DNA of 64,000 nucleotides, taken from assembly GCF_044324875.1 (NCBI RefSeq), contig NZ_CP172185.1; one strand, written 5' to 3'. The position numbers and the translations under genes are program-made. Below are positions 1 to 64,000 of this stretch, in pieces (positions within the stretch are counted from its first letter, which is position 1; each line of letters begins with the position of its first letter). Source of the stretch: Escherichia coli (GTDB lineage Bacteria > Pseudomonadota > Gammaproteobacteria > Enterobacterales > Enterobacteriaceae). The notes under the pieces are model-generated. The model had not been told where the DNA came from. It searched no databases and saw nothing but the letters and a program-made list of their open reading frames with translations.

Positions 1-149
1 GGGTTATTGTGGAAATTCTGAAGAACGTATCTTTCGAATTCCTGCGCCTTTGATTTCAGGGTGAAAATCTTACGAATCCGCCTTCCTCCCGCCCCCTGAG
101 GCCTTACATCAACCTGATAACGTCCGTCTTTGAGTTGCTTAATCGACAT
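1..149 (-). CDS. int: Tyrosine integrase, N-terminal 49 codons only (gene continues past left edge)
   Basis: Reverse translation from ATG at 149: MSIKQLKDGRYQVDVRPQGAGGRRIRKIFTLKSKAQEFERYVLQNFHNN. Resembles the P2/186 integrase N-terminus as I recall it. GGAGGTG RBS upstream. Confidence 0.7.
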   Translation of the reverse strand, partial: MSIKQLKDGRYQVDVRPQGAGGRRIRKIFTLKSKAQEFERYVLQNFHNN

Positions 150-218
150 GATCAGCACCTCCGACGGATAAACCTGTTAACCCCTGCTTACTGAACGCCG
201 CCCGTTCAATATACAGCG

Positions 219-560
219 TCAGCCAGCATTGCGGCCTGATTGGGGTGATTTTTGGGTATTGCGGGTTGAAACCTGATCGTCCTCCGACTGCGTGGAGCCA
301 TCAAGAGAGAGAGCCGGGGCGATCTGACCGGCAACAGGTAGCGTCTTATCTTTGATTAGCCAGAACATATATTTTTCAAACCGATCCACTTGAAGGACGG
401 CCTCAACAATCTTTGCTCTGGCGATCTTTTGCCCTGACTCATAATTCCTGACAGTTGCCAGAGATAACCCTGTAATATCAGCAAATTGCTTTTGAGTTAG
501 CCCTTCCGTCTTGCGTATCAAACGCAACTTTTTCGCATAGTCTATTGACAAGATACTCAT
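219..560 (-). CDS. Immunity repressor, XRE-type HTH (P2 C / CI analogue)
   Basis: 113 aa with HTH LTQKQFADITGLSLATVRNYESG. Sits next to int and divergent from the early operon. Confidence 0.75.
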   Translation of the reverse strand: MSILSIDYAKKLRLIRKTEGLTQKQFADITGLSLATVRNYESGQKIARAKIVEAVLQVDRFEKYMFWLIKDKTLPVAGQIAPALSLDGSTQSEDDQVSTRNTQKSPQSGRNAG

Positions 561-580
561 TTGGGGATTAATCTCCTACA

Positions 581-628
581 AAAGATAACCGTACGATTAT
601 CTTTACAAGTCATCAAAAATCATCAAAA
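581..628. promoter_or_regulatory. Candidate operator region of the lysis/lysogeny switch
   Basis: Imperfect palindrome AAAGATAAcCGTACGaTTATCTTT (581-604), then TCATCAAAA twice at 10-bp spacing (610-618, 620-628), in the divergent intergenic region. Confidence 0.4.
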
Positions 629-663
629 GGCGCAACAAGCGCACCAATGCAAGAGGATAACAA

Positions 664-1185
664 ATGCGGGAGATTATTGCCGACAAAGAGTTATCTGGCG
701 CTCAACCGGTTCAGGATGATGGCGCGGACAATGAATTCATTGAAGCTGCCAACGACAACGAACACCTGGAAACCAAAACCAGACCGTCCTACAAAAAGGG
801 CGCAACCCTACGACTGGACGGCCCAGTCGCAGGACTTGTGTCACTGGAAAAAGGGGCTGCCTATCTGGGGGTAACAAAATCTGCGCTACGCGCCGCCATT
901 CAGCGCGGGCAGATGCCGGGTCACAAAACGCGCTCAAATCCCGAAGATGAAAAGTCAGACGGTACATGGTGGTTTAACGCCAAAGCCTGGGACGAACTAG
1001 CCGACGAACTACTGGAGTGCGAACCGCCAGAGTGGCACAACTGGAAAAGCTACTGGACGTACGACCGCAAGAAAAGAAAGTTTTCACCGGCAAACAAGGA
1101 GGACTGCCAGACCGTTAAAGGTAAGCAGGTTTACTCCCCCAGAGTTTCAAAACTGGAGCAACTCAAAAACAACCAGCCCGGCTAA
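664..1185 (+). CDS. Cox/Apl-like excisionase-type HTH protein, first gene of the early operon
   Basis: 173 aa. HTH-like segment LEKGAAYLGVTKSALRAAIQRGQMPG. Position equivalent to P2 cox but much longer. Confidence 0.45.
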   Translation: MREIIADKELSGAQPVQDDGADNEFIEAANDNEHLETKTRPSYKKGATLRLDGPVAGLVSLEKGAAYLGVTKSALRAAIQRGQMPGHKTRSNPEDEKSDGTWWFNAKAWDELADELLECEPPEWHNWKSYWTYDRKKRKFSPANKEDCQTVKGKQVYSPRVSKLEQLKNNQPG

Positions 1186-1193
1186 ACACGAAA

Positions 1194-1400
1194 ATGACCA
1201 GCAATATCATCAATGCCGTTTTGAACATTATATTCCTGGAATTAGGCGTAGTAGTGATTTATCTGCTTGGCAAGCTAACAGGACAAAAAGAACGTTTTAT
1301 TGTCCTCAACGTTCATTACGTCGCAGCTTATTCTAAAGGGCTTTTTCCAATAGTTGTTGGCGCGGGACTTACAGCGTTTGTCATCTGGCTCATCAGGTAG
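1194..1400 (+). CDS. Small hydrophobic membrane protein
   Basis: 68 aa with two hydrophobic stretches (INAVLNIIFLELGVVVIYLLG, FPIVVGAGLTAFVIWLI). Confidence 0.45.
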   Translation: MTSNIINAVLNIIFLELGVVVIYLLGKLTGQKERFIVLNVHYVAAYSKGLFPIVVGAGLTAFVIWLIR

Positions 1401-1467
1401 AGGCACACAACGTAATCATTCGTAGCTATATTTCCGCAATAGTATTCAAGTAAAGGAAGACAACAAC

Positions 1468-1683
1468 ATGAAACCAAGACAAAGATTAACCTCCAGAAGT
1501 AGTGACGCATTGCACTTTAAAGCAAAAGACATAATAGCCACAACAAAGGTAGGAGCATAAGTCTATATACACTTTCAGAATTTCTATCTGGAGAGAACAT
1601 TAAAAACGGAAGAGGAAGCCAATGAGTATTTGTTATTCATGAAAGATTGCATAGAAGGAAAAATAAGCGCAGGAGATAAATAA
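1468..1683 (+). pseudogene. 71-codon frame interrupted by one in-frame TAA (1558-1560)
   Basis: AAGGAAG RBS before ATG 1468. The frame stays open after the TAA to a TAA at 1681-1683 that overlaps the next ATG (TAATG). Confidence 0.35.
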
Positions 1684-1991
1684 TGCGAAAACATTATTCA
1701 CAGCCACATTTCCGCAACAGTGCACCACGCAGCAATAACCGCTGGAGCCTGCGCGAAACACACGCAACGCCGGGCGGTCATGCTGTAAAACAGACTGGTC
1801 AACACACCTGGCTGATTGAGCAGGCCGGACTCGTGATCCACAGATGCCACCGCAATCCGTTTACCGGAAACCGCATTTTTGCACTGAGCAGCGGCGACAA
1901 TCAGTTCGGACAGGATTTCACACTGCACGAAGCCTTGCGAACTGCCGACCGCTTAATCGAGGGGCGCAGCTTTCAGCATACCGACTACTAA
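1683..1991 (+). CDS. Hypothetical early-region protein
   Basis: 102-aa ORF with start coupled (TAATG) to the upstream frame; no recognisable motif. Confidence 0.45.
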   Translation: MRKHYSQPHFRNSAPRSNNRWSLRETHATPGGHAVKQTGQHTWLIEQAGLVIHRCHRNPFTGNRIFALSSGDNQFGQDFTLHEALRTADRLIEGRSFQHTDY

Positions 1992-2029
1992 GGCAAAAGG
2001 AGTCTTAATAAGACAGAAGAGGCAGCAAG

Positions 2030-2272
2030 ATGAAAAGAGCCTATAAAGAACTCATTAACGACGCGCTTCAGAATTACCATTACGGACTTACAAGCCGTGG
2101 CACTAACGGTGACGCTGTTTCACTTGCAGCACTGACTACAGCAATCAAGGGCCTGACCTGTTGCGCCTTTGGTTCCGGAGATAATGAAGCTCTGACGGAA
2201 TTACAGGCCATTAATAAAGACCTGTCTGAAGGAAACGTAATAACCCCCTTTGTAATTCAGGAGGAAGCATGA
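2030..2272 (+). CDS. Hypothetical early-region protein
   Basis: 80-aa ORF in the operon direction. Confidence 0.45.
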   Translation: MKRAYKELINDALQNYHYGLTSRGTNGDAVSLAALTTAIKGLTCCAFGSGDNEALTELQAINKDLSEGNVITPFVIQEEA

Positions 2273-2394
2273 GCGTATTTATGTCATGGTTAATTCTTAT
2301 CCTTGCCATTATTTGCGCTGTGGGGATTATGCGGGTAATTAACAGCATTAACACCATTGAATCGTTATTTACTGGCGATAAGCGCCGTAAATAA
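2269..2394 (+). CDS. Small single-pass membrane peptide (41 aa), not in ORF track
   Basis: ATGA overlap with the upstream stop and GAGGAAG RBS. Translation MSVFMSWLILILAIICAVGIMRVINSINTIESLFTGDKRRK. Confidence 0.4.
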   Translation: MSVFMSWLILILAIICAVGIMRVINSINTIESLFTGDKRRK

Positions 2395-2474
2395 ACAGGC
2401 GTTTAACACCAGAAACAACCAGAAACATCCGCTCACGCGGAGGGGTTGACCCGCTCAAAAAGGAGAAATCAGGA

Positions 2475-2768
2475 ATGCTTAATAATAAAAAAAACCGAAT
2501 CATTGATAACAGTGAACAGGTCAACAAAATAATCGAAGGCACAAACAAATTAATTAAGAAAAAAAACAAACTAAGCCGTGAATTAATGGAACATCCGGAA
2601 GAAATATTATTAGCCATGATGCACCAGACAGAAGCGATAGCCATCGCCCTTGCCGTGCAGGCGCTTTCTGAGTTCCGGGAAGAAAACATCAGGCTGGCTC
2701 AGGAGCTGAAAAACCTCAGACGTCAGCTTCAGAGCACTGAGGCTGGCACGTCATCACGAATACACTGA
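2475..2768 (+). CDS. Hypothetical Lys-rich coiled-coil protein
   Basis: 97-aa ORF with AGGAGAAATCAGGAATG RBS, in a visibly AT-rich stretch. Confidence 0.45.
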   Translation: MLNNKKNRIIDNSEQVNKIIEGTNKLIKKKNKLSRELMEHPEEILLAMMHQTEAIAIALAVQALSEFREENIRLAQELKNLRRQLQSTEAGTSSRIH

Positions 2769-2778
2769 GGGCCACACC

Positions 2779-2988
2779 ATGACTGCAATTCTGAGAAGAC
2801 GCAATAAAACGCTTTTTACCGATACATCCGGGATGGAATACGAAGTGGAAAGCAGTGTCATCGCCACCACCACCCGATGCCCGGCAGGTGACGAACTGAT
2901 TTACGTCCACCTGACGGACGGGTCACAGATAACCGTCCTGACAGAGTCATGGCGCGAACTCGAGATAATAAGCGAGGTAAGAACATGA
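2779..2988 (+). CDS. Hypothetical early-region protein
   Basis: 69-aa ORF. Confidence 0.45.
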   Translation: MTAILRRRNKTLFTDTSGMEYEVESSVIATTTRCPAGDELIYVHLTDGSQITVLTESWRELEIISEVRT

Positions 2989-3197
2989 GCAGCAAACACG
3001 ATACCAACGCACGCAGACCAGGCAAAGAGGCGCGTCACCATATCGCCGTAATGCGCAACCTGCTTATGAGTGAAATCGACGATTTTGTGGCAGGCCTGGG
3101 GCAACCGGGCGAACCAGCAACACCAGGCCAGATACACAGGGAATTACGCCGCCGCGTGGAAAACGTCGTGGATTACGTCATAAACCCGAACGACTGA
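2985..3197 (+). CDS. Hypothetical early-region protein
   Basis: 70 aa from the internal ATG 2985, which overlaps the upstream stop (ATGA). Confidence 0.45.
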   Translation: MSSKHDTNARRPGKEARHHIAVMRNLLMSEIDDFVAGLGQPGEPATPGQIHRELRRRVENVVDYVINPND

Positions 3198-3236
3198 CGG
3201 GAACATGGCGAGCGTCAGATGACACACGCAGGGCAC

Positions 3237-3719
3237 TTATCGGGAAAAACCGATCGTAATGGCAGCCATCATCTTTTCAGCGAAAGAGAGAGATTCACGA
3301 TGACTGATATTCAGAGACATACAGGCTTTGTTGTACGCCACATTTTCCATGCATTCCAGGACAGGAGAGTCATGCATCTCAAGCTCTGGAAGGCGTGCCA
3401 GCAGAGCTTCCGTACTGAGGAGGGCGCTTTTGGTAATCAACTCATTGTAGCGATGGGCATGCTCACTCGCCGCCTGCGCACGTTGCCCGAAACGACATAT
3501 GAAATTACAGGCTCCGAGAACCACCACCACTGCCCCAAGCACCCAGCCGAAATGCCAGCCGGCTACGATGAACGCACCCGCCGCAAGGATCAAAATGTTG
3601 ATGATCGCATCAAGGCGACGATTGAATACCGCCGCGATGCGCTCCAGCCAGTAGCTGTACCAGAGACGGAACATGACCTCATCCCGTTCTCTCGATTTTT
3701 TACGTTGGTTGTTTTGCAT
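3237..3719 (-). CDS. Two-TM membrane protein encoded antisense to the early operon (possible exclusion/abortive-infection effector; SLATT-like topology)
   Basis: 160 aa. Basic N-terminus, hydrophobic hairpin LDAIINILILAAGAFIVAGW / FGWVLGAVVVVLGACNFICRF, helical C-terminal half. GAGGG RBS. The overlapping + ORF 3219-3854 lacks an RBS. Confidence 0.5.
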   Translation of the reverse strand: MQNNQRKKSRERDEVMFRLWYSYWLERIAAVFNRRLDAIINILILAAGAFIVAGWHFGWVLGAVVVVLGACNFICRFGQRAQAASEHAHRYNELITKSALLSTEALLARLPELEMHDSPVLECMENVAYNKACMSLNISHRESLSFAEKMMAAITIGFSR

Positions 3720-3953
3720 GGTGTTTTATCCCTCATCGTCATCGCTCTGCCCCTAATCAGCGCAGAGTGCAGGGTAACCTGGCTCGTGGAATTTTTGCAG
3801 CCAGACATCTTTACCCCCGGGCGTGTTGAACAAAGTGTCCGCCAGATCCACTGAACGGCGGATTCATCAATGCTAACACGCCCTTCTTTTCCGGTTGAAG
3901 GCGAAAAAACCGGACCATTACCCCGACACAAAACAGAACAACGGAGAACAACT

Positions 3954-4508
3954 ATGCCCGCACTTAAACCTATGGGTGTATCAGGTGTACCACCGAAGCA
4001 TGTCAGAGCCTGGACACAACAGGAAGATGCTCTACTGGTCGGTTTATACCCCTCCCACACCGTACCAGAACTGACAAAACACTTTCAGAGAACCGGGCCA
4101 GCAATACGAAGCCGCATCCGTCTTTTGCTCTCTCAGGGGGTTATCCACACCAAACAACCCCCCCTGAATACAAAAGAACTCAACACGCTCATCAGGAATC
4201 GCCACACAAAAACCATCCGGGAACTCGCGAATGAACTGGGGCGCTCGACATCCACGGTGGGACTGAACCTGAGAAAAAGAGGGTACCGGTTCAGGAAATA
4301 CGGGGAACTCCACCACAGAGCCAGATACAGCGATCACCTGGTGGAGTTGGTAACTGAACTGCGCGATGAACAGGGGATGACATTCAGCGAAATCAGAAAG
4401 TACATCCGGGACATGGCCGGGATATCCCTTAAAAGATGGGTCCTCGCCCGGCTTTACGCACGATATACCGCCGCTGACACCGTGCTTTGCGAACTGCTAC
4501 CGGACTGA
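3954..4508 (+). CDS. DNA-binding protein with three tandem HTH-like modules (first is Myb/SANT-like)
   Basis: 184 aa from ATG 3954 (GGAGA RBS). Modules WTQQEDALLVGLY..., TIRELANELGRSTSTVGLNLRKRG and MTFSEIRKYIRDMAGISLKRW. Confidence 0.5.
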   Translation: MPALKPMGVSGVPPKHVRAWTQQEDALLVGLYPSHTVPELTKHFQRTGPAIRSRIRLLLSQGVIHTKQPPLNTKELNTLIRNRHTKTIRELANELGRSTSTVGLNLRKRGYRFRKYGELHHRARYSDHLVELVTELRDEQGMTFSEIRKYIRDMAGISLKRWVLARLYARYTAADTVLCELLPD

Positions 4509-4599
4509 GTAACCACTATGCACACACAAAAAAACCGCTTGCCATGCCGCAATCAGTCAGGTTACATTTCCGCTGCACCTCATAAAACGGGTGCCGGGA

Positions 4600-4813
4600 T
4601 TGCAACCCCCGCTGACAACTACAGCGCACAACCGCGCCAGCGGTTTTTTTGTGCGTACCGTATCGCCACGTCTTTTTCGCGCCAGAATTATGGCGGGGCG
4701 TATGGGGCCGACTTCGGTCGGGCCGGTTTCTGTAGTTGCCGGTGGTTGCAACCCTGTACGTCTCGCCACCCAGAATTGCAACCTCTGGATGGTGAGTTTT
4801 CAAAACTTGCAAC
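4600..4813. promoter_or_regulatory. Four TTGCAAC sites (one a perfect 10-bp palindrome GGTTGCAACC) upstream of ORF 4829
   Basis: TTGCAAC at 4600, 4746, 4776 and 4807; the last three are about 30 bp apart. Confidence 0.35.
4609..4650 (+). terminator. Intrinsic terminator-like hairpin plus T7 inside the early operon
   Basis: CCGCTG (4609-4614) pairs with CAGCGG (4638-4643), followed by TTTTTTT (4644-4650). Confidence 0.45.
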
Positions 4814-4828
4814 TACAGAGGCCACACC

Positions 4829-5053
4829 ATGGCAAACCGCAAACAACAGCGCGCATACGCTGCGCGTCGTCACATCCAGACTGAAATCAACCGCAGACTT
4901 TTCCGCGCATTCCGCGTCGCGCATATCATGCACATCAATATGCTGCATGAGCGCAGCCACGCACTGTCAAACATGTATTCCGCCGCTGTATTCAGCTACC
5001 TGGCGGATGACCTGCGCGAGCTGCAGGACCTCATTAACCAGCACCACCACTAA
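4829..5053 (+). CDS. Hypothetical early-region protein
   Basis: 74-aa ORF. Confidence 0.45.
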   Translation: MANRKQQRAYAARRHIQTEINRRLFRAFRVAHIMHINMLHERSHALSNMYSAAVFSYLADDLRELQDLINQHHH

Positions 5054-5121
5054 TCAACATCCCGGAGCCATCCCGCCCCCGTACGCGGGAGGCTTCCGCA
5101 CGTCCGTTTCCGGAGGTTCTC

Positions 5122-5535
5122 ATGAAGAGCGTTAAGGGACTTTCAGATATTCAGGATTTTTTTAACTGGATGTGGGCGGTGGATCCACGCCTCGCTTCCC
5201 GTCTCAATGACCTGCACGACTATTACCGCCGCGCCTGTAAACAGGCAGCCCGCAGCGCTGCCACATACGGGGATTTTTCCTTCACCGTTGACGACCGTTA
5301 CCGCGTGGATGTCAGAGACCAGAACCACAGCCTGGAGCTGGGCCTGTTCCACATCAACGGGTGCGACAGCAGCGTTATCAGCTGGTCATCGTCAGAAATG
5401 GTGCTCGTTCTGGAAATGACCACCCACAGCGTGGTCGTGAAAGGGATTAAAACAGCAGAAGACTTTATCGCTGAATACCAGCGCCTTCTTGTGCTGTACC
5501 GGGCTGCATTTCAGAAGGCAACAGCAGGGGAGTAA
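5122..5535 (+). CDS. Hypothetical protein immediately upstream of A (P2 B position)
   Basis: 137-aa ORF, GGAGG RBS, no motif recognised. Confidence 0.5.
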   Translation: MKSVKGLSDIQDFFNWMWAVDPRLASRLNDLHDYYRRACKQAARSAATYGDFSFTVDDRYRVDVRDQNHSLELGLFHINGCDSSVISWSSSEMVLVLEMTTHSVVVKGIKTAEDFIAEYQRLLVLYRAAFQKATAGE

Positions 5536-5540
5536 GCGGA

Positions 5541-8051
5541 ATGAGCCATCACCACACGCACCTGGCGTACCCGTGGAACGCCCCGCTGCCGGTTATTGAT
5601 CCTGAGACATTCGGCAGAGCATTACCGCAGAAGCCAACCGCATTACAACGGGCAATCCGTGACTACCTCACCGAAGACATTCGCACTGAGGCCCGGCTGG
5701 ATGAAGAAACCGTGGCCTTCCTGACAACCACGGACAAAGGTAAGCAAATTAATTCACACCTTCACCGGGACGAAGAGCGGCAGATAAGGCTGGATAAGCT
5801 GGCACGACACAGACGCGAAAATCCGCCAACGGCGGTATCGGAGGCGATAGCCGAACTTCGCACCCTGCCCTCGTTTCTTGCCAGTGTGTTGATCCGTGAT
5901 CTGGCACGACTGAACCGGAAACAGCAAAGTGCCCGCAGTGAAGGTGTAAAAAACAACAGCGCATACGTGGCCGATAATTTCGTTCGCCGTGGACTGCGTG
6001 CGCGCCTGAAACGTATTGAAAGGGTTAACGACCGCTTTGCAACGCCGGCATTCAAAACCACCGTCGTGCGCCATCGCCTTGAAGAACTGCTCACACTGCC
6101 GCAACTCACCCGTGACGAAATCCAGCGCATCGCCACACTGACAGCCCAGGCATTCGCCGCAGAATTTGAACGCATATGTGATGAAGTTCTTGAACGGACA
6201 GGCAAGGATAATGACAGCCCGGTTATCTGGCTGCTGGCCTACCAGAAGGTGGCACGCACAGCCTTAATTCTGGGCATGGTCCCGCCATACTGGCCGGAAC
6301 TCGAAATCAGGCACAACCGACGCACACCGCCGGACCCTGAACGGGTTCCGGGTGCGGTACTGCGCATCACCTGCGCGACCTGGTGGAACAACCAGTTACG
6401 CCACGTCGCCGATCTCTGGCGGGAGGAGTTACTGCGCGCCGCCGGCAGAGTGTCACGTAAACAATCCCCCTATATCAGCCATGAGTCACTACTGGAGTTC
6501 CGCGAGAAGCGCCAGCGCACCTGTGACTTTCTCAAAAGCTGGGATATTGAAAACGAAGACGGCGAGCGCCTGAGTCTGGAGGACGTGTACTGGGCTGGCC
6601 TGGGTAATCCACGCAACCGCCGCAATGAAATGATGGTCTGCGTCAGAGGGATGGAGATGGTGGCCGAATTACGGGCTGACGTCGCATTCTTCATCACAGT
6701 AACCACCCCTTCCCGCTTTCACAGCGTGAACGAGAACGGCAGCCTGAACCCGAAATACAACGGTGCCACAGTACGAGATGCCAGTGATTATCTGGTTTAC
6801 GACTTCTTCGCAGCCGTAAGAAAAAAAATAAAAAAAGAGGGGCTGGGCTGGTACGGCGTGCGAACCGCTGAGCCACACCATGACGGCACGCCACACTGGC
6901 ATATGCTGGTATTCACTTCCCCGGAGAACGCAGAGCGCATCATCGAAATTATGCGCGAAGCAGCAATTAAATCAGATCGCCACGAACTGGGGGACGATAT
7001 TTCACCGCGCTTTAAATGCGAGAAGATAGACCCGGAAAAAGGCACACCGGCAAGCTATATCGCAACCTATATCGGTAAGAACCTGGACGCCAGCGCTTTC
7101 CACAACAATGATCCGAAAACCGGAAAACCTTACGTTGATGAGGAATCCGGGAAAACCATGGCGGAAACCGTGGAGAACGCCATTGCCTGGGCAAGCCTTC
7201 ACCGCATCCGTCAGTTCCAGTTTTTCGGCATTCCGCCCCGCCAGGTATGGCGTGAACTCCGCCGCCTTGCAAGCCAGATGGAGCGCAACCCGGCATCACC
7301 GAAGCACCTCGATCATGACGATATTGACGCCATTATGGCTGCCGCAGATGTGGGATGTTTTGCCACCTACATCATGAAACAGGGTGGTGTGCTCATTCCG
7401 CGCAACCAGTATCTGGTCCGCACCGCATACGAAACCGCAGACGAAGCCAACGACTACGGTGAATTCCCTCAACGTATCTACGGAATCTGCGCCCCGTCGC
7501 TCGGAGAGCGGTACACCATATGCACCCATCCGGACGAGTGGAAACTGGTTAAAAAAGAAACAATACCAGACAACCGCACGGGCGAGGGTTTTGACCTTCA
7601 GGGCGACCCCGTCGCCCCTTGGACTCGTGGCAATAACTGTCCCCGGGATGAAAAAACAGACAATCACGGACCAGAAAACAGGCAGGACCCCGGACGACTG
7701 ACGCTTCCCGAAGAGAACCTGGAAAGCTGGCTGAATACGTTAAGCAGGGGCGATCGGAGAAAACTGCGTAATCAGATTAAAAATCAGCCGTCGGGCGCAA
7801 AAACCGGACAAAACGACACCACACCGGCATCTGACACCCCTGTAAGGGTGGGGATTGTCGTGCCTGCGGATACCGCGACGGACACGCAAATCGCCCGCGA
7901 ACTTGATGCGCTGGGTGTGCAGTTGCCTGACGCGGCCATCATCTCCGTGCGTAACGGTGCCCGTGTGCGTCTGGATAACGGGGGAACAGCGTACTGGGAT
8001 GAGTCAGCCCGTCACATCATCACAGAGCAGCCAGTGGAGGCGGGAGCATGA
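5541..8051 (+). CDS. A: Replication initiation endonuclease gpA (rolling-circle nickase)
   Basis: 836 aa. HUH-type motif EPHHDGTPHWHMLVF and catalytic Tyr motif SYIATYIGKNL; size and position as P2 A. Confidence 0.9.
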   Translation: MSHHHTHLAYPWNAPLPVIDPETFGRALPQKPTALQRAIRDYLTEDIRTEARLDEETVAFLTTTDKGKQINSHLHRDEERQIRLDKLARHRRENPPTAVSEAIAELRTLPSFLASVLIRDLARLNRKQQSARSEGVKNNSAYVADNFVRRGLRARLKRIERVNDRFATPAFKTTVVRHRLEELLTLPQLTRDEIQRIATLTAQAFAAEFERICDEVLERTGKDNDSPVIWLLAYQKVARTALILGMVPPYWPELEIRHNRRTPPDPERVPGAVLRITCATWWNNQLRHVADLWREELLRAAGRVSRKQSPYISHESLLEFREKRQRTCDFLKSWDIENEDGERLSLEDVYWAGLGNPRNRRNEMMVCVRGMEMVAELRADVAFFITVTTPSRFHSVNENGSLNPKYNGATVRDASDYLVYDFFAAVRKKIKKEGLGWYGVRTAEPHHDGTPHWHMLVFTSPENAERIIEIMREAAIKSDRHELGDDISPRFKCEKIDPEKGTPASYIATYIGKNLDASAFHNNDPKTGKPYVDEESGKTMAETVENAIAWASLHRIRQFQFFGIPPRQVWRELRRLASQMERNPASPKHLDHDDIDAIMAAADVGCFATYIMKQGGVLIPRNQYLVRTAYETADEANDYGEFPQRIYGICAPSLGERYTICTHPDEWKLVKKETIPDNRTGEGFDLQGDPVAPWTRGNNCPRDEKTDNHGPENRQDPGRLTLPEENLESWLNTLSRGDRRKLRNQIKNQPSGAKTGQNDTTPASDTPVRVGIVVPADTATDTQIARELDALGVQLPDAAIISVRNGARVRLDNGGTAYWDESARHIITEQPVEAGA

Positions 8052-8479
8052 CGCGATTTTGCTGCACCATGCAGCGCCCACAGTTTGAGGCCATCATGCG
8101 CCAGCGTATGCCGGTGCTGACACTGTTCAGGCCTGCCACAAGGCCACAACCGGGCGACGAGCTGGAAATCACGATAGTCAGCCCCGATCGCACCACGGAG
8201 ACCACCATCGCCGACATACTCAACAGGCGGCCGGGCAGCGAGAGCCATAGCTGGACTGTCGTCATTCGTCCGCGCCGTTCGCCGGAGGAACCGGAGCCGT
8301 GCACGCCTGCCGGGAAAATCATGCAGAGATATCACGAAGAGCGGACACGCAGGCACAACGGCGGACTGGCCAGAACACTGAACACAGTCAATCACAAGGC
8401 CGCGCTGGCGCGAATGGTCTTTTCACCACAACGCAATTCATTCGCCAGACCAGCACAGAACGGGAGGAAACAACAGTGA
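8048..8479 (+). CDS. Hypothetical accessory-region protein
   Basis: 143-aa ORF with start overlapping the A stop (ATGA). Confidence 0.45.
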   Translation: MTRFCCTMQRPQFEAIMRQRMPVLTLFRPATRPQPGDELEITIVSPDRTTETTIADILNRRPGSESHSWTVVIRPRRSPEEPEPCTPAGKIMQRYHEERTRRHNGGLARTLNTVNHKAALARMVFSPQRNSFARPAQNGRKQQ

Positions 8480-8670
8480 GCAGAATATTACTTTTTCTGC
8501 TGTTTTTCGCGCCATTCGCACAATCAGCCACGCCGAACTGCGTAGCGAAAAAGAGCAACACCGTTGTCATTGTCCAGTGTGATGACGGCACGGTAACAAT
8601 CACCGACTCGAGCAAAGGAAGCGTCATTGTCTGCCGTAAAGAGAAACCCTGTCAGCGAACCGAACTTTGA
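8476..8670 (+). CDS. Small secreted Cys-containing protein
   Basis: GTG start overlapping the upstream stop, GGGAGGA RBS, signal-peptide-like SRILLFLLFFAPFAQSA, 64 aa. Confidence 0.45.
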   Translation: MSRILLFLLFFAPFAQSATPNCVAKKSNTVVIVQCDDGTVTITDSSKGSVIVCRKEKPCQRTEL

Positions 8671-8681
8671 AGGAAAAATAT

Positions 8682-8761
8682 ATGAACAGGAAACAGAAGC
8701 AGGAACTGAAAGGCTTCTTACGTAAAGAAATTGCCAGGCTGGAAGATGTGGAATCTCAGTC
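8682..8761 (+). pseudogene. 5' part of a ~103-codon phage ORF split by the IS
   Basis: Frame MNRKQKQELKGFLRKEIARLEDVESQS runs into the IS end at 8762 and continues in frame at 11407. Confidence 0.7.
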
Positions 8762-8860
8762 TGCGTATTCCGCTCTATTCGATCACGGATTGGCATCGAA
8801 GTCCGATCAGCGATTCGCATCCATTCGATCAACCGGGAACTTAACTTTTTCTACCGCTTT

Positions 8861-9616
8861 TTAACGCGTTTTTTCGCTGCTTTCCACTACCGGGGGATTT
8901 TTCCTCAGTGACTCTCCCTGAAGGACCACTCGGTGTGAGTTATGTACCAGTCTGTCCAGGATGGCATCTGCTGTTGTTGGGTTCTCCATCAGACCATGCC
9001 ATTTATCTACCGGGAACTGGCTTACCACTATCGTGCTGCTTTGTCCGTAACGATCCTCTATGAGCTCCAGAAGGTCATTACACTGGGCGTTACTTAACTG
9101 TTCCAGCCCCAGATCGTCCAGGATTAGAACCTGTATTTTTTGCAACTGTTTCAGATATTTCAGCCAGCTGCCATCAACACGTCCCTGAGCCAGTTGTTCC
9201 AGTAATCGCCCGGTTCTACAGTACCGGACGCTGTGTTTCTGTCGACATGCCTGTTCGCCCAGCGCATTGGCTATCCAGCTCTTGCCACATCCTGTCGGAC
9301 CGGTTATCAGCAGGTTTTTCCTGTGGGTTATGTAGTGGCCGTTCAGCAGTTCTCTCATCTGTTCAGCCCGCAGACCTCTTGAGGCCGGATAGCGCAGCCC
9401 TTCCGGTGTTGCCTGGTATTTCAGGCCGGCATTTTTTCTCAACCGTGCCACACGGCTGTTTTCCCTGCTCAGAAGCTCGTCATCAACCAGCAGCGTCAGC
9501 CTTTCCTCGAACGACAGTTCGTCGTAGGTCTGAGGCGTTTCCCGCTGCCGTATCAGGCTCCCGGCCATCGCCGGGAGTTTCAGTTGGGTCAGTTTGTTTA
9601 ACAGGTTATCACTCAT
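8861..9616 (-). CDS. istB: IS21-family helper ATPase IstB
   Basis: 251 aa from ATG 9616 (AAGGAA RBS); Walker A GPTGCGKSW; DnaA/IstB-like. Confidence 0.85.
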   Translation of the reverse strand: MSDNLLNKLTQLKLPAMAGSLIRQRETPQTYDELSFEERLTLLVDDELLSRENSRVARLRKNAGLKYQATPEGLRYPASRGLRAEQMRELLNGHYITHRKNLLITGPTGCGKSWIANALGEQACRQKHSVRYCRTGRLLEQLAQGRVDGSWLKYLKQLQKIQVLILDDLGLEQLSNAQCNDLLELIEDRYGQSSTIVVSQFPVDKWHGLMENPTTADAILDRLVHNSHRVVLQGESLRKNPPVVESSEKTR

Positions 9617-9632
9617 ACTGTTGTTCCTTCTG

Positions 9633-11168
9633 TCAGTGGTAGTAGCCCGGACCACGCAGGTTTTCATGCTCTGAAGCATATGCCGGATGTTGTTCGCCCT
9701 GGCGGGATAATGGAAGCTCCAGGTTCTCCCGATGGTGACGCAGCAGATTGTCGATAAAGCGTCTGTCAGGGGCGTTATAGTGCAGGGCAACGTAACAGGC
9801 CTTTTCCAGCCGTTCCGGGCCGTATTTTTTCTGAAGTGCCAGCAGCCCCAGAACTGCACGATAAGCCAGTTCCGGATGGGGTTTTGCCTTCAGCATGGAT
9901 TCAACCACCCGGCCTGTGGACGGGCCCGTACGTTTTCCCTGCTCGATCAGGCGTTCCGGTGTCCATGTCCCGTGCTGCCGGTGGCGCTCTGGCATGTGAA
10001 GCGGATTGGTTGTGTGTTTATATTCATGTGTGCTGCGCGGATGTTGCGCCACACACTGCCCCTTGTGCCAGAGCTGTACCACCGACTGCCCCGCCTTCAG
10101 TGACAGACGCTGACCGACCAGTTCGTGTGGAACGGAGTACCAGTGACGGGCATATTCAACGTGGTAGTCAGGGCCAACCTTCACAGCTTTGTATTCCGTG
10201 TATTCATAAGGTGCCAGAGGCAGCGGAGAGAGTGCTGGCGCATCCAGTATGCGGAAGCGTTCTGCACGGGTTTGATTGCCGTACCCCTTCATTGGCCGGT
10301 TATTCATGTCTGTCAGTAACTCCCTAAGGCGCGCATTCAGCGCCCTGAGCGTGTGGAAGGTTTCATTACGGATGCGGGCAAGAAGCCATCGTTCAACGAT
10401 GAGGACGCCGTTTTCTGCTTTTGGTTTATCTTTAGGTTTGCGTGGTCGGGCCGGGATGATAACCGTGCCATAGTGCTCAGCCAGTGCCTGATAACTGTCG
10501 TTGATGACAGGCTCATATCGATCGGCCTTTTTCACTGCGCTTCTGAGGTTATCGGGGATGAGCAGCTTCGGTACGCCGCCCAGGAAGGTCAGGCAACGGC
10601 TGTGGGCATTTAACCATGACATCATGTCCTGACCTTCGCACGCTTCAACGTAGGTATAGTTGGACGCCCCCATTACGGCCACGAAGATTGCCACGCGGCG
10701 TATCTCACCGGTGTCCGGATTAATAACAGGAACCGTAGGACCACAGAAGTCGATAAAAAGCTTTTCGCCGGCACGATGCTCCTGGCGCATGGAGAGACGT
10801 CGCGTTTTTTTCCACTCCCGGTAGCAACGGCAGAAGTGCGAGTATCCCATCGCTTTGTTACCCGCCTGTGCCTTGTATTCCATCCACAACAGTTGCCGCG
10901 TCACACCTGGTTTTCTCATTTCCGTATCGAAGTACAACATGTCAGGCATTACAAGCTCTGATGCAAAGGTGTCTTTGGGCGGAAAAATGAGTTTCTCCAG
11001 CGTGTCATGGGATATATCAGCAGGTAATGGCCATGACAGAGAAGAGGCTTTGAAGCGGGCAAGAACCTCAAAAACGGTTGAGGCGCTGATGTGTAACGTC
11101 AGTCCGATACAACGGTTAGTCAGCTTCTTGTCGAACTTGAGCTGAAGGATCTTAAAACAGGTTTCCAT
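9633..11168 (-). CDS. istA: IS21-family transposase IstA
   Basis: 511 aa from ATG 11168 (AGGAG RBS). N-terminal HTH and DDE core (FIDF ... IPDN ... KAENGV). Confidence 0.85.
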   Translation of the reverse strand: METCFKILQLKFDKKLTNRCIGLTLHISASTVFEVLARFKASSLSWPLPADISHDTLEKLIFPPKDTFASELVMPDMLYFDTEMRKPGVTRQLLWMEYKAQAGNKAMGYSHFCRCYREWKKTRRLSMRQEHRAGEKLFIDFCGPTVPVINPDTGEIRRVAIFVAVMGASNYTYVEACEGQDMMSWLNAHSRCLTFLGGVPKLLIPDNLRSAVKKADRYEPVINDSYQALAEHYGTVIIPARPRKPKDKPKAENGVLIVERWLLARIRNETFHTLRALNARLRELLTDMNNRPMKGYGNQTRAERFRILDAPALSPLPLAPYEYTEYKAVKVGPDYHVEYARHWYSVPHELVGQRLSLKAGQSVVQLWHKGQCVAQHPRSTHEYKHTTNPLHMPERHRQHGTWTPERLIEQGKRTGPSTGRVVESMLKAKPHPELAYRAVLGLLALQKKYGPERLEKACYVALHYNAPDRRFIDNLLRHHRENLELPLSRQGEQHPAYASEHENLRGPGYYH

Positions 11169-11406
11169 AGTGCTCCTGGATTTTCTCTTTCTGGACATTG
11201 ACGTCTCCACTGGTTTAAACACGGCAATGGAGACTGTGGTGAAAAGAGTTAATTCCCGGAGTGACTGGCAGGATGCCAATCAATGATCGGAAGCATGCCA
11301 AATCGTGATCGATTGTGATGCCAAACTGTGATCGGAGATGGATGCCAAATCATGATCGATTCGAATGCCAAACTGCGATCGATTCAGATGCCATTTTGCA
11401 TCAGTC

Positions 11407-11641
11407 ATCAGATATTCCATTCGGAATGGATATCAACGACGCCTGTATGCTCCAGGTATACCGCATAGCTCAGGCTGCACTACAGGCAAAACCGTCAGAT
11501 GGACTGGTTAGAGCAGTACGTTTCTATGAACTGGTAAAGCGTGAGAATCCGCCAGTCGAAACCGGAGCATGGCAAGACGCTGTTGACTGGGTGCTCAAAG
11601 AGGCTTGTCAGGTTGTAAACACTGGCATCAAAGGAGACTGA
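11407..11641 (+). pseudogene. 3' part of the IS-split phage ORF
   Basis: Removing the IS and one TCAGTC copy joins ...VESQS to SDIPFGMDINDACMLQVYRIA... in frame. Confidence 0.7.
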
Positions 11642-11642
11642 T

Positions 11643-11852
11643 ATGGCTATTGCCGCAAGTTACACCATGCATCTCTATTGTGATTGTCGCCAGTGTACAA
11701 ATGGTAAATATCAAACGCCAGACTTCGGTGAATATATCGGTACGTCATGGACTGGCTGTGCAAAAGAGGCGCGTAAGGATGGCTGGCGAATAAGCAAAGA
11801 CAAAACTCGTGCTTTTGCGCCCGGGCATAAAGTTTTGAGGATTAACAAATGA
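11643..11852 (+). CDS. Hypothetical Cys-rich small protein
   Basis: 69 aa, GGAGA RBS, motif CDCRQC. Confidence 0.45.
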   Translation: MAIAASYTMHLYCDCRQCTNGKYQTPDFGEYIGTSWTGCAKEARKDGWRISKDKTRAFAPGHKVLRINK

Positions 11853-12250
11853 CCACTATAACCAAAGAGCGACTACTGACAATCAGGCAGTGGCGCGAAA
11901 CATACGGACCTGGTAGCAACGTTGTACTGCCAGCCGAAGAAGCGGAAAAACTGGCACGGATTGCTTTGGCATCGCTGGAAGCAAAACCAATAGGTGCTTT
12001 CCACATTGCAGAACAGCAGGTCGATGGCACAAGTGACTACATCAAGGATGGGGAGTACCGCTTGCTGACATCTGAAGAACAAAAGATAGCCCAACTTTTA
12101 GGCGATGCATGGAACCTGTATTTTACATTGCCAGTTGAGCATCCAATGGGTAGAGATGAATTTTGCCGGGCAATTCATCATTGCCAAAATATGGTGTTGG
12201 CACGCCCTGCCATCAGGGCGCTGGCCAGTAAGGGGCAAGGCTATAAATAG
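11849..12250 (+). CDS. Hypothetical accessory protein
   Basis: 133 aa, ATGA overlap with the upstream gene. Confidence 0.45.
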   Translation: MTTITKERLLTIRQWRETYGPGSNVVLPAEEAEKLARIALASLEAKPIGAFHIAEQQVDGTSDYIKDGEYRLLTSEEQKIAQLLGDAWNLYFTLPVEHPMGRDEFCRAIHHCQNMVLARPAIRALASKGQGYK

Positions 12251-12258
12251 ATGAGCAA

Positions 12259-12285
12259 AACGCCCTCCTCCAGGGCGTTTATTTC
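12259..12285 (+). terminator. Intrinsic terminator after the accessory operon
   Basis: AACGCCCT-cctcc-AGGGCGTT followed by a T-rich tail. Confidence 0.55.
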
Positions 12286-12287
12286 AA

Positions 12288-12314
12288 TGCACAATAGTGC
12301 ACAAATTTGCACAA
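12288..12314. repeat. Three TGCACAA direct repeats at exact 10-bp phasing
   Basis: TGCACAA at 12288, 12298 and 12308. Confidence 0.6.
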
Positions 12315-12409
12315 TTTTTTTGAACGACTTTTTGCCCTTCCGGCCCGTGTGGCGTCTGGATCCGTCGGGGATCCGTGCGTGCACGAAAAAAGGCCTTTTT
12401 CTGCGCGCA

Positions 12410-12428
12410 GGTGACGGGGGAACAGCCC
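12410..12428. other. Candidate cos (cohesive-end) site, tentative
   Basis: GGTGACGGGGGAACAGCCC resembles the P2/186 19-nt ends GGCGAGGCGGGGAAAGCAC / GGCGTGGCGGGGAAAGCAT as I remember them. It lies in a 290-bp non-coding stretch on the portal-proximal side. Confidence 0.3.
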
Positions 12429-12741
12429 GCGTTTCAGGGGGTAAATAGCATTCCCTGAACGATGTTGCAGTGACACAACAGAATGGCTGTATTTCTCACG
12501 CTGAGCGTGAAAAAGACGTAAGGGCTTTTGATTTGATGGGGTGAAAGATAAGGCCGTCAAAATCGCACTGAGGCAGCGAGAATATGTCGTCAGAGTTGCG
12601 GGGTTGCGTAAGCATCCGCCCGGCGATGATGGCTACAGGGCTGGAGATGTTGTGAAATTATCTGAAGGAATAACCAGCTTGCAGGAGAACCCGGGCAAAG
12701 TCAGAATAGCGGCAGGCATCAACTCAAAAGAGGATAATGTC

Positions 12742-13245
12742 ATGAGCCACTTTAATGATTTATGCCAGATCAATCGTGAAGCTGAAGAAAAACGCGCTGA
12801 GGCAGCTCAAATTTTGCGGGATGAAGCGGCAAGGCTGATTGATTTCTATGAAGAATGGCTGGGGCTTCCATCCATGTACTGGGAAGACGATGATGGCGAC
12901 CTGCACCGCTACGTGGAGACAGGCTTGCCATGTAAGACAGCGGCGGATTTTAGTCCTCTTTCAGTCCACAATATCGCATCTGCACCAGACAATATTTTCC
13001 GCATGGCCGTGCGAACCTGGGTTAAGTCATCTGACAGCAGCTACCCGGTAAGCGTGGTTATTGCACTTGAATTATATTCAGTAGATGCGGAACGGGTGTC
13101 TCTGAGAGTCCGGGTGGAAGACGATATTTCTGTTCGCGTATTTATCAATAAACCCAGCGAAGAAGCCTGGGGCGATGTTGTTATGCACATGAAAAAGCAC
13201 ATCGCTAATCACCTGAAAAAGCGAGCGCCATCAGCACTTCGTTAA
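12742..13245 (+). CDS. Hypothetical 167-aa protein between the candidate cos site and portal gene Q (frame open from GTG 12541)
   Basis: ATG 12742 preceded by AAGAGGA. No recognisable domain. Convergent with Q. Confidence 0.5.
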   Translation: MSHFNDLCQINREAEEKRAEAAQILRDEAARLIDFYEEWLGLPSMYWEDDDGDLHRYVETGLPCKTAADFSPLSVHNIASAPDNIFRMAVRTWVKSSDSSYPVSVVIALELYSVDAERVSLRVRVEDDISVRVFINKPSEEAWGDVVMHMKKHIANHLKKRAPSALR

Positions 13246-13260
13246 GCAGAGCTGGAGAGT

Positions 13261-13285
13261 CGGGGCATAAATTTTTTATGCCCCG
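13261..13285. terminator. Bidirectional hairpin between convergent genes
   Basis: CGGGGCATAAATTTTTTATGCCCCG. Confidence 0.5.
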
Positions 13286-13311
13286 GCGAAGCAGCAGACA
13301 AGCGAAGCGCG

Positions 13312-14367
13312 TCAGGATATGGGCTGGGTGTCTAACAGTGCGTAAGGGTTAAAACGGATCACCTCTTCGCCCAGCCAGTCGTTGACGTGTTTCATTGCTT
13401 CCATGACGGGCATCAGTTCGTTAATGGCAAACACACGGGCTGCCTTCTCCACATCCCCGAATGACCCCTTCTCACCCGGCATGGCCCCCATCAGCTGCGG
13501 CGGTACACGGTGCACGGACAGCACATCATCACGCGATGCAGCCTTGACGTTCATGAACTCATCCTTTGCGGTGATTTGCTGAAACGGCAAAATCTGTACG
13601 CCATCCTTACCACCTCCCGCCGCGTGGATGAGCAGATTTTTAAACGCCCCGCCACCACGCGCGCTTTGCAGTGTTTCCCGCAGTTTTTCCATGCTTTCAC
13701 GGTCAACCTGCGCCGCACCGATGTAGACAATACAGCCCGCGTGTGAGCCGTTATCGTAGTAGAGCTTGCGGAAGATATCGGCGGAATGTGACAGGCTGGC
13801 AGACAGCAGGCCGCCCAGGTAATCCGGCATCCCGTAAATCTCCTGGTTGATATCAGGATTCATCAGGTGGCATATCGTCCCCTCACGAAAGCGGTACTCT
13901 TCCTGTCCTTCCTGTATATACCACCATGATTTCATATCGCTGCCACGTCGCATGTATTTCGCCAGCGCCCGGCGCAGGGCCAGCGGTTCGCCAAGCATGT
14001 TGCGCCGCAGCTCAAGACAGGCATTACCGAACACAAACCAGTCCATCGCCACCCCGGCGAACTCCTGGCGGGACAGCAGAGGATGTGGAATATAGCAGCC
14101 CAGCAGCACATTACGTTTGAAGCTGAGCGCCGACTGGTGCCAGGACGTCTGGCGGGCAGCCCGTGCCAGTCCGTACCAGTCAACGGGCGTTTCAAACCAC
14201 CGCCCGTTGTCGGCGCAGTACATGCTGTCCAGCAGGTCGGCCCCTGACAGCCGGTAAGGTCCTTCAAACGTGAAGGCACTCAGTGTCGGGTCGCTTCGCA
14301 GGGAATCCGCAAGGCTGCCCTGCGCTGCGCGGGCGTTCGTACGTCGTTGTTTATTTTTTCTGCTCAT
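13312..14367 (-). CDS. Q: Portal protein gpQ
   Basis: 351 aa; size, position and orientation as P2 Q, adjacent to terminase P. Confidence 0.85.
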   Translation of the reverse strand: MSRKNKQRRTNARAAQGSLADSLRSDPTLSAFTFEGPYRLSGADLLDSMYCADNGRWFETPVDWYGLARAARQTSWHQSALSFKRNVLLGCYIPHPLLSRQEFAGVAMDWFVFGNACLELRRNMLGEPLALRRALAKYMRRGSDMKSWWYIQEGQEEYRFREGTICHLMNPDINQEIYGMPDYLGGLLSASLSHSADIFRKLYYDNGSHAGCIVYIGAAQVDRESMEKLRETLQSARGGGAFKNLLIHAAGGGKDGVQILPFQQITAKDEFMNVKAASRDDVLSVHRVPPQLMGAMPGEKGSFGDVEKAARVFAINELMPVMEAMKHVNDWLGEEVIRFNPYALLDTQPIS

Positions 14368-16118
14368 CAGAACTCCGTAACACTGAAGGGGGCGGCATCA
14401 TGTTCACCGCCGACAGGTTCGTTGATAACGGCCAGCATGGTGGCCCATGCAAGATCGCCATGGCTTACGCCTCTTGCGCGATCTGTTTCGTAGGTGATAA
14501 ATCCGGCCTGCGTTTTTGTTTTGCGTACCGCGTTAAAGGCGCTCACCAGTTCGCGCTCGCTGCGGTCGTACTCCCACCGCCCGGCGCGCATGAGCTGCAG
14601 CATCTTCAGAACCAGCGTGCGCTTTGATGACAGGGTGAAGGTGTAGGGAATGGCTGCCGGAAAAAAGCGCTTCACAATCTGATACACCGCATCCCCGTGA
14701 CCGCCGGTTACGTCAATACCGATATGCTCAACGTTATAGCGAAAGGTGAACTCTTCAATCACCTTCGCCTGCGCCTCAAACTCCAGCCCCTGCACCCGCC
14801 GCGTCTCCACGGTGCGAAAACGCCCGCCCGGTACGGCTGGCGGCACCACCACGACAACCGCCCCGCTGTCACCGTTCCCGCTACTGCCGTTGGCGTCGTA
14901 CCCAATCCACACAGGGCGGTTCCCCATCGGACGCGGTGCAAACGGCTTCCAGTCCGGCCACTCGTCGTATCCGTCAACACCGCAGCCAATCAGGATATTC
15001 AGGTTAAATGCCGATTCCCCTTCGCGAGCAAATTCACACATGTAGAGATTGCGGAACTCGTCTTCAGTGTTATTGCGCCGGATTTTGTCAATGTTGGTTA
15101 ACGTCCATCCCTGACTGACCACATCTTCCAGCGTCACAATTTGCCGCCAGATATAGTCAGGACAGATAAGGCCGTTATGAAGCGCATTCCAGCTCACATC
15201 AAAATGCTGACGTTTATGAGTACGAAGCCCTTCATTCCAGTGATCGCCGTTCCAGTATGCATACGCCTCATGTGTTTCACTTGATGGCGTGGAAAAATAG
15301 GTACACCGCAAACCATCCAGCGTTGCCATAGCAGCAGCCACCTTGCGCAGCTCTGCGAAACGCCCCGTCCAGAAAAACTCATCAAAATACAGATTCCCTG
15401 TGTACGCTTGCGCGGTGGCCGCAGAAGTGCCGAGAAAATGCAGCTCTGCACCGTTGGAGAGGATGACTTTATCGCCCCCTTTCAGTTCCACATCAACTTC
15501 AGATGCAGCCTTCTGAATAATGCTTTTAAACTGGAGCGCCTGACGACGAGACGCAGACAAAAAAATCTGGTTACGCTGGTAAGGTTGTGCCACATCGTCA
15601 CGCAGCGCCATCAGCAGCGCTTCCTGCGCAAAATACCAGGTCGCCCCAATCTGGCGGGATTTCAGGATCATCCTGTCAGTAATTCCGGCACGCTCACAGG
15701 CACCGATAGCATCAAGCCATTTGCGCTGGTGTCCGGCCAGCCTGTCGGTAATTTTTTCCCGCAGCGCCGCGATCTGTTCCGGCGTGAAATGATTTTTGCG
15801 TTTTTTCGCCCGGCCTTTCTTTCCTGTTGCCGTCTCATCCGGCAGACCGTCATGCAGCTTTTTAAGCTGACGGGTCAGCAAATCAATTTCCTTAAAGTCC
15901 CCGCCTGTTTTATTCTGTTTTTCCGTGAGCTGAATGAGTCGCGCATCCATGGACTGCGTGACACGCTGAACCGGGGGCGTCTCATCCCACTGGTCGCGTT
16001 TTTTCCACGAATGGATCGTGTTCTGGTTGATACCCATAAGGCGGGAAATTTCCGCAACAGGGTAACCCTGCCAGTACAGCTGGCGTGCCCGCTGGCGAAC
16101 AAATGTATCCTGAATCAT
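14367..16118 (-). CDS. P: Terminase large (ATPase) subunit gpP
   Basis: 583 aa with N-terminal HTH-like region; matches P2 P in size and position. Confidence 0.85.
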   Translation of the reverse strand: MIQDTFVRQRARQLYWQGYPVAEISRLMGINQNTIHSWKKRDQWDETPPVQRVTQSMDARLIQLTEKQNKTGGDFKEIDLLTRQLKKLHDGLPDETATGKKGRAKKRKNHFTPEQIAALREKITDRLAGHQRKWLDAIGACERAGITDRMILKSRQIGATWYFAQEALLMALRDDVAQPYQRNQIFLSASRRQALQFKSIIQKAASEVDVELKGGDKVILSNGAELHFLGTSAATAQAYTGNLYFDEFFWTGRFAELRKVAAAMATLDGLRCTYFSTPSSETHEAYAYWNGDHWNEGLRTHKRQHFDVSWNALHNGLICPDYIWRQIVTLEDVVSQGWTLTNIDKIRRNNTEDEFRNLYMCEFAREGESAFNLNILIGCGVDGYDEWPDWKPFAPRPMGNRPVWIGYDANGSSGNGDSGAVVVVVPPAVPGGRFRTVETRRVQGLEFEAQAKVIEEFTFRYNVEHIGIDVTGGHGDAVYQIVKRFFPAAIPYTFTLSSKRTLVLKMLQLMRAGRWEYDRSERELVSAFNAVRKTKTQAGFITYETDRARGVSHGDLAWATMLAVINEPVGGEHDAAPFSVTEF

Positions 16119-16180
16119 TTCTCCCCCTCATGTGATTCAGGCAGTTTACTCACCCCTTACAGGCCTCCTGCCATGCCCGG

Positions 16181-16204
16181 TGTTGTCGGCATTCGCTTAC
16201 AACA
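16181..16204. promoter_or_regulatory. Ogr-type late-promoter dyad TGTTGT-N12-ACAACA between divergent P and O
   Basis: tgttgtcggcattcgcttacaaca. The TGT-N12-ACA element is the known P2 late activator site. Confidence 0.6.
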
Positions 16205-16272
16205 AACGCACTTTGTCTGTCCCTGCCCCGTTTTGCCATCATGAGACAAACGATCATCACGAGGGCCCGACA

Positions 16273-17109
16273 ATGCCTGAACAGAAAAAAACATCCCGTA
16301 AAACATTCCGCGTGGCCGTTTCCGGTCCCACCGCAGACGGTCGCGAAATCAGCGCCGCAGATTTGCGCGCGGCGGCCAGTAACTTCAACCCTGAGATTTA
16401 CGGCGCACGCGTGAACGTGGAGCACTGGCTTTCACCGGTTCCGTCCAGTGAATTTTCCGCCATGGGTGATGTGACGGCACTGAGCACAGAAGAAATCACC
16501 GAAGGTCCGCTGGTCGGTCGTACTGCGCTGTATGCGGAAATCGAACCCACCGACCGCATGAAAAATCTGGTCTCCCGGGGTAAGAAAATTTACTCCAGTA
16601 TTGAGCTGGCACGAAATTTCACCCCTACGGGCACCCCGTATCTTATTGGCCTTGCCATGACAGACACCCCGGCAAGCATCGGCACGGAGCGTCTTCAGTT
16701 CGCCCTGCAGCAGCGCCGTTCGGTCATGACCTTCAATAATCAGCAGACGGAAGCACCGATGTTCTCTGACGCCATTGAGGCTGAAGTGATCGAACTGACG
16801 GAGCGCCGCAGCGAGGAAGGTGCGCAGTGGTTTAACCGCGTGATGAACATGATTGGGCGAGGACGCAGGGCTGACGACACCCGGTTCTCCCGCATTCATG
16901 ACGCCGTTGAGGGGATAGCCTCATCGCATGCCGACCTTCTCGACCGCTTCAGTGCACTGGAATCGCGCCATCAGGCAGACAGACAGAAAGTCGCCACCCT
17001 GTCCACTGAGCTGGCAGAGCTGAAAAACAGACTGCGCGGACTGGACGCTGATCAGCAAAGTCGTTTTACGGCAACCGGCGGGCAGTCCAGACAACTGGCT
17101 GACTACTGA
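16273..17109 (+). CDS. O: Capsid scaffolding protein gpO
   Basis: 278 aa from ATG 16273. MPEQKKTSRKTFRVAVSGPTADGREISAADL parallels the P2 O N-terminus. Confidence 0.85.
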   Translation: MPEQKKTSRKTFRVAVSGPTADGREISAADLRAAASNFNPEIYGARVNVEHWLSPVPSSEFSAMGDVTALSTEEITEGPLVGRTALYAEIEPTDRMKNLVSRGKKIYSSIELARNFTPTGTPYLIGLAMTDTPASIGTERLQFALQQRRSVMTFNNQQTEAPMFSDAIEAEVIELTERRSEEGAQWFNRVMNMIGRGRRADDTRFSRIHDAVEGIASSHADLLDRFSALESRHQADRQKVATLSTELAELKNRLRGLDADQQSRFTATGGQSRQLADY

Positions 17110-17137
17110 CAGAAATAACCACAAGAGGTGATAACCG

Positions 17138-18277
17138 ATGAATCGGATCATGAGCGATGCCGCGCGGGCCGAGCTTTTTGCTTACCAGGCACAACAGGCG
17201 GAGATGAATAACATCACGATATCTGCGCTCTCCTCCCGCTTTTCGGTACAGCCGGCAGTGCAGCAGAGATTTGAAAACGCATCAAAGGAAAGCCATGATT
17301 TTCTTCAGAAAGCCAACAGCATTGGTGTGACAGAGCAGAAAGGTGAAAAGGTACTCCTGGACACCACCGGGCCGGTTGCGCGCACGAACAGCAGTTATGA
17401 CGGTACAAATCGTCGTAACCCGCTGAATGTGGTGGACATGAAAGCGCGACGCTATGAGTGCGAGCAGGTGAACTACGACACCTTCATCTCCTACCCTCAG
17501 CTTGACATGTGGGCCGGACACCCTGACTTCCAGCTGCGTGTGAGTCGCCAGATTGCCAGACAGGTGGCACTTGATCGCATCATGACAGGTTTTAACGGTA
17601 CGCACCATGCGGAAGTCTCGGATATAAAAAAACACCCGCGACTTGAGGACGTCAATAAGGGGTGGCTGCAGGATATCAGGGACCAGGCCCCGCAACGCGT
17701 CATGAAAGACGTGATGCTGACTGCGCGCAATATGGACAATTCGGTGGCATACACAGGCAGATACGCCAATCCCGATGCACTGGTCCAGGATGCACGCTCA
17801 TCCCTGCTTGACGAATGGCACAAGGACGCAGACGACCTCGTTGTCATCATGGGGCGAAACCTCTTTAACTCCCTGCGCCTGCCGGTCCTGAACAGTATCA
17901 GCATGCAGAATGCGAATGCCGAACTGCTTGCCGGACAGCTCATTGTGTCAACGCGGACCATTGGCGGCCTTGATGTGTACCTTGCGCCATTTTTCCCGGC
18001 TCAGTCAATGCTCATCACCTCATTCAGCAACCTGTCGGTTTACTGGCAGAAGGGGTCCATGCGTCGTCTCATGAAGGATGAGCCCGAATACAACCGTATC
18101 GCCATCTATCAGTCCGTTAACGACTGCTATGTGGTTGAGGACCATGGTAAGTGCGCACTGATTGAGAATATCAGCTTTGCCGAATATGACCATGACGCGC
18201 CGGACTGGTACCGGGACGCCACAAAAGCACTGTCAGCGCAGGCTGAAGACAGGGATGCAGGGGAAGAGGAGGATTAA
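17138..18277 (+). CDS. N: Major capsid protein gpN
   Basis: 379 aa, follows O as in P2. Confidence 0.85.
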   Translation: MNRIMSDAARAELFAYQAQQAEMNNITISALSSRFSVQPAVQQRFENASKESHDFLQKANSIGVTEQKGEKVLLDTTGPVARTNSSYDGTNRRNPLNVVDMKARRYECEQVNYDTFISYPQLDMWAGHPDFQLRVSRQIARQVALDRIMTGFNGTHHAEVSDIKKHPRLEDVNKGWLQDIRDQAPQRVMKDVMLTARNMDNSVAYTGRYANPDALVQDARSSLLDEWHKDADDLVVIMGRNLFNSLRLPVLNSISMQNANAELLAGQLIVSTRTIGGLDVYLAPFFPAQSMLITSFSNLSVYWQKGSMRRLMKDEPEYNRIAIYQSVNDCYVVEDHGKCALIENISFAEYDHDAPDWYRDATKALSAQAEDRDAGEEED

Positions 18278-18279
18278 CC

Positions 18280-19062
18280 ATGCTGACACCGGCACAGGCT
18301 CATTTCCAGCGCGTGATGGCTTTACGGGCAGGAACGGCAGCAGAAAACGAGGATATCGTGGCCCGCACGGCTCATGAGCAGGTCCTTCACCGTCTGCGCC
18401 TGGCACAGCAACGCATAAAGGGCGTCCAGGCAAAAGCGGCAAAGGCCGCGCTCAAGCGTGAAATGCTGCCGGGTTTTGCAGGCTGGATAGACGGCACGCT
18501 GGAAGCCGACGGCGGACAGCAGGATGAGGTGATAGCCACACTCATGGTGTGGGCCGTGGACTGTGGCGACCTGGCGCTTGCACTGCGCATCGGGGATTAT
18601 GTGGTTCGCCACAACCTCACGATGCCTGACAACTTCGGGCGTACGGCAGCCACGGTACTGACCGAGGAAATCTGCAACCCTGTTCTGACACAGGCCGGAA
18701 CGGATGCACACGCCGATTTGTCCGGCTACATCGAACCGCTGGACACCCTCTGGCAAATTGTCGCGAACCGGGACATGCCCGATGAGGTCCGCGCCAAGCT
18801 GTGCAAGGCATGCGCCTTTGCCCGTCGTGGCCTGACCGATGCCGACAGCATGGCGGTGAGTCTGAAGCTGTTCCGTGAGGCAATGCACCTTAACCCGAAT
18901 GCGGGGGTAAAACGTGAGATTGCCACGCTTTCACGGGCCCTGAAAAAGGCCGGACAGGATGAAGCCGCTGCCGCACAGGAGCCTGCGGCACAGAAAGATA
19001 CAACCAGAGAACAGACCACGACGCCGAAGGCGAAAGCGAAAGCGAAGGCGAAACGTGGTTAA
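18280..19062 (+). CDS. M: Terminase small/endonuclease subunit gpM
   Basis: 260 aa, position after N. Confidence 0.8.
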   Translation: MLTPAQAHFQRVMALRAGTAAENEDIVARTAHEQVLHRLRLAQQRIKGVQAKAAKAALKREMLPGFAGWIDGTLEADGGQQDEVIATLMVWAVDCGDLALALRIGDYVVRHNLTMPDNFGRTAATVLTEEICNPVLTQAGTDAHADLSGYIEPLDTLWQIVANRDMPDEVRAKLCKACAFARRGLTDADSMAVSLKLFREAMHLNPNAGVKREIATLSRALKKAGQDEAAAAQEPAAQKDTTREQTTTPKAKAKAKAKRG

Positions 19063-19164
19063 CGGCTGACCCCGTCAGAAGGCGGCGTGCCGGGCGTTCC
19101 GGTTACGGTTTTCCGTTCCCCTTACACCCGGCACCCACCGCTTTTTTTTCTGAAGGAGCGATTT

Positions 19165-19659
19165 ATGAGCATGGTCGCAAGACCGGAAGCCGCCCCTGCG
19201 CGGGACGACATCACCGACACCGACGACGGCGACGCCACCATCACCGCCGGGGCATTCTGGCCGGAGATTGTGCTGCGGGAGCTGCGCCTTGCAGTACGCC
19301 TGCCGGGCCGCATCACCTCCACACGTCTGGCGCACGTTGCCACGGGAGCCGTGGCTCACGTCACGCGGGAGCTGGAAGAGTGGCAGAAGGCGCAGTCTGC
19401 CGCAGGGTTCAGCATCCTCGCAGAAGTGCCTGCCGCCACCATCAACGGTGAGAGCGTCAACGTATGGCATTACCGCAACGCCGTCTACAGCGCCACCCGC
19501 GCCCTGATTCTGGAACGCTGGCGGGATGTGGACACCACTGATAAAGGGGACCGCCGGGCTGACGCACTGGATGAGCAGATGGAAGACTTATGGCGCGATG
19601 TGCGCTGGTCCGTGGCAGATATTCTGGGTCGCCCCCGTCTTTTTGCGGAGCTGGTGTGA
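19165..19659 (+). CDS. L: Head completion protein gpL
   Basis: 164 aa from ATG 19165. C-terminal DLWRDVRWSVADILGRPR matches P2 L ELWRDMRWAVARIQGKPR. Confidence 0.8.
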   Translation: MSMVARPEAAPARDDITDTDDGDATITAGAFWPEIVLRELRLAVRLPGRITSTRLAHVATGAVAHVTRELEEWQKAQSAAGFSILAEVPAATINGESVNVWHYRNAVYSATRALILERWRDVDTTDKGDRRADALDEQMEDLWRDVRWSVADILGRPRLFAELV

Positions 19660-19856
19660 TGAAAGTGAGGGCACTCCAGGGGGATACCGTCGATTTACTC
19701 TGTTTCCGGCACTACGGCACCACGCAGGGGGTGACCGCACAGGTACTTGATGCCAATCCAGGGCTCTGCCGCCAGGTAATTCTGGAAGCGGGACAGGAGG
19801 TGGAGATGCCGGAGCCGGAAAGGAAACAGCAACGCGAAAAGGTAAAGCTATGGTGA
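19659..19856 (+). CDS. X: Tail protein gpX (LysM-like)
   Basis: 65 aa. MKVRALQGDTVDLLCFRHYG...VLDANPGL parallels P2 X. TGATG overlap with L. Confidence 0.8.
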   Translation: MKVRALQGDTVDLLCFRHYGTTQGVTAQVLDANPGLCRQVILEAGQEVEMPEPERKQQREKVKLW

Positions 19857-20140
19857 CGGGATTTTTTCAGCGCGTCAGTGACTGGATCACCTTCTGGGCG
19901 TCAGTGACGGCAACAACCATTGGTGTTATGACCATCAGCGAAAAAATTGCGCTGGCCGGGCTGCTTCTGGGGTCACTTTCCGCCATCCATGCCTGGTGCC
20001 ACCGCAGGCGTACGGAGCAGGCAATGAAGCGCCGCAATGACCTTATCGCCCGCATCCTGGCACGTTCAGAAAACCGCGAGCTTCACGACGGTGAGAGACG
20101 GGCACTGGACAGCGTGAGACAGGACGGAGAAGAGCGGTGA
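19850..20140 (+). CDS. Holin (gpY position)
   Basis: 96 aa with hydrophobic helices and a charged C-terminus, upstream of the lysozyme gene. Confidence 0.65.
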   Translation: MVTGFFQRVSDWITFWASVTATTIGVMTISEKIALAGLLLGSLSAIHAWCHRRRTEQAMKRRNDLIARILARSENRELHDGERRALDSVRQDGEER

Positions 20141-20682
20141 AACTGCCGGTAAAACGTTATGCGGTGGCGGCCATTGTGGCGCTGGGCGTCTCCATGGCAC
20201 CCGGTGAACTGAGAACCTCACGGGAAGCACAGATAAAAATCGCCACCCGGGAAGAGTGCCGGGCGACACCGTACCGTGATATTGCAGGAGTAATGACCGT
20301 GGGATGTGGTTCAACAGGGGGCGTGGAGAACCGGGTTTACGGAGAAAAGGAGGTGGCCCGCCGCTGGGTGAATGACCTGCGGCACGCGGAAAACTGTATC
20401 AACCAGAACTTCAGCGGTGCCGCCATGCCCCAGTCCGCCTTTGAGGCGATGACCGACGCGGCGTTCAACGTCGGCTGTACCGGCCTGATGTGGTACCGGG
20501 ACAGGAGCGGCAACCGGCAGCGCACCACCATCTGGAAGCACGCACAGGCGCACCGCTGGGTGGCGATGTGCGGGAGACTGACCGATTTTGTCAACAGTGG
20601 CGGACGCCGCTCACAGGGGCTGGTTAACCGCCGGGAGGAGTTCAGACAGTGGTGTCTTCGCGACACGGGAGGCAGCACATGA
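20137..20682 (+). CDS. K: Endolysin, GH24 lysozyme with SAR-like N-terminal anchor (gpK)
   Basis: 181 aa, GTG start. E-x8-D-x5-T catalytic spacing in REECRATPYRDIAGVMT. N-terminal AVAAIVALGVSMA. Confidence 0.8.
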   Translation: MKLPVKRYAVAAIVALGVSMAPGELRTSREAQIKIATREECRATPYRDIAGVMTVGCGSTGGVENRVYGEKEVARRWVNDLRHAENCINQNFSGAAMPQSAFEAMTDAAFNVGCTGLMWYRDRSGNRQRTTIWKHAQAHRWVAMCGRLTDFVNSGGRRSQGLVNRREEFRQWCLRDTGGST

Positions 20683-21086
20683 GACCGGTTTACGCCGTGA
20701 TTGTTGCCCTCATGGTGACCACCCTGACGGCGGCGGCCATGTGGCAGTCATACCGGCTGGGGCGTGCCGGTGAGGCACGTGACGCCGCAGAGCAGCAGCT
20801 GGGCGAATACAGCCGGGCGCTGCGTGAGTCCTCCGCCGTTATCAGCGATGCCTCCGCCGTACTGCATGAGGTGATGACGCAGCGACAGAAAAGGGCACAG
20901 GAAGGAGAAGTCAGACGTGAACAGCTTCGCGAAATTGCTGCGACGGATGAGTGCGCCGGCACTCTTCCTGACCACCGTTTTACTGACCGGCTGCGCGAAC
21001 ACACGGAACGCGCCACTGCCCGCGCCCTCCTTCCGGTTCATTCCGGCGGGACTGACGACGGGAACACGGCCCCCGCCCTTCCCTGA
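20679..21086 (+). CDS. i-spanin (LysB/Rz-like)
   Basis: 135 aa from ATG 20679 (GGAGG RBS), N-terminal TM VYAVIVALMVTTLTAAAMW, coiled-coil periplasmic part. Confidence 0.7.
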   Translation: MRPVYAVIVALMVTTLTAAAMWQSYRLGRAGEARDAAEQQLGEYSRALRESSAVISDASAVLHEVMTQRQKRAQEGEVRREQLREIAATDECAGTLPDHRFTDRLREHTERATARALLPVHSGGTDDGNTAPALP

Positions 21087-21231
21087 ACACCCCACATGGG
21101 GAAATATCGGGATATGGAGCGACAGCCTCCTGGATGCACTGGAAACCTGCAACGCAGACAAACAGGCCATTGAGGCGCTGGAGCGCCGGAGACTCAACCG
21201 ACAGAACGGAGGGGGACATGCTGAAAAGTAA
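20917..21231 (+). CDS. o-spanin (LysC/Rz1-like lipoprotein), overlapping the i-spanin in another frame
   Basis: Lipobox LLTGC, Pro-rich mature part; start GTG 20917 or ATG 20947. Confidence 0.65.
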   Translation: MNSFAKLLRRMSAPALFLTTVLLTGCANTRNAPLPAPSFRFIPAGLTTGTRPPPFPEHPTWGNIGIWSDSLLDALETCNADKQAIEALERRRLNRQNGGGHAEK

Positions 21232-21682
21232 ATCCCTGAGCACACACATGAGTACAGCGTGCCGGTGGTGCAGGGCCAACCCGGAAAAGTTCACCGTGTT
21301 CATTGAACGTGGCGGGATAGAGACCACCGGCGAGACGCCGACGTTCGTGTACAACTACCGGCTGGTGATGTTCGTGATGGACTACACGGGCGATCTGGAC
21401 AACCTGACGCTTCCACTGATTGTCTGGCTGGCAGAGAACCAGCCGCAGTTGCTGCTTAATCCTGAGCGCAACAACGATATTCAGTTCACGGCGGCCATTA
21501 ACGACGACGACAGCGCGGACGTGCTGTTTGAGCTGCCGTTACGTGAACGCGTGCGCGTCACCCGCAGGGATGACGGCACCCTCATGACAGAACATCTACC
21601 GGAGCCGAAATCACGCATCCCGCAGGACGGCGACTGGTCACACATTCTGGAGGATGTGACGTGGAACATTGTCACCGGATAA
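21218..21682 (+). CDS. R: Tail completion protein gpR
   Basis: 154 aa from ATG 21218 (GGAGGGGG RBS); P2 R size and position. Confidence 0.7.
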   Translation: MLKSKSLSTHMSTACRWCRANPEKFTVFIERGGIETTGETPTFVYNYRLVMFVMDYTGDLDNLTLPLIVWLAENQPQLLLNPERNNDIQFTAAINDDDSADVLFELPLRERVRVTRRDDGTLMTEHLPEPKSRIPQDGDWSHILEDVTWNIVTG

Positions 21683-21697
21683 CACGCGGAGAATGTT

Positions 21698-22354
21698 ATG
21701 GGGAAACTGAGATACCGTAACCTCGTTCCCGCTGAAGGAATGAGTAACATGTTTGTCAATATCCGGCTGGCAACCAGCCCGCAGGCAGTGAAGCGCATTG
21801 CCGCGCATGTGGGTAAGGAGCTGCGGCGCGTGAACCAGAGCCGGATGCGCGCCCAGAAAGCGCCGGACGGTTCGGTGTGGACACGCCGTAAACGCCGTAT
21901 ATCACGCCTTCAGGAGCGCATCAGCTTTATCTGGCAAAACCAGAACCGCACCCTGAAAAACTGGCATCACGGTTCAGGAAAATACGGCCAGACCATCACC
22001 GGCTGGGATGAAGACCGGAGCGGCATACGTACCTTTTACCGGAGTGATATCCTCCGTTTCCTTGAAATCAGGACACGCCGCATCAACCGTGACACCACAA
22101 AAACGGTGCCGATGTTTGCGAAGCTGCGCACGGCCCGTTATCTGAAAGTGAAGGCGGACGCATCAGGCGTGACGGTGGGCTACAGCGGCGTGGCGGCACG
22201 CATTGCCCGCGTTCACCAGTTCGGGGAGCGCGACCGGGTGGCCGCAGGGATGTATACGGATTATCCGGCCCGTGAACTTCTTGGAATAACACCGGCAGAT
22301 GAACGACTTATTCAGCGTATCATTATGGACAATATCGCGAGGGCTGTGGCATGA
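21698..22354 (+). CDS. S: Tail completion / virion morphogenesis protein gpS (longer than P2 S)
   Basis: 218 aa, position between R and V. Confidence 0.65.
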   Translation: MGKLRYRNLVPAEGMSNMFVNIRLATSPQAVKRIAAHVGKELRRVNQSRMRAQKAPDGSVWTRRKRRISRLQERISFIWQNQNRTLKNWHHGSGKYGQTITGWDEDRSGIRTFYRSDILRFLEIRTRRINRDTTKTVPMFAKLRTARYLKVKADASGVTVGYSGVAARIARVHQFGERDRVAAGMYTDYPARELLGITPADERLIQRIIMDNIARAVA

Positions 22355-22932
22355 ACGCGGAATTAATGCGCCTTATCAGCAACATCATCAGAACCGGCGT
22401 GATTTTCGACGTGAACCCGCAGACCTGGGAGGTCCGGGTGCGCAGTGGCGGACTGGAGACAGGCTGGCTTCGCTGGAGCACCGCGCGGGCGGGCGCGTTC
22501 AGTGTCTGGGTGCCGCCAGCCACCGGTGAACAGGTGGCGTTCGTCTGTATCGGTGGTAATCCCGAAACCGCGATAATCATCGGCAGCCTCTGGAGCGATG
22601 ATATCCCGGCACCGGGCAGCACACTGAAGGAAATCATCATGACAGCACCGGACGGTGCGGTATTCCGCTACGATGCAGACGCCGGTGCACTGGAGGTTAA
22701 GGGGATTAAAACAGCCAGCATTCAGGCCGACACGCGCATCACCCTGGACACGCCGGAGGTGGTGTGTACCCGCAAACTTATCACCGCCACCCTGGAGGTG
22801 CAGAACGGCGGCGAGATGCGCGGCAGCATATCCCACAGCGGCGGCAGCCTGACATCCAACGGTATCACCGTTCATACGCACACCCACGGTGGCGTCAGGA
22901 CGGGCCCGGGCACCACGGGAGGCCCGCAATGA
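22351..22932 (+). CDS. V: Baseplate spike/assembly protein gpV
   Basis: 193 aa, ATGA coupling, position as P2 V. Confidence 0.8.
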   Translation: MNAELMRLISNIIRTGVIFDVNPQTWEVRVRSGGLETGWLRWSTARAGAFSVWVPPATGEQVAFVCIGGNPETAIIIGSLWSDDIPAPGSTLKEIIMTAPDGAVFRYDADAGALEVKGIKTASIQADTRITLDTPEVVCTRKLITATLEVQNGGEMRGSISHSGGSLTSNGITVHTHTHGGVRTGPGTTGGPQ

Positions 22933-23279
22933 CCGCTGTTTACAGGGGGATGAACCCGCAGGGAACCGGCACGCTGAGCGACAGCGAACACCTGAAAAAC
23001 AGCGTGCGGGATATCCTGACCACACCGCCAGGCAGCCGGGTGATGCGCCGCGAATACGGCAGCCTGTTACCGGACCTCATCGACGAGCCCATGAACGACA
23101 CCACGCGTTTACAGTGCATGAGCGCCACGGTGACTGCGCTGGCGCGCCATGAACCCCGTATAGCACTGCAGAACGTCGATGTGAACTGGCGGGCTGGCGG
23201 ACGCGCCGTGGTGACGTTATCCGGCATCATCACCGAAACCATGCAGAACATCACATTCAGTATCACCCTGAGGGAGTAA
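22929..23279 (+). CDS. W: Baseplate wedge protein gpW (gp25-like)
   Basis: 116 aa from ATG 22929 overlapping the V stop. Confidence 0.8.
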   Translation: MTAVYRGMNPQGTGTLSDSEHLKNSVRDILTTPPGSRVMRREYGSLLPDLIDEPMNDTTRLQCMSATVTALARHEPRIALQNVDVNWRAGGRAVVTLSGIITETMQNITFSITLRE

Positions 23280-23282
23280 ATC

Positions 23283-24179
23283 ATGCCTTCCGTTGACCTG
23301 TCACAGTTACCGGAACCGGCCATCATCGCGCAGCCGGATTTTGAGTCCATCCTGGCAGACATTAAAACCATGATGGTGAGCTCCTTCCCGGAAGAATACC
23401 GCGCCGCCGTCACCCGTGCCCTTACTCTGGAATCCGAGCCATTGAACATCATTTCCCAGGCCATGGCCTTTCGTGAAATGCTGCTTCGCCAGCGCATCAA
23501 TGAAGCCGCCCGCGCCTGCATGCTCAGCCACAGCCGGGGCAGTGACCTGGACAATCTGGCCGCCAACAACAACACCCGCCGCCTGGTCATTCATCCGGCC
23601 ACTGATACCACGGAAGCAGTGATGGAAAGCGACACATCGCTGCGTCTGCGTGCCCAGTCAGCCTGGGACGGCCTGAGTGTGGCCGGACCGTCCGGCGCGT
23701 ATGAGTATTTTGCCCGGAGCGCAAGCGGTCTTGTCCGTGATGCGCGCGCCATCAGCCCGTCACCGGCCACAGTCACCGTCTCCATCCTGTCAGCAGACGG
23801 TGACGGCACCGCCGGTGAGGCGTTACTGAACACGGTGCGCACCGCCCTGAATGCCGAGAACGTGCGCCCGGTTGCCGACCGCCTGACTGTGCAGAGTGCT
23901 ACCATCGTGAACTGGGTAATGGAAGCGAAGCTGTATTTTTATCCAGGGCCGGAGTCTGAACCCATGCTTGCGGCCGCTGACGCCGCTTTCCGTGCATGGC
24001 TGGCAGACCAGGGCCGTATCGGTCAGGACGTGGCCCTGTCAGCCATCACTGCAGCGCTGCATGTTCACGGTGTCCAGCGCGTTGAGGTCATAAAACCCAC
24101 GCAGAACATCACCATCAGTGACACTCAGGCAGCCAGATGTACCACATTCAGCATCAGCGAAGGAGGACGCAATGAGTGA
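23283..24179 (+). CDS. J: Baseplate wedge protein gpJ
   Basis: 298 aa. Confidence 0.8.
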   Translation: MPSVDLSQLPEPAIIAQPDFESILADIKTMMVSSFPEEYRAAVTRALTLESEPLNIISQAMAFREMLLRQRINEAARACMLSHSRGSDLDNLAANNNTRRLVIHPATDTTEAVMESDTSLRLRAQSAWDGLSVAGPSGAYEYFARSASGLVRDARAISPSPATVTVSILSADGDGTAGEALLNTVRTALNAENVRPVADRLTVQSATIVNWVMEAKLYFYPGPESEPMLAAADAAFRAWLADQGRIGQDVALSAITAALHVHGVQRVEVIKPTQNITISDTQAARCTTFSISEGGRNE

Positions 24180-24735
24180 CAGGAAAAAAACAGACAGCGC
24201 ACAGCACAGTACATCACTGCTTCCACCGTCCGCAGGGCCATTCATGCGCGCCACAGAGGCGACAGGAGTACGCATCAGTGCCATACCGGTGGACGCCGAC
24301 ACCCTGTGGTCGCCGGACCGCTGCCCTGCTCACCTCCTGCCCTACCTTGCATGGGCATGTTCCGTTGACAGCTGGGACCGCAACTGGCCGGAAGAGACCA
24401 GGCGACAGGTGATTCGGGACGCATGGATGATACATCGCCACAAAGGGACCATCAGTGCACTCCGCCGCATCGTTGAACCACTGGGCTACCTCATCCGTGT
24501 ATCAGAATGGTGGGAGTTTGACGGCTCGCCCGGGACCTTCACCATTGAGATTGGCACACTTGAAACCGGAGTAAGTGAAGAGCTGCATGAAGAAATGGAG
24601 CGTCTGATTGCCGATGCGCGCCCCGTCAGCCGCCACCTCGTGGGGCTTAGTATCATCCAGGAAATACACGGTGCCATTTACGCCGCTGCCGCAGGTTACG
24701 ACGGCGACATCATCACCATTTACCCGGAAGACTGA
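24172..24735 (+). CDS. I: Baseplate/tail-fibre attachment protein gpI
   Basis: 187 aa from ATG 24172 (GGAGGA RBS). Confidence 0.8.
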   Translation: MSDRKKTDSAQHSTSLLPPSAGPFMRATEATGVRISAIPVDADTLWSPDRCPAHLLPYLAWACSVDSWDRNWPEETRRQVIRDAWMIHRHKGTISALRRIVEPLGYLIRVSEWWEFDGSPGTFTIEIGTLETGVSEELHEEMERLIADARPVSRHLVGLSIIQEIHGAIYAAAAGYDGDIITIYPED

Positions 24736-24738
24736 ACC

Positions 24739-26973
24739 ATGAGCACGAGAAAATTCAGAACCCTTATCACCGACATCGGGCTGGCAAAGCTGGCCGCAAC
24801 AACGGCGCCTGGCGGTAGACCTGTACGCCTTACGCACATGGCTGTAGGGGACGGCAATGGAGAGCTTCGTCAGCCGCAGAAAAACCAGACATCGCTTTAC
24901 AATGAGGTTTGGCGCCAGTCTGTCAACCGCGTCTTCACCGACCCGGAGAACCCGAACCGCCTCATCGCCGAACTGGTCATTCCTCCTGAAACCGGCGGAT
25001 TCTGGGTGCGTGAAATTGGTGTGTTTGATGATACAGGTACAATGATTGCAGTAGGAAATACCGCTGAAAGTTACAAGCCCACCAGAGAGGAAGGTTCAGG
25101 GCGGGCGCAGATATTCCGTGCAGTAATCACCGTCACCTCCGACGCCGTGGTGGAACTGGTCATGGACACAACAACAATTCTGCCGACCACGGACTACATT
25201 GATGAGAAAATGGCGGAACACGCACGTTCCCGTAACCACCCTGACGCGACACTGACAGAAAAAGGATTCACCCAACTGAGCAGCGCCACAAACAGCACCT
25301 CTGAAACACTGGCCGCCACACCGAAGGCCGTCAAGGCTGCATATGACCTTGCAGCCGGTAAAGCACCCGCCAGCCACACCCACCCGTGGAATCAGATAAC
25401 TGGTGTGCCATCAGCCTCGCTGACGGCAAAAGGCACCGTACAGCTGAGCAGTGCCACAAACAGTGAGTCAGAGACTGAGGCGGCCACCCCCAAAGCGGTT
25501 AAAGCCTTACACGATATGGTGACGAGCAAGTATACAGGACAGGATGCAACCACCGGACGCAAAGGCATCGTACAGCTGAGCAGCGCCACAAACAGCAATT
25601 CCGAAACACTGGCGGCCACACCGAAGGCAGTAAGTGATGCACTGAGCATGGCGTTCGTGAAGCCAACAACATCCCTGGGGGAAACAGACCTGAACACTCT
25701 GGGGCGTAAGGAAGACGCGGGAGATTATTACCAGCAGAGTGACTCAGGTGCGAGAACAGACAGAAACTATCCTGTAGAGAAGGCAGGAGAGTTACGCATC
25801 CGTGTTGGTGCATGGGGATTCTGCCAGCATGAATACACGAGCTGGGATCCGCCACGAAAATTTATCAGGACAGTTACCGGAAACTTTAACGGTAACGGCC
25901 CATGGTCAGAGTGGGTGGAGGTGACAAACACAGATGCAACAACTGGACGCAAAGGCATCGTACAGCTGAGCAGCGATACAAACAGCAATTCCGAAACGCT
26001 GGCGGCCACACCAAGAGCCGTCAAGGCTGCATATGACCTTGCAGCCGGTAAAGCACCCGCCAGCCACACCCACCCGTGGAATCAGATAACAGGTGTGCCA
26101 TCAGCCTCGCTGACGGCAAAAGGCACCGTACAGCTGAGCAGTGCCACAAACAGTGAGTCAGAGACTGAGGCCGCCACCCCCAAAGCGGTTAAAGCCTTAC
26201 ACGATATGCTGACGAGCAAGTATACAGGACAGGATGCAACCACCGGACGCAAAGGCATCGTACAGCTAAGCAGCGCCACAAACAGCAATTCCGAAACGCT
26301 GGCGGCCACACCAAAAGCTGTTAAAGCTGCGTATGACCTTGCCAACAGCAAAGCCTCGGCAGCCCACACTCATCGCTGGGCTCAGATCACAGACGCCCCT
26401 GTTTTTTCGTCTGTTGCCCGCGTCATCATGGGTAAACAAAGCATAAAAGATATTCTTGATTACTTTGGTTTAGGAGAAGGCTCGACGCTGCCAGTTGGCG
26501 TACCCGTTCCGTGGCCTTCGTCAAGACCACCTGAGGGGTGGTTACAGTGCAACGGTGCCGCATTCACGCGTACAAAATACCCAAAACTGGCGGTGGCCTA
26601 CCCTGACCTCAGGCTACCAGATTTGCGCGGGGAATTTATTCGTGGATGGGATGACCTGCGAATGATTGACAGGGGACGCTTATTGTTATCCACACAGGAA
26701 GCAACATATATTTGTACCGCCATACAGGCGTACCACGGCGTAGCGGGAGGTGCAGATATTCAGGCAGGGATTTCATTTGCATCACATGATAACGACATCA
26801 TAAACATAACCCCTGATCAACCCAGAACCGGTAACGGCATCCTGTACGGCACAAAACCAGTTGACAGATGGGCAATAGCCAGAGCCGGTAAGCTGGTGAG
26901 TAATGAAAAAGACAGATGGATAGCGATCAGACCGCGCAATATCGCTTTTAATTATATTGTGAGGGCAGTTTAA
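24739..26973 (+). CDS. H: Tail fibre protein gpH with seven tail-fibre repeat motifs
   Basis: 744 aa. N-terminus MSTRKFRTLITDIGLAKLAATTAPGG parallels P2 H. Motif SSATNSxSETxAATPKAVKA occurs 7 times. Confidence 0.85.
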   Translation: MSTRKFRTLITDIGLAKLAATTAPGGRPVRLTHMAVGDGNGELRQPQKNQTSLYNEVWRQSVNRVFTDPENPNRLIAELVIPPETGGFWVREIGVFDDTGTMIAVGNTAESYKPTREEGSGRAQIFRAVITVTSDAVVELVMDTTTILPTTDYIDEKMAEHARSRNHPDATLTEKGFTQLSSATNSTSETLAATPKAVKAAYDLAAGKAPASHTHPWNQITGVPSASLTAKGTVQLSSATNSESETEAATPKAVKALHDMVTSKYTGQDATTGRKGIVQLSSATNSNSETLAATPKAVSDALSMAFVKPTTSLGETDLNTLGRKEDAGDYYQQSDSGARTDRNYPVEKAGELRIRVGAWGFCQHEYTSWDPPRKFIRTVTGNFNGNGPWSEWVEVTNTDATTGRKGIVQLSSDTNSNSETLAATPRAVKAAYDLAAGKAPASHTHPWNQITGVPSASLTAKGTVQLSSATNSESETEAATPKAVKALHDMLTSKYTGQDATTGRKGIVQLSSATNSNSETLAATPKAVKAAYDLANSKASAAHTHRWAQITDAPVFSSVARVIMGKQSIKDILDYFGLGEGSTLPVGVPVPWPSSRPPEGWLQCNGAAFTRTKYPKLAVAYPDLRLPDLRGEFIRGWDDLRMIDRGRLLLSTQEATYICTAIQAYHGVAGGADIQAGISFASHDNDIINITPDQPRTGNGILYGTKPVDRWAIARAGKLVSNEKDRWIAIRPRNIAFNYIVRAV
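25328..25622 (+). repeat. Intragenic direct repeat copy 1 (295 bp, about 98 percent identical to copy 2)
   Basis: Same sequence recurs 690 bp downstream with about 5 substitutions. Confidence 0.85.
26018..26312 (+). repeat. Intragenic direct repeat copy 2
   Basis: See copy 1. Confidence 0.85.
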
Positions 26974-27584
26974 TGAGTAACACTGCAGTTCTGGATGAAA
27001 ACGGTATCGCCACTTTCGCAGGCGATATCACTGTATATCACTATGATGAGGAAACCCGGGAATACACCTCATCCTCTGTGGAGTATCTCGCCCTGGGGGT
27101 GGGTACCCCGGCACATTCATGCGCCGATGCCCCGCCAGAGGCAATGCCGGGTTACGTGATTTGCCGGACGTCCACGCTGGACGGGTGGGAGTATGTCCCC
27201 GATCATCGTGGAGAGACGGTATACAGCACAGAGAACGGTAATCCGGTCCAGATTACCCAACCAGGTGACTACCCGGAAGGGACAACGACAAAACAGCCTG
27301 CCACACCATGGGATACCTGGAACGGTGAGGCGTGGGTAACCGATACAGAACGGCAGCAAGCCGAAGAGCTGGAGGTTGCCAGACAGCAACGCAAGGAACG
27401 GGTGGATCAGGCGATGAAGTCCATCGACCTCATCAACCTTAAGTTGCGGGCAGGTCGCAGTCTGACACCAGAAGAAACGGCAAAACTGAATGCCGTGCTG
27501 GATTATATCGACGAGCTGAACGCACTGGATATCAGCACGGAGCCTGAAATAAGCTGGCCGGAAACACCACCAGAAATGGAATGA
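26973..27584 (+). CDS. G: Tail fibre assembly chaperone gpG
   Basis: 203 aa; the C-terminal ...EISWPETPPEME resembles the P2 G end. Confidence 0.75.
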   Translation: MSNTAVLDENGIATFAGDITVYHYDEETREYTSSSVEYLALGVGTPAHSCADAPPEAMPGYVICRTSTLDGWEYVPDHRGETVYSTENGNPVQITQPGDYPEGTTTKQPATPWDTWNGEAWVTDTERQQAEELEVARQQRKERVDQAMKSIDLINLKLRAGRSLTPEETAKLNAVLDYIDELNALDISTEPEISWPETPPEME

Positions 27585-27654
27585 GCGGGGAAAAGGAACG
27601 GGCATTCATAAATAATTCATCATGCAGGTGCCGCAAGAATGCGGCACATTACCT

Positions 27655-28143
27655 TCACATCAGATCATTTACGCCGCTTACTGTGGTATTCCAGACCGAA
27701 CTTAACTTCCCTTTCATTCCCGAAAGCATATCAGACACCGGCGACGAGGCCATACTCTCCCGCAAATCCTCATCACAGCGTTCCAGACTGACAGTGAACT
27801 CAATTTTTTTGGCCTTACCGTGGCGGTCAAGTTCGCTTCGCGTTGTGCGGACAGCCGTTATCACATACATGCCGTATATCTGCCCCACACCGTCAATCAG
27901 CGGCCATGGGCGACCAGTGTAAGCCTGCGTCGTTAAAAGGCTGAGGGAAACCTCACCGCCGGTAATTTCGGGATAAAGCACACCGGACAACGTGATCTGG
28001 TCGTCACCCGCCCCGATATACTGCCAGCTGGCCGAACGATTGATGCGTTCATTTTTAACGTGGCGCCAGGTTTTATTATGTTGCAGTTGTTGATGAGGCA
28101 GCGTACGCAACTCAAAAACAAACATGCCGTAAATCATCATCAT
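27655..28143 (-). CDS. U: Tail protein gpU
   Basis: 162 aa. MMMIYGMFVFELRTLPHQQLQHNKTWRH... and TLSGVLYPEITGG parallel P2 U. Confidence 0.8.
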   Translation of the reverse strand: MMMIYGMFVFELRTLPHQQLQHNKTWRHVKNERINRSASWQYIGAGDDQITLSGVLYPEITGGEVSLSLLTTQAYTGRPWPLIDGVGQIYGMYVITAVRTTRSELDRHGKAKKIEFTVSLERCDEDLRESMASSPVSDMLSGMKGKLSSVWNTTVSGVNDLM

Positions 28144-28154
28144 GCGAGGTACTC

Positions 28155-31100
28155 CTAATCTCTGTCACGGAAACTACCGACTGTCTGGCGGATACGGCGT
28201 TCCATTTCCGCACGGACGGCATCACCCACCATTTTTGCCAGTTCGCGCGGGTTTTGCGTGTGAACATCATGCAGGTGAATATGCAGTTCGCCAGTTAATC
28301 CCCATGGTGCCGGCTCACTCTGGCGCGGTCGGGGCGATGCGGGGGATATGGGCTGGCGCACAGCCTCAACCACCGGACGGGATGTTGCCGCCATCACTGG
28401 TGTCATTAGCGGGGAGAACGTCGGCATGACATCGTGAGTCATAACCGGTTTGATCACCGGCGGAACCACTGGCGTAATATTACCGGACAGTACCGGACGG
28501 ACGACCGGAGGAATAACCGGCACATTATTCACGGACACCACCGGCTTCACGACCGGCGACACGTTCGCCGTGGTGGATATCAGCGGCGAAACACTGACAG
28601 GCGGTGGCGCTGGCAGCGGTGGCAACGAAGGCACACTGACCGACGGCACCTGCGGCAGTCTGACAGGTGGCTCACTGACACTACCCGGTAACAGGGAAGC
28701 TGCTCGGTTAAAGCGTTCCTCCTTCCACTCACCACGAACGGCCAGCGCTTCCGGCAGGTTTTTAAAGATAATATCGCCGGGACCAGCGCGTTTTTTCGCC
28801 TGTTTCGCCTCATCCAGCAGACCACCGGTGTTATCGACGATTTTGTTCAGGCGGCGCATAGTGCCGGTATTCTCCCCCGTCAGGGGTGGTTGCCCCCCTT
28901 TGGGTTTTTCGCCGTCTTTTTTATCCTCGTCCTTTTTCGGCGGATTAATGACGTTAACATCCGCCAGAAGCATGGCAGCTTTCTCGTTCAGCAACTCCTT
29001 CTGTTTTAGTTCTTCCGCCTTTTTCCGGGCGCGCTCAACCGCCGACGGAATCAGCCCGAGTTTTTCCAGCACCCGGGTTAATGAGTCAATCAGCAGCGTA
29101 ACCGGACCGGTCACCAGATTGCTGATAAACTCCCCTACCTTCTGCCCGAACGTACGCCCGGCTTCCGTGCACTTGTCCAGCTCATCCTTTGTTGTGCTTA
29201 CCGGCGCGAACAAATCCACGAACCACTGCCACACACGCCCGATTGTCTGCCCGACATACTCAAACAGCGGTCCCAGTGGTGCCACAGCCTCGCGCAGTGG
29301 CGTAAGCCCCTGCCACAGGCCGGACAAGAACCCGCCCACGACAGCCTTCAGCTGGTCCCAGTGCCGCCAGATAAGCACTGCCGCACCGACCAGTGTCGCC
29401 ACCACAAGGCCCACCGGACTTAACAGAAAACCCAGCGCCCCGCCAAGTGCGCCCACCGCACCACTCACCATCCCCCACAGTGCGGGCAGACCTGACAGTC
29501 TGAGCGCCAGTATTCCGATACCGCGCCCCAGTGAAATCAGTGCGCCGCCAGGTGAAGTGAACGCAGCCAGCAGACCACCACGCAGCGCGCCAAGTCCCGC
29601 CTGCACACCACGAAGCCGCCCCGCAACTACGCCCAGCAGTGCAGCAAACCGTCCGGCACCGGAGGTGATACCGACAAACAGCACGCGCCAGCCACCGATA
29701 CCGCCCAGCGGACCACCGAGTACGCCGCGCAGCTGCGTCAGTAACGGCAGCGCACGACCGAGGCCGGATGTGCCGGTCAGCAGGGCAAACCCAAGACGCA
29801 GTTTTGCCAGCGGCCCCATCAACACACCAGTGGCAAGTGACAGCGCCCCCATGGCCGCAACCGCAGCCAGCAGTACACCACCGGCAATCAGCAGTTGTTT
29901 TGTCAGTTCAGGGTGCGCCTGAGCCAGCGCGGTGACTTTCGCAATAACCCGGGTGAACGACTGCGTGACAGAACGCAGCGGCCCGTCAACGAGGTCAGCG
30001 ACACGGATACGCAGTCCTTCCCATGCGCTGTTCAGTGATTTCAGGTCACCGTCCAGGTTATCAGCCATAACACGGGCAGTGTGATTAAGTTCCCCGGTGG
30101 CCAGTTCAATCTCCTGCGTAAGACGGGGAAGATTATTTTCCCCCGCCGCAGTGACAAGATTCATCAGGGAAACATAGGACTCCTGCCCGGCAATAGCCCT
30201 GAAAAAGGAGACCTGCGCGGCATTACCGTATTTTCGGGTGGCCTGGTACAGCTCATTCAGGATATTTTCCATCCGGCGCATGTTCCCGTAAGCATCCTGC
30301 GTCTCCACGCCAAGCTCTTTCAGTGCCATTGCAGCGGCCTTCGGCGGATCAACCAGACGTGACAGACTGGCACGCAGCGCCGTACCTGCATCACTTCCAC
30401 GGATCCCCACACTGCCAAGGACACCCGTCATGGCTGCCGCCTGTTCAAGGGACAGGCCAAGTGAAGCTGCAACCGGACCCGTGTACTTCATGGTTTCACC
30501 CAGTGAACGGAGATCCGTATTGGTTCGTGTGAAGGTGGCGGCCAGCGTGTCACCCACGCGATCCATCTGGTCAGCGGACAGACCAAACTGTGTGAGGATA
30601 TTCGAACTGATATCGGCAGTCTGTCCCAGGTCCATCCCTGCAGCCATTGCCAGATCAAGCACGCCGGGTAGCGCCGCCTGTATGGCCTGTGGTGTGAAGC
30701 CGGCCATGGCAAGGAACGCCTGACCGCTGGCAGCATCACCGGCGGTAAACTGCGTTTCAGAGCCCAGCTTAATGGCCTGTTCGCGCAGCGCCTTAAACTG
30801 CGGACTGTTTTTGTCAATACGGGTCAGCGCCTGGACGCGTGACATCTCCTTACCAAAACTGACCGCCGGTTGCAGGAAACGTCCGGCCGCATAGCCGCCT
30901 GCCGCCGCCGTACCAACCGCCGTAAGTCCGACCGTTTTAAGTTTTCCCGCCGTCTCCTGAGCACGGGAATATTGCTGGCGTGCCTGCGTGACACGTGCCA
31001 GCGCCTGCCGTTCGCGTTCCAGCTGGTCGTTGTATTGCTGTGTTCGCCGTATGGCCTGTTGAATGGTGTTGTCACTGCCGGAAAGCGCAATACCGTGGCG

Positions 31101-31466
31101 CCGCAGCTCACCACCCAGTTCGCGCATTCGCTGAACTTCACGCGCACGGACCTCATTGAGACGCTCAAGTTTGAGGCTCAAATCGTTCATCAGCTTTTTC
31201 TGTTTGTCAGACAGCACGGTTCCGGCGCGCTGAATTTGCTGAAGTGCGCTTAACTGGCGTTGTGCCCGGGCAATGCCGTTTCCGGCCTTGTTTGCAGCCT
31301 CGCGGGCGCGATCAAATGAACGGGCGTGGCGTTCCAGGTTTTTGATCGCACCCTGCGTTCTCTGTATGGAGTCGCCAAGCTGGCCCATCATGCGACGGGC
31401 GTTTTCGGTGGGACGGGTCAGCCTGTCAACAGCGCTGAAGGCGACCCGTATATCAAGCGTTTTCAT
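28155..31466 (-). CDS. T: Tail tape measure protein gpT
   Basis: 1103 aa from ATG 31466. Long helical and Gly/Ala-rich TM-like regions and a Pro/Val-rich C-terminal repeat. Confidence 0.85.
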   Translation of the reverse strand: MKTLDIRVAFSAVDRLTRPTENARRMMGQLGDSIQRTQGAIKNLERHARSFDRAREAANKAGNGIARAQRQLSALQQIQRAGTVLSDKQKKLMNDLSLKLERLNEVRAREVQRMRELGGELRRHGIALSGSDNTIQQAIRRTQQYNDQLERERQALARVTQARQQYSRAQETAGKLKTVGLTAVGTAAAGGYAAGRFLQPAVSFGKEMSRVQALTRIDKNSPQFKALREQAIKLGSETQFTAGDAASGQAFLAMAGFTPQAIQAALPGVLDLAMAAGMDLGQTADISSNILTQFGLSADQMDRVGDTLAATFTRTNTDLRSLGETMKYTGPVAASLGLSLEQAAAMTGVLGSVGIRGSDAGTALRASLSRLVDPPKAAAMALKELGVETQDAYGNMRRMENILNELYQATRKYGNAAQVSFFRAIAGQESYVSLMNLVTAAGENNLPRLTQEIELATGELNHTARVMADNLDGDLKSLNSAWEGLRIRVADLVDGPLRSVTQSFTRVIAKVTALAQAHPELTKQLLIAGGVLLAAVAAMGALSLATGVLMGPLAKLRLGFALLTGTSGLGRALPLLTQLRGVLGGPLGGIGGWRVLFVGITSGAGRFAALLGVVAGRLRGVQAGLGALRGGLLAAFTSPGGALISLGRGIGILALRLSGLPALWGMVSGAVGALGGALGFLLSPVGLVVATLVGAAVLIWRHWDQLKAVVGGFLSGLWQGLTPLREAVAPLGPLFEYVGQTIGRVWQWFVDLFAPVSTTKDELDKCTEAGRTFGQKVGEFISNLVTGPVTLLIDSLTRVLEKLGLIPSAVERARKKAEELKQKELLNEKAAMLLADVNVINPPKKDEDKKDGEKPKGGQPPLTGENTGTMRRLNKIVDNTGGLLDEAKQAKKRAGPGDIIFKNLPEALAVRGEWKEERFNRAASLLPGSVSEPPVRLPQVPSVSVPSLPPLPAPPPVSVSPLISTTANVSPVVKPVVSVNNVPVIPPVVRPVLSGNITPVVPPVIKPVMTHDVMPTFSPLMTPVMAATSRPVVEAVRQPISPASPRPRQSEPAPWGLTGELHIHLHDVHTQNPRELAKMVGDAVRAEMERRIRQTVGSFRDRD

Positions 31467-31979
31467 GCTCTGCGTTCCCGCTGCGAAGGGCCGCCCGCTC
31501 ACGCCAGGCGACCACCTCGCCGGGATCCATCAGGAAGATTTCAGCGGGAGACCAGTTGAAAATAACGGCGATATCCGCCACAAAGTCTTCAATATGCTCA
31601 AAGGGCACGACGGTTATCAGCCTGCCGTCGCCGCCACGCTCTTCCCGCCAGAGTCCTGACCGGCCAAAAAATTAACCGCCACCCCGCACAGCTGAATAAA
31701 ATCAGCGGACCCCATGCGCTTAAGCAGAACCTCGTCCAGTCGCGGCGAAGTGACGCGCGGGAGTAACTCAAACATCGCGTCCGTTTTCATGTTCAGCACG
31801 TCAAGCAGTGACAGCCCGCGCAGTGAACCGGCCTGCTGTACAGCAGGCGTGATTTCCACATACGTGATTTTTTTGTTACCGAGCACAAGGGGCGTTTTCA
31901 GCGTCACGCCGCGCTCACTGGTCACGTCCGCCGCATCAGCACCGTCAGTAACAGGGGCAACAACCGGATTTTCTTTCAT
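31453..31979 (-). CDS. Tail assembly chaperone E+E' (programmed -1 frameshift product)
   Basis: After slipping on TTTTTTG, the -1 frame stays open to TGA at 31453-31455, overlapping the T start as in P2. Confidence 0.7.
31617..31979 (-). CDS. E: Tail assembly chaperone gpE
   Basis: 120 aa between FII and T. Confidence 0.8.
   Translation of the reverse strand: MKENPVVAPVTDGADAADVTSERGVTLKTPLVLGNKKITYVEITPAVQQAGSLRGLSLLDVLNMKTDAMFELLPRVTSPRLDEVLLKRMGSADFIQLCGVAVNFLAGQDSGGKSVAATAG
31665..31671 (-). promoter_or_regulatory. -1 frameshift slippery heptamer T TTT TTG
   Basis: Plus strand caaaaaa = minus strand TTTTTTG, within GTT AAT TTT TTG GCC of gpE. Confidence 0.7.
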
Positions 31980-32029
31980 GCATAAAACCTCAAATCAGGG
32001 GGCGACGCCGCGCGCCGCCGTGGGAAACA

Positions 32030-32548
32030 TTAACCACCAAGACCAATCGCCGAGCGCACGCGGTCCGGGAAGACGTTTTTGCCGTCCTTGCGTTCGATGT
32101 GGTTCAGTAAATCAATCTCCAGCACCGGACGGTCGTTAATGCTGAGTTTGTAGTAGGTACTCCTGACCGCATAGGTGTGAGACGTGACCTCACCCTGTTT
32201 TGCCTCCCCCGTATCAATTTCCGTCACGCGGCCGCGAAGCTCAATTTCATACAGGTCGCTCTGCTCTTCATCGTTGTAGTACTCACCGACAAAGCGCAGC
32301 AGCGTACCGTCGATCGTGCCGCCGTACTTAAGGAACAGTTCGCGGGTCGGCCCGCCCATGGTGAAACTCGCATCCAGCGCGCCGTCATCCAGACCAAGGT
32401 CGATATTCACCGCGCCGGCCATACCACCACCGCGATAGGCTTCCGTTTTACGGGTCAGTTTGGGGGGCGTGAAGCCGGTCACCCTGCCAATCTGGTTCAC
32501 CCCGTCAGTAAACAGCGTGAACACCCTGAGATTTTTTGGTACGGCCAT
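32030..32548 (-). CDS. FII: Tail tube protein gpFII
   Basis: 172 aa, same length as P2 FII. Confidence 0.85.
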   Translation of the reverse strand: MAVPKNLRVFTLFTDGVNQIGRVTGFTPPKLTRKTEAYRGGGMAGAVNIDLGLDDGALDASFTMGGPTRELFLKYGGTIDGTLLRFVGEYYNDEEQSDLYEIELRGRVTEIDTGEAKQGEVTSHTYAVRSTYYKLSINDRPVLEIDLLNHIERKDGKNVFPDRVRSAIGLGG

Positions 32549-33831
32549 TAAGCACCTCCAAGCGTCGCAAATGCAGGACCAAAGAATTCATCAGTAAACG
32601 TCTGGTAAAGTTCCATATCCTCAAGCGGCGGAACGGGCGTGTACTTGTAGCGGATACGCACGCGTCCCTGACGAAGTTCCGTGGTGCTGTTATCCACCAC
32701 GTCATACCAGCACTCCGCACCAACGAGACGTCCTGACGTAACCAGCGCATCCAGTTTTGCGCGAATTGCGCTTAACACGTCTTTCACATTAGCAGGGGTC
32801 AGCGGGGCATCAATCGTTTCAAACTGCGCTTCCGCAATGGAATCAGCCAGCACCTGAGCGGTTCGCGTGTACACCTCAAAGATATACGCCTTCGTTTCCG
32901 GCGTACGGTTGCCCCAGAAGCGGAAACCGTTACGGCAAATGATGGTAGTGATTTCCTTGTTGTTGAGATTGTTGGCATCGCTGTCTTCGGACTGAAGGGA
33001 CCAGAACACCGGGCTGGAAATACCCAGCACATTTCTTACCGGCACGTTGGACAGCGATTTATGCCAGCCCTGTTCGTGGTCAATACGTGCACGTAAACCG
33101 CAGGCGTACGCCGCAGCCGGGAAGACCTCATTAGCGCCGGATTTCGGGTTATGGGCGATGAAGTCCGGCCAGACCAGCATAAGTTCGCGCTCGTTAAATC
33201 TGGCGCGGTAGCTGATTGCATCGGCGGGCTTCTTGCAGTTGTGACAGCCCGCGTAGACAAATGCGCGAAGTTTTTCTGCAATTACACACAGGGATTTTGT
33301 GACAGCTTCAGTATCCAGTCCGGGCGCTGCGATGATGCGCGGACGGTAACCGATGGCATCATCCTGTTCAGCTATCAGAAGTGCATACATACCGGTATAA
33401 TTACCGTCGCCATCCGTGCCACCAATGACATACTGGTCCTGCGTTTTGTGTGGGTATACAGGATGTGCATCTTCAGACTCATCAATACCAAAAAATGCCC
33501 TGTCTTCAGGATCCAGATGACCGAATGATGTAACTCCTGTATCCGGGGCGCCCTGAGAACTGGCATCAGGAACGCGCACCACAATCACCTTCGTGCTCAC
33601 CTGGTCGGCGACAGCCTTAAGCGATTTGTAAAGCGTCCCCTTTGTGCCGGCCTTACCCAGCACATCACTGACGCGGGTCAGCAGTGTGGGTTTGTTCAGC
33701 GGGAACAGAGTTTCATCCGCGTCATCTGCCGTAGCCACAATACCAATAACACTGGAATCCACATCATTAATGGCGGTGGCAAGGCCGGTACTTTCCCTTA
33801 CGCGCGCACCATGAAAGCGTGTTTCACTCAT
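32548..33831 (-). CDS. FI: Contractile tail sheath protein gpFI
   Basis: 427 aa from ATG 33831. MSETRFHGARV...TADDADETLFPLNKPTLLT parallels P2 FI. Confidence 0.85.
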   Translation of the reverse strand: MSETRFHGARVRESTGLATAINDVDSSVIGIVATADDADETLFPLNKPTLLTRVSDVLGKAGTKGTLYKSLKAVADQVSTKVIVVRVPDASSQGAPDTGVTSFGHLDPEDRAFFGIDESEDAHPVYPHKTQDQYVIGGTDGDGNYTGMYALLIAEQDDAIGYRPRIIAAPGLDTEAVTKSLCVIAEKLRAFVYAGCHNCKKPADAISYRARFNERELMLVWPDFIAHNPKSGANEVFPAAAYACGLRARIDHEQGWHKSLSNVPVRNVLGISSPVFWSLQSEDSDANNLNNKEITTIICRNGFRFWGNRTPETKAYIFEVYTRTAQVLADSIAEAQFETIDAPLTPANVKDVLSAIRAKLDALVTSGRLVGAECWYDVVDNSTTELRQGRVRIRYKYTPVPPLEDMELYQTFTDEFFGPAFATLGGA

Positions 33832-33904
33832 ATGTTTCACCCTTGTCTGGCTGGTTGATTTTGCGTAATCATTACCCACACACGCGGTAATCTCACCCCT
33901 TTGA

Positions 33905-33928
33905 TGTTGTCTCCTGACAGCGACAACA
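33905..33928. promoter_or_regulatory. Ogr-type late-promoter dyad TGTTGT-N12-ACAACA between divergent FI and D
   Basis: tgttgtctcctgacagcgacaaca, with the same half-sites as the 16181 dyad. Confidence 0.6.
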
Positions 33929-33992
33929 AAACAGCCATTCAACGCCGCTGCGGTGCATGAAACCATTACAGAACGCACCAGGAGAGAACACC

Positions 33993-35084
33993 ATGAAAGA
34001 GCTGTCAGTTACCGTTCCGTCACCGGATATCGACATCACCATCAACAACAACACACTGGCAAACCTCACAGAGCGACTCATGACGCTGACCCTGACGGAT
34101 AACCGGGCCTTTGAGGCAGACCGCGTCACCCTCACCCTTGACGATACGGACGGGCAGTTACAGTTGCCACCACGTGGCGCACGCCTGAGAGTGATGATTG
34201 GCTGGCGAGGAGAATCACTGGTTAACAAGGGCACCTACGTCGTTGATGAGGTTGCGTGGGAAGGACCTCCAGATAAACTGATCATCACCGCCAGCAGCGC
34301 AGATTTTCGGGAAGAGTTCAACGTGAGGCGGGAGGTATCCTGGCACGACGTGACCGTAAAACAGGTTGTGTCAGCCATCGCTCACCGCTACGGCCTGAAG
34401 ACACAGATAAGCGAAATCCTCATGGATATCGAAATTGACCACGCTGACCAGACCGAAGAGAGCGATATATCCTTCCTGACCCGCATGGCTGAAATGCTGG
34501 GTGCGATTGCCACCGTAAAAAACGGCAGCCTGTTATTCATTCTGCCGGGTGGCGGAACCGGGCCGGACGGAAAAGCCCTGCCTTCGTTCGCCATTACCCG
34601 CAGCAGCGGCGACAGTCACCGCTTTCGCATTGCTGACCGTGATGCGTATACGGGGGTCCGGGCGCACTGGCTCGATCTGAAGTTCGGGCACAAGAAAAAA
34701 GTGAACGTGAAGCGACGCAGGGAAGCCGGGAAACAGAAACAGGAGAAGAGCAGCAGCCGGGAGGGTGATTACATGGAAGGCGCGGAAGGGAACGTCTACG
34801 TTCTGCGCAGGACTTACCAGAATGAAGAAACCGCACGACGTGCAGCTGCGGCAAAGTGGCAGGAGTTACAGCGGGGAGCAGCGGCATTCTCCATCACTCT
34901 GGCACGGGGTCGTGCCGACCTGTATCCCGAAATGCACGGCAGGGTAACAGGTTTTAAAAGCGAGGTGGACAATCAGGACTGGATTATTGCCAGGGTGGAG
35001 CACATCATAGATGAAAGCGGCTTCACCACACAACTGGAGCTGGAAGCGAAAATCCCCGAATGGATAGCAGATTCAGGCGGATAA
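33993..35084 (+). CDS. D: Tail/late control protein gpD
   Basis: 363 aa from ATG 33993 (GGAGAG RBS). LTLTDNRAFEADRVTLTLDDTDGQLQLPPRGA matches the P2 D family pattern. Confidence 0.8.
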   Translation: MKELSVTVPSPDIDITINNNTLANLTERLMTLTLTDNRAFEADRVTLTLDDTDGQLQLPPRGARLRVMIGWRGESLVNKGTYVVDEVAWEGPPDKLIITASSADFREEFNVRREVSWHDVTVKQVVSAIAHRYGLKTQISEILMDIEIDHADQTEESDISFLTRMAEMLGAIATVKNGSLLFILPGGGTGPDGKALPSFAITRSSGDSHRFRIADRDAYTGVRAHWLDLKFGHKKKVNVKRRREAGKQKQEKSSSREGDYMEGAEGNVYVLRRTYQNEETARRAAAAKWQELQRGAAAFSITLARGRADLYPEMHGRVTGFKSEVDNQDWIIARVEHIIDESGFTTQLELEAKIPEWIADSGG

Positions 35085-35127
35085 AATTAAAATGAGCCAT
35101 CTCCACTCAGCCAGATAAGGAGAAGCC

Positions 35128-35379
35128 ATGTTCCGTTGTCCCCTATGCGGTGCATCCGCACGTATCCGCACCAGTCGCAATGAAAATGATTCAGGCACAG
35201 TTCGCCTGAAGTACTACCAGTGCAATAACCTCGAATGCGGGATCGGCTTTACCACACTGGAGGGTTTTAACAAATTCACATCAAAACGCGCCCCGTCGCC
35301 GCAGGGTACAGAGCGGATACCGTGGGAAGATTTTCCGGGATCTCACAGGGGGAATGCTCAGATGAATCTTGATATTTAA
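35128..35379 (+). CDS. ogr: Late transcription activator Ogr (zinc finger)
   Basis: 83 aa. MFRCPLCGASARIRTSR...YYQCNNLECGIGFTTLE has the C-x2-C ... C-x4-C pattern, as in P2 Ogr. Confidence 0.85.
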   Translation: MFRCPLCGASARIRTSRNENDSGTVRLKYYQCNNLECGIGFTTLEGFNKFTSKRAPSPQGTERIPWEDFPGSHRGNAQMNLDI

Positions 35380-35428
35380 GAACAATAATCAGGTTGAGAG
35401 GACATCATAAGGCAAGTAGATTAACGGC

Positions 35429-35523
35429 AGATACTTTCCCGCAACCACGGGCAAGTATTTAATTATCCATGATGAAATATGACCTAAATTGTTTTTTGCC
35501 CGCCGGAAAGCGGGCATTTTTTT
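35429..35523 (+). ncRNA. sRNA-like unit a (phage-proximal): promoter TTGAGA-N17-TAGATT (35394-35422) to terminator T1
   Basis: Conserved hexamers at exact 17-nt spacing; GCCCGC-cggaaa-GCGGGC plus T7 at 35498-35523; no conserved ORF. Confidence 0.35.
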
Positions 35524-35737
35524 ATTCTTTTGTGGTTATGGGGTCATCAGGAACCACGTGCAGATTATATTTTTGTTTTTTTGGCGTTCCTCCGGCAGCA
35601 ACGAGTTCATCAATAAGACACTGACACGCCTGAACATCCCGGGCATGTCTTAGTTTCACCTTTATTGATTTAACCTTATCCTCACCGGAGGAGAAATGCA
35701 GTTCAATCTCAATATCGTTTCTTCGGAACAATCTCAT
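35522..35737 (-). CDS. Hypothetical 71-aa protein (module X, the only intact copy)
   Basis: ORF MRLFRRNDIEIELHFSSGEDKVKS.... Two decayed paralogous copies lie downstream. A palindromic operator lies upstream. Confidence 0.5.
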   Translation of the reverse strand: MRLFRRNDIEIELHFSSGEDKVKSIKVKLRHARDVQACQCLIDELVAAGGTPKKQKYNLHVVPDDPITTKE

Positions 35738-35832
35738 ACGCCCCCCTGAATATATCAGAAATGCTAGTATCGAAAAATGAGAAAACAGTTAGACAGGAGA
35801 AACATATTAACACAAATCATTTATACCTATAG

Positions 35833-35850
35833 ATGAAATTATAATTTCAT
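35833..35850. promoter_or_regulatory. Perfect 18-bp palindrome ATGAAATTATAATTTCAT upstream of the 71-aa gene
   Basis: Self-complementary. Related palindromes occur in copies 2 (TAGATGAAATTGCAGTTTCATCTA near 37000) and 3. Confidence 0.5.
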
Positions 35851-36093
35851 TCATGAATATGATAGATAACTATATTGTGAACAAAATGAAAAATGGCTAA
35901 ATTAAAAATGGGCATGGAGGAATGCCCGGTTATCAATATAATGTGACGTAGATCATTGTTTTGCCCGCCGGAGAGCGGGCATTTTTTTTGCGCCTGCCAT
36001 CGAGGCGCCTTCCCTGGCGCACACAAAGCAGCCCTGATTTTCCATGAAAACTTCAGGGTTGAGCTGCGGGCACAAAGTGAGTAGATTAGCTAC

Positions 36094-36189
36094 GGGTACC
36101 TCCCCCTGACAACAGGAAGGGTGTCCATTATCCATGATATACAAACGAAAAGTCTTGTTTTTTGCCCGCCGAAGCGCGGGCATTTTTTT
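36094..36189 (+). ncRNA. sRNA-like unit b: promoter TTGAGC-N17-TAGATT (36059-36087) to terminator T3
   Basis: Body contains CATTATCCATGATATACAAACGAAAAGTC; terminator at 36164-36189. Confidence 0.35.
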
Positions 36190-36234
36190 ATGCATCAGAC
36201 AAGATACAGCCCACCCCAACTGACACCTGAAATA

Positions 36235-36263
36235 TTGCCGCAACAAAAAGAAACAGTTAAATT
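36235..36263 (+). promoter_or_regulatory. hok mRNA promoter TTGCCG-N17-TAAATT
   Basis: Places +1 near 36270, the start of the GGGTGCCTT element that pairs with AAGGCACCC at 36613-36621 (fold-back). Confidence 0.5.
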
Positions 36264-36315
36264 ACGCGCGGGTGCCTTTCGGCTGATGGCCGGAGGGAAA
36301 ACCTGAAGGCCGGAT

Positions 36316-36549
36316 GTGGAAAGGCCCCGGAAAACATTTCTGTTTAACCGAGGCCCTAACCGCATTACCTTGACAAGTGAAAGGTTAGCGCCTCTCCGGA
36401 AAAGGAGCAAGTGCTATGTCGCAAAAATCGCTTACGGCCATCACGTTCTGCGTGACGGCAATCCTCATCATCTGGATATTGCACGGTTCGCTGTGCGAAA
36501 TACGGATGAGCTTCTGGGGAGCGGAGTTTGCGGCGTTCTTACAATGTAA
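36316..36549 (+). CDS. mok: mok-like overlapping leader frame
   Basis: 77-codon frame (GTG start) overlapping the hok frame, as in hok/mok/sok loci. Confidence 0.4.
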   Translation: MERPRKTFLFNRGPNRITLTSERLAPLRKRSKCYVAKIAYGHHVLRDGNPHHLDIARFAVRNTDELLGSGVCGVLTM

Positions 36550-36556
36550 GAAGTAA
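36416..36556 (+). CDS. hok: Hok/Gef-family type I toxin (46 aa), not in ORF track
   Basis: MSQKSLTAITFCVTAILIIWILHGSLCEIRMSFWGAEFAAFLQCKK. TM helix plus SLCEIR and AAFLxC motifs as in Hok/HokA. AAGGAG RBS. Confidence 0.8.
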   Translation: MSQKSLTAITFCVTAILIIWILHGSLCEIRMSFWGAEFAAFLQCKK

Positions 36557-36644
36557 GGAAACCGCGACGGGGGAGCAATCCCCCGTCAATCGGTTGCCAG
36601 GGTAAGGTCGATAAGGCACCCTATCTCACAGACATGAACAACAA

Positions 36645-36677
36645 ACCCGCAGCATAAAAACTGCGGGTTTTCTTTTT
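36645..36677 (+). terminator. Intrinsic terminator downstream of hok
   Basis: ACCCGCAG-cataaaaa-CTGCGGGT followed by TTTCTTTTT. Confidence 0.65.
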
Positions 36678-36808
36678 GGTGTCCTCACCGACTTGAAACA
36701 GTGATCAGACTATAAGACAAAGCCCGCAATGTTGCGGGCTTACTCTACCTCTCGAAAATGTGGTCACTGCGTGGACATACGCTGATACAAATCCTTTATA
36801 TCAATAAA

Positions 36809-36907
36809 TTAAATCTTTGTTTTTTTCATCAACAATGATTTAACCTTATCCTCACCGGAGGAGAAATGCAGTTCAATCTCAATATCGTTTCTGTGGAACA
36901 GCCTCAT
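36809..36907 (-). pseudogene. Truncated copy 2 of the 71-aa gene
   Basis: MRLFHRNDIEIELHFSSGEDKVKS, then divergence and a stop after 32 codons. Confidence 0.6.
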
Positions 36908-37265
36908 AAGACAACCTCCTGAATTCATCAGAAACACAGTCAACTGAAAACCAGAAAGCAGACAAACAGTGGACACACATTAATACAAATCATTTATACC
37001 TATAGATGAAATTGCAGTTTCATCTATAACATGACAGGTAACAATATTGTGAAAAAACTCAAAACTCGTTAGATTAAAGACGGACAGAGCAATGCTACTT
37101 TATCAATAACATGTAACCTGTACTTCCTTATTTTGCCCGCCGAAGCACGGGCATTTTTTTTGCGCCTGCCATCGAGGCGCCTTCCCTGGCGCACACAAAG
37201 CAGCCCTGATTTTCCATGAAAACTTCAGGGTTGAGCCAAAAGCACAAAGACAGTAGATTAACCAC

Positions 37266-37359
37266 GGGTGCCTTCCACCTGACAACAGGAAGGGTGTCCA
37301 GTATCAATGACAGACAACTCACATTGCTGTTTTGCCCGCCGGAAAGCGGGCATTTTTTT
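37266..37359 (+). ncRNA. sRNA-like unit c: promoter TTGAGC-N17-TAGATT (37231-37259) to terminator T5
   Basis: Hairpin CCTTCC-N11-GGAAGG; body CAGTATCAATGACAGACAACTCACATTGC; terminator at 37334-37359. Confidence 0.35.
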
Positions 37360-37563
37360 ATTCTTTTGTGGTTATTGGGTCATCAGGAACAACATGCAGA
37401 TTATGCTTTGATTTTTTTGGTGTTATTACAGCAGCAACGAGTTTATTAATAAGACACTGACATGCCTGAACATCCCTGACATATCATAATTTCACTTTAT
37501 TTTTTTAGCTTGTCCTTTCTGGAGCAGAAATATCTCAACATCGTTTCTGTGGAACAACCTCAT
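37358..37563 (-). pseudogene. Decayed copy 3 of the 71-aa gene
   Basis: Homologous over its length to 35522-35737 but with an internal deletion and stops (MRLFHRNDVEIFLLQKGQAKKIK*). Confidence 0.6.
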
Positions 37564-37914
37564 TTGCCCCTGAATGTATCATAAATATCAGCATCGGAAA
37601 ACCAACAGCAATACAGAAGAAACATGTTAATGCAAATCACTTATACCTATAGATGAAATTACAGTTTTGTTCATAAATATGATAAGTAACTATATTGTGA
37701 ATAAAATGAAAACTAGCTAAATTAAACGTGGGCATGGTGGAATGCCTCGTAATCAATAATACATGATCCGTACTTCCTTGTTTTGCCCGCCGGAAAGCGG
37801 GCATTTTTTTGGCGGTTACCATCGCCTCACCTTCCTGGTTCACATGAAGCAACCCTGATTTTCCATGAAAACTTCAGGGTTGAGACAAAAGCACAAAGAC
37901 AGTAGATTAACCAC

Positions 37915-38007
37915 GGGTACCTTCCACCTGACAACAGGAAGGCTGTCCAGTATCAATGACAGACAACTCACATTGCTGTTTTGCCCGCCGGAAAGCGGGC
38001 TTTTTTT
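37915..38007 (+). ncRNA. sRNA-like unit d: promoter TTGAGA-N17-TAGATT (37880-37908) to terminator T7
   Basis: Near-identical to unit c. Confidence 0.35.
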
Positions 38008-38111
38008 GGCAGTTATCATAGCCGCACCTTCCTGGCACATATGAAGCAACCCTGATTTTCCATGAAAACTTCAGGGTTGAGACAAAAGCACAAAAACAGT
38101 AGATTAACCAC

Positions 38112-38209
38112 GGGTGCCTGCCACCTGACAACAGGAAGGGGTGTCCATTATCCATGATATACAAACGAAAAGTCTTGTCTTTTGCCCGCCAAAGCGCGGG
38201 CATTTTTTT
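38112..38209 (+). ncRNA. sRNA-like unit e: promoter TTGAGA-N17-TAGATT (38077-38105) to terminator T8
   Basis: Near-identical to unit b. Confidence 0.35.
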
Positions 38210-38420
38210 ATGCATCAGACAAGATACAGCCCACCCCAACTGACACCTGAAATATTGCCGCAACAAAAAGAAACGGGTGCCTTTCGGCTGATGGCCGGAG
38301 GGAAAACCTGAAGGCCGGATGTGGAAAGGCCCCGGAAAACATCTGTGTTTAACCGAGGCCTGACCCTTCCTACCGTGACAAGTGGAAGGTTAGCGCCTCT
38401 TTGTAAAAGGAGCAAGCGCT

Positions 38421-38561
38421 ATACCGCAAAAAACGATTATTGTTGGCATTTTATGCCTGACAATAACCCTGGTCATCTGGATGGTCCACGATTCGTTATG
38501 TGAATTCAGCTTTGATATCTGGGGAGCGCGTTTTGCGGCGTTCTTGCAGTGTAAACCGTAA
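38421..38561 (+). pseudogene. Second hok-family frame with ATG replaced by ATA and the promoter -10 deleted
   Basis: IPQKTIIVGILCLTITLVIWMVHDSLCEFSFDIWGARFAAFLQCKP. A 15-nt deletion relative to copy 1 removes TAAATT. Confidence 0.6.
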
Positions 38562-38711
38562 GAAACCGCAGCGGGGGAGAAATTCCCCGCTATCCGGTTG
38601 TTGGGGTGGGCCGATATGGCGCCCTTTCCCTGTAGAGACAAAACAAAAAACCAGATTTGCCCGCCATTGAGAGGGCTTTTTTGTCACCCTCACCAGTGAG
38701 GGCATCATCAT

Positions 38712-38939
38712 TCAGAGGCGCGTAAGCCACCCGGCGTTAACATCCTGCCTGTCAACCCTGGCCGCAGAGTCTGAACGGCAGGTACCGGAAGGAGTACCAA
38801 AAACATCCCTGACAAGTTCCGCCACCTTCCCGATATCATCAGGTGTCACATTCCTCACCTCGGCCGTGATCCGTGGCGTACCATCATCGTTAACAAGAGT
38901 GGCTTTAAAGCTGGTGCGAAGGGAAAACAACATCAACAT
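38712..38939 (-). CDS. Hypothetical 75-aa protein
   Basis: ORF with GGGAGGGG RBS; no motif recognised. Confidence 0.4.
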   Translation of the reverse strand: MLMLFSLRTSFKATLVNDDGTPRITAEVRNVTPDDIGKVAELVRDVFGTPSGTCRSDSAARVDRQDVNAGWLTRL

Positions 38940-39137
38940 CCCCTCCCTTTGGTTCGTTGCACTGACGGCACGACACCATCAGGAAAAAGAAAAGCCCACA
39001 ACGTCAGTATTGTGGACTTTTTTCTTCAAAGATGGACATTATCTGGACACATGAAAATAAAATCCATTTATTTTCATATAGTTAAGTACCATGCAAAAGC
39101 GCCCGCAGGCGCTTTTTAGATTCAGAAAAATTGGGTA

Positions 39138-40451
<1,314 letters not shown>

Positions 40452-40520
40452 TTAAATGGGAGATGTGGCCACAGCCTGCGACCACAGGGATACAGTAACA
40501 ACATTACCGCAACGATAACA

Positions 40521-41864
40521 TTAACGGTAGCGTTTTATGGGGCTATTTTGATCCTGTTCAGCCAGCCAGGCGAGCTTTTCGCCAATCTTGCCTTCAAGGC
40601 CCCTGTTTGTCGGGAAATAATAGCGTGTTTGTGCTATTTCCGGCGGGAAGTAAACCTCACCGGCAGCATAAGCGTTTGCTTCATCATGAGCGTAACGATA
40701 TTCCTGCCCGTAGCCCATTTCCTTCATTAATTTCGTCGGCGCATTACGCAAATGAACCGGCACGTCATAATCCGGACGTTCGCGAGCATCGGCCAGCGCG
40801 GCTTTAAACGCGGTGTAGACAGCGTTGCTTTTTGGCGCGCAGGCGAGGTAAACAATCGCCTGAGCAATGGCGCGTTCTCCTTCCGCCGGGCCAACTCGGG
40901 TAAAGCAATCCCAGGCCGCAATTGCCACCTGCATCGCTCGTGGATCAGCATTACCCACATCTTCCGACGCTATCGCCAGACAGCGACGCGCGACATATAA
41001 CGGATCGCCACCGGCAGTAATAATTCGCGCATACCAGTACAGCGCCGCATCGGGTGCGCTACCACGTACCGACTTATGCAGTGCGGAAATGAGATCGTAA
41101 AAGCGATCGCCTTTGTTATCAAAGCGGGCGCTACGTTCACCGGCGATTTCGGTCAGTAATTCAGGCTTCAGGACCCGCTTACCGCTATCATCGACTTCGG
41201 CCATATCCGCCATCATTTCCAGCGTATTTAACGCCCGGCGCGCGTCGCCATTCACCACTTCAGCAATGGCGCGTCGCGTTTCATCTGGCAGAACTATATC
41301 CTGACCACCATAGCCACGGGTTTTGTCTTCCATCGCCTGAGTAAGCACCTGCTCAATATCCTCTGTACTCAGGGATTTCAGCAGATAGACACGGGCACGG
41401 GAAAGCAGTGCCGAGTTAAGTTCAAACGACGGGTTTTCAGTGGTTGCGCCAATAAAAGTGATGGTGCCGTCTTCAATATGTGGCAGAAATGCATCCTGCT
41501 GGCTTTTGTTGAATCGGTGAACTTCGTCAACAAAAAGAATAGTGCGGCGACCAGCATTGCGGTTTTGCCGAGCGCGCTCGATCGCCTCGCGAATCTCTTT
41601 CACGCCAGAAGTAACGGCAGAAATACGTTCCACATCAGCGTTCGCATAGCGGGCAATCACTTCAGCGAGGGTTGTTTTGCCGGTACCCGGCGGCCCCCAG
41701 AGGATCATAGAATGCAAATGCCCGGCTTCGATAGCGCGCGGCAACGGCTTCCCCGCAGCCAGCAAATGTTGCTGGCCGATATACTGTGCTAAATTTTCTG
41801 GCCGCATACGCGCGGCCAGAGGTTGAAAAGTATTATCCGAAAAATCGAGCGACAGATTGCTCAC
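40521..41864 (-). CDS. rarA: Replication-associated recombination protein A (AAA+ ATPase)
   Basis: 447 aa, Walker [11 protein letters not shown]. coli RarA/YcaJ. Confidence 0.95.
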
Positions 41865-41874
41865 TCAGGTGCCT

Positions 41875-42489
41875 CTACTTACGTTGATCATCTACCGTGA
41901 CGCCTTGCGGCGGGGTGAAGGTAAATTTCGCTGCTTCCACAGCCCCATTTTGCTGGGATTTCAGTTGATAACTGCTGCGCTGATCGTCCTGCTCCACCGC
42001 GCTAAACTGATGGATCGTGCCATCACGTCCCACGTTAATGGTGAACTGCTTCAGATTGCCATTGCTGGCTTTCGGCGTCAGGACAAAGTCATCGCCATTC
42101 TGTTTGATATTGTACTGCTGCCAGTCGCTGGACTGGTTGCGGGCAATCAGCATAAACGGCGTATTACCGGTGGCATCTTTCAGCCAGGTTGCCGTAGCTT
42201 GCTCAACGAACGGGTTATAGAACCACAGTGTTTTACCGTCAGAAACCAGAATGCTTTCATCAGGTTGAGTCATATGCCAGTTGAATAAGTTTGGACGTTT
42301 CACCCACAGATCGCCCTGACCTTCCTGCACCGCCGCGCCGCTACCGTCAGTCACTTTTTGTGTGAAGCTGGCGTGGAAGCTGCTGACTTTATCCAGGCGG
42401 CTTTTCAGATCGCTTGCGGCATCAGCCCAAACGCTGCTTGCTACTAAGCTTGAGAGTAATGCACAGGTGATGGCAATTTTTTTCATCAT
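41875..42489 (-). CDS. lolA: Outer-membrane lipoprotein carrier LolA
   Basis: [22 protein letters not shown] signal peptide; E. coli LolA (start may be the second Met). Confidence 0.95.
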
Positions 42490-42598
42490 TATTCCTCAAA
42501 TTACGTCACTCCCGACCGGGAGTTCCCTCTACTCTCTATTCCAGGCTAATAATCAGCTTGAGGAAAGAAGAAAATACTGAATTTTCAGTTGATAGAGT

Positions 42599-42634
42599 GC
42601 CGGATGCAACGCTACCGCGCCTTATCCGGCCTAC
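42599..42634. repeat. REP element
   Basis: GCCGGATGCAACGCTACCGCGCCTTATCCGGCCTAC, typical REP consensus. Confidence 0.8.
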
Positions 42635-42644
42635 GATGCATTAA

Positions 42645-45600
42645 TTAGTCAAACGGCGGTGGGGCCAGCACTTCACGATTACCGTTGTGCCCCTGTTCGC
42701 TGACAATCCCCTGCGCTTCCATCTGTTCGATAATACGCGCTGCACGGTTATAACCAATGCGGAACTGACGCTGTACGCCAGAAATTGATGCTTTGCGTTT
42801 TTCAGTGACAAACTGCACCGCCTGATCGAACAACGGATCCAGTTCTTCAGCGCCATCGAAACCGCCCGCGCCACCTTCGCTTTCACTGTCGGAGGTGATG
42901 CCATCAACATACTGTGGGCGACCACGCGCTTTCCAGTCCTGCACCACGGCATGAACTTCCTGATCGCGAACAAAAGCACCATGAACACGTACCGGCAACG
43001 TGGAGTTCGGCCCAGAGTAAAGCATATCCCCCATACCCAGCAGTGATTCCGCGCCAGCCTGATCAAGAATGGTACGTGAGTCAATCTTACTGGATACGGT
43101 AAAGGCGATACGGGTCGGAATATTCGCTTTAATCAGACCAGTAATAACATCAACCGATGGACGCTGCGTTGCCAGTACGAGGTGGATACCCGCGGCACGG
43201 GCTTTTTGCGCAAGACGTGCTATAAGCTCTTCCACTTTTTTACCTACCGTCATCATCAGGTCGGCAAATTCGTCCACCAACACCACAATGTACGGTTCTT
43301 TTTTCAGCACCGGATGCTGGGCATCCATACTGTCACCCGGCTTCCAGTACGGGTCTGGAATCGGACGCATCATGCGATCGGCTTCAGCAATTTTTTCGTT
43401 ATAACCCGCCAGATTACGCACACCTAGGGCGGACATCAGCTTATAACGACGTTCCATTTCATTTACGCACCAGCGCAAAGCGTTGGCAGCATCTTTCATG
43501 TCGGTAACGACTTCCGTTAACAGATGCGGAATGCCTTCATAAACCGAAAGCTCCAGCATTTTCGGGTCGATCATGATGAAACGCACATCTTCTGGCTGTG
43601 CTTTATAAAGCATGCTCAGGATCATCGCGTTCACCCCGACAGACTTACCGGAACCGGTAGTCCCCGCAACCAACAAGTGCGGCATTTTCGCCAGATCGGC
43701 AACCACCGGCTCACCGGCGATATCTTTACCCAGCACCACGGTTAATGGCGACGGATTATCGCGGAATTTGGCGTTATCCAATACTTCGCGCAGATAAACG
43801 GTTTGTCGTTTTTTATTCGGTAACTCCAGACCTACATAGGGTTTGCCAGGAATAACTTCAACGACACGCACCGCCACCGTCGAAAGTGAACGGGCAAGGT
43901 CCCGTGACAAGTTAGAAATGCGCGCCGCTTTTACGCCCGGTGCCAGGTTAAGTTCAAAGCGAGTGATAACCGGCCCCGGAGAGTAATTGACGACATCGGC
44001 TTTAATACGGAAATCAGCCAGACGCGCTTCCACCAGACGCGCCATTTGTTCAAGCGCAAAGGTATCTACCGGCTCCACTTCGCTCGGCGGAGGTGTCAAC
44101 AAATCCAAAGAAGGCAGCGGCGTCGTCGGTTTATGCAACGGACGGCTGTCGCCATTACGCATCAACAGCGGATGAAGCAGGGTATCCTGCGGCTGTGGCG
44201 CAACTGGCTGTTGTGGCTGCTGATACTGCTGCTGCGGTGCAACCGGTTGTTGCGGCTGCTGTACAGGTTCAACAATTGGCGTAAACAACGGTTCGTGTGG
44301 ACCATCATCCAGCAACGCTTTCATTGGCGAAAATTCAAAATCATCCAGCGAGAACGGATTCGCCCCAGCCGGTTGTTCGCCGGAATAACGTTGTTGTTGA
44401 GTTTGCGCAAACTGACGAGCCAGTTCAGCCTCTGCCGCAGCATCTGCATCTTCTGCGTTTACGGGCACATCATGTTGATACTGTTCGCCATAGCGTTGCT
44501 GCTGTGTCTGGGCGAACTGACGTGCCAGTTCATCCTGCTGCATCGCATCGATTTCATCATCGTTGTACTGATCGCCAGAATCGTACTGATTGCGCTGGGC
44601 TTCACGGGCTTTTTCTTCTGCCGCACGCTGTGAGGGCAGCTTAATACCGTAAGACGCCAATTCACGACGAGTTGGCACGCGGATACGTTTCGGTCGTGGC
44701 AACTGCGGGCCAATCCCCTCTTTGACCTGCGGACGCGGTCCACCGCTATTTGCCAGACTGAAGACTGGCGCGGCAACGGTTGCGGCAGCCCCCGTCGCCA
44801 GTGTCGCTTTTTTCACGCCAGATGCCAGCGGAGAAACAGCGGCAGCGGCTTCTACTGGAGGTACTGCTGCAACAGAAGGTGCTTTCAGCGAAGATTTGAT
44901 CGGTTCTGGTTCTTTAACCGGTTCAGGAATCGGTTGATACCAGGCCGCAAGTTGTTCACGTTCACGGGCACGCTTCTCTTCCACTTCTTCAAAATAGTAA
45001 AGCGGCGGACGCGCGGGTTTTGTCTCTTCTACAACGGGCTCAGGCTCCACAACAGGGTGCTGTTCAACGGGTTGCGGCTGTTGGTACAACGGCTCCTGAG
45101 CGGCTGGCTGCTGATAAGTTTGCTCAGTCTGGTATGTAGACTGTGGAGCAAAAGTGGATTGCTGCTCTTCGGCTTGCCAGGCGTTACCTGCCGCCGTTTG
45201 TTCTGGCGCAGGGGCGTAATACGGCTGTTGCGCAGACTGTTCCGCCGCAGTTGCATAATACGGCTGCTGAACAGGTTGTTCCGCCGCAGGAGCGTAGTAA
45301 GGTTGTTGCACAGGTTGTTCCGCTGCTGGCGCATAATACGGCTGCTGTGGCTGTACAGGTTGTTGCAGCGGCTCATTATATTGCACTGCAGGCTGCGCAT
45401 ATTGTGGCTGCTGTGGGTAACCTTCCTGTGCAGGAGCAATAACCGGCTCTCCCGTTTGTGGCCCCGGTACAGGCTGCCAGGCTACTGTAGGTTGTGCAGG
45501 TGGAACATCAACAGAGGCAACAGGCGGCGTCTGAGTCACAGGTTCAACCGGCGCAGCCCAGCTTTGTGTCGCCGTGGTAGCAGCAGCTGCTACAGCAACA

Positions 45601-46556
45601 GGTTCGGTAATTGGCGCACCGTTTAATAATGGATCGTATTCGTCATATTCTGGCTGCGTTGCACGATTGCCCGAAAAGAGGACGTCGTCCGGGTCGGCAG
45701 CCACACCGCGTGCAGTGTAGGTAATCTCTTCTTCATCATCCATCCGCTTACCGGAGAACAACGCAGCATCTGTTTGCCGCCCCATCGGATTAATGAATTT
45801 TTCCGCCAACCGTTTACGACGCGCTAACGCGCCGCGAAGAATACGGGCACGGCGTGATTCATGCTGTTTGCCGTGATTTTCATCTTCATACTCTTCGTCA
45901 TCTTCATACTCATCTTCATCGACCCAGGTATCATCGCGACGTGTACGATTACTGGCGAAGGTGAGAATGTTTAAAATCCAGCCGCCGAGTTTTTCAGCAA
46001 TGGTCACCCATGACCAACCGGTGAACAGCGTCAGACCCGCAGCCCAAACGCAGAGCAGCGCAATAGTTCCCCCGCTACTGTGTAGCAGTGGTTGTAGCGT
46101 AGTGCTTAGTAAGCTGCCAATGACGCCACCGGAGGCAAAATACCAGATATCGTCAGCGTTGATTGCCGCCAGACCACAGGAGGTAAGGATGAGCGCCAAA
46201 ACGCCAATGATGCGTAGCGAAACGGCAAAATAATCAATGTATTCGTCGCTGGACTGATGACGCCAGGCAAACCAACAACCGCCGACAATAATGACGGGAA
46301 TGGTGTAAGCCATCACGCCAAAAATAAAGAACAGCGTATCTGCCAGCCACGCACCGGGCATCCCACCTAAATTATGGATAGGTTCATGCCAGGCCGTTTG
46401 CGACCAGCTGGGGTCCGAAGGGTTAAAGCTTAGTAAGGCAGCCATCAACCAGACGGCAAACAGGACAATAAGGATCAGCAACGCCTCCAGAAGGCGGCGG
46501 CCGCTACTTAACTTTGTCAATGTGACTTCTTTGTCTTCAGTGTATTCCTGGCTCAA
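42645..46556 (-). CDS. ftsK: DNA translocase FtsK
   Basis: 1303 aa with N-terminal TM domain, Pro/Gln-rich linker and C-terminal motor with Walker [10 protein letters not shown]. Confidence 0.97.
45210..45345 (-). repeat. About 39-nt tandem repeats in the ftsK linker ([13 protein letters not shown] units)
   Basis: Four consecutive similar units visible in both DNA and protein. Confidence 0.6.
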
Positions 46557-46690
46557 GAAAGGCTCTCCAGGTTACAGGCTTTTCCTGCCCGATGCTAAAA
46601 CGGACAACAGTACCAGGTTACCCCAGTACTGTTGCTGTATGGATTAACAGGAGTGTAATCAAAATACGCCGATTTTGCACCTGTTCCGTG

Positions 46691-47185
46691 TTAGCGCGTC
46701 TTAATAACCAGACGATTACTCTGCTTGACTTCTTCCATAACAACGTATGTCCGTGTGTCATTGACGCCAGGCAGACGCAGCAGGGTTTCCCCCAGCAACT
46801 TACGGTAAGCTGACATATCCGGCACGCGTGTTTTCAACAGGTAGTCGAAATCACCGGATACTAAATGACACTCCTGAATTTCTTCAAGTTTTTGTACAGC
46901 GGTATTGAATTGTTCAAACACATCCGGTGCGCCACGATTCAGAGTAATCTCAACGAATACCAGAAGTGATGCATCCAGATAATGGGGGTTCAGCAGCGCC
47001 GTATAGCCCTGAATAAACCCTTGTCTTTCCAGCCGACGCACACGCTCAAGGCACGGCGTTGGGGAAAGTCCCACACGTTTAGAAAGCTCGACGTTAGAAA
47101 TACGCCCATCCTTTTGCAACTCATTAAGAATGTTACGATCGATACGGTCGAGATCTTTGCCAGGGCGCTTCTTGCTATCTACCAT
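46691..47185 (-). CDS. lrp: Leucine-responsive regulatory protein
   Basis: 164 aa from MVDSKKRPGKDLDRIDRNILNELQ. Confidence 0.97.
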   Translation of the reverse strand: MVDSKKRPGKDLDRIDRNILNELQKDGRISNVELSKRVGLSPTPCLERVRRLERQGFIQGYTALLNPHYLDASLLVFVEITLNRGAPDVFEQFNTAVQKLEEIQECHLVSGDFDYLLKTRVPDMSAYRKLLGETLLRLPGVNDTRTYVVMEEVKQSNRLVIKTR

Positions 47186-47612
47186 TATTATTGTCTCTCT
47201 GTATTCCTTCCCTACTCCTGTCTGACCCTGAAACATCACTGTTCAGAGTCGCTACCCGTCACGATAGACCGAAATCATGAAGATTCACGGCGCGCAATGC
47301 CTGGGTCTACGGTGAGAAGACCGTTGCCTTGTGGCAGCTATCGACATCACGAATGGCGTCTGTCCACGCCATACGTAGATTTCACTAGCACGGTAAACAT
47401 GGTATTTACATGCATGGTTATGCGCATATAAGAATACTGTTTTTTTTCTTCCTCGAATGTTTTCGCAAAACACCAGGGGATTGTCAAAGCAAAACATCGA
47501 TTTTTAGTACAACATGCCAGATATTCATTAACAGGGGCGTTTATTCATCATTTAATCGGCTTATAAAGCGGGAAATTTAAGTAGCAGAGGTGATAATGAC
47601 GGGAGAATTTGA

Positions 47613-48695
<1,083 letters not shown>

Positions 48696-48817
48696 TTTTA
48701 CAAATCAGTAACAAAAGTAAAGAAGGCGACACCATGCGACTATGGGTCGCCTTTATTTTTTCCTCGTTGTAACATTGCTCTGCAAATAATTCTGATAACT
48801 CACCTGCTAAGCGTGCA

Positions 48818-50584
48818 ATGAATAAATCCCGTCAAAAAGAGTTAACCCGCTGGTTAAAACAGCAAAGCGTCATCTCCCAACGTTGGCTGAATATTTCTCG
48901 TCTGCTGGGCTTTGTGAGCGGCATATTGATCATTGCCCAGGCCTGGTTCATGGCGCGAATTCTGCAACATATGATTATGGAGAATATTCCCCGTGAAGCC
49001 CTGCTGCTTCCCTTTACGTTACTGGTTCTGACCTTTGTACTGCGCGCATGGGTGGTCTGGTTACGCGAACGGGTGGGTTATCACGCCGGGCAGCATATCC
49101 GCTTTGCCATCCGCCGTCAGGTTCTCGACCGTCTGCAACAAGCAGGGCCAGCGTGGATTCAGGGTAAACCGGCGGGGAGCTGGGCGACGCTGGTACTCGA
49201 GCAAATTGACGATATGCATGATTACTATGCACGCTACCTGCCGCAAATGGCGCTGGCAGTGTCGGTGCCGTTGCTGATTGTGGTGGCTATCTTCCCCTCT
49301 AACTGGGCTGCGGCGCTCATTCTGCTGGGCACTGCTCCGTTAATTCCGTTATTTATGGCGCTGGTTGGAATGGGGGCTGCCGATGCTAACCGACGTAACT
49401 TTCTCGCTCTTGCTCGCTTAAGTGGGCATTTTCTCGATCGCCTGCGCGGCATGGAAACATTGCGTATTTTTGGTCGTGGTGAAGCTGAAATTGAAAGTAT
49501 TCGTTCTGCTTCGGAAGATTTCCGCCAACGGACAATGGAAGTGCTACGGCTGGCGTTTTTATCCTCCGGCATTCTCGAATTTTTTACCTCGCTGTCAATT
49601 GCTCTGGTGGCGGTCTACTTTGGTTTTTCCTATCTCGGCGAGCTGGATTTTGGTCACTACGATACTGGCGTGACGCTGGCTGCGGGTTTTCTGGCCCTGA
49701 TCCTTGCGCCGGAGTTTTTCCAGCCATTACGCGATCTCGGTACGTTTTATCATGCTAAAGCCCAGGCTGTTGGCGCAGCTGACAGTCTGAAAACGTTTAT
49801 GGAAACCCCGCTCGCCCATCCGCAACGTGGTGAGGCGGAATTAGCATCACCCGATCCGGTGACCATTGAAGCCGAGGATCTGTTTATTACATCACCAGAA
49901 GGTAAAACGCTGGCTGGACCGCTGAACTTTACTTTGCCAGCAGGCCAACGTGCCGTGTTGGTTGGTCGCAGCGGTTCAGGTAAAAGCTCACTGCTGAACG
50001 CGCTTTCTGGTTTTCTCTCATATCAGGGATCGCTACGAATCAACGGGATAGAATTACGCGATTTATCACCGGAATCATGGCGTAAACATCTCTCCTGGGT
50101 TGGGCAAAACCCACAATTACCGGCAGCAACACTACGGGATAACGTACTACTGGCACGACCTGATGCCAGCGAACACGAGTTACAAACAGCGCTGGATAAC
50201 GCCTGGGTCAGTGAGTTTCTACCGCTCCTGCCACAAGGCGTTGATACGCCTGTTGGCGACCAGGCTGCCCGCCTTTCCGTGGGGCAGGCACAGCGCGTGG
50301 CGGTGGCCCGAGCATTACTAAATCCCTGTTCGCTATTACTGTTGGATGAACCCGCTGCCAGCCTTGATGCTCACAGTGAACAGCGCGTAATGGAGGCGCT
50401 TAATGCCGCCTCTCTGCGCCAGACAACGTTAATGGTCACCCACCAGTTAGAAGATCTTGCTGACTGGGATGTCATTTGGGTAATGCAGGATGGTCAGATT
50501 ATTGAGCAAGGACGTTACGCGGAATTAAGCGTGGCTGGTGGTCCTTTCTCCACATTGCTGGCCCATCGTCAGGAGGAGATTTAA
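48818..50584 (+). CDS. cydD: Cysteine/glutathione ABC exporter subunit CydD
   Basis: 588 aa, TM domain plus ABC ATPase (GRSGSGKSS). Confidence 0.95.
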   Translation: MNKSRQKELTRWLKQQSVISQRWLNISRLLGFVSGILIIAQAWFMARILQHMIMENIPREALLLPFTLLVLTFVLRAWVVWLRERVGYHAGQHIRFAIRRQVLDRLQQAGPAWIQGKPAGSWATLVLEQIDDMHDYYARYLPQMALAVSVPLLIVVAIFPSNWAAALILLGTAPLIPLFMALVGMGAADANRRNFLALARLSGHFLDRLRGMETLRIFGRGEAEIESIRSASEDFRQRTMEVLRLAFLSSGILEFFTSLSIALVAVYFGFSYLGELDFGHYDTGVTLAAGFLALILAPEFFQPLRDLGTFYHAKAQAVGAADSLKTFMETPLAHPQRGEAELASPDPVTIEAEDLFITSPEGKTLAGPLNFTLPAGQRAVLVGRSGSGKSSLLNALSGFLSYQGSLRINGIELRDLSPESWRKHLSWVGQNPQLPAATLRDNVLLARPDASEHELQTALDNAWVSEFLPLLPQGVDTPVGDQAARLSVGQAQRVAVARALLNPCSLLLLDEPAASLDAHSEQRVMEALNAASLRQTTLMVTHQLEDLADWDVIWVMQDGQIIEQGRYAELSVAGGPFSTLLAHRQEEI

Positions 50585-52306
50585 ATGCGCGCTTTGCTAC
50601 CCTATCTGGCACTGTATAAACGTCATAAATGGATGTTAAGTCTTGGTATTGTGCTGGCAATTGTCACACTGCTCGCTAGTATCGGTCTGTTGACACTTTC
50701 CGGCTGGTTCCTCTCCGCCTCAGCGGTAGCGGGGGTTGCCGGACTGTATAGCTTCAACTATATGCTACCCGCTGCGGGCGTGCGTGGCGCAGCAATCACC
50801 CGTACTGCCGGGCGCTATTTTGAACGTCTGGTAAGTCACGACGCGACTTTCCGCGTGTTGCAGCATCTGCGCATTTACACCTTCAGCAAATTGCTGCCCC
50901 TATCCCCTGCCGGACTGGCGCGCTATCGTCAGGGCGAATTGCTCAACCGCGTGGTGGCGGATGTTGATACGCTCGATCATCTTTACCTGCGCGTTATCTC
51001 GCCGCTGGTGGGCGCTTTTGTGGTGATTATGGTGGTGACAATCGGGTTAAGTTTCCTTGATTTCACCCTCGCCTTTACGCTGGGCGGCATTATGTTACTG
51101 ACGCTTTTCCTGATGCCACCACTGTTTTATCGTGCGGGAAAAAGCACCGGGCAAAATCTGACTCATCTACGCGGGCAGTATCGCCAACAACTGACGGCCT
51201 GGCTGCAAGGGCAAGCTGAGCTGACCATTTTTGGTGCCAGCGATCGTTATCGGACGCAATTAGAGAATACAGAAATTCAGTGGCTGGAAGCGCAACGTCG
51301 TCAATCTGAACTCACCGCATTGTCGCAAGCGATAATACTGCTCATTGGCGCGTTAGCGGTGATCCTGATGCTGTGGATGGCGTCTGGCGGCGTTGGCGGC
51401 AATGCTCAACCCGGCGCGTTAATTGCCCTGTTTGTCTTCTGCGCGTTAGCCGCGTTTGAAGCACTGGCACCAGTAACGGGTGCATTTCAGCATCTGGGGC
51501 AAGTCATTGCCTCTGCCGTACGGATCACTGACTTAACGGATCAAAAACCGGAGGTCACCTTCCCTGATACCCAAACTCGTGTTGTCGATCGCGTTTCGCT
51601 GACGTTACGGGATGTTCAGTTCACTTATCCGGAGCAATCCCAACAGGCACTTAAAGGGATTTCTCTTCAGGTAAACGCCGGAGAACATATAGCGATTCTC
51701 GGGCGAACCGGATGCGGCAAATCAACGCTGTTACAACTGCTGACCCGCGCATGGGACCCGCAACAGGGCGAGATTTTGCTTAACGATAGCCCCATAGCCA
51801 GCCTGAATGAAGCGGCTCTAAGACAGACCATCAGCGTTGTTCCTCAGCGAGTGCATCTGTTTAGCGCCACGCTGCGTGATAATCTGTTACTCGCCTCGCC
51901 TGGCAGTAGTGATGAGGCTCTGGCGGAGATCTTACGTCGCGTTGGTCTGGAGAAGCTGCTCGAGGATGCAGGTCTCAACAGTTGGTTAGGTGAAGGCGGA
52001 CGCCAGCTCTCCGGTGGTGAACTACGCCGTCTGGCTATCGCCCGTGCGCTGTTACATAATGCGCCGCTGGTATTGCTGGATGAACCTACAGAAGGCTTAG
52101 ATGCCACAACCGAAAGTCAGATCCTTGAATTGCTTGCAGAAATGATGCATGAGAAAACGGTGTTAATGGTCACCCATCGACTTCGCGGACTCTCTCGTTT
52201 CCAACAGATAATAGTGATGGACAACGGGCAAATTATTGAGCAAGGTACTCACGCAGAACTGCTTGCCAGACAGGGGCGTTATTACCAGTTTAAGCAGGGT
52301 TTGTAA
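50585..52306 (+). CDS. cydC: Cysteine/glutathione ABC exporter subunit CydC
   Basis: 573 aa, GRTGCGKST Walker A. Confidence 0.95.
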   Translation: MRALLPYLALYKRHKWMLSLGIVLAIVTLLASIGLLTLSGWFLSASAVAGVAGLYSFNYMLPAAGVRGAAITRTAGRYFERLVSHDATFRVLQHLRIYTFSKLLPLSPAGLARYRQGELLNRVVADVDTLDHLYLRVISPLVGAFVVIMVVTIGLSFLDFTLAFTLGGIMLLTLFLMPPLFYRAGKSTGQNLTHLRGQYRQQLTAWLQGQAELTIFGASDRYRTQLENTEIQWLEAQRRQSELTALSQAIILLIGALAVILMLWMASGGVGGNAQPGALIALFVFCALAAFEALAPVTGAFQHLGQVIASAVRITDLTDQKPEVTFPDTQTRVVDRVSLTLRDVQFTYPEQSQQALKGISLQVNAGEHIAILGRTGCGKSTLLQLLTRAWDPQQGEILLNDSPIASLNEAALRQTISVVPQRVHLFSATLRDNLLLASPGSSDEALAEILRRVGLEKLLEDAGLNSWLGEGGRQLSGGELRRLAIARALLHNAPLVLLDEPTEGLDATTESQILELLAEMMHEKTVLMVTHRLRGLSRFQQIIVMDNGQIIEQGTHAELLARQGRYYQFKQGL

Positions 52307-52347
52307 GCTATTATTGAACGATCCGACTTGCGTGGAGTTTTGCGGTC

Positions 52348-53052
52348 ATGCGCCTGGTTCAGCTTTCTCGCCATTCAATAGCCTTCCCTTCCCCGGAAGG
52401 CGCATTACGTGAGCCTAACGGCCTGCTGGCACTTGGGGGCGATCTTAGCCCTGCGCGCCTGTTAATGGCTTACCAGCGTGGTATTTTTCCGTGGTTTTCT
52501 CCAGGCGACCCCATCCTCTGGTGGTCGCCCGATCCTCGCGCGGTGCTTTGGCCTGAATCACTGCATATCAGCCGTAGTATGAAGCGATTTCATAAACGCT
52601 CGCCCTATCGTGTCACGATGAATTACGCTTTTGGTCAGGTCATTGAAGGCTGTGCCAGCGATCGCGAAGAAGGAACCTGGATCACGCGTGGCGTGGTCGA
52701 AGCCTACCATCGCCTTCACGAACTCGGTCATGCCCACTCCATTGAAGTCTGGCGTGAAGATGAGCTTGTCGGCGGTATGTACGGCGTGGCCCAGGGAACG
52801 CTATTTTGTGGTGAGTCCATGTTCAGCCGGATGGAAAATGCGTCTAAAACGGCGCTTCTGGTATTCTGTGAGGAATTTATTGGTCATGGCGGTAAGCTTA
52901 TCGACTGCCAGGTCCTTAACGATCACACAGCGTCGCTTGGTGCCTGCGAAATTCCCCGCCGGGATTACCTTAATTATCTCAATCAAATGCGCCTCGGACG
53001 ATTGCCGAATAATTTCTGGGTACCACGGTGCTTGTTTTCACCACAAGAATGA
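52348..53052 (+). CDS. aat: Leucyl/phenylalanyl-tRNA-protein transferase
   Basis: 234 aa, [34 protein letters not shown]. Confidence 0.95.
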
Positions 53053-53333
53053 ATGTTTTCGGCACATTTCTCCCCAGAGTGTTATAATTGCGGTCGCAGA
53101 GTTGGTTACGCTCATTACCCCGCTGCCGATAAGGAATTTTTCGCGTCAGGTAACGCCCATCGTTTATCTCACCGCTCCCTTATACGTTGCGCTTTTGGTG
53201 CGGCTTAGCCGTGTGTTTTCGGAGTAATGTGCCGAACCTGTTTGTTGCGATTTAGCGCGCAAATCTTTACTTATTTACAGAACTTCGGCATTATCTTGCC
53301 GGTTCAAATTACGGTAGTGATACCCCAGAGGAT

Positions 53334-53555
<222 letters not shown>

Positions 53556-53736
53556 TTGTTTTACCGCCTGATGGGCGAAGAGAAAGAACGAGTAAAAGGT
53601 CGGTTTAACCGGCCTTTTTATTTTGTGATATGTATGAAGTACTTTGGAAGTATAAGTCCATAACTTGTCTCGATGTAGATATACTGCACAACTTGTTTAC
53701 AGTATGAGCAAACAATAATTATCATTAAAATTCTTC

Positions 53737-53765
53737 TTGACCGTTTTACTCCAACTCCCTATAGT
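53737..53765 (+). promoter_or_regulatory. serW promoter TTGACC-N17-TATAGT with GC-rich discriminator
   Basis: Hexamers at 53737-53742 and 53760-53765, followed by AGCGCCCCG. Confidence 0.6.
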
Positions 53766-53808
53766 AGCGCCCCGTTGCCACCCATGAGGTTTGGTAGCAA
53801 AACAATTT

Positions 53809-53896
53809 GGTGAGGTGTCCGAGTGGCTGAAGGAGCACGCCTGGAAAGTGTGTATACGGCAACGTATCGGGGGTTCGAATCCCCCCCTCACCGCCA
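53809..53896 (+). tRNA. serW: tRNA-Ser (GGA anticodon)
   Basis: 88 nt, GGTGAGGTGTCCGAGTGG...long variable arm...GGTTCGAATCCCCCCCTCACCGCCA; anticodon loop cuGGAaa. Confidence 0.95.
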
Positions 53897-53902
53897 TATT
53901 CA

Positions 53903-53938
53903 AAGAAGAGCTCGTACGAAAGTGCGAGCTTTTTTTTC
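53903..53938 (+). terminator. serW terminator
   Basis: GAGCTCGTACgaaaGTGCGAGCTTTTTTTT. Confidence 0.75.
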
Positions 53939-54056
53939 GCATATTGCACTCCAGGGGGGATGAGAAGCCCCGACCGGGGTTCGACAACTGGCGCAGCCAG
54001 TTGGACAGACCACGAACACAGTGAGTGGGCTGCCCGCAGGGCGAGCGAAGCGAGTC

Positions 54057-54118
54057 AATCCCCCCTCACCGCCATATTTAAAGAAAAGCTCGTACGAAAG
54101 TACGAGTTTTTTTCGCAT
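54057..54118 (+). repeat. Degenerate second copy of the serW 3' end plus terminator
   Basis: AATCCCCCCTCACCGCCATATTTAAAGAAAAGCTCGTACGAAAGTACGAGTTTTTTTCGCAT versus 53878-53943, about 90 percent identical. Confidence 0.8.
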
Positions 54119-54203
54119 TTTATCTGCCTGTACGGCAGTGAACGGTATAAAAATCGAGTTTTTCTTTCGGTTGGCTTTCTAAGCTGCCTGTACGGCAGTG
54201 AAC
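54116..54203 (-). CRISPR. Orphan type I-F mini-array: 2 repeats, 1 spacer, no cas genes in window
   Basis: Minus strand GTTCACTGCCGTACAGGCAGCTTAGAAA (54203-54176), 32-nt spacer (54175-54144), degenerate terminal repeat GTTCACTGCCGTACAGGCAGATAAAATG (54143-54116). AT-rich leader-like sequence at 54204-54400. Confidence 0.8.
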
Positions 54204-54416
54204 TCAAATACTACACGTTTAGTCCGTTATTAATAAAGCAAAACCATCTCATTTTCCTGCTACCACCCTTTTTTATCCTTACCTTCCCGCAGCACTAATT
54301 ATCAACAACTTACCATCATCATCAAAAAAAGGGGCTGAACCTCCTCCACCCCATAAACAAAAAGTCCGTAACCTCTTTCGAGATTACGGACTTCACCAAC
54401 CTACCTAACAATTAGA

Positions 54417-56693
54417 TTAATGCGCTGCTTCCGCCTTGTGCTTTTGTGCACTCTGGAATCCATAAGTCAGCTCATTTTTCTCTTTATCCAGCGCAACCGT
54501 CACCTGACCGCCGTCCACCAGCGAACCAAACAACAATTCGTTGGCGAGCGGTTTTTTCAGGTTGTCCTGGATGACACGCGCCATCGGACGTGCGCCCATT
54601 GCCCGGTCGTAACCTTTCTCGGCCAGCCAGTTACGCGCTTCCTGGCTCACTTCCAGAGAAACACCTTTCTGATCCAGCTGAACCTGCAACTCGACGATGA
54701 ATTTATCCACTACCTGATGGATCACGTCGGTGGAGAGATGATCGAACCAGATAATGTTGTCGAGACGGTTACGAAACTCCGGCGTAAAGATCTTCTTGAT
54801 CTCTTCCATCGCATCGGTGCTGTTGTCCTGGTGGATAAGTCCAATCGATTTACGCTCAGTTTCTCGTACCCCAGCGTTGGTGGTCATCACCAATACCACG
54901 TTACGGAAGTCCGCTTTGCGTCCGTTGTTATCGGTCAGCGTACCGTTGTCCATCACCTGCAACAGAATATTGAACACGTCCGGGTGCGCTTTCTCGATTT
55001 CGTCCAGCAGCAGCACCGCATGTGGATGCTTGATGACCGCATCAGTCAGCAAACCGCCCTGATCAAAACCAACGTATCCCGGAGGCGCACCAATAAGACG
55101 GCTGACGGTATGGCGTTCCATATACTCGGACATATCAAAGCGCAGAAGCTCAATGCCCAAAGCTTTCGAAAGCTGTACCGTCACCTCTGTTTTCCCGACC
55201 CCGGTAGGGCCGGCAAACAGGAACGAACCAACCGGTTTATGTTCGTGACCTAAACCTGCACGCGCCATCTTAATGGCTTCAGTCAGCGCCTCAATGGCTT
55301 TATCCTGACCGAAGACCAGCATTTTCAGGCGATCGCCGAGGTTTTTCAGGGTATCGCGGTCACTCTGCGAAACACTCTTCTCTGGAATGCGCGCAATACG
55401 GGCCACCACGGACTCAATATCCGCCACATTAACGGTTTTCTTGCGTTTGCTTACCGGCATCAGGCGTGCGCGAGCGCCCGCTTCGTCGATAACGTCAATG
55501 GCTTTATCCGGCAGATGACGATCGTTAATGTATTTCACCGCCAGCTCTACCGCTGCACGCACCGCTTTTGCGGTATAACGCACGTCGTGGTGCGCTTCAT
55601 ACTTCGGTTTCAGGCCATTGATGATTTGAACAGTTTCTTCGATCGACGGTTCAGTAATATCAATTTTCTGGAAGCGACGCGCCAGAGCACGGTCTTTCTC
55701 GAAAATGTTGCTGAACTCCTGATAGGTTGTCGAACCAATTACGCGAATTTTACCGCTGGAGAGCAGCGGTTTGATCAGGTTAGCCGCATCGACCTGGCCA
55801 CCAGAGGCTGCACCCGCACCGATAATGGTGTGGATCTCATCAATAAACAGGATGCTGTTAGTATCCTGCTCCAGCTGCTTGAGCAACGCTTTAAAACGTT
55901 TTTCAAAGTCGCCGCGATATTTTGTGCCCGCTAACAGAGAACCGATATCGAGAGAGTAAATCGTACAGTCAGCCATCACTTCCGGCACATCGCCCTGAAC
56001 AATTCGCCAGGCAAGACCTTCTGCAATCGCGGTTTTACCGACACCAGATTCCCCCACCAGCAGCGGGTTGTTTTTACGGCGACGGCAGAGAACCTGAATA
56101 GCACGCTCCAGCTCCTTCTCACGACCAATCAGTGGGTCGATTCCGCCCACGCGTGCAAGCTGATTCAGGTTCGTCGTGAAATTCTCCATACGTTCCTCCC
56201 CACCAGCTTGTTCTTCGCTGTTTGGCTGGCTGCCAGGATCAGAAGACTGTGTCGGCTCGTCTTTACGCGTGCCATGAGAGATAAAGTTCACCACATCGAG
56301 ACGGCTGACTTCATGTTTACGCAACAGATATGCCGCCTGCGACTCCTGTTCGCTAAAAATAGCGACCAGAACGTTTGCACCGGTAACCTCATTGCGACCG
56401 GAGGACTGGACATGGAAGACCGCACGTTGCAGTACACGCTGAAAACTCAGCGTCGGCTGTGTGTCGCGCTCCTCTTCACTGGCAGGCAGAACGGGTGTGG
56501 TTTGTTCAATAAAGGCTTCCAGTTCCTGACGGAGCGCAACCAAATCCACAGAACACGCTTCCAGCGCCTCCCGGGCAGATGGGTTACTGAGCAGCGCCAG
56601 TAACAAGTGCTCGACGGTCATAAACTCATGACGGTGCTCGCGCGCTCTGGCGAAAGCCATATTTAAACTGAGTTCCAGTTCTTGATTGAGCAT
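54417..56693 (-). CDS. clpA: ATP-dependent Clp protease ATP-binding subunit ClpA
   Basis: 758 aa from [24 protein letters not shown]; two AAA modules. Confidence 0.97.
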
Positions 56694-56723
56694 AGGCACC
56701 TCCCCCAATTTTTATGCCTGCAT

Positions 56724-57044
56724 TCAGGCTTTTTCTAGCGTACACAGCAATGGATGCTCATTCTCCCTCGCGTACTTGTTCACCATCGCCACTTTGGTTT
56801 CTGCAACCTCGGCGGTAAAGACTCCGCAAATGGCCTTCCCCTGGTAGTGAACAGCGAGCATCAATTGCGTTGCACGTTCTACATCATAAGAAAAGAATTT
56901 TTGTAACACGTCAATAACAAACTCCATCGGAGTGTAATCATCATTGACTAATATCACTTTATACATAGATGGCGGTTTTAGCGCGTCGCGAACTTTTTCT
57001 TCCGCCAGTTGATCAAAGTCCAGCCAGTCGTTCGTTTTACCCAT
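56724..57044 (-). CDS. clpS: ClpA adaptor ClpS
   Basis: 106 aa, [43 protein letters not shown]. Confidence 0.97.
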
Positions 57045-58067
57045 TGTCAGTTATCATCTTCGGTTACGGTTATCGGCAGAACGCCCTGCCGCTGACAAGA
57101 GCTTATTTGCCTGACCAATCTACTCCACATGATAGATAACTATCATTTATATCATTTAGTTAATTAGTCTTTATTTTTCATTATGTTGCAAATAACAAGC
57201 CCGTCAAAAACAGTGATATTAACTACACCATTAACTACACCGCTTCACGAACAATATCGAACAACCGCGAACAAAGATCAACACGCTTTAATCATTATCA
57301 TTTTCCGGCTATCCGTCATGAAGCTGGTGGATGATCTGCGTGGTGATTTCCACCATTCAGAGCAGGGGCGGTCATCATGACCATGCCATAACAAAAACCC
57401 CATATTCGTGGTTTTTCTGTGTCGGGGCTATTCTGCTGTTGCCGTGCTGGTGGATATTCTCCGGTATGCGGCTCCCCATATCGGCATCAGGCCCACCAGC
57501 GTGAAGCGTTTTTCATTTTTCGCGGGTATAAAAAATCGATGGGGCGGGCAGTCCTGAAGACGTCAGGGTACAGAGATTTGACCCGCCCCTCCCTGTGAAT
57601 GAGCACAATAAGTAACCGAAGGCGGAATTCCGCCCTCGGTACTTACATATGAGAAACGATATTTCTTCCACCGATACCCTTTATTTGGGTATCGCGAGTA
57701 AGCCCCAAAATCTGGGTGTTACTCTTACTACCCAAACTACGGGTAGTTTCCGTAGTTTCATGGTCGAGTTGCAAATCTGCAACTCACCCACCAGCCAGCG
57801 CAATGTCGCATTATCAGTCCTCAGATGTGAGGGATGTAGCCAGCTTTTCCCCCAGTGGGGATTATCCAGTTACCGACGGTTTAACCGCCTGTGCCAGCAC
57901 AACGAAAGAATTTGCGGGTAGCTTTAAACTACTCACAACATCCCATCTTACAGGCCGTGCCTTTCTAACTTTTTACAATGCAATAAGTCAGGTAACGCTA
58001 TGCGTTCCACCGTGTACACCGCGCCAGTAAAACCCCCGGATTCGTGGTTTTCCTGAATATCAGGAAT

Positions 58068-58367
58068 CTACCGCCGCAACCGTTCCGGCTTCTTCCACTG
58101 ATAAGTGTTTTTCGCGCTCTCCCTCCGTTGTTGAGAACGGCGACGGTATGCCAGCAACTCAAGGACTCTGGTTCGTATGTTGCGCATATCCACGCCGTTA
58201 AGCTCAATACCATCACGGCGCATCACCTCAGCAACAACACACGCGTAATTTTCGGCTATCACGCTGTCCGGCTGCGTGGCCTCCTGTTCGCCAGCCTGCT
58301 GGCTGATTCCGGTAATACTGCGGATTATCCCGATCGCTTCGGTCTCGGTCATGGTCATGTCCTCCAT
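58068..58367 (-). CDS. Hypothetical small protein at the island terminus (start uncertain: 58367, 58358 or 58352; ORF open to 58442)
   Basis: Frame ...MEDMTMTETEAIGIIRSITG... with basic C-terminus; AAGGAGG and GGAGGA upstream of the internal Met codons; own AT-rich promoter region. Confidence 0.4.
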   Translation of the reverse strand: MEDMTMTETEAIGIIRSITGISQQAGEQEATQPDSVIAENYACVVAEVMRRDGIELNGVDMRNIRTRVLELLAYRRRSQQRRESAKNTYQWKKPERLRR

Positions 58368-58603
58368 AGTGATGGCGGGTCCTCCTTGTGGGGTGCCCTG
58401 CCACGGGGCGGGAGCATCGCGGAAAAAGGCTAGTTTTTGCATTTTTATTCGTTATCACCACCAATGCAATATATTGATATGACTTGATGTTTTATTTTTC
58501 GGTGTCGATTTCGATTGTTTTTTGTTCATCACTGACGCATAACGCCCACCAGCGCAACGCTGAAAGCCAGTCAGTAAACTGGCTTCGGTCATTGTGCACT
58601 ACG

Positions 58604-59188
58604 TTACTTGTCTTTATCCGGCTGAAACTTATCAGGCACATTTCCGGTAGTTTCCATCAGATAATCGGACAGCATTCGCGGGATGTTTTCATCAAGTTTT
58701 GTGCATGCGTTACAGGCTCTGACAACTTCTTTTTTCAGGCCATCCAGCATGGCGGGGGTCATCTGTGGGAAGCTCCTTTGCATAGTAAGCGGGAGGCTGT
58801 CCATGATTGATGAAATCTGTCTCGCCAGTTTTGAAAGCGCGTACATGCAAAACTCTGTATCAATCACGTCACCGCGATCGCGCTCGTTTTTAAGTTCCTG
58901 CGCATCTGCCTGTGCTTTTGTGAGACGGTAGCGTTCGTAATCAATCGTACCGGGCTGCAGATCCGACTCAGCAGCCACGCGCATATCGTCGACTTCCTTA
59001 CGAAGTTTTTCATTTTCAATGTCGGCCTCACGCTGAGCGAACCACTCAATCGCTTTTCCCGTATCAAAAATCGCTTCATTCCCTTTCCCGCCGCCTGATA
59101 TCAGCGGCAGCCCCTGATTTTGCCAGGTGGATATAGTCCGCACATCAACATCAAAAATCTCAGCCAGCTTTTTCTTGTTAACCCTCAC
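58604..59188 (-). CDS. Lambda Nu1-like terminase small subunit
   Basis: 194 aa, GTG start. MRVNKKKLAEIFDVDVRTISTWQNQGLPLISGGGKGNEAIFD...EIENEKLRKEV...DLQPGTIDYERYRLTKAQADAQELKN aligns along its length with lambda Nu1 as I recall it. Confidence 0.85.
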   Translation of the reverse strand: MRVNKKKLAEIFDVDVRTISTWQNQGLPLISGGGKGNEAIFDTGKAIEWFAQREADIENEKLRKEVDDMRVAAESDLQPGTIDYERYRLTKAQADAQELKNERDRGDVIDTEFCMYALSKLARQISSIMDSLPLTMQRSFPQMTPAMLDGLKKEVVRACNACTKLDENIPRMLSDYLMETTGNVPDKFQPDKDK

Positions 59189-59380
59189 ACCAGCATCCCC
59201 TCCAGCAAGAAAATGACCCGTTTTTTTAAGAAAGGATCTTAAAACTGCCTTTTCAGGCGAAACGAAGCCTTATCAGATCCTTTCTCAGAACAAATAAAAT
59301 TCAATATACACAATGACTTACAAAAAAGAAGAACGGATCTGAATTTCCCGTAAAAATTTCATAAGGAGTTGTTTTGCGCG

Positions 59381-59392
59381 AGGTCGCCGCCC
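59381..59392 (-). other. cosN-like site identical to the lambda 12-nt cohesive end
   Basis: Minus strand GGGGCGGCGACCTCGCG contains lambda GGGCGGCGACCTCGCG (16/16). It lies about 190 nt upstream of the Nu1-like start, as in lambda. Confidence 0.75.
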
Positions 59393-59432
59393 CGTAACGG
59401 GTCCACATGCCGGAAAGGACCCATAAAAAATA

Positions 59433-59458
59433 AAGCCGGACTACTCCGGCTTCGTCTC
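59433..59458 (-). terminator. Intrinsic terminator after the ProQ/FinO-like gene
   Basis: Minus strand AGCCGGAgtagTCCGGCT followed by TTATTTTTT. Confidence 0.65.
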
Positions 59459-59475
59459 TTCATGTGGTCAGGGTT

Positions 59476-60060
59476 TTATGCTTTCCGTACGCCCGAGGAA
59501 CTGGCATTTTTCAGAATAATATTATGCCCTGCTGGTGGCTTACCGTTATGCTTATTTTCTGCCTTCATGTTTCTGCGCTCCTGCTGTTTTTTCTTCATCT
59601 CATCCAGTCGCTTCCCCGCGTTCAACTGGTGCTCCTGTGTCACCTCCCCGCACGGATGGCCTTTCAGGTCGTAACGCACGCCACCAGCCATCAGGGAACG
59701 GTAATATCGCACTGAACTGACATAATACGCCAGCGTTGCGCGAAGCGCTCCCTGACCTAATGAAATACCTCTCGCAGTAATATCCTCCATCAGGTCATCA
59801 AATATGCCAACCTTAAGCGGTCTGGGCGATTCCTGGCTGAAAAGTTCAGGCCAGAGCGCGGCAAGGCGTTCAACGCGTCTGATATTTTTTTTCCGGCTCT
59901 TTTCTGATTTGCGTTTTGCTGCCGTCTTCTGTTGTGTTTTCTGCTCGCGGCTCTGCTTTTGCGCTGGTGTGGTTTTATCCGGCTGTTCAGCCTCCTGCGT
60001 CTTTTTCTGCGGTGTGCCGTATATGCCTTTTGGTTTTCGGTTAATGGTCAGCTTTGTCAT
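59476..60060 (-). CDS. ProQ/FinO-domain RNA-binding protein
   Basis: 194 aa from ATG 60060 (GGGGGAGAA RBS). LAALWPELF...PLKVGIFDDL...ALRATLAYYVSSVRYYRSLMAGGVRYDLKG is the FinO/ProQ signature as I know it. Lys-rich tails. Confidence 0.7.
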   Translation of the reverse strand: MTKLTINRKPKGIYGTPQKKTQEAEQPDKTTPAQKQSREQKTQQKTAAKRKSEKSRKKNIRRVERLAALWPELFSQESPRPLKVGIFDDLMEDITARGISLGQGALRATLAYYVSSVRYYRSLMAGGVRYDLKGHPCGEVTQEHQLNAGKRLDEMKKKQQERRNMKAENKHNGKPPAGHNIILKNASSSGVRKA

Positions 60061-60139
60061 GTTCTCCCCCTTTGTGCTGTTCCACCAGCGGCATCTGCTA
60101 CCCCGTGTCGCTCCCGCTGGTGTCGTGTTTCCCCGCCTG

Positions 60140-60460
60140 TTAATAACCGTCATCATTTACGTTATCAGGGTAATCACGCCATATTTCATCAGTAAGCGAC
60201 GGTAGCCCCATCTGTTGTATTGTCCTGTCTGCGGCCCTTCTGACTGCGTGAACATCATAACGGTTTTCAGGTATCGGGCGCTTTGCCTTCCTGATACATT
60301 CCCTTGCTCTCATTGCCGCAAGTTCTCTGTGCCTGTCTTCCTGAAGAGTAATCATCACATCCTGCCACCTTCTGGCAGCCCGTCGCCACAGTCCCCTGCT
60401 CTCGAGTTCTTCTGCTGTCGCGTCGCTTATTGTCCGGTTCTTCGGTGTGCTGTTGTTCAT
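60140..60460 (-). CDS. PerC/Pch-like small transcriptional activator (tentative)
   Basis: 106 aa; AEELESRGLWRRAARRWQDVM resembles the PerC-family core. Confidence 0.4.
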   Translation of the reverse strand: MNNSTPKNRTISDATAEELESRGLWRRAARRWQDVMITLQEDRHRELAAMRARECIRKAKRPIPENRYDVHAVRRAADRTIQQMGLPSLTDEIWRDYPDNVNDDGY

Positions 60461-60477
60461 GTTGCTCCCCGCCTGAT

Positions 60478-60888
60478 TCAGAAGGGTATATCATCTCCGT
60501 AGGGGCCATCGCCTCCCGCTGGTGGCTTATTCCCCTGTGCGCCTGTGGTTTTGCGTGTTTTTCCGCCCGGTCGCACTGTCCGCGCACTGATTACGCTGTC
60601 TGCGATAACCTGCCAGCCCTGCCGCGTTTCCCCGTTCTGTCCGGTCCACTGGCTGACCTGCATGTTACCCGCCACGCTCAGGAGTTCACCCTTGCGGTGC
60701 TTTGCCAGTGCTTCGGCCTGTCTGCCAAACGCCAGCACAGATAACCACATCGTCGCCGTTCCGTCATCTGCCTGGCTGCACGGAAGGGGGACCGCCATAC
60801 TCGCCATCGCCATTTGTGTCCCCTTGCTGGTGGTCTTTAACTGCGGGTCAGCCACCAGCCGCCCGTAAGCCGCTATCTGTGCTGTCAT
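60478..60888 (-). CDS. ssb: Single-stranded DNA-binding protein
   Basis: 136 aa, OB-fold N-terminus, Gly/Pro-rich linker, acidic tip DDIPF. Confidence 0.85.
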   Translation of the reverse strand: MTAQIAAYGRLVADPQLKTTSKGTQMAMASMAVPLPCSQADDGTATMWLSVLAFGRQAEALAKHRKGELLSVAGNMQVSQWTGQNGETRQGWQVIADSVISARTVRPGGKTRKTTGAQGNKPPAGGDGPYGDDIPF

Positions 60889-61142
60889 GATTCCACCTCA
60901 CTGGTTTTAACGTTGATGGTTGTTACCTGTTCCGCTTCGGCAATCTCCCGTTGTGTCAGCGTGGCAAAGTTTGCCGCCGCTGTGGTCATGAATGCGCTAA
61001 TCAGTTCGGGATGCGCTTTCGCGTATCCTTCTCCCGCGTTGCGGTCGATGATTTTTATCGCCACCCTCAGCCAGTGCTCTGTAAGGTCAATGGCGCGGTT
61101 ATGTGATTTCTTCTGATTGTTAAATTTTTCTGATGTGTGCAT
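60885..61142 (-). CDS. Hypothetical protein
   Basis: 85-aa ORF coupled to ssb. Confidence 0.4.
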   Translation of the reverse strand: MHTSEKFNNQKKSHNRAIDLTEHWLRVAIKIIDRNAGEGYAKAHPELISAFMTTAAANFATLTQREIAEAEQVTTINVKTSEVES

Positions 61143-61190
61143 TTTTATTTTTACCCTCGTGTTTAAAAAGTTTTGTGTTGTGGTGCACCT

Positions 61191-61416
61191 CCTCTACCTC
61201 TCTACACAATCATCTTTCAGGTCAGTAATGGCGCGGCTTTCAGCGGGGTAGAGGGCTTTTTTGGCCCTCTACCTGCCATCTACCACCCCCTCACAAATGC
61301 CCTGAATTATGGTAGAGGGTGTAGAGGGCTTTTAAGTACCTTCTACCTGCCATCTACCCAATCTATCAACATGAAATATATGTAATTATTTTCTTAAGGT
61401 AGAAGGGGTAGAGGGC
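61191..61416. repeat. Iteron cluster, probable satellite replication origin
   Basis: At least 11 copies of GGTAGAGGG(C) or close variants in both orientations (forward 61247, 61311, 61320, 61398, 61407; reverse 61191, 61199, 61264, 61277, 61339, 61350), plus an AT-rich stretch at 61367-61397. Confidence 0.7.
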
Positions 61417-61428
61417 TTTTGTCTAAAA

Positions 61429-63177
61429 CTATAAAAACGCGTCGCAGTCGTCTGTTGTTGTCACGTTGGTTTGCGTAACCCCTTTAATCCTGCGCGTTAT
61501 ATATTCATGTCCGTAAACTTTCGCCGCTGGCTTCATGGCCTTGCTGAACTCAGCCACGTTCAGCGGTTTGCTCCTGCCTGCGTATGCCATAAACGCCAGA
61601 TAGACGCGGTACAGGCTGTTTCTGGTCGTGTACTTCACGGAATCGCCACCGCCACCCATCATCAGGCCACGTGCTTCCTCCAGAAAATTCAGGAACTGGC
61701 AAAACTCAATAACCGGATCCGTTTGCTGCTTTATCGCCAGTGCTTCATCACCGTCACGCTGTTCCAGTAGTAAAGCCCGCGCCTTTTCAGGGTCTGCAAA
61801 GTTCGCCAGTAATCGGCGGATAATGACGGGGATTTCAGCCGCAATCCTTTCCGGTAGCTCCCTGTCTTTTTCAGCCTCACTGACGATATTGTCGAAACGA
61901 AAAATCACGCGACGACGTGCCACACCTCCGGCCCGTTCGGTGAATATCATCGGGTTATTGTTGGTCGCCAGCACCACCGCCCTGATTACAGCCGTGAAAC
62001 GCTTTTCGTATTTCGGGTTAATTTCCACGGGGTCACCGCCCGTGATTTTCTTGATGCCCGTTCCTTCGCCTGTATATTTCGGCTGGTCTGCCAGGACGAT
62101 AAGACGACTCCCGACAACCTGCGCACGCCCACCAGCATCATCAAGCGATGTCATCTCAGCACTTACCGTGTTCTGTTTCCCTGCCAGAAGGCTGGCTATG
62201 TGTGTGAATGTACTTTTACCGCTCCCGCCGTCTCCGGTGGCCTCAATAAACATCTGCCAGTCGTACCGGTTCGCCATAATCATGTACAGCGCGGCACATA
62301 TACGCATCATCTTGCGCGGGTCTTTTCCGGCTGCGTGCTCAAGCCATTTATGAAAGTTTGGCGCGTTATCGCGGATGTTCTCCCCAGGTGCTGGTGGCGT
62401 GTACTCAATGCCGTTGTGCGTGGTGATCCAGTTCTCCGGCGTGTGCGGGGAAAATTCCCCCGTTTTCAGGTCAAGCGCACCATTGGCGAACGGCAGCAAA
62501 TCGCCGGACGGCTCGCCCATTGGTTCGGCAATAACTTTTAACGCTTCCACGGCGTTACTGATTACGCGCTTGCTGAAAGTGGCCCTGTGCTCTGAATAGA
62601 TCGCCACCATTTCGCGGCTCAGTTCCATTGTGCTGACCGGACACCATACCCCGCCGCGCCATACGTGAACGATTTCACTTTCCGGATGCACACAAACGCC
62701 ATCAAATCGACCAGCAAGCATCTGTGCGCGCTCACTGTCTGCCATTTGTGCCAGTTGCGTATTTTTCTGCTCCGGCATGGTAAGCCCTGCAGCAATATTT
62801 TCACGCTCAGCATTCAGATAACGCCGCCAGTTTTCACACTTCTGACCGTGCATTCCTTCGGGGTAAAAATTTGCGTCCTGTACGCCAGCCGCCGCCAGCT
62901 TCTGACCAATCGCCTTTATCATTACTGGCGCAAGATATCCGGCCCTGAATATACGCACGGATTTTCTGCCTTCCGGCACAATTTGCAGCTTATCCAGTTC
63001 GGATAACTGCTGCTCCCCAAGCCACACAGGAGGCTCATTATCTCCGGCCATACGCGCGTCATGTTCCTGCCATTGTTTCGCGTGTGCCCAGGCATCACTA
63101 CCCGCAAAAATAATGACTTCAGTTCCTTTGTGTTTTATGCCGCGTGACTGCAGTTTTACGTTCGGTGCCAGTTTCAT
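61429..63177 (-). CDS. Primase-helicase (P4 alpha / D5-type, SF3 helicase C-terminal domain)
   Basis: 582 aa, Walker A GDGGSGKST, Walker B-like LIVLADQP, N-terminal primase-like region. Confidence 0.8.
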   Translation of the reverse strand: MKLAPNVKLQSRGIKHKGTEVIIFAGSDAWAHAKQWQEHDARMAGDNEPPVWLGEQQLSELDKLQIVPEGRKSVRIFRAGYLAPVMIKAIGQKLAAAGVQDANFYPEGMHGQKCENWRRYLNAERENIAAGLTMPEQKNTQLAQMADSERAQMLAGRFDGVCVHPESEIVHVWRGGVWCPVSTMELSREMVAIYSEHRATFSKRVISNAVEALKVIAEPMGEPSGDLLPFANGALDLKTGEFSPHTPENWITTHNGIEYTPPAPGENIRDNAPNFHKWLEHAAGKDPRKMMRICAALYMIMANRYDWQMFIEATGDGGSGKSTFTHIASLLAGKQNTVSAEMTSLDDAGGRAQVVGSRLIVLADQPKYTGEGTGIKKITGGDPVEINPKYEKRFTAVIRAVVLATNNNPMIFTERAGGVARRRVIFRFDNIVSEAEKDRELPERIAAEIPVIIRRLLANFADPEKARALLLEQRDGDEALAIKQQTDPVIEFCQFLNFLEEARGLMMGGGGDSVKYTTRNSLYRVYLAFMAYAGRSKPLNVAEFSKAMKPAAKVYGHEYITRRIKGVTQTNVTTTDDCDAFL

Positions 63178-63473
63178 TTTTTACCCCTGAATCCGTTAAT
63201 CATGGTTTTCATCTTCTGAATATTGGCGCGTGCTTTCTCCCTGCTGGTGGGCACGTTACGCGGTACGGCCTGCACAAGAGAAAAATCACGCACAAACTGA
63301 TAAACAGGCATCACGCAATCATATTCGTAACCTTCATGGCGGTAGGTGATGCGCCGTTCTGCCACGCCTTTAATCGTTACCGTACCGCCGTAGTTATCAC
63401 GGAAAATATAGCCGGGACGGATTTCAGGCCGAGCGAGGCCGCTGGCAGTAAAGCCAGAATTTTTCTTTTTCAT
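63174..63473 (-). CDS. Hypothetical protein
   Basis: 99-aa ORF overlapping the primase start. Confidence 0.4.
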   Translation of the reverse strand: MKKKNSGFTASGLARPEIRPGYIFRDNYGGTVTIKGVAERRITYRHEGYEYDCVMPVYQFVRDFSLVQAVPRNVPTSREKARANIQKMKTMINGFRGKK

Positions 63474-63503
63474 GGTTTTATTTTCCTGTCAGTGATTCCG
63501 GCT

Positions 63504-63677
63504 TTATTCCGGCGCGAATACAGGCTTCAGAAAAAAAGCCAGAGAACCAATAACCTCATTATTTCTAAGGCGGCATTGCGATTTCACTTTCCCTTTATCC
63601 AGAAATATCAAAACGCGCCCCGTATAATCAGATGGCACATTAAGCACTACAGGTAAGTGCGCTTCATGATTATTCAT
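63504..63677 (-). CDS. Hypothetical small protein
   Basis: 57 aa from ATG 63677 (GAGGTGG RBS), overlapping the upstream stop. Confidence 0.35.
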   Translation of the reverse strand: MNNHEAHLPVVLNVPSDYTGRVLIFLDKGKVKSQCRLRNNEVIGSLAFFLKPVFAPE

Positions 63678-63987
63678 GGCTAACCACCTCCTGGAATTTT
63701 CTTCTGTAACGCGCCTCTGCCACATATTCAGCATAGTCCGACGCAATATTGAGAATATCGCTACCCGTTCCTGAATGTTCGGCGGTTTCCAGTAAAAAAC
63801 ATGCAGCTTTTACCATGTCAGCAACACATAACAGCGCAATATCTGTATCTTCCGGTGTGCCATCAAATTCCTGTTTCAGGGCATTAAAACGATCATCACG
63901 CATAACCCCATATTCACAATCAGCAATCAGGATGGCTTTGGCCTCATTCAGTGCCATATTAGCGGTAAGCTGTGCGTAGGCCAGCAA
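63670..63987 (-). CDS. Hypothetical protein
   Basis: 105-aa ORF in the operon direction. Confidence 0.4.
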   Translation of the reverse strand: MLAYAQLTANMALNEAKAILIADCEYGVMRDDRFNALKQEFDGTPEDTDIALLCVADMVKAACFLLETAEHSGTGSDILNIASDYAEYVAEARYRRKFQEVVSHE

Positions 63988-64000
63988 ATGCGGGATTATT

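Follow-up and report, generated by a model that had tools for sequence, protein, structure and literature searches.

An Escherichia coli phage-inducible chromosomal island with a lambda-type cos site, a chimeric Nu1-family small terminase and no large terminase gene

An element inserted between clpS and cspD of Escherichia coli, part of which lies in the 64,000-nucleotide stretch of DNA analyzed here (the window), is a cos-type phage-inducible chromosomal island (PICI). It bears a packaging module in which a lambda-type cos is followed by a full-length small terminase subunit (TerS) of the Nu1 family and by no large subunit (TerL), and this satellite belongs to the PICI family of EcCICFT073 and EcCIIHE3034. 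Its TerS is a chimera of a phage front half and a back half known only from satellites, and the front half, with the adjacent cosB, was captured recently from a phage-21-like lambdoid prophage. The reading favored here, at a probability of roughly 60%, is that the island TerS would bind the R boxes of the island and recruit the gpA-type TerL of a helper phage.

The window stops inside the island, and the complete element was read in the copy of E. coli TUM1886, which is 99.9% identical and measures 10,348 bp (~10.3 kb) between 25-nt direct repeats that have one mismatch. Between clpS and the end of the window, a length of 7 kb, the sequence is shared with three complete E. coli genomes at 99.9% identity; two further complete genomes match 93% of this length at 99.2%. 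From the clpS side the order in TUM1886 is clpS, a 94-aa ORF, TerS, ProQ/FinO, PerC, SSB, a small ORF, a D5-type primase, DUF4222, small ORFs, an Icd-like gene, AlpA, a tyrosine integrase and then yljB-cspD. The part present in the window has, apart from cos and terS, the following features.

57218-57242, no strand: att direct repeat ATTAACTACACCATTAACTACACCG at the island end, with its partner 10,348 bp off beside the integrase, outside the window
57243-58067, minus strand: non-coding island tail of ~0.8 kb, 92-100% identical to PICI L011 and 96% to EcCIIHE3034
57640-57615, minus strand: strong terminator-like hairpin within this tail
58068-58352, minus strand: 94-aa ORF, conserved after TerS or Rpp across this PICI family (phrog_1561, E 3e-49)
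59476-60060, minus strand: ProQ/FinO-domain protein, accessory (Pfam PF04352, E 2e-26; RefSeq annotation)
60140-60460, minus strand: PerC-family regulator, accessory (Pfam PF06069, E 9.5e-27)
60478-60888, minus strand: single-stranded-DNA-binding protein (Pfam PF00436)
61191-61420, no strand: iteron cluster, with GGTAGAGG-type repeats on either strand, immediately after the 3′ end of the primase gene, a putative PICI replication origin
61429-63177, minus strand: D5_N/DUF5906 primase-helicase, the PICI pri-rep (Pfam)
63174-64000, minus strand: DUF4222 gene and small early ORFs (Pfam, annotation), beyond which the island runs on to the Icd-like, AlpA and integrase genes

The tyrosine integrase (Phage_integrase plus Arm-DNA-bind_3) adjoins the distal 25-nt repeat in TUM1886, an AlpA-type regulator (PF05930 Phage_AlpA, E 3.8e-16) is near int, and the D5_N/DUF5906 primase-replicase is followed by iterons, whose position agrees with the rule for PICI origins (PMC6092414). 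PerC-family regulators are common in Gram-negative PICIs (PMC11773190). The island is of ~10 kb, and annotation and Pfam, with tblastn for gpA, revealed neither a TerL gene nor any gene for portal, capsid, tail or lysis in it; in these respects it has what defines a PICI of Gram-negative bacteria (PMC6092414, PMC10085698). The non-coding tail is conserved in part among sister PICIs, the 94-aa ORF matches no Pfam family, and Rfam detects no known RNAs in the island. A capsid-forming PICI (cf-PICI) is ruled out by the absence of capsid, portal, head-tail connector and TerL genes of its own, and a P4-like satellite by the lambda type of the cos and the absence of psu, sid and delta genes from the annotation.

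A preliminary description made from the sequence had taken the element for a satellite and not a prophage fragment, and the complete TUM1886 island, with its PICI gene set, att repeats and lack of TerL, bears this out; a TerL beside head genes beyond the window, which would have marked an ordinary prophage fragment, is absent there. The single small ORF that it saw between TerS and the island end is the 94-aa ORF, after which ~0.8 kb of non-coding DNA leads to the att at 57218-57242 next to clpS. It had called the packaging strategy analogous to that of PICIs, which understates the relationship: the island itself belongs to the PICI family of EcCICFT073 and EcCIIHE3034, and its TerS takes the place of rppA. 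Its further proposal, packaging by the TerL of a lambdoid helper, is an inference from homology.

The window has a single copy of the lambda 16-mer GGGCGGCGACCTCGCG, at 59377-59392 of the minus strand, which is thus present as first described, though with an offset of 4 nt from the 59381-59396 then given. In shuffled sequence, matches to this 16-mer with two or fewer mismatches average 0.07. The site was compared, with the nick as anchor, to the genome termini of three phages (lambda, 21 and phi80) and to cos of Gifsy-1 and of Escherichia phage PhiR5_1; cosQ is annotated in the phage 21 record. The elements of the site are these.

59432-59453, minus strand: intrinsic-terminator-like hairpin, recognized from sequence, just upstream of cosQ
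59416-59422, minus strand: cosQ, GGGTCCT, at -29 to -23 from the nick, the same spacing as in lambda, 21 and phi80
59399-59393, minus strand: left nick flank CGTTACG, same as lambda
59377-59392, minus strand: cosN, with the 12-nt cohesive end GGGCGGCGACCT at 59392-59381, then CGCG
59229-59340, minus strand: cosB, in R3-I1-R2-R1 arrangement
59340-59330, minus strand: R3 box, at +53 to +63 (lambda +54 to +64)
59320-59308, minus strand: I1-like IHF site at +73 to +85, where lambda and 21 place I1
59285-59275, minus strand: R2 box, inverted, at +108 to +118 (lambda +109 to +119)
59239-59229, minus strand: R1 box, at +154 to +164 (lambda +156 to +166)

The CGTTACG flank, the 12-nt cohesive end and the CGCG are all identical to lambda, and an I2-like TTATGAAAxTTTT segment is present. 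With cosQ, a cosN having 12-nt ends and an R3-I1-R2-R1 cosB at lambda spacing, the cos is lambda-like and complete in the lambda register, so the 16-mer is no chance match. The R boxes are AGATCC(G/T)TTCT, the Gifsy-1 type, whereas those of lambda are GTTTCC(G/T)TTCT and those of phage 21 CATGTCGG; the difference from lambda that had been seen in cosB is thus one of R boxes, AGATCC versus GTTTCC, within the same architecture. This is the only cos in the whole island, and no second cos of the kind present in EcCICFT073 was found there. The hairpin upstream of cosQ also precedes cos1 of EcCICFT073 and the cos of EcCIIHE3034 and is missing from the phages compared. It separates TerS from the upstream operon, and no sigma-70-like promoter was found between this terminator (59453-59432) and TerS.

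The terS ORF (58604-59188, minus strand) is intact, begins with GTG at 59188 and encodes 194 aa of the Nu1 family. Counted from the nick, translation would begin at +205, as against +191 in lambda, so that the distance of about 190 nt first reported was roughly right, and the statement that the homologue is full-length holds: the match to Pfam Phage_Nu1 (E 2.7e-75) covers positions 1-161 of the 164 in the profile. The protein also matches phrog_57 and, in the PDB, 6hn7_B (lambda TerS residues 1-98; E 1.7e-40), 1j9i and 7lxs. An AF2 model begins with a winged HTH, continues with five helices and ends in a disordered tail, with pLDDT ~90 over residues 1-60, and in a Foldseek search of the PDB it gave TM values of 0.86-0.90 to solved DNA-binding domains. 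Those domains alone were matched, and no solved structure covering the Nu1 C-terminal domain emerged from that search. Pfam, PDB and Foldseek concur in giving the island TerS the DNA-binding and dimerization part of the Nu1 family. It is usefully divided in two.

58889-59188, minus strand: TerS codons 1-100, winged-HTH DNA-binding domain and dimerization helices, phage-derived
58604-58888, minus strand: TerS codons 101-194, satellite-type C-terminal domain with the extra tail ETTGNVPDKFQPDKDK

Residues 101-194 are, on the evidence of alignment, homologous to the region of Nu1 involved in self-assembly and gpA binding, and, like the lambda and PhiR5_1 classes, they have the pattern (I/L)P..L..Y(L/I). 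The C-terminal domain of PICI TerS is under purifying selection (dN/dS 0.05-0.29). The region is thus homologous and constrained, and belongs to a satellite-only class with no adjacent TerL gene. The earlier statement that no gpA or TerL follows TerS is upheld by tblastn with five gpA proteins, in which neither the window nor the 31-kb TUM1886 locus gave any TerL or remnant below E 0.1. Phage nu1 homologues (181-183 aa) are followed by gene A in every neighborhood examined. In nine PICI loci, which represent several att sites, the TerS of 180-194 aa has no TerL after it, and relatives of the island TerS with 193-200 aa, also in PICIs at several att sites, are never beside a TerL.

The mosaic origin of the module is evident at the nucleotide level. 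From ~59370 down to ~58920 the window has 98-100% identity to the phage contig L021 and 46-78% to PICI L011; from ~58920 down to 58521 the relationship is reversed, with 96-100% to L011 and 42-62% to L021 (80% in the interval of the crossover). One crossover is in cosN and the other in the conserved AQADAQELKN codons, and in the AF2 model the AQELKN junction is a domain boundary at the end of a helix. TerS residues 1-100 have 100% amino acid identity, and their DNA 100% identity to L021, to a 182-aa TerS (P0051) that has a phage-21-type C-terminus and is followed by an overlapping gpA, itself 92% identical to phage 21 gpA over the 164 N-terminal residues on the contig. Over 1.3 kb, 14 complete E. 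coli genomes match this donor type of prophage with no less than 98.6% identity, and none of them is among the five complete genomes in which the island was found. Several of the 14 come from chickens, as do carriers of the island. The preliminary description had TerS directing specificity to "its own cosB". This needs correction: what is satellite-specific is the C-terminal half of TerS; cosB and the DNA-binding domain are borrowed from phage, and as the DNA from cosB to codon 100 is 98-100% identical to that of phage, the "own cosB" is a borrowed phage cassette.

The other half has a different distribution. Over residues ~101-194, TerS proteins of PICIs have 70% or higher amino acid identity to that of the island and the tail ETTGNVP(E/D)K, whereas phage TerS proteins have at most 54% over the same region. 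An exhaustive phmmer search with residues 101-194 against 1.84 billion representatives gave three PICI-type representatives at 65-80% identity as a discrete cluster; the remainder were at 53% identity or less and 71 bits or less, apart from a few short fragments slightly higher, and no non-PICI match of near full TerS length reached the tail. A separate homologue search with the C-terminal 93 aa alone returned almost entirely partial proteins.

In contrast to this constancy the DNA-binding domain varies among PICIs, as the following types of TerS illustrate.

Most PICI TerS: recognition helix RTIERWQ (21-type), R boxes CATGTC
P0045 TerS: recognition helix RTIQNWQ (lambda-type)
Island TerS: recognition helix RTISTWQ, R boxes AGATCC
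EcCIIHE3034 TerS: a different HTH altogether and a different cosB

Recognition helix and R box co-vary, with QN in lambda going with GTTTCC, ER of the 21-type with CATGTC, and ST in the island and TA in Gifsy-1 with AGATCC, and this co-variation across phages and PICIs fits a TerS that would read the adjacent cosB. One and the same C-terminal domain is common to PICIs with Nu1-type and with non-Nu1 N-termini.

Lambda/21 terminase hybrids are a laboratory precedent. According to the work of Frackman, Siegele and Feiss in 1984-85, the N-terminal part of Nu1 reportedly determines cosB specificity and the C-terminal part gpA binding, and crossovers in a conserved segment in the middle of Nu1 are said to have yielded functional chimeras; PMC9026076 refers to this work. 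The island junction is within that same conserved segment, the classical divide between the cosB-binding and the gpA-binding portions of Nu1. Unlike those hybrids, the island chimera arose in nature, has one half from phage and one of a kind confined to satellites, and is without a cognate gpA in cis.

In the favored mechanism, induction by a lambdoid helper would lead to excision of the island and its replication, from its own primase and iteron origin, into concatemers. A TerS dimer would then use its Nu1-type winged HTH to bind the neighboring cosB at R1, R2 and R3, IHF probably assisting at I1, and its C-terminal domain would recruit the gpA-type large terminase of the helper. That enzyme would nick the lambda-identical cosN, and island concatemers would be packaged into heads made by the helper. 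The island is without the gpE- and gpD-like capsid genes of its siblings, so multimers in full-size heads are to be expected, perhaps about four 10.3-kb units for a lambda-sized head given the packaging size limits of lambda. What favors this mechanism is that the module has the cis requirements of lambda and the DNA-recognition subunit, with the enzyme alone missing, that recognition helix and R boxes co-vary, and that the constant domain, taken here as the element of a plug-in system that would engage helper TerL, is, as far as homology can tell, the counterpart of the gpA-binding region of Nu1. Against the mechanism weigh the lack of a donor-type prophage in the five carrier genomes, the ceiling of 54% identity between the C-terminal domain and any phage TerS, the very low transfer seen for the TerS-encoding EcCIIHE3034, and the position of TerS behind a terminator with no sigma-70-like promoter found after it.

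The identity of the helper is a matter for candidates. No lambdoid helper prophage was found in the window, where the sole prophage is P2-like; that one was rejected as a helper, as it differs in the type of both cos and terminase. Phages resembling PhiR5_1 give a lead, since their TerS is closest overall (70.7%) and in C-terminal class (54%), and the cosQ-cosN spacer of PhiR5_1 is of the type of these PICIs, one base off that of the island. They and the phage-21-like prophage lineage may be taken as candidate helper or donor phages.

Among the alternatives, the one that survives best, doubtful as it is, has the island TerS act in the manner of Rpp, mixing with helper TerS through its N-terminal half and leaving helper TerS to supply the contact with TerL. 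TerS stands exactly where the same PICI backbone otherwise has rppA, its residues 1-100, dimerization helices included, are 100% identical to those of a phage TerS, its C-terminal domain falls in no phage class, and Rpp itself heterodimerizes with TerS residues 1-98 (PMC6739421). Comparison with the Rpp proteins of E. coli PICIs, which the preliminary description had proposed, confines the likeness to the DNA-binding domain. There the two are homologous, RppA aligning to the island TerS with 30% identity (E 2e-7) and a second comparison, with RppA/RppC, giving E 0.008. Rpp proteins are 144-153 aa, with a DNA-binding domain, a dimerization helix and no Nu1 C-terminus; the island TerS departs from this, keeping the full Nu1 C-terminal region (profile to 161 of 164) under purifying selection and with the (I/L)P..L..Y(L/I) pattern. 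Murialdo and Feiss argue that Rpp requires TerS for want of exactly this C-terminal domain (PMC9026076).

It is unlikely, too, that the island simply pirates packaging by its cos, with a helper of the phage-21-like lineage reading the same cosB by its own TerS and the island TerS being dispensable and mainly competing or interfering. The near 100% identity of cosB to that of a prophage lineage with its own TerS-TerL, present in the 14 complete E. coli genomes, is what such piracy would call for, and cloned cos sites alone do allow some lambda-mediated transfer (PMC6092414). However, the five carrier genomes are without the donor-type prophage, and terS is intact and constrained; its retention by PICIs through cassette swaps argues that it is needed. 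That a functionless cos and nu1 were left in a decaying lambdoid prophage by deletion of gene A is hardly credible, even with cosB and the N-terminal half of TerS being phage-derived, since tblastn detected no gpA remnant, other lambdoid genes are absent, the PICI gene set with att repeats is full, many PICIs, integrated at various att sites, have the same arrangement of cos, TerS and 94-aa ORF, and dN/dS is well below 1.

A wider and more tentative proposal, less probable than an even chance, is that packaging in E. coli PICIs works as a plug-in system. The satellite-only C-terminal half of TerS would be its constant part, capturing lambdoid TerL, perhaps of several gpA classes, or else poisoning helper TerS assemblies, and the cassette of cosB and DNA-binding domain would have been swapped repeatedly, by recombination with whichever phages a satellite encounters, at cosN and at AQELKN. 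On this view Rpp would have come from the same slot by truncation, and the island would be, with a cassette ~100% identical to that of the donor phage, a freshly re-targeted example.

That E. coli PICIs can encode TerS was reported in 2018 (PMC6092414); SatelliteFinder counts the gene among its core markers of PICIs, and terS without terL is their textbook definition (PMC10085698). TerS-encoding members have been catalogued, and the one mode of packaging redirection worked out experimentally for cos PICIs of Gram-negative bacteria is that of Rpp (PMC6739421, PMC9026076). New here is the mosaic nature of the packaging module, a phage cassette with a satellite-only TerS C-terminus; in the searchable literature, which does not cover all journals, neither a Nu1-type PICI TerS with a canonical cosB nor a cassette-swapping chimera is described. 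Nature has in effect done an experiment in which one C-terminal domain is combined with DNA-binding domains that have four or more specificities between them, with matching cosB where examined. This makes testable which part of a Nu1-type TerS engages TerL and how broadly, whether cassette swaps let satellites escape helper specificity or follow it, and how Rpp and TerS are related. For annotation, a lone "terminase small subunit" beside a lambda cos merits being regarded as a marker of a PICI instead of prophage debris.

Among known systems, a close comparison is with EcCICFT073, the archetype of E. coli cos PICIs with RppA (Fillol-Salom 2018, PMC6092414; 2019, PMC6739421), for which a 50-kb region of CFT073 containing its 3′ end and helper prophage 4 was examined. 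The order there is capsid, decoration, a 137-aa ORF, terminator, cosQ-cosN (cos1), rppA, an inverted cos2, a 93-aa ORF and att. The two islands share the backbone of int/AlpA, primase, SSB and PerC, and have a specificity gene directly downstream of cos; the terminator-cosQ-cosN segment is 90% identical with the same cohesive end, and the 93-aa ORF, which is 69% identical to the 94-aa ORF of the island, is likewise followed by att. By this shared segment and downstream ORF the island TerS is seen to replace rppA within a known backbone. In contrast, RppA of EcCICFT073 has 144 aa and is without the Nu1 C-terminal region present in the 194-aa island TerS, its cosB is without lambda-like R2 and R1 and is accompanied by the inverted cos2 where the island has a canonical R3-I1-R2-R1 and a single cos, and it carries gpE- and gpD-like genes where the island has no capsid genes. 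Its cos1 was shown experimentally to work with lambda and phi80 (PMC6092414, PMC6739421), and it is packaged as multimers in full-size heads (PMC6092414).

EcCIIHE3034 occupies the same clpS/cspD site, has 89% nucleotide identity to the island from int to SSB and the same cosQ-cosN, and its TerS has a 79% identical C-terminal domain that keeps the ETTGNVP tail. It differs in the non-Nu1-like N-terminal HTH of its TerS and its other cosB, and in having genes for a gpE-like capsid protein, a gpD-like decoration protein and a 137-aa product in place of PerC and ProQ/FinO. It was marked and described as TerS-encoding by Fillol-Salom et al. (PMC6092414), whose induction of resident prophages gave very low transfer, with the helper not found (PMC6092414, Table 1).

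The pac-type SaPIs are more distant, with headful packaging from pac, an unrelated TerS family and a separate protein, Ppi, that blocks phage TerS (PMC6739421); no homologue of Ppi was identified in the island, which is of cos type with a Nu1 member. Yet the logic in SaPIs is alike, in that the satellite codes for a small terminase alone and with it steers the large terminase of the helper (PMC6739421).

The island has genes for PerC and ProQ/FinO proteins (window 59476-60460) in the position that, in sister PICIs of this att site, is taken by genes for a lambda gpE-like capsid protein, a gpD-like decoration protein and a 137-aa product; the difference is a module swap inside one PICI lineage. 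Repression of the LEE by a PerC-like protein of a PICI has been reported (PMC11773190). Further along the island, a stretch of about 75 bp (58373-58448) lies either within the first part of the 94-aa ORF that follows TerS or immediately before it. It has 91-94% matches in many E. coli genomes, in places with no annotation, and might be a promoter or a small RNA conserved in PICIs or prophages.

A separate element, a P2-like prophage, has minus-strand genes for Cox, replication gpA, the portal and the gpP terminase, together with a P2-family capsid, tail fibre, tape measure and gpD. As a helper for a lambda-cos satellite it is implausible. Its extent and the features within it are:

~600-35100, P2-like prophage
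4575-4650, isrK Hfq-binding RNA (Rfam match)
4686-4773, C4 antisense RNA (Rfam match)
about 8861-11279, IS-like insertion (ORF with rve/Mu-transposase C-terminal domain)

The isrK and C4 matches adjoin each other (4575-4773), and the pair looks like a P1-type immI-like module. An Icd-like gene is also present in the PICI. In the 99.9%-identical island copy of strain TUM1886 (L001 18677-20110) it is annotated as encoding a 477-aa protein in which a Pfam search found no domain, whereas the Icd-like ORFs of sister islands are far shorter, at 65-67 aa; the long protein could have arisen by fusion, or its role could be an accessory or defensive one.

The region 53809-54203 has the following features, the RtT-like element and the repeat lying between serW and clpA:

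tRNA-Ser(GGA), followed at 53940-54074 by an RtT-like element
54176-54203, CRISPR-DR4, a single repeat

Since a full type I-F array with cas1f is present at this spot in IHE3034, the lone repeat of the window seems to be an orphan remnant. In TUM1886 the spot is occupied instead by a separate island with an integrase.

Directly upstream of cosQ, the island and two sister PICIs have a hairpin of one type:

59432-59453, strong intrinsic-terminator hairpin, island
L022 ~2500-2525, same type, EcCICFT073
L020 ~5990, same type, EcCIIHE3034

It is absent from the lambdoid phages compared, and its position raises the question of how transcription of TerS or Rpp proceeds. The island has one cos only, in contrast to two in the sister PICIs: EcCICFT073 has a second, inverted cos-like copy (cos2, L022 3262-3338) between rppA and the 93-aa ORF, and the IHE3034 PICI likewise has one between terS and its 93-aa ORF.
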